64,000 nucleotides of DNA from the NCBI GenBank assembly GCA_963815655.1, contig CAWFHK010000001.1, forward strand, positions 1,697,201 through 1,761,200. The letters are read 5' to 3'. A model generated the notes under the pieces. It ran no database searches and had not been told where the DNA came from. It saw only the letters and a program-made list of their open reading frames with translations. Both the position numbers and the translations under genes were made by a program. Positions 1 through 64,000 of this stretch are shown one piece after another. This DNA is from an uncultured Acidobacteriota bacterium (GTDB lineage Bacteria; Acidobacteriota; Thermoanaerobaculia; UBA5066; Gp7-AA6). Position 1 is the first letter of the stretch; every line of letters begins with the position of its first letter.

Positions 1-820
<820 letters not shown>

Positions 821-1077
821 GAAGGTCACCTGCCTGGTCGTTCAGCGTATTCGCCGCGCTATCCGGACGTGTCTCGGCTTCGACCCGTTCCAGCCCCGCA
901 GACGGAGACTTTTCTTTTCCGCCGATTCTACCGCCCGCCGCTCTTCTTCAGGACGACGCGAGGGAGCTGGCGGAGGCACAACCTGGCCCCGCCCCAGCCC
1001 GCTGAGGCCTCCAGCCCAATCGAGACTCTCTGGCAGAGCGGTACGAGATCTTCAGGAAGGCGGGGTGAAGGCAGATG

Positions 1078-1449
1078 TCAGGCACGTCCGATCGGAAGCA
1101 ATCTGACTCGATAGCGAGCATCCTCGACGGTGACCACTGCACCGCTATCGAGCTCGGCACGGCAGTGAGATATCACAGACGAGAGGCGTGCGATGACGGT
1201 TGCAGTACGGGTGTTACGCAGACGAAAGACGATGATTTTCCCGGGGATGCCTCTCGACAAGGCTGCTATTTCGCCAAAATCGAGGTCGAACGTCAGGAGT
1301 ATCCGCTCCTCTTCGATCGACTTCCTGAAGACCTCGGGATCCGCCAATCGCTGCAAGGATTCTTCTCGCAGGTGAACGGCGTCGTGTCCGTCGCTTCGGA
1401 GCCAGCGGACGACCTCGATGCTGACTCCCATGTCTGCCAGGAAGCGCAA
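1078..1449 (-). CDS. DUF5615-family (PIN/Mut7-C-like) putative toxin
   Basis: 123 aa ORF. N-terminus MRFLADMGVS and LLTFDLDFGEI resemble DUF5615 partners of DUF433. Lies 9 nt downstream of a DUF433 gene. Confidence 0.6.
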   Translation of the reverse strand: MRFLADMGVSIEVVRWLRSDGHDAVHLREESLQRLADPEVFRKSIEEERILLTFDLDFGEIAALSRGIPGKIIVFRLRNTRTATVIARLSSVISHCRAELDSGAVVTVEDARYRVRLLPIGRA

Positions 1450-1458
1450 GAGCGAGTC

Positions 1459-1677
1459 TTAGGAAGAGAAAACCTCTTCCCGCGTCAGCCAGGCGGCGTA
1501 CTCGAGGGCCTGACGAATATCCTCAGGCTCGAGGTCCGGATAACCCCGGAGAATCTCCTCAACCGATGCCCCGTGAGCAACCTGCCCCACGACGACAGAG
1601 ACAGGAATCCGCATCCCACGAATACAGGCGCGGCCTCCCATGATCTGCGGGTCGAAGGTAATCCGTTCGAATTCCAT
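1459..1677 (-). CDS. DUF433-family putative antitoxin (copy 1)
   Basis: 72 aa; GGRACIRGMRIPVSVVV and EEILRGYPDLEPEDIRQAL are the typical DUF433 pattern. Confidence 0.7.
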   Translation of the reverse strand: MEFERITFDPQIMGGRACIRGMRIPVSVVVGQVAHGASVEEILRGYPDLEPEDIRQALEYAAWLTREEVFSS

Positions 1678-1686
1678 ACCCGAAGT

Positions 1687-1914
1687 CTACCTCGCCGCGC
1701 GAACTTGTTCATCGCCGATGGCGCGCGCGGCGTAGGAAAGCGCCGCGAGAACGCCCTCACGGAGGAGTGCGTATTCCTTCATGACCTGCTCGACCATCAT
1801 CCCACCGGCGAACTTCCCGACCATGAGATCGACCGACACACGCGTGCCGGCGATGACTGGTTTTCCGAACCGCACCTTCTCGTCCACCGTGACGCGCGGA
1901 GCGATTCCGGTCAT
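1687..1914 (-). CDS. DUF433-like protein (copy 2, divergent)
   Basis: 75 aa; FGKPVIAGTRVSVDLMV matches the DUF433 core, but the C-terminal half is divergent. Confidence 0.5.
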   Translation of the reverse strand: MTGIAPRVTVDEKVRFGKPVIAGTRVSVDLMVGKFAGGMMVEQVMKEYALLREGVLAALSYAARAIGDEQVRAAR

Positions 1915-2156
1915 GCAGAACTCAGCGGGACCTCGACGTAACGCTCCCGAGCCATCTCGGCGCCGTAGGCGATGCAGGCGCGGATGTCGGCCTCCTCGAG
2001 ATCAGGGTAGTCACGCAGAATCTCTTCGATTGACTGTCCAGCCGCGAGGAAATCGAGGATCAGAGAGACCCAGATTCGATGACCGCGGATGCACGGCTTG
2101 CCGAAACAAACATCCGGATTGATAGTGATGCGGGAAAGAAGCTCTTCCCTGGTCAT
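1911..2156 (-). CDS. DUF433-family putative antitoxin (copy 3)
   Basis: 81 aa; CFGKPCIRGHRIWVSLILD and IEEILRDYPDLEEADIRACI. Has a 4-nt overlap with copy 2. Confidence 0.7.
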   Translation of the reverse strand: MTREELLSRITINPDVCFGKPCIRGHRIWVSLILDFLAAGQSIEEILRDYPDLEEADIRACIAYGAEMARERYVEVPLSSA

Positions 2157-2189
2157 TTCTTCATTTTACCTTCCCGCCGGCGCCCGCAA

Positions 2190-2650
2190 TTAACCGGAAG
2201 GAGGAGTGAAGGAGGAGCCTCGCTCCGCGGGAGCGGAGCGCCTACGCGAAATCTGGCGAGCGATCGAGGCCGCATCCGGCCGACTCGCTCGCCGGTGCGG
2301 ATCCCGCGGAAAATGCGAAGCGACGTGAGCAGATCCCTCGCTGAGCCTGGCCCGAGCGGACGATGCGACTCGAAGCAGCGAGAGTAGATCCCTCGCTTCG
2401 CTCGGGATGACAGGGTGGGCCACGTTCCAGGCGCTGCGCCGCGGGAGCGGCGCGCGGGCCCGGGATCAGGCGAGCGATGGAGGCCGCATGCGGCCGACTC
2501 GCTCGCCGGTGCGCCCGCAGGGCGCAGATCCCGCCGGCCCCGGTCGCGGCGCGAGGAGTCTCCCAGAGGGGAGGAGCCTCGCGACGCGGGAGCGGAGCCC
2601 CGGAGCGGGATCGCGCCGTTAGGCGCAGATCCTGCGGAGCGGGCGGAGCG
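2190..2650. repeat. Cluster of REP-like imperfect hairpin repeats (no credible CDS)
   Basis: ggcgagcgatSgaggccgcatScggccgactcgctcgccggtgcg occurs twice (about 2256-2300 and 2470-2512). ggaggagcctcgc...gcgggagcggagc occurs twice. Family-A unit gagcagatccctcgc...tcgctcgggatgaca at 2327-2412. Confidence 0.8.
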
Positions 2651-2656
2651 ACGGTT

Positions 2657-2731
2657 TGGAGCGGGAAACGGGGGTCGAACCCGCGACTTCTACCTTGGCA
2701 AGGTAGCGCTCTACCACTGAGCTATTCCCGC
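2657..2731 (-). tRNA. tRNA-Gly (anticodon GCC), CCA encoded
   Basis: Minus-strand read: GCGGGAA TA GCTC AGTGGTA GAGC G CTACC TTGCCAA GGTAG AAGTC GCGGG TTCGACC CCCGT TTCCCGC T CCA. Clean cloverleaf with GCC in the anticodon loop. Confidence 0.95.
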
Positions 2732-2768
2732 TCGGGAGGGCGAAGGATAACGGAGGGCTCCGCGACGG

Positions 2769-3416
2769 TCAAGCCGGCTGGAGATCGACGGCGGTGCCGC
2801 CGCAGTGCTGGCAGACTCGGATCGTCTGGCCGCCGAACTTTTTCTCCGGGGCGCACGGCTCGCAGAGGGGGCGGCCGGTGTCGTGGCAGGTGAAGAAGGC
2901 GACCCGGTCGGTGTGGGTGCGGCAGCAGGCCGGCGGCTGGACCCTCTGGCCCCTGGCGAGATTGAAGAGCGATTTCAGGTACGGGAGGTCGCCCGCGGGA
3001 ACGGGCGCCGCGTCGTCCACCCGAATGCGGTCTGTCTCTTGAATCTCGCGGGTCCGGATGAGGTTGCGCATGGCCTTCCGGTCGAAGACGTCGGTCTGGA
3101 AGCCCGGCTTCTCGATCCGGAAGGTCAATCCCTCGGCGGCGGCCAGGCTGGTGGGGCTGACGAGGGGAGACGGCTTTGGGGCCGGCGGATCGGCCGGCCT
3201 GGAGGCCGGGGGGGCGGGAGCGGCGGCCGCCGCGGCGGCTTCCGCCTGGATCCGCAAATACGTGCGGGCCTCCTCCCGCGAGGGAAAGTCCATCGGCTCC
3301 TTGCAGTGCGGACAGCGGAATCGCGCCTGAACCGGCGGAATCCGCTCGAGCTGGATCGAGAAGTTGCCCGCGCAATTGGGGCAGAGAAAGCTGTAGCGTT
3401 GTTCCGGCTCGGCCAA
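2769..3416 (-). CDS. Hypothetical protein: N-terminal zinc ribbon (CPNC...CPHC), Ala/Pro-rich linker, C-terminal B-box-like Cys/His cluster
   Basis: 215 aa ORF; YSFLCPNCAGNF...RFRCPHCKEPMDF, then CCRTHTDRVAFFTCHDTGRPLCEPC...VCQHCGG. Composition is protein-like compared with the overlapping frames. Confidence 0.6.
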   Translation of the reverse strand: MAEPEQRYSFLCPNCAGNFSIQLERIPPVQARFRCPHCKEPMDFPSREEARTYLRIQAEAAAAAAAPAPPASRPADPPAPKPSPLVSPTSLAAAEGLTFRIEKPGFQTDVFDRKAMRNLIRTREIQETDRIRVDDAAPVPAGDLPYLKSLFNLARGQRVQPPACCRTHTDRVAFFTCHDTGRPLCEPCAPEKKFGGQTIRVCQHCGGTAVDLQPA

Positions 3417-3467
3417 GTTGATCCTTATCTAGAAAAGTCACAATATCTTAACACACGAACCGCGCCG

Positions 3468-3914
3468 TCAGCGCGGTGGGCGCGGGCGGGGAGGCCCGAT
3501 GAACGCATCTCTCAGGATCGTCACCTCCGAAACCGTGTCGTCCTGGAGAATTGAGACAACGTCGAAGCGACAGGTGGCTTCCTCCAGGCGCTTGCGCTGG
3601 AGATAGGCCTGGGCCGCGCGGAAGATCCGGCGCTGTTTTTCGGGGTGGACGGCCTCCTCGGGCGCGCCGAACCAGGTGCCATGCCGCCCCTTGACCTCGA
3701 CGAAGCAGAGCACGTCCCCCTCCTGCGCCACGAAGTCGATCTCCCCGACGCGAGTCCGGAAGTTTCTGGCGCGGATCCTGTACCCCGCTTTCCTGAGGTG
3801 CTTCTCCGCCAGCCGCTCCCACTCCTGCCCCACTCCCCGCGACCCGCGATACCTGCGCTGCTCGCTCTTCACGAGTCTACGCAGTCTCTCGAAGATTCGA
3901 GGAAGGGTCATCAC
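3468..3914 (-). CDS. yraN: YraN-family (UPF0102) putative endonuclease
   Basis: 148 aa; GYRIRARNFRTRVGEIDFVAQEGDVLCFVEVKGR is the characteristic YraN core. Confidence 0.8.
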   Translation of the reverse strand: MMTLPRIFERLRRLVKSEQRRYRGSRGVGQEWERLAEKHLRKAGYRIRARNFRTRVGEIDFVAQEGDVLCFVEVKGRHGTWFGAPEEAVHPEKQRRIFRAAQAYLQRKRLEEATCRFDVVSILQDDTVSEVTILRDAFIGPPRPRPPR

Positions 3915-3942
3915 ACATCGTGCCTCTGCCCTTCGCTATCCG

Positions 3943-4289
3943 CCCGGGGTCGCCGTCATTGCTCTCTGCGGCACGCGGCGGCCAGGCCGAGTGGAAGAGC
4001 TCCGGGCCGCCGCTCCGGTCCGAGGGCACAGAAACAGTCCCTCTTCACTAGATTGTCGTGTGTGCCCTCGGACAGGGCCGCTGCCGGGCAACGCCGTCGC
4101 CCCCGGGCTGCAGTGTGGCCAGCCGGATCGTAGCCCCGGCGGCGGGCTCGCCTCCCGGAGGAGGCGTGAGAGAGGGAGCGCGCCACAGAACAACAATTGC
4201 CTCGATGCCAGTGCGACCGAACGACACGCGACGGCCCGGTTGTCTTATCGAGGCAGGGCCGTCGCGTGCCGACGCAGGGAGGCGAGCCC
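3943..4289 (+). mobile_element. MITE-like non-autonomous element, copy 1 (~350 bp, imperfect terminal inverted repeats)
   Basis: Shares ends (cccgggg..gcggcacgcggcggcc ... ggccgtcgcgtgccgacgcagg..gcccgacgccgggg) and the core ccccggcggcgggctcgcctcccggaggaggcgtgag.ga.ggagc with copies at 16127-16500 and 25875-26229. Confidence 0.5.
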
Positions 4290-4302
4290 GACGCCGGGGC
4301 GG

Positions 4303-6396
4303 CTATTTCGCCACGGACGCCATGGAGTTGCGGGCGAGCTCGAGGACGTCGAAGGGGGCGGTCGTGGCGCCGATCTCGTCTTTCGCGTTGCCGATCATGA
4401 CCATGCAGAAGGGGCAGGAGACGCCGACGGCGTCGGTGCCGGCTTCGGCGATCTCCTGCATTCGGGCCTGGTTGATCCGGCTGCCGAGCTTCTCTTCCAT
4501 CCACATGCGGCCGCCGCCGGCGCCGCAGCAGAGCCCGCGCTCGCGCGAGCGCGGCAGCTCCTTGAGGGTCAGGCCGGGGATGGATTCGAGGATCTGGCGG
4601 GGCGCGTCGTACACGCCGTTGTAGCGCCCGAGGTAGCACGGGTCGTGGAAGGTGATCGTCTGGGCGATCGGCGTCTCCATGCGAATGCGCCCCTCGGCGA
4701 TCAGTCGCGAGACGAGCTCCGAGCCGTGCATCACCTCGTAGCTGCCGCCGAGAGGAGCGTACTCGTTCTTGATGCAGTTGAAGCAGTGCGGGCAGTTCGT
4801 GACGATCTTCTTGACGCCGTAGCCGTTCAGCGTCTCGATGTTCTGCTGCGCGAGCATCTGGAAGAGGTACTCGTTGCCCATGCGGCGTGCCGAGTCTCCG
4901 TTGCAGGTCTCCTCGGTTCCGAGGATCGCGAAGGAGACGCCCGCGGCGTTCAGGATCTCGACGAGCGAGCGGGAGACGCGCTTGGCCCGGTCCTCGTAGG
5001 AGCCGGCGCACCCGACCCAGAAGAGGACCTCGATCTCCTTCCCTCCCGCTTCGGCCATCGTGACGACCGGCAGGTCCTTGGCCCAGTCGGCGCGCGAGGA
5101 GGCGGCGATCCCCCACGGGTTGCCGTTGGTCTCCATGCCGCGGAAGGCGGTCTGCATCTCTTTGGGGAACTCCGTCTTCTCGAGCACCAGGTGGCGGCGC
5201 ATCTCGATGATCTTGTCCACGGCCGGGATGATGAAGACCGGACAGGCGGACGTGCAGTAGCCGCAGGTCGTGCAGGCCCAGATCGAATCCTCGGAGATCC
5301 ATCCGCCGATCAGGTCCTTTCTCGGCGGCGCCGCCGTCGCGGAGGAGTCCGCCGCAGGCTCGGCGGAGGCGGACCCGTTTCCTCGGCCGGTCACCGAGGA
5401 CAGGATTTCCGGCGTGGCCTCGTACACGGCGTCGCGGAGCTGCCCGATGAAGATCTTGGGATCGAGCGGCTTGGACGTCAGCGCGGTCGGGCAGACGACG
5501 CGGCAGCGCCCGCACTCGGTGCACGTGTACCCGTCGAGCGCCGATTTCCAGGCGAGGTGCTCGACCCGCGAGACGCCGAAGTGCTCGGAGTTCTCGAGGT
5601 CCGGCGTTCCGAGGCGCCCCATCGGCTCGAGCTTCATCAGGAAGACGTTGGGGATGGCGGTCAGGATGTGGAAGTGCTTGGAGTACGGCAGGTAGTTCCC
5701 GAAGAAGAGGATGTCCACGAGGTGGACCCACCATCCGCCGGAGTAGAGGGCCCGGAGCGAGGCCGGACCGGCGCCGGCGACGAGGCCCGCGACGACCGCG
5801 ACGGCCGGCGCCCAGGCGCTCGCGAGCTCGGGCGAGAGCGCGACCTTCGCCCCTTCCGAGACGAGGTCCGCGACGATCAGGAGGCCGATCAGGAAGAGGA
5901 TCAGCCAGGCGTCCGGCGTCAGGTCGAGGCGCTTGGGACGCGCGAAGGCGCGGCGGATGACCGCCATCGTCACGCCCACGAGGACGAGGACTTCGAACAC
6001 GTCCTTGACGAGCGTGTAGATGTCGCCCGCGCGGCCGGGGAGCAGCGTGAACCCGGGGACGAGCCCCTCGACCACGAGCGCGCTCGTGCGGACGGTCAGG
6101 ACGAGGAAGCCCGAGAAGATGAGGAAATGGAAAGTCCCGGCGTAGCGGTCGCGAAACATCCGCTTCTGCAGGAACGCGTATTCGAGCGTCTTCCGGATCC
6201 GCAGGCCGATCCGGTCGAAGCGCGGCTCCGGCGAGAGGGCCAGCAGGAGCCGGATGCGCCGGCTAGCGGAATACGCGAAGACGAGGGCGGAGAGAAGGAG
6301 GAGGAGGCCGAAGAGAAGCCGGCCGCTGAGGCCGAGGATCATGTGGTCAGTGGGAAGCATGGAAGCAGAGTTTAAGGTGTCAGGGAAAAGTGACAC
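4303..6396 (-). CDS. Membrane-bound Fe-S oxidoreductase (HdrD/GlpC-like), probable EtfAB:quinone oxidoreductase partner
   Basis: 697 aa with a hydrophobic multi-TM N-terminal ~250 aa. Ferredoxin motifs CTECGRCRVVCP and CTTCGYCTSACP. Cys-rich CCG-type motifs CPHCFNC and CCGAGGG. Start abuts the etfA stop. Confidence 0.8.
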   Translation of the reverse strand: MSLFPDTLNSASMLPTDHMILGLSGRLLFGLLLLLSALVFAYSASRRIRLLLALSPEPRFDRIGLRIRKTLEYAFLQKRMFRDRYAGTFHFLIFSGFLVLTVRTSALVVEGLVPGFTLLPGRAGDIYTLVKDVFEVLVLVGVTMAVIRRAFARPKRLDLTPDAWLILFLIGLLIVADLVSEGAKVALSPELASAWAPAVAVVAGLVAGAGPASLRALYSGGWWVHLVDILFFGNYLPYSKHFHILTAIPNVFLMKLEPMGRLGTPDLENSEHFGVSRVEHLAWKSALDGYTCTECGRCRVVCPTALTSKPLDPKIFIGQLRDAVYEATPEILSSVTGRGNGSASAEPAADSSATAAPPRKDLIGGWISEDSIWACTTCGYCTSACPVFIIPAVDKIIEMRRHLVLEKTEFPKEMQTAFRGMETNGNPWGIAASSRADWAKDLPVVTMAEAGGKEIEVLFWVGCAGSYEDRAKRVSRSLVEILNAAGVSFAILGTEETCNGDSARRMGNEYLFQMLAQQNIETLNGYGVKKIVTNCPHCFNCIKNEYAPLGGSYEVMHGSELVSRLIAEGRIRMETPIAQTITFHDPCYLGRYNGVYDAPRQILESIPGLTLKELPRSRERGLCCGAGGGRMWMEEKLGSRINQARMQEIAEAGTDAVGVSCPFCMVMIGNAKDEIGATTAPFDVLELARNSMASVAK

Positions 6397-7362
6397 CTAC
6401 TCTTTCTTCACTTCCCTTACCGCTTTGGTCACCTCCGGCACCGTCTGGAAGAGGTCCCCCACGATCCCGTAGGTCGCGACCTTGAAGATCGGGGCTTCGG
6501 GGTCTTTGTTCAGGGCGACGATGACCTTGGAGGAGCCCATCCCGGCCAGGTGCTGGATCGCCCCTGAGATGCCGCAGGCGACGTAGAGCGTGGGCGACAC
6601 GACCTTGCCGGTCTGGCCCACCTGGTACTGGTGGTCGATCCAGCCGGCGTCCACGACCGCGCGCGAGGCGCCGAGGGCGGCTCCAAGAGCCTCCTGGAGA
6701 TCCCGGATCAGCGGCCAGTTTTCCGGGCCCTTGATGCCGCGCCCGCCCGACACGATGATGTCGGCTTCCGAGACGTCCAGCTCCTTCGAGGCCGAGGTCT
6801 CGACCTTCACGACCTTCGCGCGCGGGGCGATCGCGCCCAGATCGAGCGTCTCGACCCTCGGCTCCGCCGCGTCCGCGGCCTGCGCCGGGAAGACGTTCGG
6901 GCGCGTTGTCGCGACCTGGAGCGCCGCGTCGCCGCAGTCCACCTCCGCGCGCGCCTTGCCGGAATAGACGGGGCGCCAGCCCACGAGCTTCCCGTTCTCC
7001 ACGCGCAGGTCCATCATGTCCGCGAGCACCGAGACGCCGTTGCGCGCGGCGAAGCGCGGCGCGATGTCCTTGCCCATGGATGTCGCGGCGATCAGGACGG
7101 CGTCCGGGCTCTCCTTCTTCGCCGCCGCGTCGAGCGCGCCGACATACCCTTTCGCGCTGTAGAGCGCGAGATCGTCCTGGTCCGCGACATAGACCACGCC
7201 GGCGCCGTGCCTGCCCAGGCCGGCGGCGAGAGCCGCGACTCCCTTGCCCGGAAGGACCGCCGCGGCGGGTCCCCCGCCGAGCCGGCTCGCGAGCGACAGC
7301 GCTTCCAGGGAAGCCTTCCGGATCTTCCCTTCCCGCTGCTCGATGAAGACGAGGAATTTCAT
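6397..7362 (-). CDS. etfA: Electron transfer flavoprotein alpha subunit
   Basis: 321 aa; C-terminal FAD-binding region [11 protein letters not shown]...[16 protein letters not shown] is typical EtfA. Confidence 0.9.
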
Positions 7363-7374
7363 AGCTCAACCCCT

Positions 7375-7459
7375 GTCATTCTGAGGAGCGCAGCAACGAA
7401 GAACCTGCTCCGGCGCTTGCGAGAAACGAGAGCAGATCCTTCGCTCCGCTCAGGATGAT
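7375..7459. repeat. REP family A/B long imperfect hairpin (gtcattctgaggagcgcagc... / ...gcagatccttcgctccgctcaggatgat)
   Basis: The two arms are near reverse complements. Related copies at 8334-8488 and 10928-11150. Sits between etfB and etfA. Confidence 0.8.
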
Positions 7460-7485
7460 TTGACGCGGATCGCTTTGCGATCACG

Positions 7486-8271
7486 TCAAATCACCTTGGC
7501 TTCTTCGCGCAGCAGCCTGACCAGCTCCTTCGCGGCGGCGGCGGGATCGTCGGCCGGAATGAGCTTGCAGGCCTGGCGCGGAGCGGGCAATTCGAGCTTC
7601 CGCCAGCGGACCTTCGCGCCGGCGGCGTCCGCCTCCGCGATTCCCATCTCCGCCAGCTTCTTCTCGGCGATCGTCTTCTTCTTGGCTCCCATGATTCCTT
7701 TGAGCGACGCGTAGCGCGGCTCGTTCAACCCCTTCTGCGCCGTCAGGACGACCGGGAGCGTGGACTCCACGACCTCGTGGGCCCCCTCGATCTCGCGGTG
7801 CGCCGTGATCTTCCCTTCCCCGACCTCGAGCTTGATGACGTCGCCCACGTGCGGGAGGTCGAGGAGCTCGGCGACCATCGGGCCCACGAGCGATTCATCG
7901 GCGCCGACCCCCTTCTGGCCGAACCAGAGGAAGTCGTACGACCCTTCCTTCGCGGCGGCGGCCAGGGCCTTCGCGATCGCGAGAGCGTCGAGATACCGCG
8001 AGTCGCCCGAGTCGATCCAGACCGCGTCGTCGGCGCCGCGCGCCAGGCACTCCCGCAGGCCGGTCTTCGCCCTCTCGGGGCCGACCGTCGCCACCCGGAC
8101 GGTCCCGGCGCCCTTGCCCTCCTTGATCCGGAGGGCCTCCTCCAGCGCGTACTCGTCGTATGGGGAGACGATCCACTTGACGTCGGACTCATCGATGGAC
8201 TTGCCGTCCGGACCGATCTTGATCCGCGTCTCGGTGTCGGGGACGTAGGCGACGGCGACGAAGGAGTTCAC
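7486..8271 (-). CDS. etfB: Electron transfer flavoprotein beta subunit
   Basis: 261 aa; VKWIVSPYDEYALEEALRIKE and LLDLPHVGDV are typical EtfB. Confidence 0.9.
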   Translation of the reverse strand: MNSFVAVAYVPDTETRIKIGPDGKSIDESDVKWIVSPYDEYALEEALRIKEGKGAGTVRVATVGPERAKTGLRECLARGADDAVWIDSGDSRYLDALAIAKALAAAAKEGSYDFLWFGQKGVGADESLVGPMVAELLDLPHVGDVIKLEVGEGKITAHREIEGAHEVVESTLPVVLTAQKGLNEPRYASLKGIMGAKKKTIAEKKLAEMGIAEADAAGAKVRWRKLELPAPRQACKLIPADDPAAAAKELVRLLREEAKVI

Positions 8272-8333
8272 AGGAAGAGAGGTTGCCTAATAAACGGGCC
8301 GGAACGCAAGATGCAAAAACCTCCGCCGCTCAT

Positions 8334-8488
8334 GTCATCCCGAGGAGCGAAGCGACGAGGGATCTGCCAGGCGCGCGAGCAGATCCTTCGCTGAGCCTGT
8401 CCCGAGCGAACGATGCGACTCGAAGCCGCGAGAGCAGATCCCTCGCGTCGCTCGGGATGACAGCGAGAGCGAGGGGCTCGGGATGACA
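8334..8488. repeat. REP family A/B composite repeat
   Basis: gtcatcccgaggagcgaagcgacgagggatctgcc ... gagcagatccttcgctgagcctgtcccgagcgaacgatgcgactcgaagccgcgagagcagatccctcgcgtcgctcgggatgaca, near-identical to 2327-2412 and 10984-11060. Confidence 0.85.
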
Positions 8489-8498
8489 TCACTCCGGA

Positions 8499-9755
8499 CT
8501 AAACTCTCTTGAAGACCAGGCAGCCGTTGGTGCCGCCGAAGCCGAAGGAATTGGAGAGGGCGTGGCGGATCGGCGCGGAGCGCGCCGTGTTCGGGACGTA
8601 GTCCAGATCGCACTCCGGGTCGGGGGTCTCGTAGTTGGTCGTCGGCGGCATCACCTGGTTCTCCACCGCGAGCGCGCAGATCGCGCTCTCGAGCCCCCCG
8701 GCGGCGCCGAGGAGGTGCCCCGTCATGGACTTGGTGGACGAGATCGCGACCTTCCGGGCGTGAGGACCGAAGACCATCTTGATGGCCATCGTCTCAACCT
8801 TGTCGCCGGCCGGCGTCGAAGTGCCGTGGGCGTTGATGTAGTCCACGTCCTCCGGGTTGATCCCGGCGTCTTCCAGGGCGTTGCGCATGACGCGCGCCGG
8901 CCCGTCGCCGTCCTCCGAAGGGGCCGCGATGTGATACGCGTCGCCCGACATGCCGTACCCGGCGAGCTCGCAGTAGATGTGGGCGCCGCGCTTCCTCGCC
9001 GCTTCCATCTCCTCCAGGATGACGAGGCCCGCTCCCTCCCCGATGACGAAGCCGTCGCGGCCGCGGTCCCAGGGGCGCGACGCGTGCTCCGGGTCGTCGT
9101 TGCGCGTCGAGAGGGCCCGCATGACCGCGAAGCCCCCCACGGCCAGCGGCGTCATCACGGATTCGGCCCCGCCGGCGATGGCGGCGTCGGCGTCGCCGTA
9201 CTGGATCTTGCGGTACGCCTCGCCGACCGCGTGCGCGCCCGTCGTGCAGGCCGTCACGGTCGCCAGGTTGGGGCCCTTCAGGCCGTACTTGATCGAGATG
9301 TTTCCCGCCGCCTCGTTGACGATGAGGCCCGTGATGAAAAACGGGGAGATGACCCGCGCGTTGTTGCCGCTCTCGACATACTCGCGGCAGGTCTTCTCGA
9401 TGAGGGGGAGGCCGCCGATGCCGGACCCGACCACGACGGCGATCCGCTCCCGGTTGGCGTCGGTCACCGGGAGGCCCGAGTCCTCCATGGCGAAGTGGGC
9501 GGCCCCCATCGCGTAGTGGATGAAGGTGTCCATCTTCTTGATCTCCTTCTTCTCGATGAAGAGAGAAGGATCGAACCCCTTGACCTCGGCCGCGATGCGG
9601 CACGTGAAGGGGGACGGGTCGAAGCGGGTGATCGGGCCCACGCCGTTCCTGCCGGCGAGGAGCGCCTCCCAGTTGGCGGCGTTCCCGATCCCGACCGGCG
9701 AGACGAGGCCCAGTCCCGTCACGGCCACCCGGCGGGGAGAGGAGAAACGGGGCAT
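8499..9755 (-). CDS. fabF: Beta-ketoacyl-ACP synthase II
   Basis: 418 aa; RRVAVTGLGLVSPVG, active-site region ATVTACTTGAHAVGEA, C-terminal NSFGFGGTNGCLVF. Confidence 0.93.
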   Translation of the reverse strand: MPRFSSPRRVAVTGLGLVSPVGIGNAANWEALLAGRNGVGPITRFDPSPFTCRIAAEVKGFDPSLFIEKKEIKKMDTFIHYAMGAAHFAMEDSGLPVTDANRERIAVVVGSGIGGLPLIEKTCREYVESGNNARVISPFFITGLIVNEAAGNISIKYGLKGPNLATVTACTTGAHAVGEAYRKIQYGDADAAIAGGAESVMTPLAVGGFAVMRALSTRNDDPEHASRPWDRGRDGFVIGEGAGLVILEEMEAARKRGAHIYCELAGYGMSGDAYHIAAPSEDGDGPARVMRNALEDAGINPEDVDYINAHGTSTPAGDKVETMAIKMVFGPHARKVAISSTKSMTGHLLGAAGGLESAICALAVENQVMPPTTNYETPDPECDLDYVPNTARSAPIRHALSNSFGFGGTNGCLVFKRV

Positions 9756-9778
9756 GATTTTTCTATCGGGGCACGAGA

Positions 9779-10018
9779 TCAGTTCTGCGAGGAATTCTTC
9801 TCGATGTAGGCGACGGCGTCCTTGACCTTCTGGATCTTCTCGGCGGCTTCGTCCGGGATCTCGATGTTGAACGCTTCTTCGAATGCCATGACGAGCTCGA
9901 CGGTGTCAAGAGAATCCGCGCCGAGGTCGTCCACGAAAGAGGCTTCCGGAGTGACCTCGTTGGCATCCACTCCGAGCTGCTCGACGATGATGCTCTTGAC
10001 CTTCTCTTCCACACTCAT
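9779..10018 (-). CDS. acpP: Acyl carrier protein
   Basis: 79 aa; [18 protein letters not shown] phosphopantetheine-attachment motif. Confidence 0.95.
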
Positions 10019-10061
10019 TCGGTTCCCCTTTCTCGTTCAGAAGCCGCCGTATTCTAGCGAA

Positions 10062-10126
10062 GTTTCAGGTTTCAGGTTTCAGGAACCCTCCCGTCCTCCT
10101 GAAACCTGGAACCTGAAACCTGAAAC
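10062..10126. repeat. Inverted heptamer micro-array hairpin, (GTTTCAG)x3 ... (CTGAAAC/CTGGAAC)x4, between fabG and acpP
   Basis: gtttcaggtttcaggtttcagg aaccctcccgtcct cctgaaacctggaacctgaaacctgaaac read directly. Confidence 0.9.
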
Positions 10127-10128
10127 CC

Positions 10129-10872
10129 TTACATATAGAGCCCCCCGGACACGTTCAGCACGGTTCCGGTCACGTAGGCGGCTTCGTCGGAGGCCAGCCA
10201 GGCCACGGCGGCGGCGACGTCGTCGGGCGTGCCGAGCCGGCCGAGAGGGATCTGGCCGGAGAGCGACTCCCGCGCGGCCTCGGTCATCCTCTCCGACATC
10301 GCGGTCTCGATGAAGCCGGGCGCGACGGCGTTGCAGGTGATGTTGCGGGAGGCGAGCTCCCGCGCGACGGACTTGGTCAGGCCGACGAGCCCCGCCTTCG
10401 AGGCGGCGTAGTTGACCTGGCCGGCGTTTCCCATGAGGCCCACGACCGACGTGATGTTGACGATCCGCCCGGAGCGCTTGCGCAGCATCGCCTTGACGGC
10501 GGCCTGCGTCAGGAGGAAGACCCCGGTCAGGTTGGTCGCGAGCACCCGGTCCCAGGCGTCCTTCGACATGCGGAGCACGAGGTTGTCTTCCGTGACGCCG
10601 GCGTTGTTGACGAGGACGTCGATCTGTCCATGGGCCGCGAGGACGGATTTCATTCCGTTCTCGATCGAACCCGCGTCGGCCAGGTCGAGCGGGAGCGCGG
10701 AGGCCTTGCCGCCGGCGGCCGCGATCCCGGAGACGACCTTCTCCAGCGCTTCGACCGTCCGCGCCGCCGCCACGACGGTGGCGCCTTCCGCGCCGAGCCG
10801 CCGAGCGATCGCCTCGCCGATCCCGCGCGACGCGCCGGTGACGAGGGCGACCTTGCCGTCGAAGCGCTTCAT
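10129..10872 (-). CDS. fabG: 3-oxoacyl-ACP reductase
   Basis: 247 aa; ALVTGASRGIG, NNAGV and YAASKAG SDR motifs; fab operon context. Confidence 0.92.
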   Translation of the reverse strand: MKRFDGKVALVTGASRGIGEAIARRLGAEGATVVAAARTVEALEKVVSGIAAAGGKASALPLDLADAGSIENGMKSVLAAHGQIDVLVNNAGVTEDNLVLRMSKDAWDRVLATNLTGVFLLTQAAVKAMLRKRSGRIVNITSVVGLMGNAGQVNYAASKAGLVGLTKSVARELASRNITCNAVAPGFIETAMSERMTEAARESLSGQIPLGRLGTPDDVAAAVAWLASDEAAYVTGTVLNVSGGLYM

Positions 10873-10927
10873 GGGCAGAGTCTATCTTTCCGCGCCCTGT
10901 CCATTTCCGAGCCCGTCCCCGCCCCCT

Positions 10928-11150
10928 GTCATTCTGAGGAGCGCAGCGACGAAGAATCTGCCCCTCGGGAGTGGAAAGCACCGGAGCAGATCCCTCGCGG
11001 AGCCTGTCCCGAGCGGATGATGCGACTCGAAGCAGTGAGAGTAGATCCCTCGCTTCGCTCGGGATGACAGAGAGAGCGAGGGGCTCGGGATGACAGAGAG
11101 AGCGAGGGGCTCGGGATGACAGTGGGCAGCGAGGGGCTCAGGATGACAGA
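10928..11150. repeat. REP family A/B composite repeat ending in a 26-nt unit tandemly repeated three times
   Basis: gtcattctgaggagcgcagcgacgaagaatctgc ... gagcagatccctcgcggagcctgtcccgagcggatgatgcgactcgaagcagtgagagtagatccctcgcttcgctc, then (gggatgacagagagagcgaggggctc)x3. Confidence 0.85.
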
Positions 11151-11160
11151 GAAATGGAAC

Positions 11161-11200
11161 CGGCTACTTTGGACCTTGGACCTTGGACCTTGGACCCTCG
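11161..11200. repeat. (GGACCTT)x4 heptamer array; 40-nt sequence repeated in inverted orientation at 21445-21484
   Basis: cggctactttggaccttggaccttggaccttggaccctcg versus reverse complement of 21445-21484, gggctactttggaccttggactttggaccttggaccctcg. Confidence 0.9.
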
Positions 11201-11202
11201 CC

Positions 11203-12165
11203 TCATTTCGGCTTGTCCACGATGTCCGGCAGGTCGCGGCTCCACGTGTCCACGATGGCCTTCGCCACGTCGGCGATGGCGAGCACCGAGGGGTGATCCG
11301 CGGAGCTGACGACGTCGGCCTTGCTGCCGTCGGTCAGGACGACGAGGACGAACCTCCCCTTCTTCGTCCGGAGGACGCCGGAGTCGTTGCGCACGCCGCG
11401 CATCGAGCCGGACTTGCCGGCCCAGAGCATCTCGGACGGGAAGCGCCGCGCGATCCGCTGGCGCGTGGGGTCTTTGTCGAGGTACTCGAAGATCCTGCGG
11501 GAGGACTCGGCGCCCAGGACCTCCCCGCTCGCGACGCGCCCCATCCAGTCCGCCAGCTCGGCCGGCGTGACCGAGCCCAGGCGAAACCCCCGCCACGGAG
11601 AGGGGTCGTCGTGGGCGTGCGCGAGCGAAGGGATCATGCCGAAGAGATGGATGTGGGGAAGGCCCATCGCCGCCATGCGCGCGTTGATGGCGTCGATGCC
11701 CAGCCGCTCGATCCAGGCGTTGGTGGCGGTGTTGTCGGAGGGGCCGATCATGAGCGTGACGAGGTCGTTCCACGTCGGGTTGAGCCCCGCGTCCAGCATC
11801 AGGAGCATCCCCGAGCCGTCCGCCTTCTTCTCCTCGGAGAGAGTCCAGCGGTCCGACAGCGAGATCGTCCCGTCTTTCACCCGGGCCATCGCCTCGGTCA
11901 GGATGGCGATCTTGATGACCGACGCCGACTCGAATTCTCCGGCGCCGTTCTTCTCGTAGGTCCGGCCGCTCTCCAGGTGCCTCGCCGCGACCCCGATGCG
12001 GCACGCGCAGCGGCGCGAGGCGGCCTCCACCGCCGCGTCGATCGGGGAAGCCTTGCCTCCCTTCCCCACCGTCGCGCACCCCCCGGCAAGGAGGGCGCCG
12101 ACAACAACGAGGAGGATCCTCCCGGCTCCCCGAAACTTGAAACCTGGAACCTGAAACCTCTTCAC
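11203..12165 (-). CDS. Class A beta-lactamase-fold serine hydrolase, probable lipoprotein or secreted protein
   Basis: 320 aa; SVIK (SxxK), SDN (GPSDNTATN) and KSG (AGKSGS) motifs. N-terminal hydrophobic stretch ending LLAGGC. GTG start overlaps the fabD stop (GTGA). Confidence 0.75.
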   Translation of the reverse strand: MKRFQVPGFKFRGAGRILLVVVGALLAGGCATVGKGGKASPIDAAVEAASRRCACRIGVAARHLESGRTYEKNGAGEFESASVIKIAILTEAMARVKDGTISLSDRWTLSEEKKADGSGMLLMLDAGLNPTWNDLVTLMIGPSDNTATNAWIERLGIDAINARMAAMGLPHIHLFGMIPSLAHAHDDPSPWRGFRLGSVTPAELADWMGRVASGEVLGAESSRRIFEYLDKDPTRQRIARRFPSEMLWAGKSGSMRGVRNDSGVLRTKKGRFVLVVLTDGSKADVVSSADHPSVLAIADVAKAIVDTWSRDLPDIVDKPK

Positions 12166-13076
12166 GCGTCCCCTCCGTAAGACTCGACCGCGATGCCCTT
12201 CTCGATCCGGCGCACCAGTCCCGCCAGCACCTTCCCCGGCCCGATCTCGAGCGCCCGATCGACTCCTTCTCGAGCGAGGATCCGCACGGATTCGACCCAG
12301 CGCACCGGGGCGTCCACCTGGGCGAGCAGGGCCTCGCGCAGGAGCGATCCCCGCGACTCGGGACGGGCGTCCACGTTGGTGACGACGGGGATCGCGGCGT
12401 CCAAGAAGCGCGTCTCCTCCAGGAGCGGCCGCAACCGCTCGCGGGCGGGAGCCATGAGGGAGCAGTGGAAGGGAGCGGACACGGAAAGCGGGATCGCGCG
12501 CCTGGCGCCCCGCGCCGAGCAGGCCGCGCAGGCGCGCGCGACGGCTCCGGCGTGGCCGGCGATCACCGTCTGCTCCGGAGAGTTGAAGTTGGCCGGCGAG
12601 ACGACCTCTCCCTGCGCGGCTTCCCCGCAGGCGGCCTCGACCTCCTCGGGAGAGAGCCCGATGATCGCCGCCATCGCGCCCACGCCGGCGGGCACCGCTT
12701 CCTGCATGAAGACGCCTCGCTGGCGAACGAGCCGCACGGCGTCCGCGAAGGAGAGAACGCCCGCCGCGACCTCCGCCGAGTATTCGCCCAGGGAATGTCC
12801 CGCGGCGAAGCCCGCTCCTTCGATCCGCTCCGGAAAGCGCGCCTGGAGTTCGCGCCAGGCGGCGATCGAGTGCGCCAGGATGGCCGGCTGCGTGTTCGCG
12901 GTCCGCTGGAGCTCCTCCTCGGGCCCCTCGAAGCAGAGCCGCGACAGCGCGAAACCGAGCGCCGTGTCCGCCTCTTCGAACACCGCCCGCGCCGCCGGAG
13001 AAGCCCCGCAGAGATGCTTCCCCATTCCGACGAACTGGGAGCCCTGGCCGGGAAAAAGGAGAGCGAGTCTGCTCAT
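12162..13076 (-). CDS. fabD: Malonyl-CoA:ACP transacylase
   Basis: 304 aa; LFPGQGSQ and GHSLGEYSA active-site motifs. Confidence 0.93.
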   Translation of the reverse strand: MSRLALLFPGQGSQFVGMGKHLCGASPAARAVFEEADTALGFALSRLCFEGPEEELQRTANTQPAILAHSIAAWRELQARFPERIEGAGFAAGHSLGEYSAEVAAGVLSFADAVRLVRQRGVFMQEAVPAGVGAMAAIIGLSPEEVEAACGEAAQGEVVSPANFNSPEQTVIAGHAGAVARACAACSARGARRAIPLSVSAPFHCSLMAPARERLRPLLEETRFLDAAIPVVTNVDARPESRGSLLREALLAQVDAPVRWVESVRILAREGVDRALEIGPGKVLAGLVRRIEKGIAVESYGGDA

Positions 13077-13091
13077 GGACGGGTGGAGCCG

Positions 13092-13164
13092 GTTTCAGGT
13101 TTCACGTTTCAAGTTTCAGGAGGCACCCGGCGCTCCTTGAAACCTGAAACCTGAAACCTGAAAC
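13092..13164. repeat. Inverted heptamer micro-array hairpin (GTTTCAG family) between fabH and fabD
   Basis: gtttcaggtttcacgtttcaagtttcagg aggcacccggcgct ccttgaaacctgaaacctgaaacctgaaac. Confidence 0.9.
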
Positions 13165-13172
13165 TCATCTCT

Positions 13173-14156
13173 CTACCACCTCACAAGGACCGACCCCCAG
13201 ACGAGTCCGGCGCCGAAGGCGGTCATCAACACCAGGTCGCCGGTCTTGATCCTCCCGGCTTCGACGAGCTCGTCCAGGGCGATCGGGATCGAGGCGGCGG
13301 AGGTGTTGCCGTAGCGCTCCACGTTCTTGTAAACGCGCTCGGCCGGGAACTTCAGGCGCGAGCCGACGGCGTCGATGATCCGCTCGTTGGCCTGGTGCGG
13401 GATGAAGACGTGGATCTCCTCGTTCTTGAACCCCTGCTCGGCCAGCAGCTCGGCCGTGACGTCGGCCATCGCCTTGACCGCCACCTTGAACGTCTCGTTC
13501 CCCTTCATCTTGATGTACGGCAGCCTCTGCTCGATGGTCCTCGGATCGTTGGCGGGATGGTTCGAGCCGCCCCCCGGCATGTCGATGTAGCCGGCGTAGT
13601 TGCCGTTGCACTTCATCCGGGTGCCGAGGATGCCGTGGTCCCCCTTCGTGGCCTGGAGGACGACGGCGCCCGCCCCGTCGCCGAAGAGGACGCAGGTCGA
13701 GCGGTCGGTCCAGTCCACGTAGCGCGTCAGGACCTCCCCTCCGATGACCAGGACGTTCTCCGCCTTGTTGGACTGGATGAGCGCGTCCGCCAGGTGCAGC
13801 CCGTAGAGAAACCCGACGCACGCGGCGCCGATGTCGGAGGCCGCCGCTCCTGTCGCACCGAGATTCTTCTGGACGAGGCACGCCGTGGCCGGGAACGGCA
13901 TGTCTCCGGAGATCGTGCCGACGAGGATCATGTCGAGCTCTTCGGGCTTGACGTGCGCGCGCTTGAGTGCGGCATCAGCGGCCTTCGTGCAGAGGTCGGA
14001 GAACTTCTCCCCCTCCGAAATGATGTGGCGCTCCTTGATGCCGGTCCGCTCGGTGATCCACTGGTCGCTCGTCTCGACGATCCTCTCGAGATCCGCGTTG
14101 GTCAGGAGCTTCTTCGGCACCGCCGCCCCGGTGCCCAGGATCTTCGCCCGGTTCAT
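13173..14156 (-). CDS. fabH: Beta-ketoacyl-ACP synthase III
   Basis: 327 aa; DIGAACVGFLYGL active-site Cys region, HQAN, GNTSAASIP. Confidence 0.93.
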   Translation of the reverse strand: MNRAKILGTGAAVPKKLLTNADLERIVETSDQWITERTGIKERHIISEGEKFSDLCTKAADAALKRAHVKPEELDMILVGTISGDMPFPATACLVQKNLGATGAAASDIGAACVGFLYGLHLADALIQSNKAENVLVIGGEVLTRYVDWTDRSTCVLFGDGAGAVVLQATKGDHGILGTRMKCNGNYAGYIDMPGGGSNHPANDPRTIEQRLPYIKMKGNETFKVAVKAMADVTAELLAEQGFKNEEIHVFIPHQANERIIDAVGSRLKFPAERVYKNVERYGNTSAASIPIALDELVEAGRIKTGDLVLMTAFGAGLVWGSVLVRW

Positions 14157-14162
14157 CGATGG

Positions 14163-15182
14163 CTAGCTCTCCACCGCCCGCGCCTCGCGCGAATGGAGGT
14201 CGGCGATGGAGGATTGGATCTTCTGCGCCAGGGACTGGCGGGAGAACTCCGCGGCGAGGCGGATGGCGTTCTTGACGGCCTTGGCGCTCGAGCGGCCATG
14301 GCAGATGATGACGCATCCCTTCACTCCCAGCAGCGGAGCCCCTCCGTATTCCGAATAGTCGAGGCGGGTCTTGAAACGGCGGAAGGCCGAGCGCGACAGC
14401 AGGAACCCGACGGAGGCCTTCAGCGTCCTCTTGATCTCCTCGCGCAGGAGCTGCTCGACCATCTCGGAGAGGGACTCGGACACCTTGAGAATCACGTTGC
14501 CGGTGAAGCCGTCGGTCACGATGACGTCCACCCTTCCGTTGAAGACGTCCCGCCCTTCGACGTTCCCGATGAAGTTCAGTCCCGTCTCCTTCAGCGTCTT
14601 GAAGGCCTCCTTGGTGCGGTCGCTCCCCTTCGTGTCCTCCTCGCCGATGGACATCAATCCGATGGAGGGAGACCGCTTTCCGAACACGAGCTGCGCGTAG
14701 ATCGAGCCCATGACCGCGAATTCCTTGAAATGCTGGGTCTTGGCCTCGGGATTCGCCCCGACGTCGAGGAGCAGGCAGTGCCCGGTCAGGTTGGGGAGAA
14801 CGGTCGCGAGCGCCGGCCGGTCCACGCCTTCGATCGTGCCGATGACCATCTTCGCGCAGACCATGGCGGCCCCGGTGTTGCCGGCCGAGACGAGCCCCTC
14901 CGCCCGGCCGTCGCGAACGCAATTGGCCGCCACCCGGATCGAAGAGTTGCGCTTCCGGCGCAGCGCCGCGACCGGATGATCGTCCATCGTCACGACCTCC
15001 GTGGCGTTCACGACCTCGATCTCCCGGCCGCGGTAGCCGGCATCCGCGAGAAGGCGGGTCAACTCCCCGGATTTTCCGACGAGAAGCGTCGCGATGCCGA
15101 ACTCCCGGTAGGCCGCGATCGCCCCGTCCACGTTGACCTGCGGGGCATGGTCTCCGCCCATCGCATCCACCGCGATGCGCAC
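14163..15182 (-). CDS. plsX: Phosphate acyltransferase PlsX
   Basis: VRIAVDAMGGDHAP N-terminus. I place the start at GTG 15180-15182, preceded by AGGAG 7 nt upstream. The track's longer ORF (to 15263) adds 27 non-conserved codons. Confidence 0.9.
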   Translation of the reverse strand: MRIAVDAMGGDHAPQVNVDGAIAAYREFGIATLLVGKSGELTRLLADAGYRGREIEVVNATEVVTMDDHPVAALRRKRNSSIRVAANCVRDGRAEGLVSAGNTGAAMVCAKMVIGTIEGVDRPALATVLPNLTGHCLLLDVGANPEAKTQHFKEFAVMGSIYAQLVFGKRSPSIGLMSIGEEDTKGSDRTKEAFKTLKETGLNFIGNVEGRDVFNGRVDVIVTDGFTGNVILKVSESLSEMVEQLLREEIKRTLKASVGFLLSRSAFRRFKTRLDYSEYGGAPLLGVKGCVIICHGRSSAKAVKNAIRLAAEFSRQSLAQKIQSSIADLHSREARAVES

Positions 15183-15288
15183 GCTAGGCTCCTGATCTCC
15201 CGGATTGCACGGTCCGGGAATTATAACGACACCCCGGGGCCGCGAGGCGTCAGGCGCCGGCAATCAGGCGAACCGCGAGAAGGCTTCG

Positions 15289-15320
15289 TCTCCCGCCTCC
15301 CGCCTCCCGCCTCCCGCCCC
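15289..15320. repeat. (CTCCCGC)x4 heptamer array between rpmF and plsX
   Basis: tctcccgcctcccgcctcccgcctcccgcccc read directly; no inverted partner seen nearby. Confidence 0.85.
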
Positions 15321-15323
15321 ATC

Positions 15324-15497
15324 TCAGGCGTTGATCGTCTGCTTTCCCTTGTAGTAACCGCAGTGCGGGCAGACGCGGTGCGGCTGCTTCGGCTCCTTGC
15401 AGTTGGGGCATTCCGAAAGGGCCGGAGGCGTCAGGGCGTCGTGCGCGCGGCGCTTGTCGCGGCGGGCCTTGCTGTGGCGCCGTTTGGGGTTGGGCAT
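15324..15497 (-). CDS. rpmF: 50S ribosomal protein L32
   Basis: Hand translation: [57 protein letters not shown] (57 aa). Below the ORF-track length cut-off. Classical yceD-rpmF-plsX context. Confidence 0.93.
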
Positions 15498-15504
15498 CGT
15501 TGAC

Positions 15505-16032
15505 CTACACTTTCTTGAGCTGTCGCAGGGCTTCCCACCGCGGGTCGGTCACGGCGACCTCGCAGCCGCAATCGGCGGCGTTCAGGTCTTCGCCGCACCG
15601 GGGGCAAAGGCCGCGGCAATCTTCCCGGCAGAGTGGTTTCATGGGCACGGCCATCTGGATCCGCTCCTCGGCGATCGGCGCGACGGAGAGCACGGGATCT
15701 TCGTAGAAATACACATCGAGATCCTCGACTTCCAGCGTGATTTCCTTGCCGACGGCGGGGGCCCGTTTCGTGAGGACGAGGGAGAAGTCCTCCCGCGCCT
15801 GGAACGGGTACGACGCCAGGCAGCGGCTGCACTCGAGCCTCCCTCCATAGGCGATCCGCGCGCCCAGCGCGAACCCCTTCTCGATGCGCGAGATCTCCCC
15901 CTCCAGGCGCACCGGCGAGATCTCGAGCAGGGGCTCACGGTCGAGCCCGGACGCCGAGAAGAACAGCTCGAACGCGAACCGCACCGGCTCGTCCTGGACC
16001 GCTTCGAGCGACAGGATGTTGGGCTCTTTCAT
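15505..16032 (-). CDS. yceD: YceD/DUF177 family protein
   Basis: 175 aa; C-terminal [17 protein letters not shown] Cys cluster and position upstream of rpmF. Confidence 0.85.
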
Positions 16033-16126
16033 GATGGAACCGGCTATTTTAGCCGCCCGCCGACCGGAGTCAAACGGACGAAGCCGTCCAGTAGTGGGTC
16101 ATTTTGCAGTTGTGGCCAAGACCACG

Positions 16127-16500
16127 CCCCGGAGCCGTCGGCATTTCCCTGCGTCGGCACGCGCCGACCTGCCGCAAGGGGAAGACCTGGCCGGCGCTGA
16201 GGTTCCTCGCAATCTCACCGTGGCGCCGGTCGCGCTCTTCCATGCTCGTCACCCATGGCTTTCGGCCGCGGGCGGTCGCTGCGCGACCAAGCGGCCGAGA
16301 GATTCCAAACGGGAGTTCCGGAGTGCGGCGTCCCGGTGGAGCCGAAGTGAAGCCCCGGCGGCGGGCCCGCCTCCCGGAGGAGGCGTGAGCGAAGGAGCAG
16401 GGAGGGTCCTACCCTCGCCACGCTGCCTGTGCGACTGAGCGACAAAGCCACGGCCAGGTTCTCACTGTCAAGGCCGGGCCGTTGTCAGCGCGGCCGATGC
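16127..16500 (+). mobile_element. MITE-like element, copy 2 (right end degenerate)
   Basis: ccccggagccgtcggcatttccctgcgtcggcacgcgccgacctgccgc...gcgctcttccatgctcgtcacccat...ccccggcggcgggcccgcctcccggaggaggcgtgagcgaaggagc. Long near-identical stretches with the reverse complement of 25875-26229. Confidence 0.5.
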
Positions 16501-16510
16501 CCGTCACTCT

Positions 16511-16541
16511 GGCTGAGAGCTGAAAGCTCAGAGCTGATAGC
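16511..16541. repeat. (GCTGANA)x4 heptamer array directly upstream of the first glycosyltransferase
   Basis: ggctgagagctgaaagctcagagctgatagc; same-orientation array at 19994-20025. Confidence 0.8.
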
Positions 16542-16549
16542 TTCTTTCC

Positions 16550-17665
16550 GTGAAAGTCGCGATTGACGCGCGGGCGCTGCTGCCTCCGGCGACCGGGATC
16601 GGCACCTACACGCGCGGCATCGCCCGGGCCCTCGCCGCGCGCGCCGGCGTCGAGGTGCGTCTCTTCACGCCGCGGCCGCTTCCGGAGGCCGAGCGCCTCG
16701 GTCCCTGGAGCGTGGGCGCGGACCGTGGCGGCCCGGGGACTCTCTGGGTCCAGACGACCCTCCCGCGGCGCGCCCGGGAATGGGGGGCCGACGTGCTGCT
16801 CGCCGCCCTGACGATCGGCCCGGTGCGGGACGGCCTCCCTTTCGTGTCCGTTGTTCATGACCTGACGCCGTGGACGCATCCGGAGTGGCATGCGCTGCGG
16901 ACTCTCCTGGGCTTCGCTCCCCTCTGGGAGCGGACCGCGGAGAGGGCCGCGCGCTTCGTCTGCGTCTCGGCCGCGACCGCGCGGCAGCTGACCCGCGCGT
17001 ATCCGGAGACGCGGGCGCGCGTGCGCGTCGCCGCCAATGGAGTGGACCCGGATTTCGCCCCGGCGCCGGAAGGGCCCGCGCTCGAAACGACGCGCCGGCG
17101 TTACGCGGACGGGCGCCGGTACATCCTGTATCTCGGGACGCTCGAGCCGCGCAAGAGCGTCGAGACACTGGTCGCCGCCTGCGACCTCCTCTGGAACCGA
17201 GGCGGGCCGGCCCCCGATCTCGTCCTTGCGGGCGGGTCCGGCTGGAAGACGTCGGCCCTCTTCGACCGGATCGCGCGCTCGCCGTGGCGCGGGAAGATCC
17301 ACCTCGCGGGCTACGCCGGCCGCGGGGCCGCCCGGGACCTGTACCAGGCGGCGGAGGTCTTCGTCTATCCCTCGCTCGAGGAGGGCTTCGGCCTTCCCGT
17401 GCTGGAGGCCATGGCCTGCGGAATTCCCGTCGTGGCGTCCACGGCGGAGGCGCTCGTCGAGGTCGCCGGCGACGCCGCTCTCTTCGCGGCGCCCGGGGAC
17501 GCGCCGGGACTCGCGCGCGAGATCGAGCGCGCGATGGAGGATCCCGCGACCCGGGGCCGCCTCGCGGCCGCCGGACCGCGGCGCGCGGCGCGGTTCTCCT
17601 GGGAGGCCGCGGGCGCAGCCACCGCCGCGGCCCTCGCGGAGGCCGCCGGGGAGACGCCGCCGTGA
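16550..17665 (+). CDS. Glycosyltransferase, GT4 family (GT-B fold)
   Basis: 371 aa, GTG start; EGFGLPVLEAMACGIPVV signature. Confidence 0.85.
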   Translation: MKVAIDARALLPPATGIGTYTRGIARALAARAGVEVRLFTPRPLPEAERLGPWSVGADRGGPGTLWVQTTLPRRAREWGADVLLAALTIGPVRDGLPFVSVVHDLTPWTHPEWHALRTLLGFAPLWERTAERAARFVCVSAATARQLTRAYPETRARVRVAANGVDPDFAPAPEGPALETTRRRYADGRRYILYLGTLEPRKSVETLVAACDLLWNRGGPAPDLVLAGGSGWKTSALFDRIARSPWRGKIHLAGYAGRGAARDLYQAAEVFVYPSLEEGFGLPVLEAMACGIPVVASTAEALVEVAGDAALFAAPGDAPGLAREIERAMEDPATRGRLAAAGPRRAARFSWEAAGAATAAALAEAAGETPP

Positions 17666-18804
17666 CGCGGATCGGCATCGACGCGCGCAAGCTGAAGGAC
17701 TACGGCATCGGTTCCTACATCCGCAACCTCCTCGAGGCGATCGGCAGGCTCCCCGAGTCCCGCGCCTACCGCTTCCGCGTGTACGCGCGCCGCGCCGACG
17801 GCGACGACCTCCCGGACCTGCCCGAGCACTTCGAGGTCTCGTACGACGATTCCCCCGGCTATTCCGTCGCGGAGTTGACGCGCTTCGCCTGGAGGCTGAT
17901 GCGGGACCGGCTCGACCTGTTCCACGCGACGCACTACGTCCTGCCGCCTCTCTGGAGGAGGAAGACCCGCGCCGTGGTGACGATCCACGACATCATCCAT
18001 CTGCTCTACCCGCAGTTCCTTCCCAACCGCGCGGCGCTTCTCTACGCGCGCTTCATGATCCGGCGGGCGCTCACGCGCGCCGACCGCATCGTCACCGTCT
18101 CGGAAAACACGCGGCGGGACCTCGTGGACTACTTCGGGATCCCGGCCGCGCGCATCGAGGTGATCTACAACGGCGTCTCTCCCCGGTTTCACCCCGACAT
18201 TCCCCGCGAGGAGAAGGAGCGCGTCGCCGCGAAGCTCGGGCTCACGTTTCCGTATCTCCTTTTTCTCGGCGGCGAGAAGCCGCACAAGAACGTCCAGAAC
18301 GTGGTCCGCGCGTTCGCGAAGGCCCGGCAGGAGCGGTCGCTTCCGCACCGGCTCGTGCTCGCCGGCGCTCTGCCCCCCAACCCGGCCCGGCTGGACGCCC
18401 TGATCGCGGCGCTCGAGCTGACGGCGGCCGTGCGCCGCCCCGGCGTGGTCGAGGATGCGGACCTGCCGGCGCTCTTCGCCGGCGCGGAGGCGTTTCTCTA
18501 CCCGACGCTGTACGAGGGCTTCGGCCTCCCGGTCGTGGAGGCGATGGCCTGCGGAACCCCGGTCCTGACCTCCGCGACCTCGGCCCTTCAGGAGATCGCG
18601 GGCGCCAATGCCCGCCTCGTGGATCCCATGGACGTGGACGCCATCGCGTCGGGCATCGCGAGCCTGGCGACGGACGCGGAGGCCCGAGCGGAGCTCGCCG
18701 CGCTCGGGAAGAGGCGCGCCCTCGACTTCTCCTGGGACAAGGCCGCCCGCCGCACCCTCGACGTCTACGCCGCCGCCCTCCGCGCCGCAGGGCGGAGGAC
18801 GTAA
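17662..18804 (+). CDS. Glycosyltransferase, GT4 family
   Basis: VTRIGIDARKLKDYGIGSYIRNL... and EGFGLPVVEAMACGTPVL. GTG 17662 overlaps the upstream TGA (GTGA). The track ORF 16870-18804 is an upstream over-extension of this frame. Confidence 0.85.
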   Translation: MTRIGIDARKLKDYGIGSYIRNLLEAIGRLPESRAYRFRVYARRADGDDLPDLPEHFEVSYDDSPGYSVAELTRFAWRLMRDRLDLFHATHYVLPPLWRRKTRAVVTIHDIIHLLYPQFLPNRAALLYARFMIRRALTRADRIVTVSENTRRDLVDYFGIPAARIEVIYNGVSPRFHPDIPREEKERVAAKLGLTFPYLLFLGGEKPHKNVQNVVRAFAKARQERSLPHRLVLAGALPPNPARLDALIAALELTAAVRRPGVVEDADLPALFAGAEAFLYPTLYEGFGLPVVEAMACGTPVLTSATSALQEIAGANARLVDPMDVDAIASGIASLATDAEARAELAALGKRRALDFSWDKAARRTLDVYAAALRAAGRRT

Positions 18805-18895
18805 GACGTGAAACGTGAAACGTGAGACGGAAGACGTGAGCAAGACGAACGGATCTCTCGGCGCTTCGTTTGACGTTTCACGTCTGACGTCTCAC
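18799..18895. repeat. Inverted heptamer micro-array hairpin (ACGTGAR family)
   Basis: acgtaagacgtgaaacgtgaaacgtgagacggaagacgtgag ... tcgtttgacgtttcacgtctgacgtctcacg; lies between two glycosyltransferase genes. Confidence 0.85.
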
Positions 18896-18909
18896 GGCTC
18901 CGGTGGCTC

Positions 18910-20037
18910 ATGAGGACCGCCGTCGTTCACGACTGGTTGAACGGGATGCGGGGGGGCGAGAAGGTCCTCGAGGCGATGCTGCCGCTCCTGCCGGAGCCGA
19001 CGGTCTTCACGCTGTTTCATGTCCCGGGATCCGTGTCGGGCGGAATCGAGAAATATCCGATCCGCGTCTCGTCCCTGAACCGCCTCCCCTTCGCGCGCAA
19101 GCACTACCGGCACTACCTGCCCCTCTTTCCGCGCGCCGTCGAGTCGTTCGATCTCTCGGGCTTCGACCTCGTCGTCTCCTCCTCCCACTGCGTCGCCAAG
19201 GGGGCGATCGCGCCGCCGGGCGTCCCGCATCTCTGCTACTGCCACACCCCGGTGCGCTACGCCTACGAACAGTTGGACGCGTACTTCCCCGCCGGGCGCA
19301 CGCGCTGGCGGGCGCTCAAGACCTTCGCCGTCGGCCGCCTGCGCCGCTGGGACCAGGAGACAGCGGGGAGGCCGGCTCGGTATCTGGCCAACTCTTCCGC
19401 CGTGGCCGAGCGGATCCGCCGCCACTACGGGCGGGAGGCGTCTGTCTGCCACCCTCCGGTGGACGTGGATTTCTTCACGCCGGGACCCGAGGGACGCGGG
19501 AGCTTCCTCCTCGCCGTCGGGGCGCTCGTCCCCTACAAGAGATACGAGGAGGCGATCGCGGCCGCTCGCGGCGTGGGCCGGCCGCTCGTCCTCGTGGGAG
19601 GCGGGCCGGAGGAGAAGCGCCTCCGCGCTCTGGCCGGTCCCTCCGTAGAGATCCTCGTGAACCTCGCCCCGGAAGAGTTGCGCCGGCTCTACCGGACCTG
19701 CGCCTTCTTCGTCCAGCCCGGCGAGGAGGACTTCGGCATGGCGGCGGTCGAGGCGCTCGCCTGCGGCGCTCCCGTCGTGGCGCTCTCGCGCGGCGGGGCG
19801 CGCGACGTCGTGCGCGACGGCGTCAACGGCCTGCTCTACGGCCCGGAAGAGCCCGGCGGCCTCGCGGGCGCGGTCGAGCGCGCGGCCCGGATCCGGTTCG
19901 ATTACACTGCTTTGCGCGAGTCGGCGCTCCCCTTCGCCCGGGAGCGCTTCGAGCTGCAATTCCGGCAGGAGGTAGACGCCCTGCTCCGAGAGAAAGCTGA
20001 GAGCGGAAAGCTGACAGCTGAGACCTTCGTCGAATGA
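18910..20037 (+). CDS. Glycosyltransferase, GT4 family
   Basis: 375 aa; MRTAVVHDWLNGMRGGEKVLE N-terminus and EEDFGMAAVEALACGAPVV. Confidence 0.85.
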   Translation: MRTAVVHDWLNGMRGGEKVLEAMLPLLPEPTVFTLFHVPGSVSGGIEKYPIRVSSLNRLPFARKHYRHYLPLFPRAVESFDLSGFDLVVSSSHCVAKGAIAPPGVPHLCYCHTPVRYAYEQLDAYFPAGRTRWRALKTFAVGRLRRWDQETAGRPARYLANSSAVAERIRRHYGREASVCHPPVDVDFFTPGPEGRGSFLLAVGALVPYKRYEEAIAAARGVGRPLVLVGGGPEEKRLRALAGPSVEILVNLAPEELRRLYRTCAFFVQPGEEDFGMAAVEALACGAPVVALSRGGARDVVRDGVNGLLYGPEEPGGLAGAVERAARIRFDYTALRESALPFARERFELQFRQEVDALLREKAESGKLTAETFVE

Positions 20038-21437
20038 TCCAGAAGTCCACGCGCCGCATCGCGGCCCTCTTCCTGGCATCGGACCTCGTCGCGACGCTCG
20101 CCGCCCTCGTCGGCGCCTACGCGCTGCGCTTCCGCGCGGAGATCGTTCCGGTCACCAAGGGCGTTCCCGACGCCTCGACCTACCTCAAGCTCTTCCCCCT
20201 GATCGCCGTCCTCTGGCCGGTCGTTTACTACTTCTACGGGCTCTACAGCGTGCGGCACAACCGCTCGCGGATCGAGGAAGCGTTCGCCGTCCTTGTGGCC
20301 ACCGGCCTCGCGACGCTCCTCCTGACCGGGGTCGCGACGTTCTACCGCGGCTTCTCCTACTCGCGGCTCGTCCTGCTCCTCTTCTTCATCGCCGACGTTC
20401 TCTTCGTCTTCGCGGGCCGGACCGCGATCCGCCGCTACCTCGAGGAGGCGTGGCGCCACGGGTTCGGCGTCCGCCACGTGCTCATCGTCGGGGCCGGGCG
20501 CCTCGGGCGGGCCGTCATCGACAAGCTCGCCGAACATCCCGAGGCGGGTCTGCGCGCCGTCGCGATGCTGGACGACGATCCGGAGATCCGGGCAACGGAG
20601 TACCGCGGCATCCCGGTCGCCGGCGCGACGGACGAGGCCGCGGCCGTGGTCGAGCGCCTCGGCGTGGACACGGTCTTCCTGGCCCTGCCGCTCGAGGCCC
20701 ACCGCACAATGCTCGCGGTCTTGAAGGAGGTCGGCCGGACCGTCGCCGACGTCCGGGTCGTGCCGGACCTCCTCCAGCACATCACCTTCCGGGCGGGCGT
20801 CGAGGACCTCGACGGCCTGCCGGTCGTTCACCTGACGCAGGTGCCGCTCTCGGGATGGATGAGCCTCGTCAAGCGGACGGTGGACCTCTTCGTCTCGAGC
20901 GCCGCCCTCGCCGCCCTCTCCCCCGTCCTCGCGGCGATCGCCCTGGCGATCCGGCGGGAGGACCGGGGCCCGGTCTTCTACCGGCAGCGGCGCATGGGGC
21001 TGGACGGGCGTCCCTTCGACATCCTGAAGTTCCGCTCCATGGTCCCCGGGGCCGAGGACGAGTCGGGGCCCACCTGGGCGAGCCCCGCCGACCCGCGCCG
21101 CACGCGCGTGGGGCGCTTCCTGCGGCGCTGGAGCCTGGACGAGCTCCCGCAGCTCGTCAACGTCCTGCGGGGGGAGATGTCCCTGGTCGGCCCGCGCCCC
21201 GAGCGGCCCGAGTTCGTTCGGGAGTTCAAGGAAACCTTCCCGCAGTACATGCTGCGCCACCGCGTGCGCGCCGGGATGACCGGCTGGGCCCAGGTCCACG
21301 GCTGGCGCGGCAACACGAGCTTGACGAAGCGGATCGAGTACGACCTCTACTACATCGAGAACTGGACGCTCTCCCTCGACGTCAAGATCCTCTGGCTGAC
21401 GCTGCGCCACGGCCTGACGCACCGCAACGCGTACTAG
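20034..21437 (+). CDS. Polyprenyl-phosphate hexose-1-phosphate transferase (WbaP/WcaJ-type priming sugar transferase)
   Basis: 467 aa; N-terminal TM helices. C-terminal FDILKFRSM ... [22 protein letters not shown] ... [17 protein letters not shown]. Confidence 0.88.
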
Positions 21438-21444
21438 AAGCGCT

Positions 21445-21484
21445 CGAGGGTCCAAGGTCCAAAGTCCAAGGTCCAAAGTAGCCC
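21445..21484. repeat. (AAGGTCC)x4 heptamer array, inverted copy of 11161-11200
   Basis: cgagggtccaaggtccaaagtccaaggtccaaagtagccc. Confidence 0.9.
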
Positions 21485-21547
21485 GCATGGCTCTTGTCGC
21501 GCTCATCGTGCCGTAGGGGTGGGCCTTTGCGCCCGCCCGCCTCTGCC
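21485..21547. repeat. REP family C unit (..gtcgcgctcaNcgNgccgtaggggNgg(c)cctt(t)gcg(g)ccgcccgcctc..)
   Basis: Near-identical to 35588-35648; the core recurs inverted at 35803-35832. Confidence 0.8.
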
Positions 21548-21565
21548 GGTGAAGACACGAGACGC

Positions 21566-21586
21566 GGGAGGGGCGAGCCCCTCCCC
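21566..21586. terminator. GC hairpin between convergent genes (gggagggg cgag cccctccc)
   Basis: Perfect 8-bp stem and 4-nt loop between the sugar transferase (+) and transglutaminase gene (-). No U-tract, so terminator function is an inference. Confidence 0.35.
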
Positions 21587-21645
21587 GACAGCACCATCTC
21601 CTGAGCCGCCGTCGCGCCTTCGTAACGACGAAAGACCTGGCCCGG

Positions 21646-23673
21646 TTACGCCAGCTTCTTCAGGCGGGCCATTCGCTCCTTCAGCTCCCGCTCCTCTCCG
21701 GGCGCCAGGGGGCGACCGCCGAAGGCGGCGGCGCAGTAGATCGCGACGACGCGACGGGCGTCGCCGCGGGCGGGCGGAACGGCGTTTCCGAAGAGGCGGG
21801 CGACCTCGAAGGGAGGAACGGCGGGAGAAAGGGCACCGACTCTCGCCGCGAGGAGGCGCCGCAGGATGAGATACGCGCGCGTCGCGGCGGACGCGGCGGG
21901 CCGGCGCGCGGCGCGCCGGACGAGGACGAAGACGAGGACGGCGAGAAGGGCGAGGCCTGCGGCGAAGCCGGCGGGGCGAAGCTCCCGCGACCGGAAGACG
22001 TCCTTCCACGAGGCGAGGCCCTGGCCGACGCCGGCCGCGGCCTGGCGGACCGCCTCGATGATCCGCGCCTGATCGAGCGAATCGAACCCCAGGATCCGGC
22101 GGTCGTAGAAGAACTCGATCTCGCGGCCGAGGTTCGAGAAGAACCGGCGCCAGGAGAGACGGCTCTCCGCCGGCGGAATGCCGGCGTCCGGCGTCGGGTC
22201 GAGAACGGTGAATCCCTTCCCGTCGATGTCCGCTTCCACCCAGGCGTGCAGGTTGCCGCCGCGCACGACGAGCGCGCGGGAGAGGAGCCCGACTTCTCCG
22301 CCGTAGGACCCGGTCACGAGGCGCGACGGGATCCCGCGCGCCGTGAGCATCATCGCGGCCGCCGAGGCGAAGAACTCGCAGTGGCCGGCGCGCGAGTGCA
22401 GGAGGAAGTTCACGAGGGGATCGCCCCGGCCGCGCGGAGGCGAGAGCGTGTAGAGGAAGTTCCGGGTGAAGTTGTCGCGGATGCGGGTGTAGATCTCCAT
22501 CGGCTCCGTCAGGCCGGCGGTCAGCGTTTCCGCGTAGTCGCGGATCTCCGGCGGCACGGAAGCCGGGTCGATGACGCTCGAGCCGGCGCCCCGCGGCTCG
22601 ACCCCGCGCACGGCGGCCGTGTAGTGCACCGACCGGGCGCCGCCGGGGAGCCGGACCAGCCCGTCCCGGAGCGGCGTCGCGAAGTCCCGCTCGACCTGGA
22701 GCTGCTCCGCGCCGTACGGGAGGAAAAGGAAGCCCTCGGTGGAGACGTTCAGGTCGACCGCGAGCCGGCCGATGAGCAGCCGCTGCGCCCGGGTCTCCAG
22801 CGGCAGCCGCTCGGCCGCCGGCACGCGGCTGCGCGCCCCTCCCCCGCGGGTCCAGACCCCGCGCGCGTACTCCGTGAAGACGGCCTCGCGCAGCCGCAGG
22901 ACGCGCGGGAGCGCCGGCTGGGGCTCGACCTCCATCCGCAGGACGATCTGGTTGCTGCGCTTGGCGGAGCCGAAGGACTCCAGGTCCACACGGTCGGCCG
23001 AAAGTGTCGTCGAGAACGCGTCCTCGACCCGGAACGGAGCCGTCGCGAACGGACGGCGCAGCCTCGGCAGCGTGTAGAAGAGGGGGCCCGTGATCACCGC
23101 GCCGATCAGGATCGCGGTCGCCGCCATGCCGCGCGTGGGGACCGACCGCAGGACGCGCGCCGGAGGCGCGTCCTCGAAGTCCGCCAGCACGGCCAGCCGG
23201 GCGAGCGCCCGGAATCCCAGCAACGCCACGGCGCCGAAGTAGAGGAGCGAGGAGACGTGCGTCGAGGAGGACGCGGACGCGACCATGATGAGGAAGATCA
23301 CGAGGAGAGCCGTGCGCACCTCGCCCGAACGCTTGAGCGACGCGAGCTTCGCGACCGCGGTGAAGAGGAGCAGGTGGGAGACCGAGCGCAGGAGCCCGTG
23401 CCGGAGCGTCAGGACCTCGAACGCGAGCCAGAGGAGATACCCGAGTCCGAGCACGTTCAGGGCCGCGTTGGACAGTCTCGCCGGGCGGCCTCCCCGCGCG
23501 CGCCACCAGAGAAACAGGATCGCGCATTCGTAGAGGAGGAGGCCGAAGGCCGAAGCGCCCTCCGTCCACAAGAGCGGCAGCGGCGCGGCGAGCGCCAGCG
23601 GCGCGAGCACCTCGAAGAAGGCGCGGCGCAGCCCGGCGGGGAGCTCGGGACCGGCGCTCACGTCACGAACCAC
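21646..23673 (-). CDS. Transglutaminase-like membrane protein (TgpA-type: multi-TM N-terminus plus transglutaminase core)
   Basis: 675 aa; RAGHCEFFASAAAMMLTARGIPSRLVTGSYGG catalytic Cys region. Hydrophobic N-terminal third and a C-terminal TM. Confidence 0.85.
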   Translation of the reverse strand: MVRDVSAGPELPAGLRRAFFEVLAPLALAAPLPLLWTEGASAFGLLLYECAILFLWWRARGGRPARLSNAALNVLGLGYLLWLAFEVLTLRHGLLRSVSHLLLFTAVAKLASLKRSGEVRTALLVIFLIMVASASSSTHVSSLLYFGAVALLGFRALARLAVLADFEDAPPARVLRSVPTRGMAATAILIGAVITGPLFYTLPRLRRPFATAPFRVEDAFSTTLSADRVDLESFGSAKRSNQIVLRMEVEPQPALPRVLRLREAVFTEYARGVWTRGGGARSRVPAAERLPLETRAQRLLIGRLAVDLNVSTEGFLFLPYGAEQLQVERDFATPLRDGLVRLPGGARSVHYTAAVRGVEPRGAGSSVIDPASVPPEIRDYAETLTAGLTEPMEIYTRIRDNFTRNFLYTLSPPRGRGDPLVNFLLHSRAGHCEFFASAAAMMLTARGIPSRLVTGSYGGEVGLLSRALVVRGGNLHAWVEADIDGKGFTVLDPTPDAGIPPAESRLSWRRFFSNLGREIEFFYDRRILGFDSLDQARIIEAVRQAAAGVGQGLASWKDVFRSRELRPAGFAAGLALLAVLVFVLVRRAARRPAASAATRAYLILRRLLAARVGALSPAVPPFEVARLFGNAVPPARGDARRVVAIYCAAAFGGRPLAPGEERELKERMARLKKLA

Positions 23674-24644
23674 CGCAGCTCGCCGCGGCGGACCGGCGCG
23701 AAGGCGGGCGCGGCGGCGGGATCCGTCGCCTCGAGCCGGGCGAGCGCGTCCAGGATCCGCGTGCGCTGCCCGCGGCCGCTCGAGGGCGGCACGCGGACGT
23801 TGCGGGCCTGGAATCCGACTTCGCCGTCTCGCGAGAGGAGGAGGACCGCCTGGCCCGCGCAGCGCGAGATCCGGCGCTCGAAGTCCACGCGCGCGGCCGG
23901 GTCCGCCGGGTCCGCGAGCGCGTTGTCGAGCGCGAGGATCACGACGCGGTCCCGCTCCGCCTCGCGCTCGCGGACGATCCAGTGGCGCATTCGAGCCGAC
24001 TGCTTCCAGTGCAGGTCGCGCGGATCGTCCCCGGGCACGAAGTCGCGCAGCATCCGGATCTCCGCGCCTCCCCCGCGCCGGCGCGGGTGCGGGCGCCCGC
24101 CGCGCGAGTCCTCCGGCGTCACCCGCGCGACGGGGCTCGCCTCCGGCATCGGGTAGACGACGACCTCCCGGGCGAGCCTCGCGTGGCGGTACTTGCGAAA
24201 GAGGCCGATCGGAAAGCGCGACAGGAGCCCGGCGTCGGCGTCCCGGTAGACGCCCCGCCGCGGATACACGCCCTCCACCATGACCTCGCGGCGCTCACCG
24301 GGCTTCAACGGATCCACCCAGAGCGGACCCGGCAGCCCCTCGTGCAGGAAGAAGAGTCCCTGCGCCGTGGCCGTCGCGAGCCGGTTCTCGAACCGGATTT
24401 TCAGGAGCGCCGGCCTGCCGGCCACGACCTCTCCCACCGGCTCGATCTCGCAGAGGACGCCGCGCACGTTGCGGCGCGAGAGGATCCCGGAGACGACCAT
24501 CGCCGCGAGCATCCCCGCGAGAACCAGGTACAACCCGTTGTTGCCCGTGTTCGTCGCCCCGATCGCGACCACCAGGCACATCAGGACGTACCCCAGCCCG
24601 AAGTTGGTGATCCGGATCTCCCACTCCGGGATCAGCCGAGTCAT
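23658..24644 (-). CDS. DUF58 family protein (vWA-like, MoxR partner)
   Basis: Start placed at ATG 24642-24644 (MTRLIPEWEIRITNFG..., two TM helices). The track's extra 30 codons run into the GATCACCC repeat hairpin. Stop overlaps the transglutaminase gene start. Confidence 0.8.
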   Translation of the reverse strand: MTRLIPEWEIRITNFGLGYVLMCLVVAIGATNTGNNGLYLVLAGMLAAMVVSGILSRRNVRGVLCEIEPVGEVVAGRPALLKIRFENRLATATAQGLFFLHEGLPGPLWVDPLKPGERREVMVEGVYPRRGVYRDADAGLLSRFPIGLFRKYRHARLAREVVVYPMPEASPVARVTPEDSRGGRPHPRRRGGGAEIRMLRDFVPGDDPRDLHWKQSARMRHWIVREREAERDRVVILALDNALADPADPAARVDFERRISRCAGQAVLLLSRDGEVGFQARNVRVPPSSGRGQRTRILDALARLEATDPAAAPAFAPVRRGELRWFVT

Positions 24645-24690
24645 GAGATACGAGCGCCTTCGCTTCGAGAGTCGGCGTTGCTCATCCAGC

Positions 24691-24790
24691 AATCGGGTGA
24701 TCGGGTGATCGAGCCATCGGGTGATCGCAGGCAATACCGGTCTCTTCGCATTTCAATCACCCGATCACCCGATCGCAGATCACCCGATTC
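24691..24790. repeat. Inverted micro-array hairpin (GATCACCC family) between MoxR and DUF58 genes
   Basis: aatcgggtgatcgggtgatcgagccatcgggtgatcg ... caatcacccgatcacccgatcgcagatcacccgattc. The core gatcacccgatcgcagatcacccgattcc also occurs at 34906-34966 and (reverse complement) 59326-59362. Confidence 0.9.
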
Positions 24791-24791
24791 C

Positions 24792-25763
24792 TCACACCGG
24801 TACGGCGACCCGGGCGAGGATCTTCTTGACCACTTCGCGCTCGTGGCCTCCCGAGCCGAAGCCGTCGGAGGAGTGGGACAGGATGCGGTGCGCGAGCACC
24901 GGCTCGGCCACGGACTGGACGTCGTCGGGAGTCGCGTAGTCGCGCCCCTGCATGAGCGCGTAGGCCTGCGTCGCGCGGAAGAGCGCCTGCGCGCCGCGCG
25001 TCGAGACCGGCAGTCGCAGGTCGGCGGCGGCGCGCGTGGCCCGCACGACCGCATGGAGATACTCGAGGAGCCGGTCGGAAACCGTCACGGCCTCGACACG
25101 ATCCTGAAGGGCCAGGACCTCCTCGGGAGCGAGCACAGCTGGAATGGCGTTCAATGCCTTCTCCGTGCCTCCGCGCCGCAGGAGCTGCTTCTCCTCCTCC
25201 TCCGTCGGATAGCCGAGCGAGAGCCGCAGAAAGAAGCGGTCCATCTGCGACTCGGGGAGCGGGTACGTCCCCAGGTACTCGACCGGGTTCTGCGTCGCGA
25301 CGACCATGAACGGCTGCGGGAGCGGCCGCCGCTCCGACTCGATCGTCACGGCGCCCTCGTTCATCGCCTCGAGCAGCGCGGACTGCGTCTTGGGAGTGGC
25401 CCGGTTGATCTCGTCGGCGAGCACGATGTTGGCGAAGATCGGGCCGGCATGGAACTCGAAGCGCTCCGTCGGAGTGTGAAAGACGGAGATCCCGAGCACG
25501 TCGGCCGGGAGCGTGTCGCTCGTGAACTGGATCCTCCGGAATTCGAGCGAGAGGCTCCGCCCGAGCGCCCGCGCGAGCGTGGTCTTGCCCACGCCCGGCA
25601 CGTCCTCGATCAGGATGTGGCCGCGGGAGAGGAGCGCGGTCAGGACGAGGTCGACGGCCCGCGGGTCGCCCCGGTAGATCAGCCGGACGTTGTCCTTCAA
25701 GCGGGTCAGGCCCCCCGCGACCCGTGCGCTCATGCGATTGACTTCATGCCGGCAAGCCTCCAA
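24792..25763 (-). CDS. MoxR-family AAA+ ATPase
   Basis: 323 aa; GHILIEDVPGVGKTTLARALG (Walker A) and IVLADEINRATPKTQSALLEAMNEG. Confidence 0.92.
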   Translation of the reverse strand: MEACRHEVNRMSARVAGGLTRLKDNVRLIYRGDPRAVDLVLTALLSRGHILIEDVPGVGKTTLARALGRSLSLEFRRIQFTSDTLPADVLGISVFHTPTERFEFHAGPIFANIVLADEINRATPKTQSALLEAMNEGAVTIESERRPLPQPFMVVATQNPVEYLGTYPLPESQMDRFFLRLSLGYPTEEEEKQLLRRGGTEKALNAIPAVLAPEEVLALQDRVEAVTVSDRLLEYLHAVVRATRAAADLRLPVSTRGAQALFRATQAYALMQGRDYATPDDVQSVAEPVLAHRILSHSSDGFGSGGHEREVVKKILARVAVPV

Positions 25764-25874
25764 TGCCGGCGTTGACGCCGGTCTCGTTCGTTGGGGAAAC
25801 AGACATGGTAGGCGTGAATTCCCCCGCGTTCAACGAGGAGAGGCCCGGACCGTACCCTGTCCGGGTTTCCCGTC

Positions 25875-26229
25875 CCCCGGCGTCGGGCCCGCCTGCCTCG
25901 TCGGCACGCGCCGGCCCGGCCGCGACAGGCAGAGCCTGGCCGGCGCTGGTCGCTCAGTCACACTGGCAGCGAGACGAATTCAGTCTTCTCTCATGCTCCT
26001 TCGCTCATCGCCTCCTCCGGCAGGCGGACCCGCCGCCGGGGAATCGCATCTCAGCTTCACGGAGAGCCCTGGAGACGGCGGCGTTTCCCGGAGGAGGCGA
26101 TGGGTGACGAGCATGGAAGAGCGCGACCGGCGCCACGATGAGACTGCGAGGAACCCTCAGCGCCGGCCGGTTCTTCGCGTTGCGGCAGGCCGGCGCGTGC
26201 CTCCAAGGGAAACGCCGCCGGCTCCGGGG
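25875..26229 (-). mobile_element. MITE-like element, copy 3 (inverted relative to copies 1 and 2; both TIRs intact)
   Basis: Ends cccccggcgtcgggcccgcctgcctcgtcggcacgcgccggccc ... ggccggcgcgtgcctccaagggaaacgccgccggctccgggg are imperfect reverse complements. Internal sequence matches 16127-16440. Confidence 0.55.
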
Positions 26230-26255
26230 CGTGTTTTTCGCGACAATCCCTTCGA

Positions 26256-27272
26256 TCAGTCCGATTTCTTCGGGTCTACGCGTTTGGAGAGGCGCTCGAC
26301 GGCCGTCCTCAGCTCCCCTTCCCGGTCGAAGGGGAGGATGAGCACGCCGTTGGGGTTGACCACGATCGCCGTGTCGCGCACGCCGGGCGCGAGGACCGGG
26401 GCGTCCGAGAGGATGAGGTTGCCGCGGTCGTCGGAGGCTCCCCGGATCTCGCGGACCGACCTCCAGCTCCCCACGTCGTTCCACCCCGCCCGCAGCGGGA
26501 CCGCGCGCACGCCGGCGGCCCGCTCCATGACGGCGTAGTCGATGGAGACGGAGGGCATCTCCGCGTAGGCGGTCCGCGCGGCGTCGTCGTCGCGCTCGCG
26601 CAGGCGCCGGCGGTAGGTCTCCACCTGTTCCATGAGAGGGCCCGCGACCCGGCGCGCCTCGGCCAGAAAACGGGAGGGGCGGAAAACGAAGATGCCGGCG
26701 TTCCAGAAGCACCCGGCGTCCACGAGCGCCTGCGTCTCCTCGCGGGCGGGCTTTTCGATGAACCGGACCACTTCCATCCCCTCTCCCGCGGCGTCCGCGG
26801 AGAGATCCAGGTATCCGTAATCGCTCTCGGGCCGGCTGGGGCGGACGGCGAGGAGGACGGCGGTCGCCGTCTCGGCGATCCGCGCCGCCTGCGACAGCGA
26901 CCGGCGGAAGGCCTCGTCGTCGGCGAACGTCTGGTCCGAAGGGACCGCCGCGGTCATCGCGTCGCCGTCCCGCTCGAACTGGAGGGCCGCGGAGAGGAGC
27001 GCCGGGCCGGAGTTGCGCCGGTGCGGCTCGAGGATGACCCGGTCCGCCGGCAGGGACTTGAGCTCGGAGAGCACCAGGTCGGCGTGCTTCTCGGTCGTGG
27101 CCACGAAGATGTCTTCCGTCAGCGGAAGGAGCCTCTCGAAGGCCTCGGTCAGGAGGCTCTTCGCCGACAGGAGCGGCAGGAACTGCTTGGGACGCTCCTC
27201 GCTCGAGAGCGGCCACAACCGCGTCCCTCCCCCGCCGGCCAGCAGGAGCGCCCTCATGGTTTTCGCCGACAC
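26256..27272 (-). CDS. Mannose-1-phosphate guanylyltransferase-like nucleotidyltransferase
   Basis: 338 aa; MRALLLAGGGGTRLWPLSSEERPKQFLPL N-terminal NTP-transferase motif. Confidence 0.8.
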   Translation of the reverse strand: MSAKTMRALLLAGGGGTRLWPLSSEERPKQFLPLLSAKSLLTEAFERLLPLTEDIFVATTEKHADLVLSELKSLPADRVILEPHRRNSGPALLSAALQFERDGDAMTAAVPSDQTFADDEAFRRSLSQAARIAETATAVLLAVRPSRPESDYGYLDLSADAAGEGMEVVRFIEKPAREETQALVDAGCFWNAGIFVFRPSRFLAEARRVAGPLMEQVETYRRRLRERDDDAARTAYAEMPSVSIDYAVMERAAGVRAVPLRAGWNDVGSWRSVREIRGASDDRGNLILSDAPVLAPGVRDTAIVVNPNGVLILPFDREGELRTAVERLSKRVDPKKSD

Positions 27273-27294
27273 AAGAGCCGCCCGCCTCCGGTCG

Positions 27295-28197
27295 TCATTC
27301 CCATTTCACCCCCAGCATCTCCACCTCCGGAGCAAGGGTGATGCCGAACCGCTCCCGCACGCTGTCCCGGGCGAGCCGCATGAGGGCGAGCACGTCCCGC
27401 GCCGTGGCCCCTCCCTCGTTGACGATCACGTTGGCGTGCCGGGCGGAGATCGCCGCCCCGCCCCGGCGGGTCCCCTTCAGGCCGCAGGCCTCGATCAGCC
27501 GGCCCGCGTAGTCGCCGGGCGGGTTCTTGAAGACGCTCCCGGCGTTGGGCTCGGAGGGGAGGGCGCCCCGGCGCTTCTCGGCGACCGCGCGCGTCTTCGC
27601 CTCGATCTCCTCGAGCGGCGCCGGCGTGAGCTTCAAGGCGGCGGAAACGACGATCTCCCTCGTCTCGACCAGCTGCGTCCAGCGGTATCCGTGCGGGATC
27701 TCCCCCGCGCGGACGCTCCGCGCCCGGCCGGAGGAGGAAACCAGTCGCGCGGTCTCCAGCACGTCGAAGATCTCGCCGCCGTAGGCGCCGGCGTTGATCC
27801 GCACGGCGGCCCCGATCGAGGAGGGGATTCCGGAGACCGCTTCGATCCCGGAGAGCCCGTTGCGCGCCGCGGCCGCGCACACCGCGCCGAGCGCCGCGCC
27901 TCCGCCCGCGGTCAGGCGCTCCCCTTCGACCGATACCCGCAGGAATTCTCCTTCCAGGCGGACGACGATCCCGGGAAACCCGGCGTCCGAGACGAGGACG
28001 TTCGAGCCCATGCCGAGAAGCGCGACCGGCTCGCGGGCGCAATCCGCCCACGCGAGCGCGGCGGCGAGCGCGGCTTCCGTCCGCGCGCGGCAGAACCATC
28101 CGGCCGGACCGCCGATCTTCCAGGTGGTGTGCGGGCCGAGAGGCTCGCCCGCGGCGACGCTCCCCTCCTCCGGCGAGAGCTCGAGCTTCACGGCCAT
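27295..28197 (-). CDS. murB: UDP-N-acetylenolpyruvoylglucosamine reductase
   Basis: 300 aa from ATG 28195-28197 (MAVKLELSPEE...). GMGSNVLVSD FAD-binding region, AGSVFKNP, GGAAISARHANVIVN. Only the last 300 codons of track ORF 27295-29460 are credible. Confidence 0.9.
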   Translation of the reverse strand: MAVKLELSPEEGSVAAGEPLGPHTTWKIGGPAGWFCRARTEAALAAALAWADCAREPVALLGMGSNVLVSDAGFPGIVVRLEGEFLRVSVEGERLTAGGGAALGAVCAAAARNGLSGIEAVSGIPSSIGAAVRINAGAYGGEIFDVLETARLVSSSGRARSVRAGEIPHGYRWTQLVETREIVVSAALKLTPAPLEEIEAKTRAVAEKRRGALPSEPNAGSVFKNPPGDYAGRLIEACGLKGTRRGGAAISARHANVIVNEGGATARDVLALMRLARDSVRERFGITLAPEVEMLGVKWE

Positions 28198-28688
28198 CAG
28201 CCCAGGAGGGAAGCCCCCGCCGCCACGCAGCCCGCCGCGAGAAGCCCCGCCGCGATGTCGTCCGCCACGATGCCCCACCCTTCGGGGAGGTCCTGGAGGC
28301 GGTTGACCACCCCGGGCTTCCAGACGTCGAAGAAACGGAAGAGAAAGAAGGAGGCGGCCCAGGCGAGCGCCTCCGCCCTCGGATTCGGATAGTGGAAGAG
28401 CGGCACGGCCGCCGAGGCGAAGAGCTGTCCGGCGATCTCGTCGACCACGATGCAGCCGGGGTCCTTCGCCCCGAGAGCGCGCGCCGTCCGAGTCGAGGCG
28501 GGAACACCGGCGAGTCCCACGGCGAGCCCGGACATCAAGAGTCCGGCCGCCGCCGTCAGACTCGGGGACGCGGTCGAGAGAGCCCTGGCGAGAATCCAGG
28601 CGGCCGCGAGACCCAGCGCCGAGCCCGCGGTGCCCGGCGCGAACGGGGAGAGCCCCGTGCCGAGTCCGATCGAAAGGAGAGTCGTCAT
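28197..28688 (-). CDS. pgpA: Phosphatidylglycerophosphatase A
   Basis: 163 aa from ATG 28686-28688 (MTTLLSIGLGTGLSPFAPGTAGS...). DPGCIVVDEIAGQ and FRFFDVWKP motifs. TGATG overlap with the murB start. Confidence 0.85.
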   Translation of the reverse strand: MTTLLSIGLGTGLSPFAPGTAGSALGLAAAWILARALSTASPSLTAAAGLLMSGLAVGLAGVPASTRTARALGAKDPGCIVVDEIAGQLFASAAVPLFHYPNPRAEALAWAASFFLFRFFDVWKPGVVNRLQDLPEGWGIVADDIAAGLLAAGCVAAGASLLG

Positions 28689-28873
28689 CGGAGAATCCCG
28701 GAAAACGCGTCCGACGTCCGCCGTTGACACGCGGTTTTTGCCGGGAGATGATCGCGCGGTCCTCATCGTTTCGAAATCCCGCCCGGAGTCTATAATCGCG
28801 CTCTCTTACAACGCAGCGATGCGCAATGCCTCGGAGCGAACGCTCCGCCAGGCAAGATGAGAAAGGTGAGGAA

Positions 28874-29950
28874 ATGTCCAGCGTGAAATCCACAGAGAAA
28901 TGGCGCGCCGTCGAGACGGCGCTGACACAGATCGAGCGGCAGTTCGGCAAGGGCTCGATCATGCGACTGGGGGACCAGCCCGAGCAGGTCATGTCGGTCA
29001 TCCCGACCGGCTCGCTCGCCGTGGACGCGGCCCTTGGGGTGGGAGGGATCCCCCGCGGCCGCGTCGTCGAGGTCTTCGGCCCGGAGGCCTCCGGCAAGAC
29101 CACCCTTTCGCTCCAGATCATCGCCCAGGCCCAGAAGACGGGGGGCCTCGCGGCCTTCATCGACGCCGAGCACGCGCTCGACGCCGAGTACGCCCGCAAG
29201 CTCGGCGTGGACACCGACAACCTGCTCGTCTCGCAGCCGGACAACGGCGAACAGGCGCTCGAGATCGCCGAGATGCTCATCCGTTCCGGCGCGATCGACG
29301 TGGTCGTCGTGGACTCGGTCGCGGCGCTCGTCCCCAAGGCCGAGATCGAGGGGGAGATGGGCGAGGCGCAGATGGGCCTCCAGGCGCGCCTGATGTCCCA
29401 GGCCCTGCGAAAGCTGACCGCGATCGTCTCGAAGTCGAAGACGACGCTCCTCTTCATCAACCAGATCCGCGAAAAGATCGGCGTGATGTTCGGTAACCCC
29501 GAAACGACGACGGGCGGCCGCGCCCTGAAGTTCTACGCCTCGATCCGCATCGACATCCGGAGGATCGCGTCGCTCAAGGATGGCGACGCGGTCGTCGGGT
29601 CGCGCACGAAGGTCAAGGTCGTCAAGAACAAGGTCGCCTCACCCTTCCGGCAGGCCGAGTTCGACATCATGTACGGCGAAGGGATCTCTCACGAAGGCGA
29701 GCTCATCGACATGGGGATCGAGGCGAAGCTCGTCGAGAAGACCGGCGCCTGGCTCTCCTACGGCGACCTGCGGATCGGCCAGGGACGCGAGAACGCCAAG
29801 CAGTTCCTGAAGGAGAACCGGGATCTCGCCGTCGAGATCGACACGAAGCTGCGCAAGCACCTGAACCTCGCCGCCGCGCCTCCCGCGGCCGAGAAGCCCG
29901 TGGCGGCGGCGCCCGAGCCCGCGAGGGAGAAAGAGAAGGTCAGGAAGTAG
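28874..29950 (+). CDS. recA: Recombinase RecA
   Basis: ATG 28874 preceded by aaggtgagg. [16 protein letters not shown] Walker A and FIDAEHALD. The track start at 28826 adds 16 unlikely codons. Confidence 0.95.
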
Positions 29951-29956
29951 AGAGCC

Positions 29957-30089
29957 GGTGCTCGGCCTTCGGCGCTCGGTGTTCGGGTGAAGGAATCGGT
30001 GTTCGGTTTTCGGTGTTCGGTGTTCGGGTGAAGAACGATGCCGGCGCGTTCCTGAAAACCGCACACCGCACGCCACGCACCGCGCACCG
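29957..30089. repeat. Inverted heptamer micro-array (GGTGTTC / CGGTGTG family) downstream of recA
   Basis: ggtgctcggccttcggcgctcggtgttcgggtgaaggaatcggtgttcggttttcggtgttcggtgttcgggtg ... gaaaaccgcacaccgcacgccacgcaccgcgcaccg; overlaps the 5' end of the next ORF. Confidence 0.85.
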
Positions 30090-32892
30090 TCTCCGGTTCC
30101 TGGCAGGCGTTCTTCTCCTGTGCGCTGCGGCGCCGCTGTCCGCGGAGCGCATCCGGATCGCGGCGGAGAGGGCCGACCACGGGTGCCCGGCCGCCGGGCC
30201 ACCCTTCGGGGTCGTTTCCCTCCCGGCGTCCGGTTCCCCGGCGCCGGCCGGCGGCTGCCTGGTCCGGGTCTCCCTGCCGGACCTGACCGACGCGACGCTC
30301 GAGGACGCGACCGCCCGGCTCGCGGGCCTCTCCCGCGCGGCCGCCGTAGACCTGGATCTGGACATCGCCGGGTGCCTGCCGCCCGCGCTCTCGGAGGAGG
30401 ATCGCGCCCTCCGCCTCCCCTTCGCCGTCAAGAAACTGTCGTCGGCGGCGCGGGCCACCGAGCCGGACAGGAAGGTCCTCGTGAACCTGACGGGCGCCGG
30501 AAGGGTCTCCCCGGCGGCCGTGGAACCGGTCGCCCGGATCCTCCTTGGTGAAGACCTGGAACCGTACGTCGATCGGGTGGCTCTCCCGCTCGAGCTCGTC
30601 GGTTCTCCCGCCTTCGACCGGGCTCTCCTGTCGAAACCGTGGGTCCTGGCCCGGCCCGCCGGGCGGGGAGGAGCGGCCGACGCGGCCCTGGACGCGCTGG
30701 CGAAGATCCCGGCCGCCGATCCCGTCGTGATCGAAGGGGCCGTCTCGGAGGGGGACTGGACCTCCCTCACCCGGCTCCAGGCCTACCTGACCGAGGACGT
30801 CTCCCGCGATCCGACGCAGACGCGCGCGACGCGGCGGGACGGGACGCCCGCGACGGTCCTCCGCTTCTTCGACGGGAAGAAGTTCACGCCGCTCCTCTTC
30901 CTGCCGGAGGACGCGGCGGGCGCGGCCGGGATCGACCTGCCCGGCGGCACGTTCGCGAAGGCCTCCGTCGAGAACCTCGCGAGCGGCGCGAAGAAGGACT
31001 TCGACCTGAAGACCGCGAAGACCCTCTCCCTCGATCTCTCCAAGGGCCCCCTCGCCGTCGTGCTCCAGCCCGCGGCGCGGGCCGGCGGCGAGACGAGGAC
31101 GGCGGTCGAGGTCGGCGCCGAGCGCGGCCTGACCGCCGAGGAGATCGTGGCGCGCGAGCGGGCCTGGGACGCGGGCCAGCGCGAGCGGACGGGGTCCTTC
31201 ATCGCGGATATGAAGGCGTCGCTGCGGTTCCGCATTGGCGAGGTCAACGAGACCTTCGACCTCACGATCCTGGGTCCCTTCTACTTCCGCCGGGGCGAGG
31301 CGCCCGACTGGGAATGGGACGAGTTCTATCTGAACGGGGTGAAGTGGAAGGGGAAGACCCTCCCGAAGCTGCCGATCCTCCAGCCCGAGAAGGTGACGAC
31401 CCTCCCGCTCGACATCCGGCTCACCGAGGACTACGACTATGCGCTCCACGGCGAGGCCACGGTCGCCGGCCGGCGCGCGTACCACATCACTTTTTCTCCG
31501 AAGGTCACGACCGGAGAGAAGCCGATCTACCGCGGCAGCGTCTGGATCGACAAGGAGACGTTCGCGCTGCTGCGCCGCGCTTCGGTGCAACTGAACCTGA
31601 AAGGCGAGACCCTCTCGAACGTCCAGAGCGAGCTCTATCGCCCGGTGCCGGGCTCCCCCGGAGTGGTTCTGCCCCTGGAGATCAAGGGGGAGCAGGTCTT
31701 CTCGACGGCCGGGCGCACGACGGCGATTGAGCGCGACGTCGTCATGCGGTCGGTCCGCGTCAACCCTCCGGACTTCGACGAGCGGCTCGGCGCCGCGCAC
31801 GCCTCCCAGGCCCAGATGATCCGGGACACGGCGAAGGGGATGCGCTACCTCGTCCCCGATCCGGGCAATCCCGGAGCCCGTGTCGTCGAGGAGAAGATCT
31901 CGAAGAAGAGCACGTTCGGCCTGCTCGGGGCGTTCTACGACGACTCGCTCGACTCCCCGCTCCCGCTGCTGGGAGTCCAGCATTTCAACTTCGATCTCTG
32001 GGGCAAGGGGAAGCAACTGTCCGTCTTCTTCGCGGGGGCCCTGCTCACCGCCAACTACACCGACCCGTCGCTCGCGGGGAGCCGGTTCGATCTGGGTGCG
32101 GACCTCTTCGCGGTCGCCTTCGCGTTCGGCGACGTCTCCTACCGCAACGGCAAGGAGGTGTCCGCGGAGAAACTCAAGCACCTCCCCGCCGTCTTTCAGG
32201 TCAACGTCGGGCATCCGATCGGGCCTTACCTCAAGGCGTCGCTCGGCCTCTTCACCAAGTGGGACAACTTCCAGCGCGACAAGGACACGGGGCCGGACTT
32301 CGTCACGCCCGTGGACACGTTCACCGACGGCGCGGAGTTGAAGCTCGTCGGCAACCTCTCCGGTTTCAGCGCCATCGCGAGCGGCTCCTACTATCGCCGC
32401 CGGAAGTGGGACGCCTGGGGCGACCCGGCCACGTCGGAGTTCGATCCGAAACAGCAGAAGTACTGGAAGTACTCGCTCTCGCTCTCCAAGGACCGCTACT
32501 TCTCCGGCTTCCGCAAGCTGCACCTCGGCGTGTCGTACCAGGGGGGGGGCAACCTCGATCGTTTCTCCAAGTACGAGTTCGGGTCGTTCTCGGGAAACCC
32601 GGTGCGGGGCTACAAGTCCGGAAGCCTCCGCACGGAGAGCGCGTTCGTCGCGAACGTCTCCTACGGCCTCAACATCGAGGACATCATCCGTTTCGAGGGC
32701 TTCTACGATCAGGCGGTGCTCAAGGACAGGCGGTCGGGCTTCAACAACACGTACTTCTCGGGGGCCGGCCTGCTCGCCTCCGTCAACGGCCCCTGGCAGA
32801 ACTCGATTCTCCGCGGCGAGATCGGCACCCCCGTGATCAGCCACGGGATCCACGGCTTCGTTGTCAACGTCCTCCTCCTCAAGCTCTTCTGA
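30013..32892 (+). CDS. Large secreted or outer-membrane protein with a C-terminal beta-barrel-like region ending in Phe; start uncertain (GTG 30013 or 30028)
   Basis: 959 aa; signal-like LRFLAGVLLLCAAAPLSA. C-terminal alternating-hydrophobic, Tyr/Gly/Ser-rich segment (YWKYSLSLSKDRYFSGFRKLHLGVSYQGGGN...) ending LLLKLF. The opposite-strand 1065-aa ORF is an Arg/Glu/Gly-rich shadow. Confidence 0.65.
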   Translation: MFGVRVKNDAGAFLKTAHRTPRTAHRLRFLAGVLLLCAAAPLSAERIRIAAERADHGCPAAGPPFGVVSLPASGSPAPAGGCLVRVSLPDLTDATLEDATARLAGLSRAAAVDLDLDIAGCLPPALSEEDRALRLPFAVKKLSSAARATEPDRKVLVNLTGAGRVSPAAVEPVARILLGEDLEPYVDRVALPLELVGSPAFDRALLSKPWVLARPAGRGGAADAALDALAKIPAADPVVIEGAVSEGDWTSLTRLQAYLTEDVSRDPTQTRATRRDGTPATVLRFFDGKKFTPLLFLPEDAAGAAGIDLPGGTFAKASVENLASGAKKDFDLKTAKTLSLDLSKGPLAVVLQPAARAGGETRTAVEVGAERGLTAEEIVARERAWDAGQRERTGSFIADMKASLRFRIGEVNETFDLTILGPFYFRRGEAPDWEWDEFYLNGVKWKGKTLPKLPILQPEKVTTLPLDIRLTEDYDYALHGEATVAGRRAYHITFSPKVTTGEKPIYRGSVWIDKETFALLRRASVQLNLKGETLSNVQSELYRPVPGSPGVVLPLEIKGEQVFSTAGRTTAIERDVVMRSVRVNPPDFDERLGAAHASQAQMIRDTAKGMRYLVPDPGNPGARVVEEKISKKSTFGLLGAFYDDSLDSPLPLLGVQHFNFDLWGKGKQLSVFFAGALLTANYTDPSLAGSRFDLGADLFAVAFAFGDVSYRNGKEVSAEKLKHLPAVFQVNVGHPIGPYLKASLGLFTKWDNFQRDKDTGPDFVTPVDTFTDGAELKLVGNLSGFSAIASGSYYRRRKWDAWGDPATSEFDPKQQKYWKYSLSLSKDRYFSGFRKLHLGVSYQGGGNLDRFSKYEFGSFSGNPVRGYKSGSLRTESAFVANVSYGLNIEDIIRFEGFYDQAVLKDRRSGFNNTYFSGAGLLASVNGPWQNSILRGEIGTPVISHGIHGFVVNVLLLKLF

Positions 32893-32899
32893 CGCGCAC

Positions 32900-32945
32900 G
32901 GGGAGACGGGGAGACTGGGAGACTGGGAGACTGGGAGACTGGGGG
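32900..32945. repeat. (TGGGAGAC)x5-6 octamer array, left arm flanking the tusA-like gene
   Basis: ggggagacggggagactgggagactgggagactgggagactggggga. Confidence 0.9.
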
Positions 32946-32953
32946 ACGCTAGC

Positions 32954-33190
32954 ATGGGAGGCGTGACCGATCCCGAAGTCGTCGTCGATGCCAGGGGATT
33001 GTATTGTCCGATGCCGGTCCTTCGACTCGCGAAGGCGTTCCGCGGCGCGCGGGTCGGAAGCGTCGCGCGCCTGCTGGCGACCGACCCAGCTTCCGTCGAG
33101 GACGTGAACGTTTTCTGCCGCGAACGCGGCCACGGTCTCCTCGAATCGATTCGTGAAGGTGACGTGTTCCTCTTCCGCGTCCGAAAGTGA
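32954..33190 (+). CDS. TusA/SirA-family sulfur-carrier protein
   Basis: 78 aa from ATG 32954: MGGVTDPEVVVDARGLYCPMPVLRLAKAF... The CPxP motif is the family hallmark. The track ORF start (32861) lies inside the octamer array. Confidence 0.8.
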   Translation: MGGVTDPEVVVDARGLYCPMPVLRLAKAFRGARVGSVARLLATDPASVEDVNVFCRERGHGLLESIREGDVFLFRVRK

Positions 33191-33232
33191 TCTCCCAGTC
33201 TCCCAGTCCCTCAGTCCCTCAGTCTCCCAGTC
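33191..33232. repeat. (TCTCCCAG)x5 octamer array, right arm; reverse complement of 32900-32945
   Basis: tctcccagtctcccagtccctcagtccctcagtctcccagtc starts at the nucleotide after the tusA-like stop codon. Confidence 0.9.
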
Positions 33233-33267
33233 GCTCGCGAAAGCGATGACTGTAGAATCGCGGCGCG

Positions 33268-34842
33268 ATGCCTGAGCCGATCCCCTTCCCTTCCGCGGTC
33301 ACTCCGGTCCGCCGGGCGCTCGTCTCCGTTCACGACAAGACCGGCATCGCGGAACTGGCTCGCGAGCTCGCGTCCCGGGGGGTCAAGATCGTCTCGACCG
33401 GAGGCACGGCAGCGCACCTGAAAAAGGAGGGGATCGAGACGGGCTCGGTCGAGGAGACGACCGGATTTCCGGAGATCCTCGGCGGCCGCGTCAAGACCCT
33501 CCATCCCAAGATCTTCGGCGGCGTGCTCGCCGACGAGACCCGCGACGACCACGCGAGCGACCTGGCGAAGGCCGCCATCGAGGCCTTCGACCTGGTGGTC
33601 GTCAACCTCTACCCGTTCGAGGAGACGGTCTCGCGCGGAGCGCGGCTCTCCGAGGCGATCGAGATGATCGACATCGGGGGCCCGGCCCTGATCCGGGCGG
33701 CGGCGAAGAACCACGCGCGCGTGGCGGTGGCCGTCGAGCCGGAGGACTATGAGGACCTCCTGGCGGAGATCCGCTCATCGGGCGGCACCACGCTCGGGAC
33801 GCGCGCGCGGCTGGCCGCCCGGGCGTTCGCCCGCACGGCGGCCTACGACGCGGCGATCGCCCGCTTCCTCTCGGAGTCCTCGCGGGGGGGCGAAGCGTTT
33901 CCCGAGAACCTCGTCCTGGCCTTCGAGCGCGCGGGCGCGCTCCGCTACGGCGAGAACCCGCACCAGCGCGCGGCCTTCTACCGCGAGCCCCAGGCGCCGG
34001 CCGACGCCGTCGTGCGCTTCGAGATGCTCCAGGGCAAGGAGCTGTCGTTCAACAATCTCCTCGACCTCGATTCGGCCGTCGCGCTCGCCCGCGATTTCGA
34101 CGGCCCGGCCGCGGTCATCGTCAAGCACAACAACCCTTGCGGCGCGGCGATCGGCGAGACGATCGTCGAGGCATTCGGCCGGGCCTTCGCCTGCGATCCC
34201 CTGGCGGCGTTCGGCGGCATCATCGCGATCCGCGGGCGCGTGGACGGCGCGCTCGCGTCCCTGGTGCTCCAGCACTTCGTCGAGGTCGTCGCGGCCGACG
34301 ACTACACGCAGGAGGCGATCGACTACTTCGGGAAGAAGCCGAACATCCGGCTCCTGAAAGTGCCGGTCTCCCGCCGCCTCGCCGGCACGATCGACTGGAA
34401 GCGCATCGAGGGCGGACTGCTCGTCCAGGACGCCGACACCGATCCGGACCAGACCCCGTCCTGGCGCGTCGTCTCGCAGCGCAAACCGACGGCCGTGGAG
34501 AGGGCCGCGTGCGAGCTCGCCTGGAAAGTCGGGCGCCGCGTCAAGTCCAACGCGATCGTCCTCGCCAACGCCCGCCAGACCATCGGCATCGGCGCGGGAC
34601 AGATGAGCCGCGTGGACGCCTGCCGGCTCGCGGCGTCCAAGCCGGTCCTGCCGATCGTCAACTGCGCCGCGGCCTCCGACGCCTTCTTTCCGTTCCGCGA
34701 CGGCCTCGACATCCTGGCCGACGCCGGCGTGACCGCCGTCGTCGCGCCCGGCGGCTCCATCCGCGACGGCGAGATCATCGCCGCGGCCGACGAGCGCCAG
34801 CTCGCCTTCCTCCAGGCGCCCCGGCGCCATTTCCGCCATTGA
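33268..34842 (+). CDS. purH: Bifunctional AICAR transformylase / IMP cyclohydrolase
   Basis: 524 aa; RALVSVHDKTGIAELARELASRGVKIVSTGGTA, VVVNLYPF, IVKHNNPCGAA. Confidence 0.95.
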   Translation: MPEPIPFPSAVTPVRRALVSVHDKTGIAELARELASRGVKIVSTGGTAAHLKKEGIETGSVEETTGFPEILGGRVKTLHPKIFGGVLADETRDDHASDLAKAAIEAFDLVVVNLYPFEETVSRGARLSEAIEMIDIGGPALIRAAAKNHARVAVAVEPEDYEDLLAEIRSSGGTTLGTRARLAARAFARTAAYDAAIARFLSESSRGGEAFPENLVLAFERAGALRYGENPHQRAAFYREPQAPADAVVRFEMLQGKELSFNNLLDLDSAVALARDFDGPAAVIVKHNNPCGAAIGETIVEAFGRAFACDPLAAFGGIIAIRGRVDGALASLVLQHFVEVVAADDYTQEAIDYFGKKPNIRLLKVPVSRRLAGTIDWKRIEGGLLVQDADTDPDQTPSWRVVSQRKPTAVERAACELAWKVGRRVKSNAIVLANARQTIGIGAGQMSRVDACRLAASKPVLPIVNCAAASDAFFPFRDGLDILADAGVTAVVAPGGSIRDGEIIAAADERQLAFLQAPRRHFRH

Positions 34843-34845
34843 TCC

Positions 34846-34966
34846 AATCGGGTGATCGGATGATCGGGTGATCGGATGACGAGTGGTCCGTGGACTGATG
34901 GTGTTCGATCACCCGATCGCTCGATCGCAGATCACCCGATTCCTCCTCGCCCGATCACCCGATTCC
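34846..34966. repeat. Inverted micro-array hairpin (GATCACCC family) between purH and the lolA-like gene
   Basis: caatcgggtgatcggatgatcgggtgatcgga ... cgatcacccgatcgctcgatcgcagatcacccgattcctcctcgcccgatcacccgattcc. Confidence 0.9.
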
Positions 34967-34968
34967 TC

Positions 34969-35574
34969 ATGGCGCCCCTGCTCCTCCTTGCGGGGACCAT
35001 TTCCCCTGGCGTCAAGACCCTTCTCGACCGGGTCTCCTCGCTTTACGGCGACGGCGCCGCGCACGCGGCGTCCTTCACGCAGACGTACACTCCCGCGGGC
35101 TTCGCGGCGGCGCGGCACGAGTCCGGCACCGTTTGGATCCAGGCGCCGCAACGTCTGAGGTTCGACTACGCGAGCGCCGAGAAGAAGGTCTTCACCTACG
35201 ACGCGGGCGAAGGCCGGCTCTGGACGCCGGAGGACAAGCAGCTCACGATCCGGAAGCTCTCCGCCGAGGACCGCGCCCGGCTGCCGATCGTCTTCCTCTC
35301 CGACCGGTCGGAGCTCGAACGCCAGTACGCGATCGCGCTCGAGAACACCGAGGCCGGCGTCGGACTGGTGCTGACGCCCCACTCCCCCAGGCCCGACCTC
35401 GCCTGGGTCCGACTCTCCATCGGGAAGGATGGGGCCATCCTGGGCCTGGCCTACCAGGATTCCTCCGGCAGCCGGACGGAATTCCACTTCGAGGGGTGGA
35501 AGAAGGAGAAACCCCGTCCGGCCTCCGAATACCGGGTCGCCGGCCCGCCCGGCACCCGCATCCTGGAGAATTGA
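34969..35574 (+). CDS. LolA-like outer-membrane lipoprotein carrier family protein
   Basis: 201 aa from ATG 34969. FTQTY...G.VWIQAPQRLRFDY...FTYDAGEGRLWTPEDKQ pattern resembles the LolA fold. The track start (34876) lies in the repeat. Confidence 0.65.
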   Translation: MAPLLLLAGTISPGVKTLLDRVSSLYGDGAAHAASFTQTYTPAGFAAARHESGTVWIQAPQRLRFDYASAEKKVFTYDAGEGRLWTPEDKQLTIRKLSAEDRARLPIVFLSDRSELERQYAIALENTEAGVGLVLTPHSPRPDLAWVRLSIGKDGAILGLAYQDSSGSRTEFHFEGWKKEKPRPASEYRVAGPPGTRILEN

Positions 35575-35587
35575 CCGCTTATCTCCC

Positions 35588-35832
35588 CATGGCCTTCGTC
35601 GCGCTCAACGCGCCGTAGGGGCGGCCCTTGCGGCCGCCCGCCTCCGCCGACTTCGCCACGACGGAAAGACCGCAACCACTCGTTGAACGCCGCGCTTCAA
35701 CACGACGTGTCCCCCGGCGCCGTCGGCGCGAGGGCACGGTCGCCGGCACCGGGGCGCCGCGAAATACGTCGCAGTCTCGCACGGCGGGGCGCGACGGGAA
35801 GAGGCGGACGGGCGCAAGGCCCGCCCCTACGG
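35588..35832. repeat. REP family C units in inverted orientation bracketing ~150 bp upstream of yajQ
   Basis: 35611-35648 cgccgtaggggcggcccttgcggccgcccgcctccgcc versus 35803-35832 ggcggacgggcgcaaggcccgcccctacgg (reverse complements). Confidence 0.8.
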
Positions 35833-35879
35833 AGAGGGGAGACGACGAGGCAGCCGGGGGCTCGCATAGAATCCCGCCC

Positions 35880-36377
35880 ATGCCGCAGGACTTCTCCTTC
35901 GACGTGGTGAGCCGGGTCGACTTCCAGGAGGTCTCCAACGCCGTCCAGCAGGCCTCCAAGGAGATCGCGACGCGTTTCGATTTTCGCGGGAGCAAGTCGC
36001 GGATCGACTGGGACGATAAAGAGCCGGCGCTCACGCTGACCTCGGAGGACGAGGGCAAGTTGAAGTCCGTCGTGGACATCCTGGAAACCCGGCTCGTCAA
36101 GAGGGGAATCGCCATCAAGGCCCTCGACTTCGGGAAGGTCGAGCCGGCGGCCGGCGCGAGCGTGCGGCAGGTGATCAAGGTGCAGCAGGGGATCCCGTCG
36201 GAAAAGGCCAAGGCGATCGTCAAGACGATCAAGGACCGCAAGCTCAAGGTCCAGGCATCGATCCAGGCCGACCAGGTCCGCGTCTCCGGCCGCAACAAGG
36301 ACGACCTGCAGGCCGTGATGGCGCTGCTGAAAGGGGAGGACTTCGGGCTCCCCCTGCAGTTCACCAACTACCGATGA
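35880..36377 (+). CDS. yajQ: YajQ-family (UPF0234) nucleotide-binding protein
   Basis: 165 aa from ATG 35880: MPQDFSFDVVSRVDFQEVSNAVQQASKEIATRFDFRGS is the typical YajQ N-terminus. Confidence 0.88.
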   Translation: MPQDFSFDVVSRVDFQEVSNAVQQASKEIATRFDFRGSKSRIDWDDKEPALTLTSEDEGKLKSVVDILETRLVKRGIAIKALDFGKVEPAAGASVRQVIKVQQGIPSEKAKAIVKTIKDRKLKVQASIQADQVRVSGRNKDDLQAVMALLKGEDFGLPLQFTNYR

Positions 36378-37375
36378 AGCTGTCGATGGCGAACCCGCGG
36401 CTCCGCCGGGCCTACGACCTGATCGCGGACAAGCTCGCGAAGGTCGAGGAGGAGCTGCTGCTGCACTTCCGCTCCCCCATCCCGACGATCGACCGGATCG
36501 GGACTTACCTCGCTTCGGGGGGCGGCAAACGGATCCGGCCGGCGCTCCTGCTCCTCTCGGCCCGGCTCCTCGATTACGAAGAGGGGGAACGGGACGTCCG
36601 CTACGCGACTGTCGTCGAGTTCATCCACACGGCGACGCTCGTGCACGACGACATCATCGACGAAGCGCGGCTGCGCCGCGGACGCACGTCCGCCAACGCC
36701 CGGTGGGGAAACAACCTGACGGTCCTCTTCGGCGACTACCTCTACACGAAGTCCATGGGGATCGCGCTTGACGAGGGGGACCTGACGATCCTGAAGGTCC
36801 TCTCCGACACGACCCTCTCGATGATCGAGGGGGAGATCATCGCGATCGAGAAGACGGGAAACATCCACGTCACGCGGGAGGAGGCCCTGGAGATCATCCG
36901 GCGCAAGACCGCCGATCTCTTTTCGGCCGCCTGCAGCCTGCCCGCGCATTTCGCTCCGCGCGGCAATCTCTTCGCGGCCGAGCGGCTGGCCGAGTACGGC
37001 CGCTGCCTCGGCGTCGCCTTCCAGCTGATCGACGACCTGCTGGACTACACGGCGAGCGAGGAGGCGGTCGGGAAACCGGTGCTGAACGATCTGCGCGAAG
37101 GGAAGCTGACCGTGCCGCTGCTCCTGGCCCTTCCCCTGGCCACGGCCGCGGAGCGCGAAAGGGTCGCCACCGTGCTCCGCGAGAGGGAGTTCCGGAGTGT
37201 CGAGCCGGGGGAGATCCTGGCGCTCGTCGAGCGCGCCAACGGCATCGCGGAGACCCGCGCCCTGGCGCGCGATTACGCCGCCGCCGCCCGCGTGGCGCTG
37301 ACGTCGTTCCCGGACTCGGAGGCGAAGGAAGGGCTGTTGCTCGCCACGGAGTCGGTGGTGGATCGGTTGAGCTGA
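36374..37375 (+). CDS. ispB: Long-chain trans-polyprenyl diphosphate synthase
   Basis: 333 aa; two Asp-rich motifs LVHDDIIDEA and FQLIDDLLD. Confidence 0.85.
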   Translation: MKLSMANPRLRRAYDLIADKLAKVEEELLLHFRSPIPTIDRIGTYLASGGGKRIRPALLLLSARLLDYEEGERDVRYATVVEFIHTATLVHDDIIDEARLRRGRTSANARWGNNLTVLFGDYLYTKSMGIALDEGDLTILKVLSDTTLSMIEGEIIAIEKTGNIHVTREEALEIIRRKTADLFSAACSLPAHFAPRGNLFAAERLAEYGRCLGVAFQLIDDLLDYTASEEAVGKPVLNDLREGKLTVPLLLALPLATAAERERVATVLREREFRSVEPGEILALVERANGIAETRALARDYAAAARVALTSFPDSEAKEGLLLATESVVDRLS

Positions 37376-37391
37376 GGGGGAGCCGAAGAGA

Positions 37392-37412
37392 GGTTTCAGG
37401 TTTAAGGTTTCC
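37392..37412. repeat. GTTTCAG-family array (left arm flanking AT-rich island plus TPR gene)
   Basis: ggtttcaggtttaaggtttcc; reverse-complement arm at 37985-38006. Confidence 0.8.
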
Positions 37413-37574
37413 TAAAGAAACAAGGCAATTATGTATATATTCCTAATATAATTAGGATAATTCGCTGATCTTATTGAATTGACATGACAGAATTCGAGTC
37501 TGAGGCTTGCCGTATAAAAGAAGGCAAGTTAGTGGAAAAGCCGAAAGATTTCTTGATTCATTAAGAAACGGGGC
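37413..37574. other. AT-rich island (about one-third G+C by hand count) with a 15-bp palindrome and small hairpins
   Basis: caaggcaattatgtatatattcctaatataattaggataattcgctgatcttattgaattgacatg... Palindrome CCTAAT-ata-ATTAGG at 37442-37456. Hairpins cttgcc(N11)ggcaag and tttctt(N8)aagaaa. Confidence 0.8.
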
Positions 37575-37580
37575 TATACT
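37553..37580 (+). promoter_or_regulatory. Candidate sigma-70 promoter TTGATT-N16-TATACT, 7 nt upstream of ATG 37588 (would give a leaderless mRNA)
   Basis: ttgatt (37553-37558), 16-nt spacer, tatact (37575-37580), then cggggca ATG. No SD-like sequence before the ATG. Confidence 0.4.
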
Positions 37581-37587
37581 CGGGGCA

Positions 37588-37989
37588 ATGAGACTGGCTG
37601 CCTGGAACAGTCTGGCAACCACCTTCAAGCACCTCTCTTCCCTTCTCCCGGCCCGCGAGGACTCCGAGGAAGAGGCCCGTCTCTACTACCGCCGCGCTTG
37701 TCTCGCCGCCACCGAGGAGAGGTACGACGTGGCGCTCATCTTCTGCGCCAAGGCGGTGGATCTGGATCCGGATGACCTGGCGACCCGGCTTCTCATCGCG
37801 CAGATCCACGACTACGGCCTGCACGACTTGAACGCCGCCGTGGCCGCCTATCGAAAGGTCATCGCCCTGGCCGCCTACGACAACGAGAATCCCTACCGCG
37901 CGGCCGCCGGCGAGGCGCTGGACAACCTCCTGAGAGACCGACAGGTCCCCATCAAGACGTCCGTCCTGACAGTGGTTCCGGGTTCCTGA
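37588..37989 (+). CDS. Small TPR-like hypothetical protein
   Basis: 133 aa from ATG 37588 (MRLAAWNSLATTFKH...). YYRRACLAATEERYDVALIFCAKAVDLDPDD resembles a TPR unit. The track's TTG start at 37507 lies in the AT-rich island and looks unlikely. Confidence 0.55.
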   Translation: MRLAAWNSLATTFKHLSSLLPAREDSEEEARLYYRRACLAATEERYDVALIFCAKAVDLDPDDLATRLLIAQIHDYGLHDLNAAVAAYRKVIALAAYDNENPYRAAAGEALDNLLRDRQVPIKTSVLTVVPGS

Positions 37990-38006
37990 AACCTGAAACC
38001 CGAAAC
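37985..38006. repeat. CTGAAAC-family array (right arm), overlapping the TPR gene stop
   Basis: cctgaaacctgaaacccgaaac. Confidence 0.8.
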
Positions 38007-38021
38007 TCCCAGGCCGCTCCG

Positions 38022-38591
38022 TCACTCCCTCGGATACCCCCACGGGTACATCGGCGGCTTGCCCCAGACTCCCGCCGGGGAACCTCCACCGCGCGAGAGG
38101 ACCGCCTGCGACAGGCTCACGCGCCACCTCCCGTCCGACACGACGCTTCGCACCCCCGGCAGGTCGAGACAGAAGAGGACGCCCCCGGCGCCCGTCGGGC
38201 TCTCGGCCTCGATCACCGCGCGGTTGAGACCGGTCACGAGGACAGGCGCGACCTCGAGGACTTTCAGGCGGCTGCCCGGCCGCTGCTCGGAAGCGGGGAA
38301 CCTCGTTCCGTTCAGGATCAGGGAGCCGCGACGGTCCACGAAGAGCTTCGCCTTTGCGGAAACGGGTACGGTCTCCAGCCGGAAGTCGCGTTCGGCATAG
38401 AAGCGCAGCGGCCCGGGCTGCTTGATGTCCAGCCGGAACCAGATCCAGCGGGCCGCGCCGGTCACGAGCGCGCCTTCGCGCGAGCTCCCGGCCCGGGCGA
38501 GGACGACGGCCGCCGCGACGACCAGGAGAGCGATCAGGACGGGCGCCGCGCGAATCGAACGAAGAACGGGAGGCCGGTTTTCTTGACGCAA
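38022..38591 (-). CDS. Hypothetical membrane-anchored protein (single N-terminal TM, beta-rich ectodomain)
   Basis: 189 aa, TTG start; AAPVLIALLVVAAAVVLA anchor; ARWIWFRLD...FYAERDFRL...LFVDRRGSLILNG suggests a beta-sandwich-like domain. No family recognised. Confidence 0.5.
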   Translation of the reverse strand: MRQENRPPVLRSIRAAPVLIALLVVAAAVVLARAGSSREGALVTGAARWIWFRLDIKQPGPLRFYAERDFRLETVPVSAKAKLFVDRRGSLILNGTRFPASEQRPGSRLKVLEVAPVLVTGLNRAVIEAESPTGAGGVLFCLDLPGVRSVVSDGRWRVSLSQAVLSRGGGSPAGVWGKPPMYPWGYPRE

Positions 38592-38626
38592 TGCGCCGCG
38601 CAGGATACACTCTTCATCCCGACGTC

Positions 38627-41846
<3,220 letters not shown>

Positions 41847-41878
41847 GGGAACGCGGCTGAGCGAGGTTTCCAGGTAAT

Positions 41879-41946
41879 CGGTTTTCAGTATTCGGTGATC
41901 GCGAAGTGCCCCGGCCCGCACACCGCACACCGAATACCCGAAAAAC
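41879..41946. terminator. Inverted micro-array hairpin (CGGTGTT/AACACCG family) between convergent kdsA and the GGDEF gene
   Basis: cggttttcagtattcggtgatcgcg ... cacaccgcacaccgaatacccgaaaaac; terminator role inferred from position only. Confidence 0.4.
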
Positions 41947-42006
41947 AAACCGGGACGGAATCTCCAGAATCCGCCAGGAGCCCCTGAAGACTAAGAGCCT
42001 GCGCCC

Positions 42007-43641
42007 CTATCCGGCGGCGCCGGCCACGCGGTTCCTTCCCCGGGACTTGGCGTCGTAGAGGGCGGCATCGGCGCGCTCGCGCCAGAGACCGGCATCCATG
42101 CTGGGATCGAGGACCGCGACGCCGGCGGAAAAAGTCGCGTGAAAAACGGATCCGTCGGCCGCGGCCTGATCGAGAGAGGCGAACTCCTCGCGGATCCGCT
42201 CGAGGAGGCGCACGGCCTGGTTCTCGCCGATGTTCTCGATGATCGCCGCGAACTCGTCGCCGCCGAGCCGCCCGACGTGGTCGGACTGGCGAAGGCGCCG
42301 GCGCAGGAGTCCCGCGAGCGAGGAGAGCACCGTGTCGCCGACGGGATGGCCGTACTTGTCGTTGAGCGTCTTGAAACCGTCCAGGTCGAGGATCACCATG
42401 GCCACCGGCTTGCCGGGGTTGCGCGTCTTCTCCGCGATCGCGGCCCGCGCCCGCTCCAGGAAGGCCGTGTGCGTCAGGAGGCGGGTCAGCCCGTCCCTCT
42501 CGAGCAGGTTGCGCAGGAAGCGCGCCCTCTCGATCCGAGCGGCCGCCGTCGAAAGAAGGAGCCCGGGCGCCACCGGTTTGACCAGGTAATCATCCCCCCC
42601 CGCTCTCATGGACTCGATCTGGGACTCGACCTGGCTCTTCGTCGTCAGGAAGAGGATGGGCAGGGCCGCGTGCGCCTCCTGCTGCCGGATGTAGCGGGCG
42701 AGGGAATAGCCATCGGCTCCCGGAAGGTGAATGTCCAGCAGGACGAGGTCCGGACGGAAGGCCGACAGGTCGGTCTCGAGGTTCTTCGGGTGGGAACAGA
42801 TCCTCACCTTGTAGCCCGCGGATTCCAGGACGGCGCGGACGAACGCCGCCTGGTCCGGATCGTCCTCGACGGAGAGGACCCGCGGCGGCTCCGTGCGGCC
42901 CCGCTCCAGCAGGTGCTCGAGCCGGCGCATCAGCGCTTCTACGCGCACCGGCTTGTCGAAATACCCGTCGGCGCCGCAGTGGATCGCGTCCACGCGGTTG
43001 ACGAAAGCCGAGGGGCCGCCCACCATCAGGATCGCCAGGGACTCTCCCGCCGGCAGGCCCCGGGCGTGCTCCACGAGCTGAGACCCGGACCCGTCCGGCA
43101 GCCGGACATCGACGATCAGCCCGTCCGGCATCCGCCGCGACAGCTCCTCCAGCGCCTCTTCGCGGCTGCCCGCCCCGCGGGCGGACATCCCCTCGCGGAC
43201 GGCGACGCCCTGGAGGGAGGCGCGCAGTTCGGGGTCGGGATCGACGATGAGGATGTCGAACGGCAACGGCGCCCGCACCGGGCCGGGCGCCGCCGCTTCC
43301 ACCGCCGGCTCCAGAGCCGGCTCGCCGCGGAGCTCCTGGCGCAGCGACCCGAGAAGCGACCTCCAGCGCTCGGCGTCCCGGGCCCGCGGCGGGACTTTTT
43401 CCTTCAGCAGCGCGTCGCAGAGCCGCTCTCCTTCGCTCCCGAGCGCGCTGACGCGGGGAAAGCCGTAGGTCGAGCCCGCTCCCGAGAATCCGTGGAACTG
43501 GATCATCAGGTCTCGGAGGGTCCGCTCGTCCGCGGCGTCGGATTGGAGCAGATCGAGGATCTGCTCGATGCGCGCGAGCCTGTCGTCGGAGCCGCGGACG
43601 AAGCGCTCGCGGAGGTCGCGGAGAGCTTCTTCGAACGACAT
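42007..43641 (-). CDS. Hpt-REC-REC-GGDEF protein (phosphorelay-controlled diguanylate cyclase)
   Basis: 544 aa. Hpt-like FHGFSGAGSTYGF. Two receiver domains (ILIVDPD...DVRLPDGSG; VLSVEDD...LLDIHLPGADG...K). GGDEFAAI active site. Confidence 0.88.
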   Translation of the reverse strand: MSFEEALRDLRERFVRGSDDRLARIEQILDLLQSDAADERTLRDLMIQFHGFSGAGSTYGFPRVSALGSEGERLCDALLKEKVPPRARDAERWRSLLGSLRQELRGEPALEPAVEAAAPGPVRAPLPFDILIVDPDPELRASLQGVAVREGMSARGAGSREEALEELSRRMPDGLIVDVRLPDGSGSQLVEHARGLPAGESLAILMVGGPSAFVNRVDAIHCGADGYFDKPVRVEALMRRLEHLLERGRTEPPRVLSVEDDPDQAAFVRAVLESAGYKVRICSHPKNLETDLSAFRPDLVLLDIHLPGADGYSLARYIRQQEAHAALPILFLTTKSQVESQIESMRAGGDDYLVKPVAPGLLLSTAAARIERARFLRNLLERDGLTRLLTHTAFLERARAAIAEKTRNPGKPVAMVILDLDGFKTLNDKYGHPVGDTVLSSLAGLLRRRLRQSDHVGRLGGDEFAAIIENIGENQAVRLLERIREEFASLDQAAADGSVFHATFSAGVAVLDPSMDAGLWRERADAALYDAKSRGRNRVAGAAG

Positions 43642-43769
43642 CTCAGTCCGGGGAGTTCACCGACGACTCCAGACGCGCGCGGATCCGGGCCCGCGGGAAG
43701 CGCGGTTTCTCATGCCGGGGACCTTGGAGTCCGGGACGGGGCTTCGCAATGAGGAGTCTGCATCATTCT

Positions 43770-44147
43770 TCATCCGTTCCGGCCCGCTTCCAGCAGATCC
43801 CGAAGCAGGCGCGGCAGGGCCATCGGGTCGAAGGGCTTGATGAGAACGCCGCTCGCCCCCTGGCTCTTCAGGCGCTCCACCTCGGAGGACATCGCCTTGG
43901 CCGTCAGGAAAACGACGGGAATCTCCGAGGTTTCCGGATCCCCTCGAAGCTCCCGGAACGTTGCCAGGCCGTCCATGCCGGGCATCATCATGTCGAGCAG
44001 GATGACGTCGGGACGCTCCTCGCGCGCCTTGCGAATCCCCTCGGCCCCGCTGTTGGCCTGCGCGACCTCCATCCCGCCGACCTTCGAGAGCGACAGCGCC
44101 GCGATCCCGCGGATGTCGTCTTCATCGTCCACGAGCAGGACCTTCAT
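43770..44147 (-). CDS. Single-domain CheY-like response regulator
   Basis: 125 aa from ATG 44145-44147: MKVLLVDDEDD...ILLDMMMPGMDG...VVFLTAK. ATGA overlap with the kinase stop. The rest of track ORF 43770-46475 is an alternate frame of the kinase gene. Confidence 0.88.
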   Translation of the reverse strand: MKVLLVDDEDDIRGIAALSLSKVGGMEVAQANSGAEGIRKAREERPDVILLDMMMPGMDGLATFRELRGDPETSEIPVVFLTAKAMSSEVERLKSQGASGVLIKPFDPMALPRLLRDLLEAGRNG

Positions 44148-47100
44148 GCCCTGGCAACCGCCGCGGCCGCCGCGCCGGCCATCTCCCGCACCACCGTCAG
44201 GAATTCCTCGTCGGTGGAGCGCGTCTTCGTCAGGAACCTCGTCGGGCCGAGCTTCAACCTCTCCCGCTGCAGCGACGTGAGGTCGTGAACCGTGTAGACC
44301 AGGACCGGAAGCCTGGAGAGACGCGGCTCCTGCCGGAGCGCGTCGATGACGTCGAACCCGTCCCCCCGCGGGAGCGACACGTCGAGCACGAGCAGGCTCG
44401 GAGCCCGGACGCGCGTCAGCGCGATCGCCTGCTCTCCCGTCATGGCGCGCCGCACGAAGAACCCCGCCTGCAGGAGCTGCCTTTCCATCACGTTGAGCAG
44501 GGCCGCGTCGTCTTCCACGATCAGCACTTCGGGCCCACCGGCGGGCGACGGCAGGGGCGCCGCCGGCAGCGCCGTGTCCGGCTTGACGGCCCGGGAGGAA
44601 TCCGGAAGCCGGAACCAGAACTCGCTCCCCTTCCCCTCCTCGCTCTCGACGCCGATGGAGCCGCCATGCTGCTCGATGATCGCCTTGCAGATCGCGAGGC
44701 CCAGCCCCGACCCCCCCTTCTGCCGGGCGTCGGAGGCCTCGACCTGGCGGAAGCGCTCGAAGATCGCCGCGCGGAAGGAGGAGGGGATGCCCCGCCCCTC
44801 GTCGCGAACGCGCACCAGCGCGCACCCCTCCTCCCGGGAGGCGGAGAGGTGGACGGTGCTCCCCCGCGGCGAGAACTTCACGGCGTTGGACAGGAGGTTG
44901 ACGAGGACCTGCACGAGCCGGTCGCCGTCGCCCCAGATCTGCGCGTCCGTCGAAGAGATTTCGAGAGTCACGCCCTCCTGATCCGCGAAGCTGCGAACGG
45001 CCTCGAGCGAGCGCGTGAAAACGGAATCGAGAGCGATCGTTTCGCAGTTCATCTCGATCCGGCCCGTGTCGTACCTCTCCAGGTCCAGGATGTCGTTGAT
45101 CAGCCGGACCAGGCGGACGACGTTGCGCTCGGCGACCGCCATGACCTCGGCGGCCTGCGGGGGGAGTTCTCCGAGGACGCCTCCGGCGAGCAGGCCCAGG
45201 GAGCCCCGTATCGAGGTCAGCGGGGTGCGCAATTCGTGGCTCACGGTCGAGACGAACTCCTTCTTCAAGCGCTCGACCTCGCGCCTCTCCGAGATGTCGC
45301 GGATGCTGCCGCCGAGCCGGCGCCCCTCCGGGGTCTGGAACTCGAAGAGCGCCAGCTCGAACGGGAAGACCTCGCCGTTTTTCCGGCGCCCTTCCCATTC
45401 CGTGATGCGGCCGAGGGAGCGCCGCGCCGCTTCCTTGAGGAAGAGGAGCGGGTCCTTCTTCACGGATTCCGGAACGAGCAGCGAGAGAGGTCGCCCCACG
45501 AGCTCCTCTGCCGTGTAGCCGAAGATCCGCCCGGCGGCCGGGTTCATCGCGCGGACGACGCTCTTCCCGTCCACGATGATAAGCGCCTCCATCATGTTGT
45601 CCACGACGGCCCGGGTGAGGGCCTCGCTCGCGCGCAGGGCCTGGGAAGCGCGCGCCCGGTCGATTCCCAGCGCGATCTCGTCGGCCACCGAAGCGAGCGC
45701 GTCGAGCGCCGTCTCCGTCAGGGGGCGCGTCGCGAACATGGCCATGACCCCGACGAGGCGGTCCTCCACCACGAGCGGGTATCCCGCGAAGGCGGACATG
45801 CCCTCCCGGCGCGCCCAGTCCTTGTCGTCCTCGCGCTCCTCTCCCGTCCTCAGGTCGAGCAGGGCCGGCCGGCGGTCCCGCGCGATCGCCCCGATCCGAA
45901 ACTCGCCGACCGGAATGCGCGCATCCTGCCCGAAGAGAGGCCGGCGGGCCCAAGCGCTCCCCTGCAACTCGAGGACGTCGTCGTTCTCCGCCAGCGTCCA
46001 GAGCGAGGCGGTCGCCGCTCCGAGATGGCGGACCATCGCCTCGGCGCACAGCCCGAGGGCCTTCGGCAGCGTCTCGGCCTTGGTCAGGGCCGCTCCCACG
46101 GCGGCCCCGAACACCGCCTGGTCCGTCCGCTCGACCAGTTCCGTTTCCGTCTTCTTCCGCTCCGCGATGTCGCGGAAGGCGATCACGGCGCCCACGATCC
46201 GGCCGTCGCGCCGGAAGGGGGACGAGACGTACTCCACCGCGAAGACCGTCCCGTCGCGGCGCGTGAACACGTCGTCCGTGCCGTGGAATCGCTCGCCCGT
46301 GTCGAGGACGCCGAGAAGGGGGCAGTCGGAAGCCGGGAGCGCGGTCCCGTGGGGCGTCTGGGAATGGATCGCGCCGTGCACGTCGCTGCCCAGGAGGTCC
46401 TCTTCCTTCCAGCCGAGCATGGCCTGGGCGGCGGGGTTCATGAAGGTCAGGTGGCCTTCGCGGTCGAGCGCGCAAACGCCCTCCCCGAGGTTGTCGGTGA
46501 TGGCCGCCGTGAAGGAGAGCTGCTCGCGCATCCGCTCGGCGATGCGGAGCCTGTCGGCCGCGTCCCGGCTCATCGCCTGGTAGAGGGCGAAGAGGAGCGC
46601 GAACTGGAGGAGCGCTCCCGCCGCGAGGATGAACATCGTGGAGCGGACTCGCGATTCGGCCTCGGCGGTCCGGAACGCCAGGAGCTCCTGCTCCTCCCGT
46701 TCGATGCCGTTCAGCTCGCGCTGGATCTCGCCGGTCATCCCGCTCGCCTCGACTGAGAAGAGCATGGCCCGCGCCGCGTCCCGGCCCTGCTCCTTCAGCT
46801 GCGCGATCGCCCGGGCGTTCCAGTCGAGCTTCTGGTCGATCCGGGACTCGAGGAGGCGGAGGCGGCCGCGGTGCCCTAGCTCCGCCGCTGTCAGAGCCGC
46901 GATGCGGACCATCTGGGGATGGACCCGGCGCACCGCCGCGGCGTAGGGCTCGAGGAACTTCGGCTCCGCCGTCAGGATCGCGCCGCGCAGAGCGGACTCG
47001 GTTTCCTGCAGGAGCGCGCGTGTCGTCCGCAGCTCCGTCAGGACCTCCTGCGTGTAGGCGACGCTCCGGCTCCCGAGGATCAGGCGCTGGGTGCTGCGCG

Positions 47101-47185
47101 ACACGATGAACATCGCGGCCGCGAGGACGCCGAAGGCGAGCGCGAACCCGGCGACGACTCTCCCCTTCAACGACCGCGCCCTCAT
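44144..47185 (-). CDS. Hybrid sensor histidine kinase (CHASE3-TM-PAS-GAF-PAS-HisKA-HATPase-REC)
   Basis: 1013 aa. CHASE3-like N-terminus (VAYTQEVLTELRTTRALLQETESALRGAILTAEPKFLEPY). H-box VSHELRTPLTSI, N/G boxes NLLSNAVKF and GSGLGLAI. C-terminal receiver VLIVEDD...VLDVSLPRGDG. Confidence 0.9.
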   Translation of the reverse strand: MRARSLKGRVVAGFALAFGVLAAAMFIVSRSTQRLILGSRSVAYTQEVLTELRTTRALLQETESALRGAILTAEPKFLEPYAAAVRRVHPQMVRIAALTAAELGHRGRLRLLESRIDQKLDWNARAIAQLKEQGRDAARAMLFSVEASGMTGEIQRELNGIEREEQELLAFRTAEAESRVRSTMFILAAGALLQFALLFALYQAMSRDAADRLRIAERMREQLSFTAAITDNLGEGVCALDREGHLTFMNPAAQAMLGWKEEDLLGSDVHGAIHSQTPHGTALPASDCPLLGVLDTGERFHGTDDVFTRRDGTVFAVEYVSSPFRRDGRIVGAVIAFRDIAERKKTETELVERTDQAVFGAAVGAALTKAETLPKALGLCAEAMVRHLGAATASLWTLAENDDVLELQGSAWARRPLFGQDARIPVGEFRIGAIARDRRPALLDLRTGEEREDDKDWARREGMSAFAGYPLVVEDRLVGVMAMFATRPLTETALDALASVADEIALGIDRARASQALRASEALTRAVVDNMMEALIIVDGKSVVRAMNPAAGRIFGYTAEELVGRPLSLLVPESVKKDPLLFLKEAARRSLGRITEWEGRRKNGEVFPFELALFEFQTPEGRRLGGSIRDISERREVERLKKEFVSTVSHELRTPLTSIRGSLGLLAGGVLGELPPQAAEVMAVAERNVVRLVRLINDILDLERYDTGRIEMNCETIALDSVFTRSLEAVRSFADQEGVTLEISSTDAQIWGDGDRLVQVLVNLLSNAVKFSPRGSTVHLSASREEGCALVRVRDEGRGIPSSFRAAIFERFRQVEASDARQKGGSGLGLAICKAIIEQHGGSIGVESEEGKGSEFWFRLPDSSRAVKPDTALPAAPLPSPAGGPEVLIVEDDAALLNVMERQLLQAGFFVRRAMTGEQAIALTRVRAPSLLVLDVSLPRGDGFDVIDALRQEPRLSRLPVLVYTVHDLTSLQRERLKLGPTRFLTKTRSTDEEFLTVVREMAGAAAAAVARA

Positions 47186-47195
47186 CGGCTCGCCG

Positions 47196-47885
47196 TCACC
47201 CGCTCTGGTTGCCCGGTTCCGGGACGGCGCTCCCGACGAGCCTCTTGAGGACCGCGCGGAGGTCCTTCAAGTCGAGCGGCTTGGACAGGTAGTCGTCGGC
47301 CTGGAATTCTCGGAACGCCTCGGACCGGTAGCGGGCCGCCGTGTAGACCGCGGTCATGATGACGATCTTCAGCTGCGAGGTGGCGGGGCTGCTCTTCAGG
47401 CGCCGGCACATTTCGCGGCCGTCCAGTTTCGGCATGAAGGCGTCGGCGAGGACGAGGTCCGGCCGGTACCGGCTCGCCAGCTGGATCCCCTCCAGGCCGT
47501 CGCGGGCGAGGACGGCCCCATACCCGAGCTCCTCCAGGGCCAGGAGCGTGGCGCGCAGGATGTCCGGCTCGTCGTCCACGACGAGGACGAGCGGCCGCCG
47601 GACGGCCGCCGGCGGAGGGTTCGGGGGCGGATCGAAAATCGCCCGCCGGTCGGCCATCGTGCGGTCCCACATCTCCTGCGGGGCCTTCTCCCAGAAACCC
47701 TGCTTGTAGACCGTCGTCGCCTTGCAGAAGCAATTCCGGCAGGCGGGACAGACGAGCGTCCGCTTGCTCGTCAGGCAGCCGCACCAGGCAGCGGCCAGGG
47801 CGTCGAAAGGCGCCTGGCAGGAAAAGCAGGGGACGACAAAACTGTGTCCCTGGAGTGGGGTTTCAGAATCCATCAGGGGTTGCAC
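47196..47885 (-). CDS. Response regulator with an N-terminal 8-Cys (putative double zinc) domain and C-terminal receiver
   Basis: 229 aa; CFSCQAPFDALAAAWCGCLTSKRTLVCPACRNCFC, then LVLVVDDEPD...VLADAFMPKLDG...K. Confidence 0.75.
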   Translation of the reverse strand: MQPLMDSETPLQGHSFVVPCFSCQAPFDALAAAWCGCLTSKRTLVCPACRNCFCKATTVYKQGFWEKAPQEMWDRTMADRRAIFDPPPNPPPAAVRRPLVLVVDDEPDILRATLLALEELGYGAVLARDGLEGIQLASRYRPDLVLADAFMPKLDGREMCRRLKSSPATSQLKIVIMTAVYTAARYRSEAFREFQADDYLSKPLDLKDLRAVLKRLVGSAVPEPGNQSG

Positions 47886-47969
47886 GCATTGTACCCTGAC
47901 GAGGAGGCCGTCACAATTGCCCGGAAGGACAGGTGACCCTTGCCGGTCCGATCCGGCGGCTTCGCGGAT

Positions 47970-48935
47970 TCAGACCGCGTCGGCCGGACGGATCGCGATG
48001 AGGGGCTCCGCTTCCACACCATACCCCGCGGCGACCCAACCGTCGAGGCCCCCCGCGAGCGGCCGCACCAGAGTAAATCCCCTTTCCATCAGCGCGCGGG
48101 CCACACGGGCCGCCGAGGCCTCGTTGGGTCACGTGCAGTAGAGGATCATCTCCCGGTCCTGAGGGAGCCCGGCGAGCCTCTCGGGGATGTCGGAGAGCTG
48201 GAGAAGTTTCGCGCCCGGGATGCGGCGGGGATCGCTCAGGTGGGCTCCCGCCGTGCGGACATCCAGGACGACCGGGTTGCGTCCCTCGTCCATCAGGCGG
48301 TGCAGCTCCTCGGGGGAGATGCGGGCCATTCGCAGCAACTTGTAGAAGCGGCGCCGCTGCCACCATTTGACCGCGACGAAGACAATGAGCGCGGCGCCGA
48401 CGAGGACGAGCGCCCGGCTCCCGATGCCGGTCAGGAACTCCAGGCCCCGGTCGATCGCGCGGTGAAAGACCATGCCCGCAACGACCCCGGCGCCCGCCCA
48501 GACGAACGCCCCCGCGCCGTCGTAGGCGAGGAACGGGAGAAACCGGGCGTTGATGGCCCCGGCCAGCGGCGGCGCCACGGTCGAGAAGCCGGGCACGAAC
48601 TTCGCGACCACGAGCGAGGGCAATCCCCACTTCTCGAAGATCGAGGTGGTCTGCCGGACGCAGGAATCGGGCGAGAGCGAGACGCGGCAAAGTGTCTTCA
48701 GGATGCGGAAGCCGTGGCGCTTCCCCAGCGCGTACCAGAGGGCATCCGCGATGACCGAGGCGAGGACGGCGACGAGCAGGACGCGGGGGGCCGAAAGGTC
48801 CCGCTCGACGGCGAGGGCGCCGGCGACCACGAGAACGGGGATCGCCGGGATCGGCAGGCCCAGCTGCTCCAGGAGAACGTTGACGAAGACGAGCGAGAGC
48901 CCGTATTTCGAGACGTAAAACGTGAGCTGCTGCAT
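47970..48935 (-). CDS. DedA (VTT/SNARE-associated) membrane domain fused to a rhodanese domain, interrupted by an in-frame TGA at 48129-48131; the reading frame continues 52 codons to TGA 47970-47972
   Basis: Track ORF 48129-48935 ends ...DREMILYCT*. Hand translation past the stop continues in frame: PNEASAARVARALMERGFTLVRPLAGGLDGWVAAGYGVEAEPLIAIRPADAV, the expected remainder of a rhodanese domain. Confidence 0.7.
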
Positions 48936-49090
48936 GGACGCGAGACGTTAACACTCCCCCGGTCGGAAACGTCTGAGGATCGGGACTCGACCTGAGCGCC
49001 TCGCCCGACTCGTCCCTCCCCCTCCCGAGGCGACCCGCGAAAAAGTCCTTCGGGGCGAGGAGCGGGCGCTGGAGTCGTGGAGGTGGGTCA

Positions 49091-49119
49091 CCAATCCCCA
49101 ATCCCCAATTCCCAATCAC
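49091..49119. repeat. (CCCCAAT)x3-4 heptamer array
   Basis: ccaatccccaatccccaattcccaatcac. Confidence 0.85.
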
Positions 49120-49133
49120 AGATCCCCCGGCCT

Positions 49134-49159
49134 AACTTCTCCCGTTCTCCGCCGTCTAA
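49134..49159 (+). promoter_or_regulatory. Candidate ECF-type (sigma-E-like) autoregulated promoter AACTT-N16-TCTAA
   Basis: ctAACTTctcccgttctccgccgTCTAAa, 10 nt upstream of the ECF sigma ATG (49169). Resembles the GGAACTT-N16-TCTRA class from memory. Confidence 0.35.
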
Positions 49160-49168
49160 ACAACAGGA

Positions 49169-49732
49169 ATGGAAGGGAGCGATGCAGCCGCTGTCGCGAG
49201 GGCGAGAGCGGGCGATCGGGAGGCCTTCCGTTGCCTGGTCGAGAGGCACAGCCGGAACGTGTTCCGGCTGGCATTCCGGATGACGGGAAACGAGGAGGAC
49301 GCGGAAGACGTGGTTCAGGAGACGTTCTTGAAGGCCTATCGCAATCTGCACCGCTTCGCCGGCCAGTCGGAGTTCTCGACGTGGCTTCACCGGATCGGGG
49401 CCAACTGCGCGGTGGACGCGCTGCGGCGCCGCGCTTCCAGCCGGAGGCAGGAGCGTCCGCTCGAGGAGGAGGCCCTCGAGGCCGCCGCGAGCGATCCGAC
49501 GCCCGAGCGCGTCGCCTTCGGTTCGGACATCCAGCGGCGGGTCGCCCGGTCGCTCGAGGGACTCTCGGCGATGGAGAGGGCGGCGTTCGTGCTGCGCCAT
49601 TTCGAGGGACGGTCGATCGCCGAGATCGCGAGCACTCTCGGCGTCCGGAGCGGCGCGGCCAGGAACTGCGTCTTCCGAGCGGTGGAGAAGCTGCGCCGCG
49701 ATCTGCGGCCGGTCGCGGAAGGAGCCCGATGA
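49169..49732 (+). CDS. ECF-family RNA polymerase sigma factor
   Basis: 187 aa; region 2 FRLAFRMTGNEEDAEDVVQETFLKAY and region 4 SIAEIASTLGVRSGAARNCVFRAVEKLR. Confidence 0.9.
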   Translation: MEGSDAAAVARARAGDREAFRCLVERHSRNVFRLAFRMTGNEEDAEDVVQETFLKAYRNLHRFAGQSEFSTWLHRIGANCAVDALRRRASSRRQERPLEEEALEAAASDPTPERVAFGSDIQRRVARSLEGLSAMERAAFVLRHFEGRSIAEIASTLGVRSGAARNCVFRAVEKLRRDLRPVAEGAR

Positions 49733-50463
49733 GACATCCGGGAGAGGAGGAGCTGATCCTCTTCCATTACGAGGGGAGCCGGAGCGTCTCCCGGCACCTC
49801 GCGGCCTGCCTTCCCTGCCGCAGCCGCGCGAACGAGATCGAGAGACTGTTGGCGGCGGTCGAGGCGGCGCCGGTGCCGGAGCGCGGCGAGGAATACGGGC
49901 GGGAGGTCTGGCGGCGCCTCGAGCTCCGGCTGCCGGAACGGCCCGACCCGTTTTGGAAGGGGATGATCGCGCCGCGCCTCGCGTTGGCCGGAGTCCTGGC
50001 GGCGGTCGCGCTGGCGGCGTTTCTCGCCGGACGCTTCTCGCGTGTCGCGGAACGGCCGGCCGGGGTGGCCGCCTCGACGGCGGGGGATCGGATCCTGCTC
50101 GTCACCGTCGCCGACCACCTGGAACGCTCCGAGGTCGTGCTCGTCGAATTGCTCCACGCGCCGGCCGCGGACGCCGGTGGACAGCTCGATCGGGCGCGCA
50201 CCGAGGAGCTCCTCGCCGCCAACCGCCTGTACCGCCAGTCGGCCAGGGCCGCCGGCGAGCGAGCCGTCTCCGACGTGCTCGACGATCTCGAACGCGTGCT
50301 CCTCGAGGCGGCGCACACCCCTTCCTCCTCCGCGGAGGCGTTGGAGGACGTGCGGCGGCGGTCGGAAGCCGAGGGAGTGCTTTTCAAGATCCGCGTGCTC
50401 GGCTCCCGGGTGCGCCAGCGCGAACAGGCGATGTCCCCGCGCGACGAAAGGAAGAGAACATGA
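49729..50463 (+). CDS. Anti-sigma factor (zf-HC2-like H-x3-C-x2-C, one TM helix)
   Basis: 244 aa from ATG 49729 (ATGA overlap with the sigma stop). HLAACLPCRSRANEI; TM IAPRLALAGVLAAVALAAFLAG. Confidence 0.75.
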   Translation: MRHPGEEELILFHYEGSRSVSRHLAACLPCRSRANEIERLLAAVEAAPVPERGEEYGREVWRRLELRLPERPDPFWKGMIAPRLALAGVLAAVALAAFLAGRFSRVAERPAGVAASTAGDRILLVTVADHLERSEVVLVELLHAPAADAGGQLDRARTEELLAANRLYRQSARAAGERAVSDVLDDLERVLLEAAHTPSSSAEALEDVRRRSEAEGVLFKIRVLGSRVRQREQAMSPRDERKRT

Positions 50464-51695
50464 TCCGAAGGACCCTGCTCACCGGTGTTTTGCTCCTCCT
50501 CTGTGCCGCGCGGCCCGGCGCCGGCGTCGCGGCCGCCCTCGACACCGGCTGGGCGGACGGTCCGGAAGGGACCCAGGAAGACCGGCTCTACGAACAGGGC
50601 GCCAACGCGCTGGACGACGGCGACTGGGACCGCGCGGCGGCGGCCTTCACCGAGGTCGCCAGGAGCAACGGCGCCCGCGCCGACGCGGCCGTCTACTGGA
50701 TCGCCTATGCGTACAAGCAGGAGAAGCGCCATGCCGAGGCGCTCGCTCTCCTCGCCGGGTTTCCCGCCCGGTTCCCGAAGAGCTCCTGGTTGAAGGACGT
50801 CAAGGCCCTGGAACTGGAGATCCGGCAGTCGGGCGGGCGGAGCGTCCGGCCCGAGGCGGAGAACGACGAAGACCTGAAGCTGATGGCGATCAACAGCCTG
50901 CTCCACACCGACCCGGAGCGCGCCATCCCGCTGCTCGAGAAGTTCCTGAAGTCCGGCTCCTCCCCCAAGTTGAAGGAGCGCGCCCTCTTCGTGCTCGCCC
51001 AGAGCGACTCTCCGCGCGCCCGCCAGATCGTGGGAGACATCGCGCGCTCCGCCTCCGATCCGGACCTCCAGGAGAAGGCTCTCCGCTATCTGGGCATCCA
51101 CGGGGGGCGCGCCAGCCGGGAGCTTCTCGCGGAGATCTACGCTTCCCCCTCCTCGACGCTCGAAGTCAAGGAGCGGATCCTCAAGAGCTTCATGGTCGCC
51201 GGGGAGCGCGACCGGATCCTGGCCGCCGCGAAGGGGGAGAAGGAACCGCGCCTGCGGTCGGCCGCGATGCGCCTGCTCGGCGTCATGGGCGCGCGCTTGG
51301 AGCTGTGGCAGCTCTACGGGAGCGAGACCTCGGAAGACGTCAAGAGGGCGGCCCTGCAAGGGATGTTCGTGGCGGGAGACAGCGAGCACATCCTGGAGCT
51401 GGCGCGCGCTGAGCGGCAGCCGGACCTGAAGCGGGAGGCGATCCACAAGCTGGGGGTCATGGGCAAGGAGCAGACCGGGACGGCGCTCGTCTCGATCTAC
51501 AAGAGCGAGAAGGATCCGGACCTTCGAAAGGCAGCTCTCCAGGGACTCTTCGTGCAGGGCAATTCGCACGCGCTCGTCGAGATCGCCCGCTCGGAGAAGG
51601 ACCCGGACTTGAAGCGCGAGGCGGTCAAGAAGCTCTCGGTCATGGGCAGCGACAAGGAAGCGACGGATTACCTCATGGAGTTGTTGAAGGACTGA
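50460..51695 (+). CDS. Secreted HEAT/ARM-like repeat protein
   Basis: 411 aa from ATG 50460 (ATGA overlap). Signal-like MIRRTLLTGVLLLLCAARPGAG. Recurrent ...DPDL(K/Q)(R/E)(E/K)A(L/V/I)..LG(V/I)(M/H)G... repeats. Confidence 0.7.
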   Translation: MIRRTLLTGVLLLLCAARPGAGVAAALDTGWADGPEGTQEDRLYEQGANALDDGDWDRAAAAFTEVARSNGARADAAVYWIAYAYKQEKRHAEALALLAGFPARFPKSSWLKDVKALELEIRQSGGRSVRPEAENDEDLKLMAINSLLHTDPERAIPLLEKFLKSGSSPKLKERALFVLAQSDSPRARQIVGDIARSASDPDLQEKALRYLGIHGGRASRELLAEIYASPSSTLEVKERILKSFMVAGERDRILAAAKGEKEPRLRSAAMRLLGVMGARLELWQLYGSETSEDVKRAALQGMFVAGDSEHILELARAERQPDLKREAIHKLGVMGKEQTGTALVSIYKSEKDPDLRKAALQGLFVQGNSHALVEIARSEKDPDLKREAVKKLSVMGSDKEATDYLMELLKD

Positions 51696-51709
51696 CGAAG
51701 GAGGAGGCG

Positions 51710-52666
51710 ATGGGCGGGAAGCAGCGGGTTTTCTGGATCGTTCTGGCGGTCTGTCTGACCGCGTCGGTGGCGGGGGCAACGGAGAGGCACGGCCGCCACG
51801 GCGCGAGCGTCTCGGTCGAGCGGGACGGCCCGATCGACGATTGCCGGCAGATGCGCGTGACCTTCGATGACGCGGAGGCCGCCCGCGCCGAGGAGACGGT
51901 GACCGGTCCCGCGCCGCGCGGCGCGCTGCGGTTCCGGGCGCCGGCCAATTCCGGGATCTTCGTCCTGGGCGCCGACCGCTCCGACGTCTCCGTGACCGCG
52001 TGCAAGGCGGCGGCCGCGGAGCAGGACCTCTCGCGGATCGCCGTCTCCCTCCAGGGCGACGAGCTCTCCGTGCGCGGGCCCGAAGGCCGCGACTGGCTCG
52101 TGCACTTCATCGTCAGGGCGCCCCGCGGCGCCGGCCTCGACCTCGACGTGACCAACGGTCCGGTGGCGGTGCGCGGCATGGCCGGCGTCGTCACCGCCCA
52201 CGCCCGGAACGGTCCGCTCTCCTTCGAAGAGTCTTCCGGGCCGATCCGGGCGGAGGCGCGCAACGGCCCGATCTCACTCCGGGCCTGTTCGGGCAAGGTC
52301 TCCGCGACGGCCGTCAACGGTCCGGTCAGCGTGTCCGGCAGCGGCGGGGACGTCGACATCGACACGCAGAACGGCCCGATCTCGGTGAAGCTCTCGGGCA
52401 ACCGATGGGACGGGCGGCTCGAGGCCCACGCCCGGAACGGCCCGCTCTCCCTGTCGCTGCCGGAGGGGTACGCCTCGGCCGTCAGCGTCGAGAGCTCCGG
52501 CCGCTCCCCCTTCCAGTGCCGGGCGAAGGCCTGCGGGGAGGCTCGCCGGAACTGGGACGAGGATTCGCGCCGCATCGACTTCGGCGACTCCTCGGCGCCG
52601 GTCGTCCGTCTCTCGACCGTCAACGGGCCGGTCTCGATCCGATCCGACGGGGCCGAGGAGGAGTGA
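51710..52666 (+). CDS. DUF4097-like beta-helical repeat protein
   Basis: 318 aa; signal-like N-terminus. About nine repeats of the NGP(I/V/L)S motif (TNGPVAV, RNGPLSF, RNGPISL, VNGPVSV, QNGPISV...). Confidence 0.7.
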   Translation: MGGKQRVFWIVLAVCLTASVAGATERHGRHGASVSVERDGPIDDCRQMRVTFDDAEAARAEETVTGPAPRGALRFRAPANSGIFVLGADRSDVSVTACKAAAAEQDLSRIAVSLQGDELSVRGPEGRDWLVHFIVRAPRGAGLDLDVTNGPVAVRGMAGVVTAHARNGPLSFEESSGPIRAEARNGPISLRACSGKVSATAVNGPVSVSGSGGDVDIDTQNGPISVKLSGNRWDGRLEAHARNGPLSLSLPEGYASAVSVESSGRSPFQCRAKACGEARRNWDEDSRRIDFGDSSAPVVRLSTVNGPVSIRSDGAEEE

Positions 52667-52671
52667 CGGCG

Positions 52672-53769
52672 ATGGAGCCACGCCGCCGCATCCCTCTCCT
52701 CCTCGCCGCCGTGTTCGCGGCGCTGCCGGCCGGCGCCGCCGCGCAGCCGGCGCGCTTCGCCAACGCCCGCGTCGAGGCGCGGACGGCCGCCAACGGCCTC
52801 GGGAAGACCTTCCGCGCCCTCGCCGCCGCGCAGGAGAGCCCGGCCTGGGTCGCCTGGTCGGTGCCGGCGGCCGGCACCCATCACATGTGCTGCTACGGGT
52901 CGCTCGACGGCCTCGAATCGGGCCCCTGCGCCGGCCGCTGCTTCCTCGAAAGCGAGGGCCGCAACGTGACCGTCGTCAATTCCGACGGCGAGGACTGCCC
53001 GGATCGCTCCGGAAGCGGCCGGATGCTCGTCCTGCTGCGGCTGGAGGCGCGGGCGCCCCGGCGGTTGCGCACGTTCTCGAGCGATTGCACTCTCGATGCC
53101 GGCGGCCTCCCGGTCTTCTGGCTCACCGACGTGCGCCCGTCCGAGAGCGTCGCGCTGCTCGAGACGCTCGCGGGCGACGGGTCGTTGGCGCGCCGGAAGC
53201 GCCGGGAGGGGGGTGAGCCCGCGCTCTCCGCGATCGCCTTGCACGACGATCCTTCGGCCGACGCGGCGCTGGAGAAGTTCGCCGCTCCCGGCAACTCCGA
53301 GGCGCTCCGCAAGCAGGCCTTCTTCTGGCTCGGGAACGCGAGGGGCCGCCGCGGCTACAAGGTCCTTCGGGCGCTCGCGCAAGAGGAGAAGGACGAAGAG
53401 ATGCGGCGGCATCTCACGTTCGCCCTCTCGCAAAGCAGGGAGCCGGACGCCACGCAAACGCTCATGGAGATGGCGAAACGGGACGCCAGCGCCTCGGTGC
53501 GCGGCCAGGCCCTCTTCTGGCTGGCGCAGAAGGCCGGAAAGAAAGCGGCCTCGGCAATCGAAAACGCCATCCGGAACGACCCGGAGACGGAGGTCAAGAC
53601 GAGGGCCGTCTTCGCCCTGACCCGGATGCCGAAGGACGAGGGGATCCCGCTCCTGATCGAGGTCGCCCGGACCAACAGGAACCCGGAGGTGCGCCGGAAG
53701 GCCGTTTTCTGGCTGGGCCAGTCCAGGGACCCGCGCGCGCTCGCCTTCATCGAGGAGGTGTTGCGGTAG
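52672..53769 (+). CDS. Secreted protein with a Cys-rich N-terminal domain and C-terminal HEAT repeats
   Basis: 365 aa from ATG 52672; signal-like IPLLLAAVFAALPAGAAA. HHMCCYGSLDGLESGPCAGRCF. HEAT-like repeats ...VR(G/R)(Q/K)A(L/V)FWL(A/G)Q... Confidence 0.65.
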   Translation: MEPRRRIPLLLAAVFAALPAGAAAQPARFANARVEARTAANGLGKTFRALAAAQESPAWVAWSVPAAGTHHMCCYGSLDGLESGPCAGRCFLESEGRNVTVVNSDGEDCPDRSGSGRMLVLLRLEARAPRRLRTFSSDCTLDAGGLPVFWLTDVRPSESVALLETLAGDGSLARRKRREGGEPALSAIALHDDPSADAALEKFAAPGNSEALRKQAFFWLGNARGRRGYKVLRALAQEEKDEEMRRHLTFALSQSREPDATQTLMEMAKRDASASVRGQALFWLAQKAGKKAASAIENAIRNDPETEVKTRAVFALTRMPKDEGIPLLIEVARTNRNPEVRRKAVFWLGQSRDPRALAFIEEVLR

Positions 53770-53785
53770 GGTTCCGGCTCCAGAG

Positions 53786-55465
53786 ATGACGACGCGCAGT
53801 TTCATGGCGAGGTTGGGAGGTCCCGGCGCGATCTTCTGCGTCGCGCTCCTCGGCCAGTCCGCCTTTTCGGACGGCCTGCCGGCCGGATCGGAGACCGAGC
53901 GGTGGAGAGAGGACCTGCGCTTCATGGCCGAGCAGATGCCGAAGCTCCACAGGAATCTCTTCCACGCGATGACGCGCGGGCAATTCGAAAGCGCGGTCCG
54001 GAGCCTCGACGAGCGCATCCCGACGCTCGCGCGGCACCGGATCATCGTCGAGATGGCCCGGATCGTCGCGATGGTCGGGGACGGGCACACCAACATCGCG
54101 CCGACGCGCGACCCGAAGATCGGCTTCCGCGAGTATCCCGTGAGGCTCTCGCTCTTCCCGGGCGGCCTCTTCATCCGCTCGGCGGCGCGCCGGCACGCGG
54201 ACCTCGTCGGCGCCCGCGTCATCCGGATCGGGACCGCCACCGTCGAGGAGGCCTTCGACGCCGTGCGCCGGATCATCGGGCGCGACAATGAGATGGACGT
54301 GAAGTTCTTCGCGCCGTTCCTTCTGGCGATGCCCGAAGTGCTTCACGCCCTCGGGTTGATCTCCGACATGGAAAGCGCCCCGTTCACCGTCGAGAGCGGC
54401 GGCCGCCGGAGGACCGTGACCCTGAGGCCCGCGGGGCCCGCCGAGATGATGTCGCCCGACACGGACACGAGCTGGCTTCCCCGGGAGGGCTGGGTGGACG
54501 CGCGCGACGCGGCGTCGAAACCCCCGCCCCTCTGGCTCAGGGACCCGCGCGACAAGTTCTGGTTCGAATACCTTCCGGACGCGAAGGCCGTCTACGTGCA
54601 GTTCAATCAGGTCGGGAACAAGGAGAACGACACCGTCGAGGCCTTCGCCGACCGCCTCTTCGCGTTCGTGGACGCGCACCCGGTCGAGCGACTCGTCCTG
54701 GACCTCCGGCTGAACCGGGGCGGCAACGGCGAGCTCAACCGCCCCCTCCTCCTCGGCCTCATCCGGTCGCGGAAGGTGGATCAGAAAGGGCGCCTCTTCG
54801 TCCTCGTAGGCCGGAGCACCTGGTCGGCGGCGCAGATGCTGGTCAACGAGCTCGAGAGGTACACGAACGCGATCTTCGTCGGCGAGCCGACGGGAGGGAA
54901 GGCGAACTCCTACGGCGACTCGCGCCGCATCACGCTCCCCAACAGCGGGATCACCGTGCGGGTCTCGACCCTCTGGTGGCAGGGGGACGAGAGGGACCGG
55001 CGGCCGTGGACGGCCCCGCGAGTCGCCGCCGACCTCACCTTCGAGGACTACCGCCGCAACAACGACCCGGCGTTGAAGGCGGTCCTGAGCTACGTCCCGG
55101 GAAAGTCGCTCGCCGAGCTGTTGAAGGAGACCGTAGCGGCCGACGACTTCCGGCGTGCCGCGGCCGTGTACCGGGAGTGGAGAGCCGATCCCGTCAACGC
55201 CTACGCGCTCGCGGAAAACGAGGTCCCGGTCAACGGTCTCGGCTACGCGCTGTTGGCGGCCGGGCGTCCGGATCGGGCGATCGAGGTGTTCCAGTTGAAC
55301 GCCGCCGCGTTCCCGGGGTCGGCCAACGCCTTCGACAGCCTGGGCGAGGCCTACAAGACCAGGGGCGATCGGGAGCTGGCGATCCGCGCCTACGAGAAAG
55401 CCCTGGCCCTGGATCCGAGCATGACCTCGGCCGTCGAGGCGTTGAGAGAGCTCCGGAGCCGTTGA
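53786..55465 (+). CDS. S41-like peptidase-family protein with C-terminal TPR repeats
   Basis: 559 aa; LVLDLRLNRGGNG and VLVGRSTWSAAQMLV resemble the S41 catalytic-domain pattern. C-terminal FDSLGEAYKTRGDRELAIRAYEKALALDP is a TPR. Confidence 0.65.
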   Translation: MTTRSFMARLGGPGAIFCVALLGQSAFSDGLPAGSETERWREDLRFMAEQMPKLHRNLFHAMTRGQFESAVRSLDERIPTLARHRIIVEMARIVAMVGDGHTNIAPTRDPKIGFREYPVRLSLFPGGLFIRSAARRHADLVGARVIRIGTATVEEAFDAVRRIIGRDNEMDVKFFAPFLLAMPEVLHALGLISDMESAPFTVESGGRRRTVTLRPAGPAEMMSPDTDTSWLPREGWVDARDAASKPPPLWLRDPRDKFWFEYLPDAKAVYVQFNQVGNKENDTVEAFADRLFAFVDAHPVERLVLDLRLNRGGNGELNRPLLLGLIRSRKVDQKGRLFVLVGRSTWSAAQMLVNELERYTNAIFVGEPTGGKANSYGDSRRITLPNSGITVRVSTLWWQGDERDRRPWTAPRVAADLTFEDYRRNNDPALKAVLSYVPGKSLAELLKETVAADDFRRAAAVYREWRADPVNAYALAENEVPVNGLGYALLAAGRPDRAIEVFQLNAAAFPGSANAFDSLGEAYKTRGDRELAIRAYEKALALDPSMTSAVEALRELRSR

Positions 55466-55487
55466 GACCGCCGCCGGACGGGACCTT

Positions 55488-58292
55488 CTACCGAACCGGC
55501 TTCCCCTCCGCGTCCAGGAGGACGATCTCGCCCAGACCGAGATCCCTCAGGCCCGGCTCGATCTTCGCGCGGTCGCCGACAAGGAGGATCGACGCCTTCT
55601 CGGGTCGGGCGTACTTGACCGCCGCCGCGCCGGCCGCCTCGAGCGTGACCTTGCTCGCCTCGTCGTAGTCCCGCTGGAGCTCCGTCATCGGCAACCCCTC
55701 GGTCCACAGGTCCGCGATCTGCCCGGCGATGCGCGAGAACGCCTCGAACTGCTGCGCGTATCCGCGAATGATTCTGGCCTTCTGGGCCTCGAACTCCTCG
55801 GGGGTGATCGGCCTCGGACCCGCGATCGCCTTCAGCTCCTTGTCAAACTCGGCGACCGATTCCTTCGTCTTGTTGGTCTGGACGCCTCCGGTGGCGAGCC
55901 ATTCGCCCGCTTCGCGGAAGAGGACGAGCGCGGAGAAGACCCCGTAGGAGTACCCCTTGTCCTCCCGCAGGTTCATGTCGAGGCGCGAGCTGGCGCTTCC
56001 GCCCCAGACGCCGTCGGCGAGCTCGAGAGCGAAGTAGTCGGGCGAGTCCCTTCGCGGCGCCGGAAGCAACTGCGAGACGACGGTCTGCGCGGCGTCCTGG
56101 CGATCGACCAGATAGATCCGGCCCGCCGGCGCGGGAGAGGGGGGCGGGATCACGACCGCTTCCGGCGCTCCTCCCGTCCACCCGCCGAAGGCCTTGCGGG
56201 CCAGCGCCTCGGCCTCCGCGAGCGTGACGTCGCCGACGAAGACGATCGCCGACCCGCCCGGCTTCCATCGCGCTTGCCGGAAGGCGACGAGGTCTTCGCG
56301 GCGGATCGCCTGGACGCTGTCGGGCAGCCCCCGCGCCGGGCGCCCGTACGGATGCTCGCGGCCGAAGACGAGCATCGGCCGGATGCGCCGGGCGAGCCCG
56401 GTGCCGTCGCGGGATTCCTGCTCGAGATCGTCCGAGCGGCGCTTCTTCTCGCGCGCCACTTCGGACTCGGGGAACGTCGGGTTCAGGACGACGTCGGCCA
56501 GGATGCCGAGGCCCGCGTCGAGATGGCGCCGCAGGATCTCGAACCCGATCCGCGCGCTCTCGCGCTGCGCCTCCGCCTGGAGCGTCGCCCCCAGGTCGCC
56601 CAGGGCCGTTTCGATGTCGAGCGCCTTGCGCGTCTTCGTCCCGAGCCGCATCGTCTCGGCCGTCAGCGACGCCGTGCCCTCCTTGCCGGGCGGGTCGGAG
56701 ACGGAGCCGGCCCGCGTCACCAGGGTCACGGCCACCTTCGGCAGCTCGCGCCTCTCGACGACGAAGACCTCGAGCCCGTTGGCGAGCCTGCCCGAGAGCA
56801 CCTGCGGCGCATGGAACGGCGTGTCCGCCCCGAGCGGCGGCTCCTTCGAGCGGTCGAGCGCGGTCTCGTCGGCGCGGCCCGACTTCTCCGGATGGAATCG
56901 GACGATCAGGCGGTCGTTCGTGTCGAGCCATCGCTCCACCGCCTTCCGGACGTCCTGCGTCGTGGCCTTCTTGTAGCGGGCCTGGTCGAACTCGAACTTG
57001 CCGGGGTCGCCGAGGAACGTGTTGTAGCTGTTCAGGAGATCGGCCTTCCCTCCGAAGCCGCCGATCCGCTCGAGGCCGGAGACGAAGTTGTACTCCCACT
57101 TGGTCTGGGCGCGCGCGAGCTCCGCGGCCGTGGGCCCCTGCCTCCCGAGCCTCGCGATCTCCGCGGTCACGATCTTCTCGATCTCGACCAGCGAAGCGCC
57201 CGGGCGCGCCGTGGCCACGACGGCGTAGAAGCTGGAGATCTCCATCGACTGCTGGAAGGCGTTGACGTCGGTGCAGAGCTGCTTCTCGTAGACGAGGACC
57301 TTCTGGAGGCGCGACGCGAGGCCGTCGGTCAGGATGAGCGAGGTCAGGTCGAGCTCCGCGTCCCCGGGCGCGTAGAACGGGGCCGAAGGCCAGACCATGT
57401 AGACGCGCTCCTGCGGGACGCGGTCGGTCGCCTCCACGACCTTCTCCCCCGACAGGGCCGGGATGAAGAGGCCGGGCCGGTCGAGCGGCGGGCCGGCGGG
57501 GATGTTCCCGAAGTATTTCCGGACGAGCTCCTTCGCGGCAGCGGGGTCGAAGTCTCCCGCGATCACGAGGGAGAGGTTGTTGGGCGTGTAGTAGGTCCGG
57601 AAGAAGTCCTGCACGTCCTCGAGCGAGGCCGCGGTCAGGTCCTCGTGGCTGCCGATGACCGGCCACGAGTACGGATGCCCGGCCGGAAAGAGGTTCTCGA
57701 CGATGAGCTTGAAGGCCCGGCCGTACGGCCGGTTCTCCAGCCCCTGCCGCCGCTCGTTCTTGACCACGGCCCGCTGGGCGTCGAGGTTCTGCTGCGTCAG
57801 GTAATCGCCGAGCGTCGCGAGCCGGTCCGATTCGAGCCAGAGCACGTACTCGAGGCTGCCGGAAGGCACGGTGATGAAGTAGTTGGTCCGGTCGTTGTTG
57901 GTCGTGCCGTTGACGCCGCCCTCGAAGAGGTTCGCCCCGGCCCGCTCGGCGCGGCCGAAGTACTTGCCGGGCGCGTCCTTCGAGCCTTCGAACATCTCGT
58001 GCTCGAAGAGATGGGCAAACCCCGTCCTCCCCGGCTTCTCGTTCTTCGAACCGACGTGGAACCACTCGTTGACGTGCACGATCGGCAGCTTGCGGTCCAC
58101 GTGGAGAATGACCTGGAGGCCGTTGCCGAGCACGAACTTCTCGAAGGGAACCGTCGGCGCCGCGGCGCCGCCCCGCGCCGGGGCCGCTTTCGATTTCGGA
58201 ACGGCCTTTTGCGGCGCCGGCGTCTGGCCGGCAGCCGCCAGCGCGCAGGCCAGGAAGGTCAGAACGGCGGCGCGAGAAATTCGCTGGATCAT
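55488..58292 (-). CDS. M16-family (pitrilysin/insulinase-like) zinc peptidase, double-length fused form
   Basis: 934 aa; signal peptide, HLFEHEMFEGS (HxxEH) in the first half. The second M16-like half lacks the motif. Confidence 0.9.
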   Translation of the reverse strand: MIQRISRAAVLTFLACALAAAGQTPAPQKAVPKSKAAPARGGAAAPTVPFEKFVLGNGLQVILHVDRKLPIVHVNEWFHVGSKNEKPGRTGFAHLFEHEMFEGSKDAPGKYFGRAERAGANLFEGGVNGTTNNDRTNYFITVPSGSLEYVLWLESDRLATLGDYLTQQNLDAQRAVVKNERRQGLENRPYGRAFKLIVENLFPAGHPYSWPVIGSHEDLTAASLEDVQDFFRTYYTPNNLSLVIAGDFDPAAAKELVRKYFGNIPAGPPLDRPGLFIPALSGEKVVEATDRVPQERVYMVWPSAPFYAPGDAELDLTSLILTDGLASRLQKVLVYEKQLCTDVNAFQQSMEISSFYAVVATARPGASLVEIEKIVTAEIARLGRQGPTAAELARAQTKWEYNFVSGLERIGGFGGKADLLNSYNTFLGDPGKFEFDQARYKKATTQDVRKAVERWLDTNDRLIVRFHPEKSGRADETALDRSKEPPLGADTPFHAPQVLSGRLANGLEVFVVERRELPKVAVTLVTRAGSVSDPPGKEGTASLTAETMRLGTKTRKALDIETALGDLGATLQAEAQRESARIGFEILRRHLDAGLGILADVVLNPTFPESEVAREKKRRSDDLEQESRDGTGLARRIRPMLVFGREHPYGRPARGLPDSVQAIRREDLVAFRQARWKPGGSAIVFVGDVTLAEAEALARKAFGGWTGGAPEAVVIPPPSPAPAGRIYLVDRQDAAQTVVSQLLPAPRRDSPDYFALELADGVWGGSASSRLDMNLREDKGYSYGVFSALVLFREAGEWLATGGVQTNKTKESVAEFDKELKAIAGPRPITPEEFEAQKARIIRGYAQQFEAFSRIAGQIADLWTEGLPMTELQRDYDEASKVTLEAAGAAAVKYARPEKASILLVGDRAKIEPGLRDLGLGEIVLLDAEGKPVR

Positions 58293-58366
58293 GGCTCCCC
58301 CTTTCCGCGGCCCTGGCGGCTAGTACGGTCCGCCGGCCCGGAGGTTTCGAGGGCTAAGATACCCTC

Positions 58367-59322
58367 GTGATCCTCGAAACGGCGCGGCGGGTCCTCCAGA
58401 TCGAGTCGGACTCCATCCGCGAACAGATCGGGAACCTGGGCCCCTCTTTCGTCCGTGCCGTCGAGGAGATCGCGTCCTCGAGCGGCCGCCTTTGCGTCAC
58501 GGGCCTCGGAAAGTCGGGGCTCGTGGGGCAGAAGATCGCCGCGACCCTGGCCTCGACCGGAACGCCGGCCTACTTCCTCCACGCCGCGGAAGCCTCCCAC
58601 GGAGACCTCGGGATGCTCGCGGCCGGGGACGTCGTGCTCGCCCTCTCCGCCTCCGGCGAATCCCCGGAGCTCCTGCGGCTGCTCGAGTTCGCGCGGGCCC
58701 GGTCGCTCCGGACGATCGCCATGACGGGCGCCCCGGACTCCTCCGTCGCGCGGGCGGCGGATCTCGCGATCTCCGTCTCCATCTCGCGCGAGGCCTGCCC
58801 GCTGAACCTCGCTCCGACCGCTTCGACGACCGCCCTCCTCGCCGTCGGCGACGCGCTCGCGATGGCGCTCTCGGAAAAGCGGGGCTTCAAGGAGGAGGAC
58901 TTCGCCGCCCTCCATCCGGGGGGGAGCTCGGAAAGAGGTTCCTGAAAGTCCGGGACCTCATGCGCACGGGAGAGCGGGTCCCCCGGGTCTCCCGCGACAC
59001 GCCCATGACCGAGACGATCCACGAGATGTCGCGCAAGATGATGGGCGTCACGTCGGTCGTCAACGGTTCGGGGAGCCTCGCCGGCGTCATCTCCGACGGA
59101 GACCTGCGCCGCCTCGTGGAAAAGGACCCGAAGCTCCTCTCGCGCTCCGCCGGAGACTGCCTCCACGCCAAACCGCGCACGATCGGCGCCGAGGAGCTCG
59201 CATCGGTCGCGCTCGCCCGCATGGAGGAGTGGAAGATCACTTCCCTCTTCATCCTGGACGGAAACGGCCGCCTCTCCGGCGCCCTCCACATGCACGACCT
59301 CTTGTCCGCCGGAATCCGGTGA
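58367..59322 (+). CDS. kdsD: Arabinose-5-phosphate isomerase (KdsD/KpsF: SIS plus 2 CBS), disrupted by a -1 frameshift in a G7 run at 58918-58924
   Basis: Frame 1 (58367-58945) gives the SIS domain: VTGLGKSGLVGQKIAATLASTG...FAALHPGG then SSERGS*. Frame 3 continues GGELGKRFLKVRDLM plus the CBS pair to 59322. One extra G would restore HPGGELGK. Confidence 0.85.
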
Positions 59323-59325
59323 AAG

Positions 59326-59421
59326 GAATCGGGTGATCTGCGATCGGGTGATCGAGCGATCGACCGGGGCCGCAATCGTCCGCGGTTCAATCACCCGATC
59401 ACCCGTTCACCCGATCACCCG
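59326..59421. repeat. Inverted micro-array hairpin (GATCACCC family) between kdsD and kdsC, abutting the kdsC ATG
   Basis: gaatcgggtgatctgcgatcgggtgatcgagcgatcg ... caatcacccgatcacccgttcacccgatcacccg. Confidence 0.9.
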
Positions 59422-59892
59422 ATGATCAAGGCCTTGTTCTTCGACGTGGACGGCGTCCTGACGGACGGGCGGATCTACCTGCTCGGCGACGGGCAGGAAT
59501 TCAAGGTCTTCGACACGAAGGACGGACACGGGACGCGCAAGGCCATCGCCGCCGGCCTGAAAGTCGCCTGGATCTCGGGCCGCACGTCGCCGGCGACGGC
59601 CCGGCGAGCGAAGGATCTCGGCGTGCACGCGTGCCTGCAGGGCGTTCGCGAAAAGCTCCCGCGGTACGAGGCGCTCTGCCGCCGTTGGAAAGTGACCCCG
59701 GCCGAGACGGCGGCGATCGGCGACGACGAGCCGGACGCCGCGATGCTCCAGGCCGCCGGCTTCTCGGCCTGCCCCGCCGATGCCACGCCCGCGGCGCGCC
59801 GCGCCGCGAAGACCGTCCTGAAGAACCCCGGCGGCCGGGGCGCCGCGCGCGAATTCATCGAGATGGTGCTCGCCCGCAACCGAAAACGATAA
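59422..59892 (+). CDS. kdsC: KDO-8-phosphate phosphatase (HAD-IIIA, YrbI family)
   Basis: 156 aa; FFDVDGVLTDG, KDGHG, GDDEPD motifs; follows kdsD. Confidence 0.88.
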   Translation: MIKALFFDVDGVLTDGRIYLLGDGQEFKVFDTKDGHGTRKAIAAGLKVAWISGRTSPATARRAKDLGVHACLQGVREKLPRYEALCRRWKVTPAETAAIGDDEPDAAMLQAAGFSACPADATPAARRAAKTVLKNPGGRGAAREFIEMVLARNRKR

Positions 59893-59897
59893 GAGGG

Positions 59898-59970
59898 GTT
59901 TCAGGTTTCAAGTTTCAGGTTCCAGGAAGCCATGTCTCTTCTTGAAACCTGAAACCTGAAACTTGAAACT
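59898..59970. terminator. Inverted heptamer micro-array hairpin (GTTTCAG family) between convergent kdsC and tatC; putative bidirectional terminator
   Basis: gtttcaggtttcaagtttcaggttccagg aagccatgtctctt cttgaaacctgaaacctgaaacttgaaact. Confidence 0.5.
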
Positions 59971-59982
59971 TCGAGAGCGCCG

Positions 59983-60759
59983 TCAGGCGGTCTCTCGTTT
60001 CTTGAACATCCAGGCGACGGCGATCCCCAGGAGGTAGAGGAGGATCATCGGGACGGCGAAGACGCACTGCGTCGCGACGTCGGGCGTGGGCGTGATGATC
60101 GCCGCGATGATGAAGATGACGAGGACCGCGTACTTGAACTTCGAGAGAAGCCAGCGCTCCGAGACGACCCCCATCCGGGCGAGGAAGAAGATCAGGATCG
60201 GCATCTCGAAGCAGAGGCCCAGGCCCAGGATGATCTTGATCGCCGTCCCCAGGTACTCGTTGATGGTGATGACGGCGTTGAAGTTCTTTCCGACTCCCAC
60301 CAGGAACCCCACGACAAGGGGAAACGCCTCGAAGTAGCCGAACGCGCACCCTCCCAGGAAGAAGAACACGCCGGCCAGGATGAACGGCAGGACATACCGT
60401 TTCTCGCGCCGGTAGAGCGCCGGGGCGACGAAGAGCCAGAACTGCCAGAGAATGACCGGCGATGCCGCGATGAGACCGGCGAAGAGCGCGACCCGGAAGT
60501 ACATGAGGAACGGCTCGGTGAGCGTCGTGTACGAGAGGTTCTGGCCCGGCGGGAGCACGCGGCGCACCGGGAGCGCCAGGATCTCGAAGATCTGCGGCGC
60601 CCAGTTCCAGCAGACGAGGAACGCGACGAAGATCGCGACGAGGCAGACGATGAGGCGCTTGCGGAATTCCTCGAGGTGGTCGAAGAACCCCATCCGCGGG
60701 AGCTCTTCCTCGCCTTCCGGGGGCGGCGGAGAGGGACTGCCGGGAAGGAACCGGCTCAA
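59983..60759 (-). CDS. tatC: Twin-arginine translocase subunit TatC
   Basis: 258 aa; six hydrophobic segments; MGFFDHLEEFRKRLI N-terminal motif. Confidence 0.92.
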   Translation of the reverse strand: MSRFLPGSPSPPPPEGEEELPRMGFFDHLEEFRKRLIVCLVAIFVAFLVCWNWAPQIFEILALPVRRVLPPGQNLSYTTLTEPFLMYFRVALFAGLIAASPVILWQFWLFVAPALYRREKRYVLPFILAGVFFFLGGCAFGYFEAFPLVVGFLVGVGKNFNAVITINEYLGTAIKIILGLGLCFEMPILIFFLARMGVVSERWLLSKFKYAVLVIFIIAAIITPTPDVATQCVFAVPMILLYLLGIAVAWMFKKRETA

Positions 60760-61112
60760 GAGGGTTCGATGGGCCGGGCGTCCAGAGGCTTCTCGGCCTG
60801 TCCGGCCCCCGGCGCGCCCGGCGGGGCGTCCACGGCGGCGGGCGGGGCCGCGGAGGTCTCCACCGGGGCCGCGGAGCTCGCCGCGCCGGCCGAAACAACT
60901 CCGGTCACCTGCTCCCGCACGGAGGCGACTTCCTGCTTGCCCTGCTCGATCTCCTGCTCGATCGTTCGCTTCAGATCGTCGGACGCCCTCTTGAATTCCG
61001 CCAGGCCCTTCCCGATCGACTTTCCGATATCGGGCAGCTTCTTCGGCCCGAAAACGAGGAGAGCCACGATAAAAATCAGGACCAATTCGGGCATTCCGAT
61101 CGAGCCAAACAT
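60756..61112 (-). CDS. tatA: Twin-arginine translocase TatA/B-family protein
   Basis: 118 aa; MFGSIGMPELVLIFIVALLVFGPKKLPDIGKSIGKG; ATGA-type overlap with tatC. Confidence 0.9.
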   Translation of the reverse strand: MFGSIGMPELVLIFIVALLVFGPKKLPDIGKSIGKGLAEFKRASDDLKRTIEQEIEQGKQEVASVREQVTGVVSAGAASSAAPVETSAAPPAAVDAPPGAPGAGQAEKPLDARPIEPS

Positions 61113-61229
61113 GTTTCCCCCGGTGGTGATTCTATCTCCTGGCTCTCACGCGCGGACCGGGAGACCGGCAGACCGAGCTTTCGCTCCGGTCCATCGGCAT
61201 GTCAGAATGCGACGCAGAGGAGGATTTCC

Positions 61230-62846
61230 TTGAGCCAACCACGTTCCCGCATTCTCCTGGCGCTCTGTCTCGTCGTGGCCGCGACCCTGGTCGGCGGCGC
61301 TCTGGGCGAGAAGCTCCCGGCGGGGGCGGACCGCGACACCCCGCCGCTCGACGAGTACGCCGACATCCTGACGACGATCTCCGACTGGGCGCCCGAGCCG
61401 GTCTCGGCCGACAAGTTCGTCTATGCCTCGATCCACGGGATGCTCTCCCGCCTCGATCCGCACACGGCCTTTCTCGAGCCGGACGACTACGCCGCGATGC
61501 GGGAGAAGCAGCAGGGCTCCTTCTTCGGCCTCGGGATCCAGATCCAGAAGAGGATGGGGAAGATCACGGTGATCGCGCCGATGGAGGGCACGCCCGCCTT
61601 CAAGCTCGGCATCCGCGCCGGCGACATCATCACGCACATCGAGGACGAGGAGCTGAAGGAGGACGTCTCGACCGACGAGGTCGTCCGCAAGCTCCGGGGG
61701 CCCAAGGGGACGCAGGTCACGATCACGATCCGCCGGGCGGGCATCGACGAGCCGATCCGGATGACGATCACGCGCGCCGAGATCCCGACGCGCGCGGTCC
61801 CCTACGCCTTCATGATCACCCCCGACACCGGCTACATCTTCCTGAGGGACTTCACGCACACCTCCAGCCGCGAGCTCGCCAGCGCCATCGAGAACCTGGA
61901 GAAACAGGGGATGCAGAAGCTGATGCTCGACCTGCGCGGCAATCCCGGCGGCGTGCTCGACCAGGCCGTGGACATCAGCGACATCTTCCTGGAGAAGGGG
62001 GCCAAGGTCGTCTACACCCGCGGCCGCACGGCTTCCTCGGCCCAGGACTTCTTCGCGCCCGGCGAGGGGCCGCGTTTCGACAAGCCCCTCGTCGTTCTCG
62101 TCAACCGCGGCTCCGCCTCCGCCTCGGAAATCGTGGCGGGCGCCATCCAGGACCACGACAGGGGACTCATCGTCGGCCAGCGCACGTGGGGCAAGGGACT
62201 CGTGCAGAGCGTCTACACGCTGCCGTACGGCGCCGGCCTGGCGCTGACGACCGCGCGGTATTACACCCCCTCGGGGCGCTGGATCCAGCGGGACTACAGC
62301 GACCTGCTCGCCTACGTGAACCCCGAAGACACCGACGCGACGCCGGAGAAGCCGGGCGAGGAGTCCAAGAGCGCCGGCCAGCCGTTCTACACCGACGCCG
62401 GCCGGATCGTGTTCGCCGCCGGCGGGATCACGCCGGACTTCCCGGTCAAGAACAGCTTCGATTCCAAGGTCGTCACCCAGCTTCTGGCGCGGAACATGTT
62501 CTTCAACTTCGCGGTCCAGTGGCTCCCGAAGCATCCGGAGGTCAAGCAGGACATCGAGATCACGCCCGCCCTGCGCCAGGAGTTCTTCCAGTTCGTCGAG
62601 GCTTCCAAGTTCTCGACGGCCGACGAGCTCGCGAGGCAGTGGAGCGAGGAGACGAACAAGAACCTCCTCGACTACGCGATGCGGATCGATCTCGCCAACG
62701 TGCGCTCGGGGCTGGAGTCCGGCTGGAAGGTGCGCGCGTCCGGCGACATGCAGGTCCAGAAGGGTCTGACGCTCTTCCCCGAGGCGGCCCGCATCGCCGC
62801 TCTTCCGAAGAAGCCCAACCCGGCCCACGCCGCGAAGACGCTCTGA
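61230..62846 (+). CDS. Carboxy-terminal processing protease (S41A, PDZ-containing)
   Basis: 538 aa; TTG start preceded by gaggagga 5 nt upstream. PDZ FFGLGIQIQKRMGKITVIAPMEGTPA. Catalytic VLVNRGSASASEIVAGA. Confidence 0.88.
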   Translation: MSQPRSRILLALCLVVAATLVGGALGEKLPAGADRDTPPLDEYADILTTISDWAPEPVSADKFVYASIHGMLSRLDPHTAFLEPDDYAAMREKQQGSFFGLGIQIQKRMGKITVIAPMEGTPAFKLGIRAGDIITHIEDEELKEDVSTDEVVRKLRGPKGTQVTITIRRAGIDEPIRMTITRAEIPTRAVPYAFMITPDTGYIFLRDFTHTSSRELASAIENLEKQGMQKLMLDLRGNPGGVLDQAVDISDIFLEKGAKVVYTRGRTASSAQDFFAPGEGPRFDKPLVVLVNRGSASASEIVAGAIQDHDRGLIVGQRTWGKGLVQSVYTLPYGAGLALTTARYYTPSGRWIQRDYSDLLAYVNPEDTDATPEKPGEESKSAGQPFYTDAGRIVFAAGGITPDFPVKNSFDSKVVTQLLARNMFFNFAVQWLPKHPEVKQDIEITPALRQEFFQFVEASKFSTADELARQWSEETNKNLLDYAMRIDLANVRSGLESGWKVRASGDMQVQKGLTLFPEAARIAALPKKPNPAHAAKTL

Positions 62847-62867
62847 GCCGGGCTTCGCTCCTCCTCC

Positions 62868-64000
62868 TTACGGTCCGGTGTTGTTGAAGACGACGAACTT
62901 CCGGCGGCCGATCTCGCTGCGGAACGCGGGACGTCCCGTATCGGGGTCCGGGGTGTCCACGGCGTAGACAACGAGGTCGTGCTGCGAGTTGGAGAGGGTC
63001 GTGGTGTCGATTGAGAACCCCCATCCGACGAAGGCATCCGGCCCCGCCGTGAACGGCGTCGCCGGGACCCGATAGTCGTTGGCGGGGACGTCGGGCCGTG
63101 GGATGTACGGCGGGAAGATGCTCCCGACGACCTGCCCGTCGATGTCGATGTCGAGCCGGATGATCCCGTTGACGTACGGGGCCGCTCCGCCGTTGTCGTA
63201 GTCAAAGGCCCAGCCGGAGAAGCTCGCGTCCCCCTTGACGAACTGGAGATTGCTCGGGACGTCGATGTATCCGAAGGCCGGCTGGTCGGCGAACACGCCG
63301 GAGTCGCACAGCACGTCCACGGAGATCGCGCCGAACTGCGTGACGGTCTCCTTCTCGTCGCCGGCGCGCACCGCGATCGTGTGCTTGCCCGGGGTCGTGA
63401 ATCCCGCCAGCGCCGGGGCGCCTCCGAAGGGGCTGGGGACGATGATGTCCAGCAGCCCGTTGCCGGGATCCTGCAGCAGCGCGAAGAGGAAGAGGAATCC
63501 CGAGTTGTCCGCGTTGACGTAGCCGGGGAACGCGCGGGCCACGTCGGGGCGGTTGATCCCGTAGCAGTTGGCCAGGACCCTCCCCGTCTGGACGCAGTCG
63601 CGGCGCGTGTTGGCGATGATCTGGCCGTCGATCAGCAGCTCGACGTACGAGACCTGGCCCTGATCCAGGCGCGAGCCCACGTCGAGCGCCCACCCGGCGA
63701 CGACGTTCTTGTAGAAGGAGACGGGCACCGACAGCCCGGGGACCCCGGAAGGAAAGCAGGGCTCCGGACAGGAGCCCGCGTCCACGAAGGGAAAGTCATC
63801 CGGGGAGCAGAGGATCGAGGCCTTGTCCAGCGGGACGTCCAGGAACCCGAAGGGGGGGAGGTTCGAGCCGTTGTTGACGATCTGCACCGTGCGCGTGCCG
63901 AGCACGTTGGAGGAGCCCTCCCCGTCGAAGGCGCGGACGGAGATGACGTGCACGCCGTCCACGAATGCGGTCGTGTCGATGTTGGCCTGAAAACCGGAGT
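62868..64000 (-). CDS. Secreted repeat-domain protein, C-terminal 377 codons; the frame is open to the right edge
   Basis: Hand check shows no stop between 63962 and 64000. Two related modules begin GFLDVPLDKA.../GYIDVPSNLQ... and contain VAGWALD / FSGWAFD. No family recognised with certainty. Confidence 0.6.
   Translation of the reverse strand, partial: SGFQANIDTTAFVDGVHVISVRAFDGEGSSNVLGTRTVQIVNNGSNLPPFGFLDVPLDKASILCSPDDFPFVDAGSCPEPCFPSGVPGLSVPVSFYKNVVAGWALDVGSRLDQGQVSYVELLIDGQIIANTRRDCVQTGRVLANCYGINRPDVARAFPGYVNADNSGFLFLFALLQDPGNGLLDIIVPSPFGGAPALAGFTTPGKHTIAVRAGDEKETVTQFGAISVDVLCDSGVFADQPAFGYIDVPSNLQFVKGDASFSGWAFDYDNGGAAPYVNGIIRLDIDIDGQVVGSIFPPYIPRPDVPANDYRVPATPFTAGPDAFVGWGFSIDTTTLSNSQHDLVVYAVDTPDPDTGRPAFRSEIGRRKFVVFNNTGP

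Follow-up and report, generated by a model that had tools for sequence, protein, structure and literature searches.

Stop-anchored tandem heptamer and octamer arrays, many of them paired as hairpins, at gene junctions of an acidobacterial genome

Results

The window, i.e. the whole 64-kb stretch of DNA analysed here, comes from an uncultured, Thermoanaerobaculia-like member of the Acidobacteriota; it is 87% coding, and its gene junctions include fabH/fabD, fabG/acpP, MoxR/DUF58 and kdsD/kdsC, names that had been assigned from the letters alone (hereafter the sequence-only reading) and that are right by Pfam. The repeat features are listed below by coordinates; a strand is given where one applies, and L001 and L002 are compared genomes.

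6375-6398: unexpanded 8-bp mini-hairpin (GGTGTCA, loop, TGACACC) directly past the ETF-alpha stop; in L001 the site is longer by 120 nt, in the form of GGTGTCA/CCTGACA arrays
10062-10127: fabG/acpP hairpin of three GTTTCAG, a 14-nt spacer and four CTGAAAC, 1 nt past the minus-strand fabG stop; -39.3 kcal/mol, z -5.2; one more unit in L001
11166-11196, minus: solitary array of four GGTCCAA (sense), 6 nt past the stop of a beta-lactamase-like gene; three units in L001; its 40-nt element equals 21445-21484
12132-12159, minus: solitary array of four AGGTTTC (sense), 2 nt past the fabD stop; identical in L001, three GCGGTGY there in L002
13091-13164: fabH/fabD hairpin, four GTTTCAG and four CTGAAAC, 8 nt past the fabH stop; -48.7 kcal/mol, z -7.9; GATTTTG/CAAAATC in L001, GGTGRAA in L002
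15287-15318, minus: solitary array of four GGCGGGA (sense), 5 nt past the rpmF stop, fitting a G-quadruplex motif; in L001 five CGGTTTC, 27 nt past the stop
16512-16542, plus: four GCTGANA, surviving arm of a hairpin, in a divergent gap 7 nt before a glycosyltransferase start; the second arm is replaced by a dispersed element of about 370-400 nt, and the hairpin is intact in L001 and L002
18799-18900: glycosyltransferase/glycosyltransferase hairpin, five ACGTGAR and four YTCACGT, the upstream TAA inside the first unit; -48.6 kcal/mol, z -3.6; GGGACAC/GAGTCCC in L001
19992-20025, plus: four GCTGANA-like units in the last 45 nt of the glycosyltransferase gene 18910-20037, the sole array within a called gene
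21449-21479, plus: solitary array of four GGTCCAA, 11 nt past a stop in a convergent gap of 208 nt
24692-24788: MoxR/DUF58 octamer hairpin, ATCGGGTG / ATCACCCG, 3 nt past the MoxR stop; -60.7 kcal/mol, z -7.1
29956-30089: weak, imperfect inverted arrays TCGGTGT / ACCGCAC, 5 nt past a stop; z -1.15
32898-32947, plus: six GGGGAGAC, left partner of a pair around tusA, 5 nt past the stop of a 959-aa gene; relatives have GGAGTCA, GAGTGAC, GAGCGGG or none
33191-33232, plus: five TCTCCCAG, right partner of 32898-32947, directly past the tusA stop and 35 nt before the purH start
34847-34970: PurH/LolA octamer hairpin, ATCGGRTG / GATCRCCC, from 4 nt past the purH stop into the 5' coding region of lolA; -65.6 kcal/mol, z -4.1
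37391-37411, plus: three GGTTTCA, 15 nt past a polyprenyl-synthase stop
37985-38006, minus: three GTTTCRG (sense of gene 38022-38591), 15 nt past the stop of that gene and overlapping the convergent TPR gene's own stop
41879-41946: weak hairpin CGGTWTT / ACACCGM, about two units per arm, in a convergent gap, the flanking stops 32 and 60 nt away
49088-49117, minus: solitary array of four (GGGGATT) in a divergent gap; the heptamer is that of a Nostoc G-quadruplex repeat (PMC4692102)
59328-59423: KdsD/KdsC octamer hairpin, 5 nt past a stop, its 3' arm ending in the kdsC ATG; -56 kcal/mol, z -4.8
59897-59971: convergent kdsC/tatC hairpin, four GTTTCAG and four CTGAAAC, the flanking stops 4 and 11 nt away; -45 kcal/mol, z -7.5

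The sequence-only reading had described such arrays at 20 sites, and TRF finds a 7- or 8-nt array at every one of them. In a period scan, the 64-kb window yielded 16 arrays of period 7, where shuffles gave 0.2, and 4 of period 8, where shuffles gave 0, with none at periods 9-14 and chance level at periods 4-5; the units recur every 7 or 8 nt, without exception. By TRF and the period scan together, these are heptanucleotide simple-sequence repeats of the STRR type, i.e. 7-nt units arranged head to tail in at least three copies, and with 20 arrays in 64 kb they also show the intergenic dispersal of such repeats. Their placement in gene junctions, as claimed beforehand, holds for 19 of the 20, which lie outside called genes; 18 of the 34 gaps of at least 40 nt in the window host an array, some of these within essential operons such as those of the fab and kds genes, and the density in the lineage is about one per 3 kb. 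The arrays shift the start-codon calls of lolA, DUF58 and the 959-aa gene.

At least nine unit families are present in the window; within this one genome GTTTCAG occupies six sites and ATCGGGTG three, and GTTCAAG is found at two sites in the relative L086. The arrays had been described as usually forming inverted pairs, which is true of about 9 of the 17 elements in the window: these are tight pairs with one unit on both strands at close range, in several families, the kind of paired site known from Geobacter and Xanthomonas. However, 5-6 arrays, about a third, are solitary, and at 41879-41946 each arm has only about two units. Two further pairs enclose a gene, namely tusA (245 nt between the arms) and the TPR gene (573 nt), and two arrays are located in divergent promoter gaps. 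The elements beginning at 11161 and 21445, formerly grouped together, do not pair with each other: a single solitary post-stop element is present twice, oriented identically relative to its gene. As the copies share this orientation and the fab gene order is canonical, I also rejected the idea that they bound an invertible or composite element of 10 kb.

The arrays are anchored to stop codons, usually starting 0-15 nt past the upstream one. In the hand-checked table of the window, the distance is 1-15 nt for about 16 of the 20, and it stays short where the gap is long (6 nt for a gap of 330 nt, 11 for 208 and 15 for 212). An automated count in the relatives puts the distance to a stop at no more than 15 nt for 28 of 57 elements, a lower bound because the count overlooks short genes and weak first arms. 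Of 81 GTTTCAG arrays in metagenomes, 34 have a same-strand stop directly at their 5' edge, versus 13 for the opposite orientation. At five co-directional junctions a start codon follows 0-17 nt beyond the 3' arm.

The hairpins, 23 of which were compared across acidobacterial loci, have a fixed polarity as well. A G/T-rich arm with one AG per unit comes first and an arm with CT second; 19 of 22 hairpins have more G than C in the 5' arm, and AG occurs in the 5'-arm unit of 19 of 23, versus 4 of 23 for the 3' arm. In 11 families AG is confined to the 5' arm and in none to the 3' arm, several families, e.g. ATCGGGTG and TCGGTGT, contain no AG, and most solitary post-stop arrays carry it on the sense strand. 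Arrays of NNNTCAG units are about 6-40 times more common than those of same-composition permutations. I considered whether the units serve to supply stop codons in all frames, and rejected this, since the 5' arm of GTTTCAG is free of stops and that of ATCGGGTG contains them, so that stops show no consistent polarity.

The complementary arms give stems of about 21-35 bp. The expectation that they fold was borne out for seven of eight hairpins, which fold better than shuffled sequences (-39 to -66 kcal/mol, z -3.6 to -7.9), but it failed at 29957-30089, where the fold is no better than that of shuffles (z -1.15). A G-U wobble comparison showed no bias between sense and antisense folds (5 vs 7 hairpins, mean difference +1.8 kcal/mol); the two being equally stable, there is no G-U wobble sign of selection on the sense RNA. 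No hairpin in the window is followed by a T-run, hence the U-tract of a Rho-independent terminator is missing, and a scan for canonical terminators gave 16 matches in the window versus 11 +/- 3.6 in shuffles, which is not above chance, none of them coinciding with an array hairpin. This does not fit intrinsic terminators and, together with the occurrence of several arrays inside operons, agrees with the earlier view of STRR-like hairpins that are not simple operon-end terminators. The Rfam search proposed with that view matched no array: at gathering threshold the sole match in the window is a tRNA at 2660-2731. Four arrays (15299, 32900, 33202 and 59394) fit a G3+N1-7 quadruplex motif; GTTTCAG, GGTCCAA, ACGTGAR and TCGGTGT lack the series of at least four G3+ tracts, joined by short loops, that a quadruplex needs. 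The units also misfit the consensus RYYYAAC ... GTTRRRY of the R''/L''-L'/R' core sites of integron attC, which go with same-direction cassettes and an integrase, and their flanks are housekeeping operons; both speak against attC sites.

In a comparison of orthologous junctions, likewise proposed by the sequence-only reading, relatives carry unrelated units or none, and unit number varies. Even between strains 96-99% identical, copy number differs, and it does so by whole units (three vs four units at fabG/acpP, four vs three GGTCCAA). The MoxR/DUF58 junction has GTTGTCA, GGCGKRA, GTTCAAG or nothing in relatives, so that either one of four unrelated units is present, each with its complementary arm, or the site is empty; in L085, TGAGGAATG is found there without a hairpin. 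Three different units occupy fabH/fabD across the compared genomes, and L083 and L087 have no array after the 939-aa gene. Growth in place is seen at the ETF-alpha junction, where the boundaries between the filled site of L001 and the empty one fall within repeat units, and at the lolA start, where L085 has an unexpanded inverted repeat (GGAATC..GATTCC) and L086 an in-frame 75-nt version. Some arrays contain mixed units, which fits a satellite-like turnover. The orientation of tusA is opposite in some relatives; an inversion through the flanking inverted arrays is unsupported, as the relatives with inverted tusA, L083 and L087, have no arrays there.

Discussion

The feature is real, and its repeat class is already known in kind from cyanobacteria, Xanthomonas and Geobacter. 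As to what the arrays do, I favour, with a probability of roughly 0.5, that they are hypervariable simple-sequence-repeat hairpins, driven by slippage and acting in mRNA as 3'-end or intercistronic structures, the role in RNA being the inferred part. Replication slippage would give birth to the arrays and resize them, as suggested by the differences in unit number between nearly identical strains and by growth in place. Complementarity of the arms could be held by template switching within the hairpin, by selection for pairing, or by both, while unit turnover may resemble that of satellite DNA, a mutation being followed by local amplification. Some families were probably also copied from junction to junction: the hairpins at 59328-59423 and 24692-24788 share 30 identical nucleotides, one irregular unit included, and such an identity needs copying between sites.

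In the transcript, the hairpin would form directly behind the terminating ribosome, where it could block 3' exonucleases, offer a double-stranded substrate to RNase III, and act as a pausing or termination signal lacking a U-tract. At junctions with the 3' arm right next to a start codon, initiation of the downstream gene would come to depend on translation of the upstream one. I base the preference for an mRNA hairpin on the specific period, the intergenic location, the stable folds, the anchoring to stops and the contact with start codons, on the preservation of structure while sequence is replaced (MoxR/DUF58, fabH/fabD), on canonical terminators not exceeding chance, and on the proposal of these same roles for STRR hairpins (PMC2670836). 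Against it stand the equal stability of sense and antisense folds, the solitary arrays, about a third of the total, which are incapable of a local hairpin, the two arrays in divergent promoter gaps, and the copying between sites that the shared 30 nucleotides need. Slippage alone, moreover, accounts for neither the stop anchoring, nor the fixed polarity, nor the NNNTCAG preference.

Alternatively, the arrays could be functionless by-products of a polymerase bias towards 7-nt slippage, tolerated just past stops and subject to random decay and regrowth. The replacement or loss of units at orthologous junctions (MoxR/DUF58 in L085, the site after the 939-aa gene in L083 and L087) would be expected in that case, as would fold energies without strand bias, and the heptanucleotide excess of many bacteria has been ascribed to polymerase slippage (Mrazek 2007, as relayed in PMC4692102). 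However, the arms are complementary in every unit family, short arrays in gaps of 200-330 nt still abut the stop, polarity is strict in both G over C and AG, and NNNTCAG exceeds its permutations about 6-40 times. I regard this explanation as unlikely, if less so than the other competitors.

The polarity invites a different thought, namely that the arrays are platforms for a protein, either a ring-shaped RNA binder that, by analogy with HutP, would read one XAG per 7 nt, or a DNA-bending global regulator (IHF/HU), which has been suggested for Geobacter. Occupancy of the 5' arm would then determine whether the hairpin forms. HutP is known as a protein of the Bacillus group, and among the window proteins scanned there is neither a HutP-like protein nor another candidate. 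The strong preference of AG for the 5' arm, its presence on the sense strand of most solitary post-stop arrays and the TCAG core that the units share with Geobacter MTYCTGA and Beggiatoa TAACTGA would suit such a platform. For HutP itself, recognition involves A and G in XAG motifs 7 nt apart (U498, U505, U512), and the terminator is melted from 5' to 3' (PMC2425495). With AG present once per unit in 19 of 23 hairpins, the XAG triplets at 7-nt spacing in their 5' part are a formal match to HutP/TRAP sites; but there a known protein regulates one leader per operon, whereas here dozens of housekeeping junctions are involved. Spacer bases and whole units vary from site to site, several families (ATCGGGTG, TCGGTGT) are devoid of AG, and the octamer families break the 7-nt register, all of which makes this decidedly improbable in my view. 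A bolder version, which I hold to be a long shot, is that the arrays would be landing pads for a new multimeric XAG reader, similar to HutP or TRAP, that might bind the AG arm behind the stop as this arm emerges from the polymerase, gate the hairpin and tune termination, processing or coupling at over half of the junctions, with one NNNTCAG code across phyla. Such a reader would account for the fixed polarity and the TCAG excess and, if it existed, would make the XAG code common to Acidobacteriota, Geobacter (MTYCTGA), and Beggiatoa and cyanobacteria (TAACTGA).

Small non-autonomous mobile elements of the REPIN or MITE type, with a transposase encoded elsewhere in the genome, could explain why one family occurs at several junctions (GTTTCAG at six, ATCGGGTG at three, GTTCAAG at two in L086), why two junctions share the 30 nt with the irregular unit and why presence varies by strain. 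However, loops cannot be aligned between copies and filled and empty sites reveal no target-site duplication, on which grounds I rejected MITEs as such; the differences moreover end inside repeat units, copy number shifts by whole units and no transposase was seen beside any array, so that I give mobility very little credence. DNA-level structures, i.e. cruciforms or G-quadruplexes affecting replication, recombination or supercoiling, seem to me fainter still as an explanation. The four arrays with a G3+N1-7 motif, the Nostoc G4 repeat (GGGGATT)n at 49088, the symmetry of fold energies between strands and the opposite orientation of the array-flanked tusA in relatives argue for them; but the commonest family, GTTTCAG, is unable to form G4, the relatives with inverted tusA (L083, L087) have no flanking arrays, and stop anchoring and gene-relative orientation point to expression and not to replication. 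Finally, an assembly artefact is ruled out, as the check proposed earlier has shown, by arrays of this kind recurring at these junctions in independent ENA, JGI and NCBI assemblies and by arrays in more than 100 metagenome contigs.

The lineage offers a good natural series: many relatives with sequenced genomes have other units, or an empty site, at a given junction. The arrays are hotspots of length variation between strains, and they follow rules that can be tested: they start at the stop, the AG-bearing G/T-rich arm comes first, NNNTCAG is preferred, and growth proceeds from short inverted repeats.

Comparison with known repeat systems

Bacterial tandem heptamers were first described as long ago as 1990; the cyanobacterial STRR1-3 have the units CCCCAGT, TTGGTCA and CAACAGT. 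None of these corresponds to the units found here (GTTTCAG, GGTCCAA, ACGTGAR, ATCGGGTG and others), and the cyanobacterial hosts have a low G+C content; shared are the dispersed intergenic tandem heptamers and the hairpins within operons. STRR heptamer hairpins are reported between hupS and hupL in several cyanobacteria, and a role in stabilising the transcript or coupling translation has been suggested for them (PMC2670836). The earlier view that the STRRs are the only analogue fails, and neither the inverted-pair architecture nor the diversity of units sets the present arrays apart, given the precedents of the hupS/hupL hairpins, the Xanthomonas pairs and the Geobacter families.

In Xanthomonas, 70-75 convergent pairs of GGGAATC arrays occur per genome (Rehm 2015, PMC4692102). 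Like the arrays described here, these are intergenic heptamer arrays, mostly of four units, which vary in length and sequence among close species, the single or paired type being kept there. They represent, however, one G-rich family that was read as a G-quadruplex, whereas here at least nine families are present, the commonest of which cannot form G4.

REP/BIME (REPIN) elements of enterobacteria and pseudomonads are extragenic hairpins as well, often just past a stop, that stabilise the upstream mRNA and form genome-specific families. REPs are single imperfect palindromes of 20-40 nt with a conserved sequence, linked to RAYT transposases, while the arms here consist of tandem units. The TAACTGA direct repeats of Beggiatoaceae, cyanobacteria and Bacteroidetes (MacGregor 2015, PMC4679880) resemble the present arrays in their CTGA-core heptamer (as the reverse complement TTATCAG, an NNNTCAG unit), their intergenic location and their strict orientation relative to the neighbouring gene. 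In contrast to the arrays here, they are mostly solitary and end about 1 nt before start codons, with only one inverted case reported.

A further parallel in architecture is that of Geobacter metallireducens, which has paired tandem arrays on opposite strands in the classes GTTGCTYN, TCTCCGTS(Y) and MTYCTGA, elements of four GGACCGG, and a paired site between proB and proA, read there as binding sites for a global regulator, IHF/HU (Aklujkar 2009, PMC2700814). Both systems comprise several families of 7-9 nt in 3-5 copies, mostly in opposite-strand pairs at variable distance, many per genome, present in operons and absent or replaced in sister species, and MTYCTGA has the CTGA/TCAG core in common with the units here; phylum and units are different. 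Stop anchoring, polarity and strain-level turnover are not among the features reported in the passages of that paper covered here (PMC2700814). The arrays are an acidobacterial counterpart to the STRRs of cyanobacteria, the GGGAATC pairs of Xanthomonas and the paired hepta- and octanucleotide arrays of Geobacter. Added here are the start just past the stop, the fixed polarity, the NNNTCAG excess, the turnover of units at orthologous junctions and the expansion of short inverted repeats, rules that can be checked in the cultured carriers Geobacter metallireducens, Xanthomonas and Nostoc.

Results

Tandem Repeats Finder confirmed a 7- or 8-nt array at every site named in the sequence-only reading, and the primary locus (10062-10126) reads directly as three GTTTCAG units, a 14-nt spacer and four CCTGAAA units. 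My own period scan of the window returned 16 arrays of period 7 (0.2 in shuffles) and four of period 8 (0 in shuffles), none at periods 9-14 and only chance level at periods 4-5. The proposed junction location is also borne out: in a window of 68.7% G+C and ~87% coding share, all but one of the 20 arrays fall outside the called genes, and an array is present in 18 of the 34 gaps measuring at least 40 nt. Pfam supports the names of the junctions MoxR/DUF58, KdsD(CBS)/KdsC(HAD) and those of the fab cluster (yceD-rpmF-plsX-fabH-fabD-(beta-lactamase-like)-fabG-acpP-fabF), and likewise TatC, TusA, PurH and LolA.

FabD is closest (89%, 77% and 73% identity) to sequences from MAGs that bear the label Acidobacteriota or Thermoanaerobaculia. 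L001, an ENA contig assembled independently, shares 94-99.8% identity with the window across 17.7 kb and has arrays at matching junctions, and six more relatives (ENA, JGI, NCBI; PurH 83-90% identity) carry arrays of like kind; their recurrence in independent assemblies rules out an assembly artefact. Loci of Terriglobales, Pyrinomonadaceae, Blastocatellia and Thermoanaerobaculaceae likewise contain arrays of period 7.

Stable hairpins had been predicted, and seven of eight reach -39 to -66 kcal/mol (z -3.6 to -7.9), the exception being 29957-30089 (z -1.15). That the arrays are usually inverted pairs was too broad a statement, as tight pairs make up about half of the elements and five or six are solitary; 41879-41946, listed among the arrays of 3-6 units, has merely about two units per arm. 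In two of the pairs a small gene is enclosed between the arms. Pairing of 11161 with 21445 was rejected: both are copies of one solitary 40-nt element, each placed behind a different stop codon. A U-tract is absent after all hairpins inspected, a scan for canonical terminators gave a count within chance level, and sense RNA folds no better than antisense.

In gene orientation, about 16 of the 20 window arrays begin 1-15 nt past the upstream stop codon, which the first unit sometimes contains, and this anchoring is kept in roomy gaps (6, 11 and 15 nt in gaps of 330, 208 and 212 nt). Among relatives, at least 28 of 57 elements lie within 15 nt of a stop and at least 18 within 5 nt, both automated lower bounds. 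In a metagenome sample of 81 GTTTCAG arrays, on diverse contigs of 30-69% G+C, a same-strand stop abuts the 5' edge in 34 vs 13 in the opposite orientation, and the junction string TAG/GTTTCAG is frequent.

The two arms are not equivalent. Across 23 acidobacterial hairpins, G exceeds C in the 5' arm of 19 of 22 (one tied), G+T exceeds 50% there in 20 of 23, and AG occurs in the unit of 19 5' arms and four 3' arms; collapsed to unit families, 11 have AG in the 5' arm alone and none has it in the 3' arm alone (p = 0.001). In the metagenome sample CTGAAAC, the partner of GTTTCAG, is found downstream in 14 cases and upstream in one. TCAG/CTGA is present in 17 of 61 distinct heptamers (~3 expected), and in viral contigs three tandem copies of GTTTCAG and GTGTCAG occur at 32 and 40 loci, same-composition permutations at 1, 2, 5 and 2. 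These viral or prophage contigs are loci L208-L286.

The window and L001 differ in copy number by whole units (fabG/acpP 3 vs 4, GGTCCAA 4 vs 3). At fabH/fabD the unit is GTTTCAG in the window, GATTTTG in L001 and GGTGRAA in L002, a further relative; at MoxR/DUF58 it is ATCGGGTG, GTTGTCA, GGCGKRA or GTTCAAG, always accompanied by a complementary arm, and the relative L085 has no array, its junction reading TGAGGAATG. On the 3' side of the 939-959-aa gene, the window and relatives have GGGGAGAC, GGAGTCA, GAGTGAC, GAGCGGG or no array. At all three places the unit is replaced and the architecture kept. Common families differ by genome: GTTTCAG here, GTTCAAG in the relative L086, and GGCGTNA in L002 and L084, another relative.

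The window carries a mini-hairpin of 8 bp (GGTGTCA, loop, TGACACC) on the 3' side of ETF-alpha, where L001 has an additional 120 nt in the form of arrays of that unit; at the start of lolA, a short inverted repeat of relatives (GGAATC..GATTCC) is expanded into octamer arrays in the window and L086. At these sites the arrays appear to have grown in place from short inverted repeats. In L086 (11585-11670) a 75-nt hairpin is inserted in frame into lolA after GTG ATC, and the PurH/LolA hairpin of the window (34876-34970) extends into the lolA 5' coding region with an in-frame ATG in its loop; because of these in-frame hairpins LolA is called as 232 aa, not ~207. Identity over 30 nt, one irregular unit included, links two junctions of the window whose loops cannot be aligned, and implies copying between them. 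Arrays mixing related units (GTGTCAG to GTTTCAG; GTTTCAG to GTTTTAG) suggest satellite-like turnover. A Desulfuromonadales MAG (L017, 2076-2214) has one long compound array that passes from GGTTCGA x4 through GGTTTTA x7 to CCCCAGT/CCCCGGT x8; CCCCAGT is the classical STRR1 unit.

GAUCACC lies near the 3' end of 16S rRNA, and the octamer 5' arms at 24692-24788, 34847-34970 and 59328-59423 carry the complementary GGTGATC; they therefore resemble extended Shine-Dalgarno arrays, seemingly sequestered by anti-Shine-Dalgarno-mimicking copies. Every unit of these arrays holds a GATC site.

Two dispersed elements were also found, and tusA varies in strand and presence between the window and its relatives. 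The first element is MITE-like, its head a 26-nt tandem repeat GTCATCCCGAGCCCCTCGCTCTCTCT in 1-4 copies; it often adjoins a heptamer array, and its presence and copy number differ between the window and L001. The second, at 16088-16483, is missing in L001 and took the place of one AGCTNTC hairpin arm.

Dispersed elements and tusA copies
Window 10919-11149; also 8333-8488, 7370-7444, 2327-2413: MITE-like element, ~230 nt
L001 8561-8717, 11268-11499, 12412-12618: MITE-like element
Window 16110-16480; 25912-26246 (reverse, 73%); 4121-4262 (partial): second element, ~370 nt
Window 32954-33190, plus strand: tusA, between the 959-aa gene and purH
L084 9440-9697 and L085 ~9730-9945, plus strand: tusA
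L083 9712-9942 and L087 372-614 (relatives), minus strand: tusA

No tusA is present in L086 (9912-10001), and the inverted copies in L083 and L087 have no flanking arrays. In L084 (9700-9980), 5' of purH, a ~200-nt structured insert flanked by two same-strand ACGCCTC arrays resembles a further small element that has inserted within an array. A 176-nt island at 37412-37587 has 36% G+C against the 69% of the genome and may serve as a promoter or leader; it is bounded by a GGTTTCA array and a small TPR gene (37588-37989).

Discussion

The geometry, pairing strength, stop and start positions and variability of the arrays are observed, and I favour, at a probability of about one half, a role as hairpins in mRNA. 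Arrays would arise and be resized by slippage, and arm complementarity may be upheld by intra-hairpin template switching, by which quasi-palindromes are known to be corrected in E. coli, and/or by selection. The transcript would form a 21-35-bp stem immediately behind the terminating ribosome, possibly acting as a 3' exonuclease block, an RNase III site or a transcription pause. Five co-directional junctions have the following start codon 0-17 nt past the 3' arm; a ribosome arriving at the stop could open the stem base and expose this start.

However, the lack of preference for the sense strand in fold energy counts against such a role, and the solitary arrays, as well as two arrays in promoter gaps, do not fit it; nor are the anchoring, the polarity and the TCAG excess accounted for by slippage. 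A neutral by-product is the most serious alternative, with perhaps a one-in-five claim. Less probable is a platform for a protein: in formal terms the XAG rule of the arrays agrees with the code of HutP, which recognises the A and the G in XAG motifs at a 7-nt spacing and opens a terminator starting from the 5' side (PMC2425495); no candidate protein emerged here. That the arrays are mobile elements, as the stretch shared by two junctions might suggest, is improbable, and a role as DNA structure slightly more so.

The inverted pairs and unit diversity had been thought unlike known repeats, which does not hold. Geobacter metallireducens has 24 pairs of GTTGCTYN x4, 21 of TCTCCGTS(Y) x3 and eight of MTYCTGA x5, one of the last between proB and proA, and 49 GGACCGG x4 elements; the arrays lie on opposite strands at variable distance, are lacking in G. 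sulfurreducens and were proposed to be regulator-binding sites (PMC2700814). Xanthomonas has 70-75 convergent GGGAATC pairs per genome, type kept and length differing by species (PMC4692102, which also cites a 2007 report of a bacterial heptanucleotide-repeat excess). In cyanobacteria, STRR heptamers form hairpins between hupS and hupL, for which the roles proposed here were already suggested (PMC2670836), and in Beggiatoaceae and others TAACTGA arrays adjoin start codons in strict orientation (PMC4679880). Architecture and multi-family diversity are therefore not new, and the heptamer and octamer arrays are a real, abundant feature of an already known repeat class. The rules of anchoring, polarity, units and U-tract were not found stated in the consulted portions of these Geobacter, Xanthomonas, STRR and Beggiatoaceae papers. 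New are the phylum, the density within core operons, and the rules of anchoring, polarity, preferred units and missing U-tract; if polarity and the XAG rule reflect a dedicated reader protein, their significance would be much greater.
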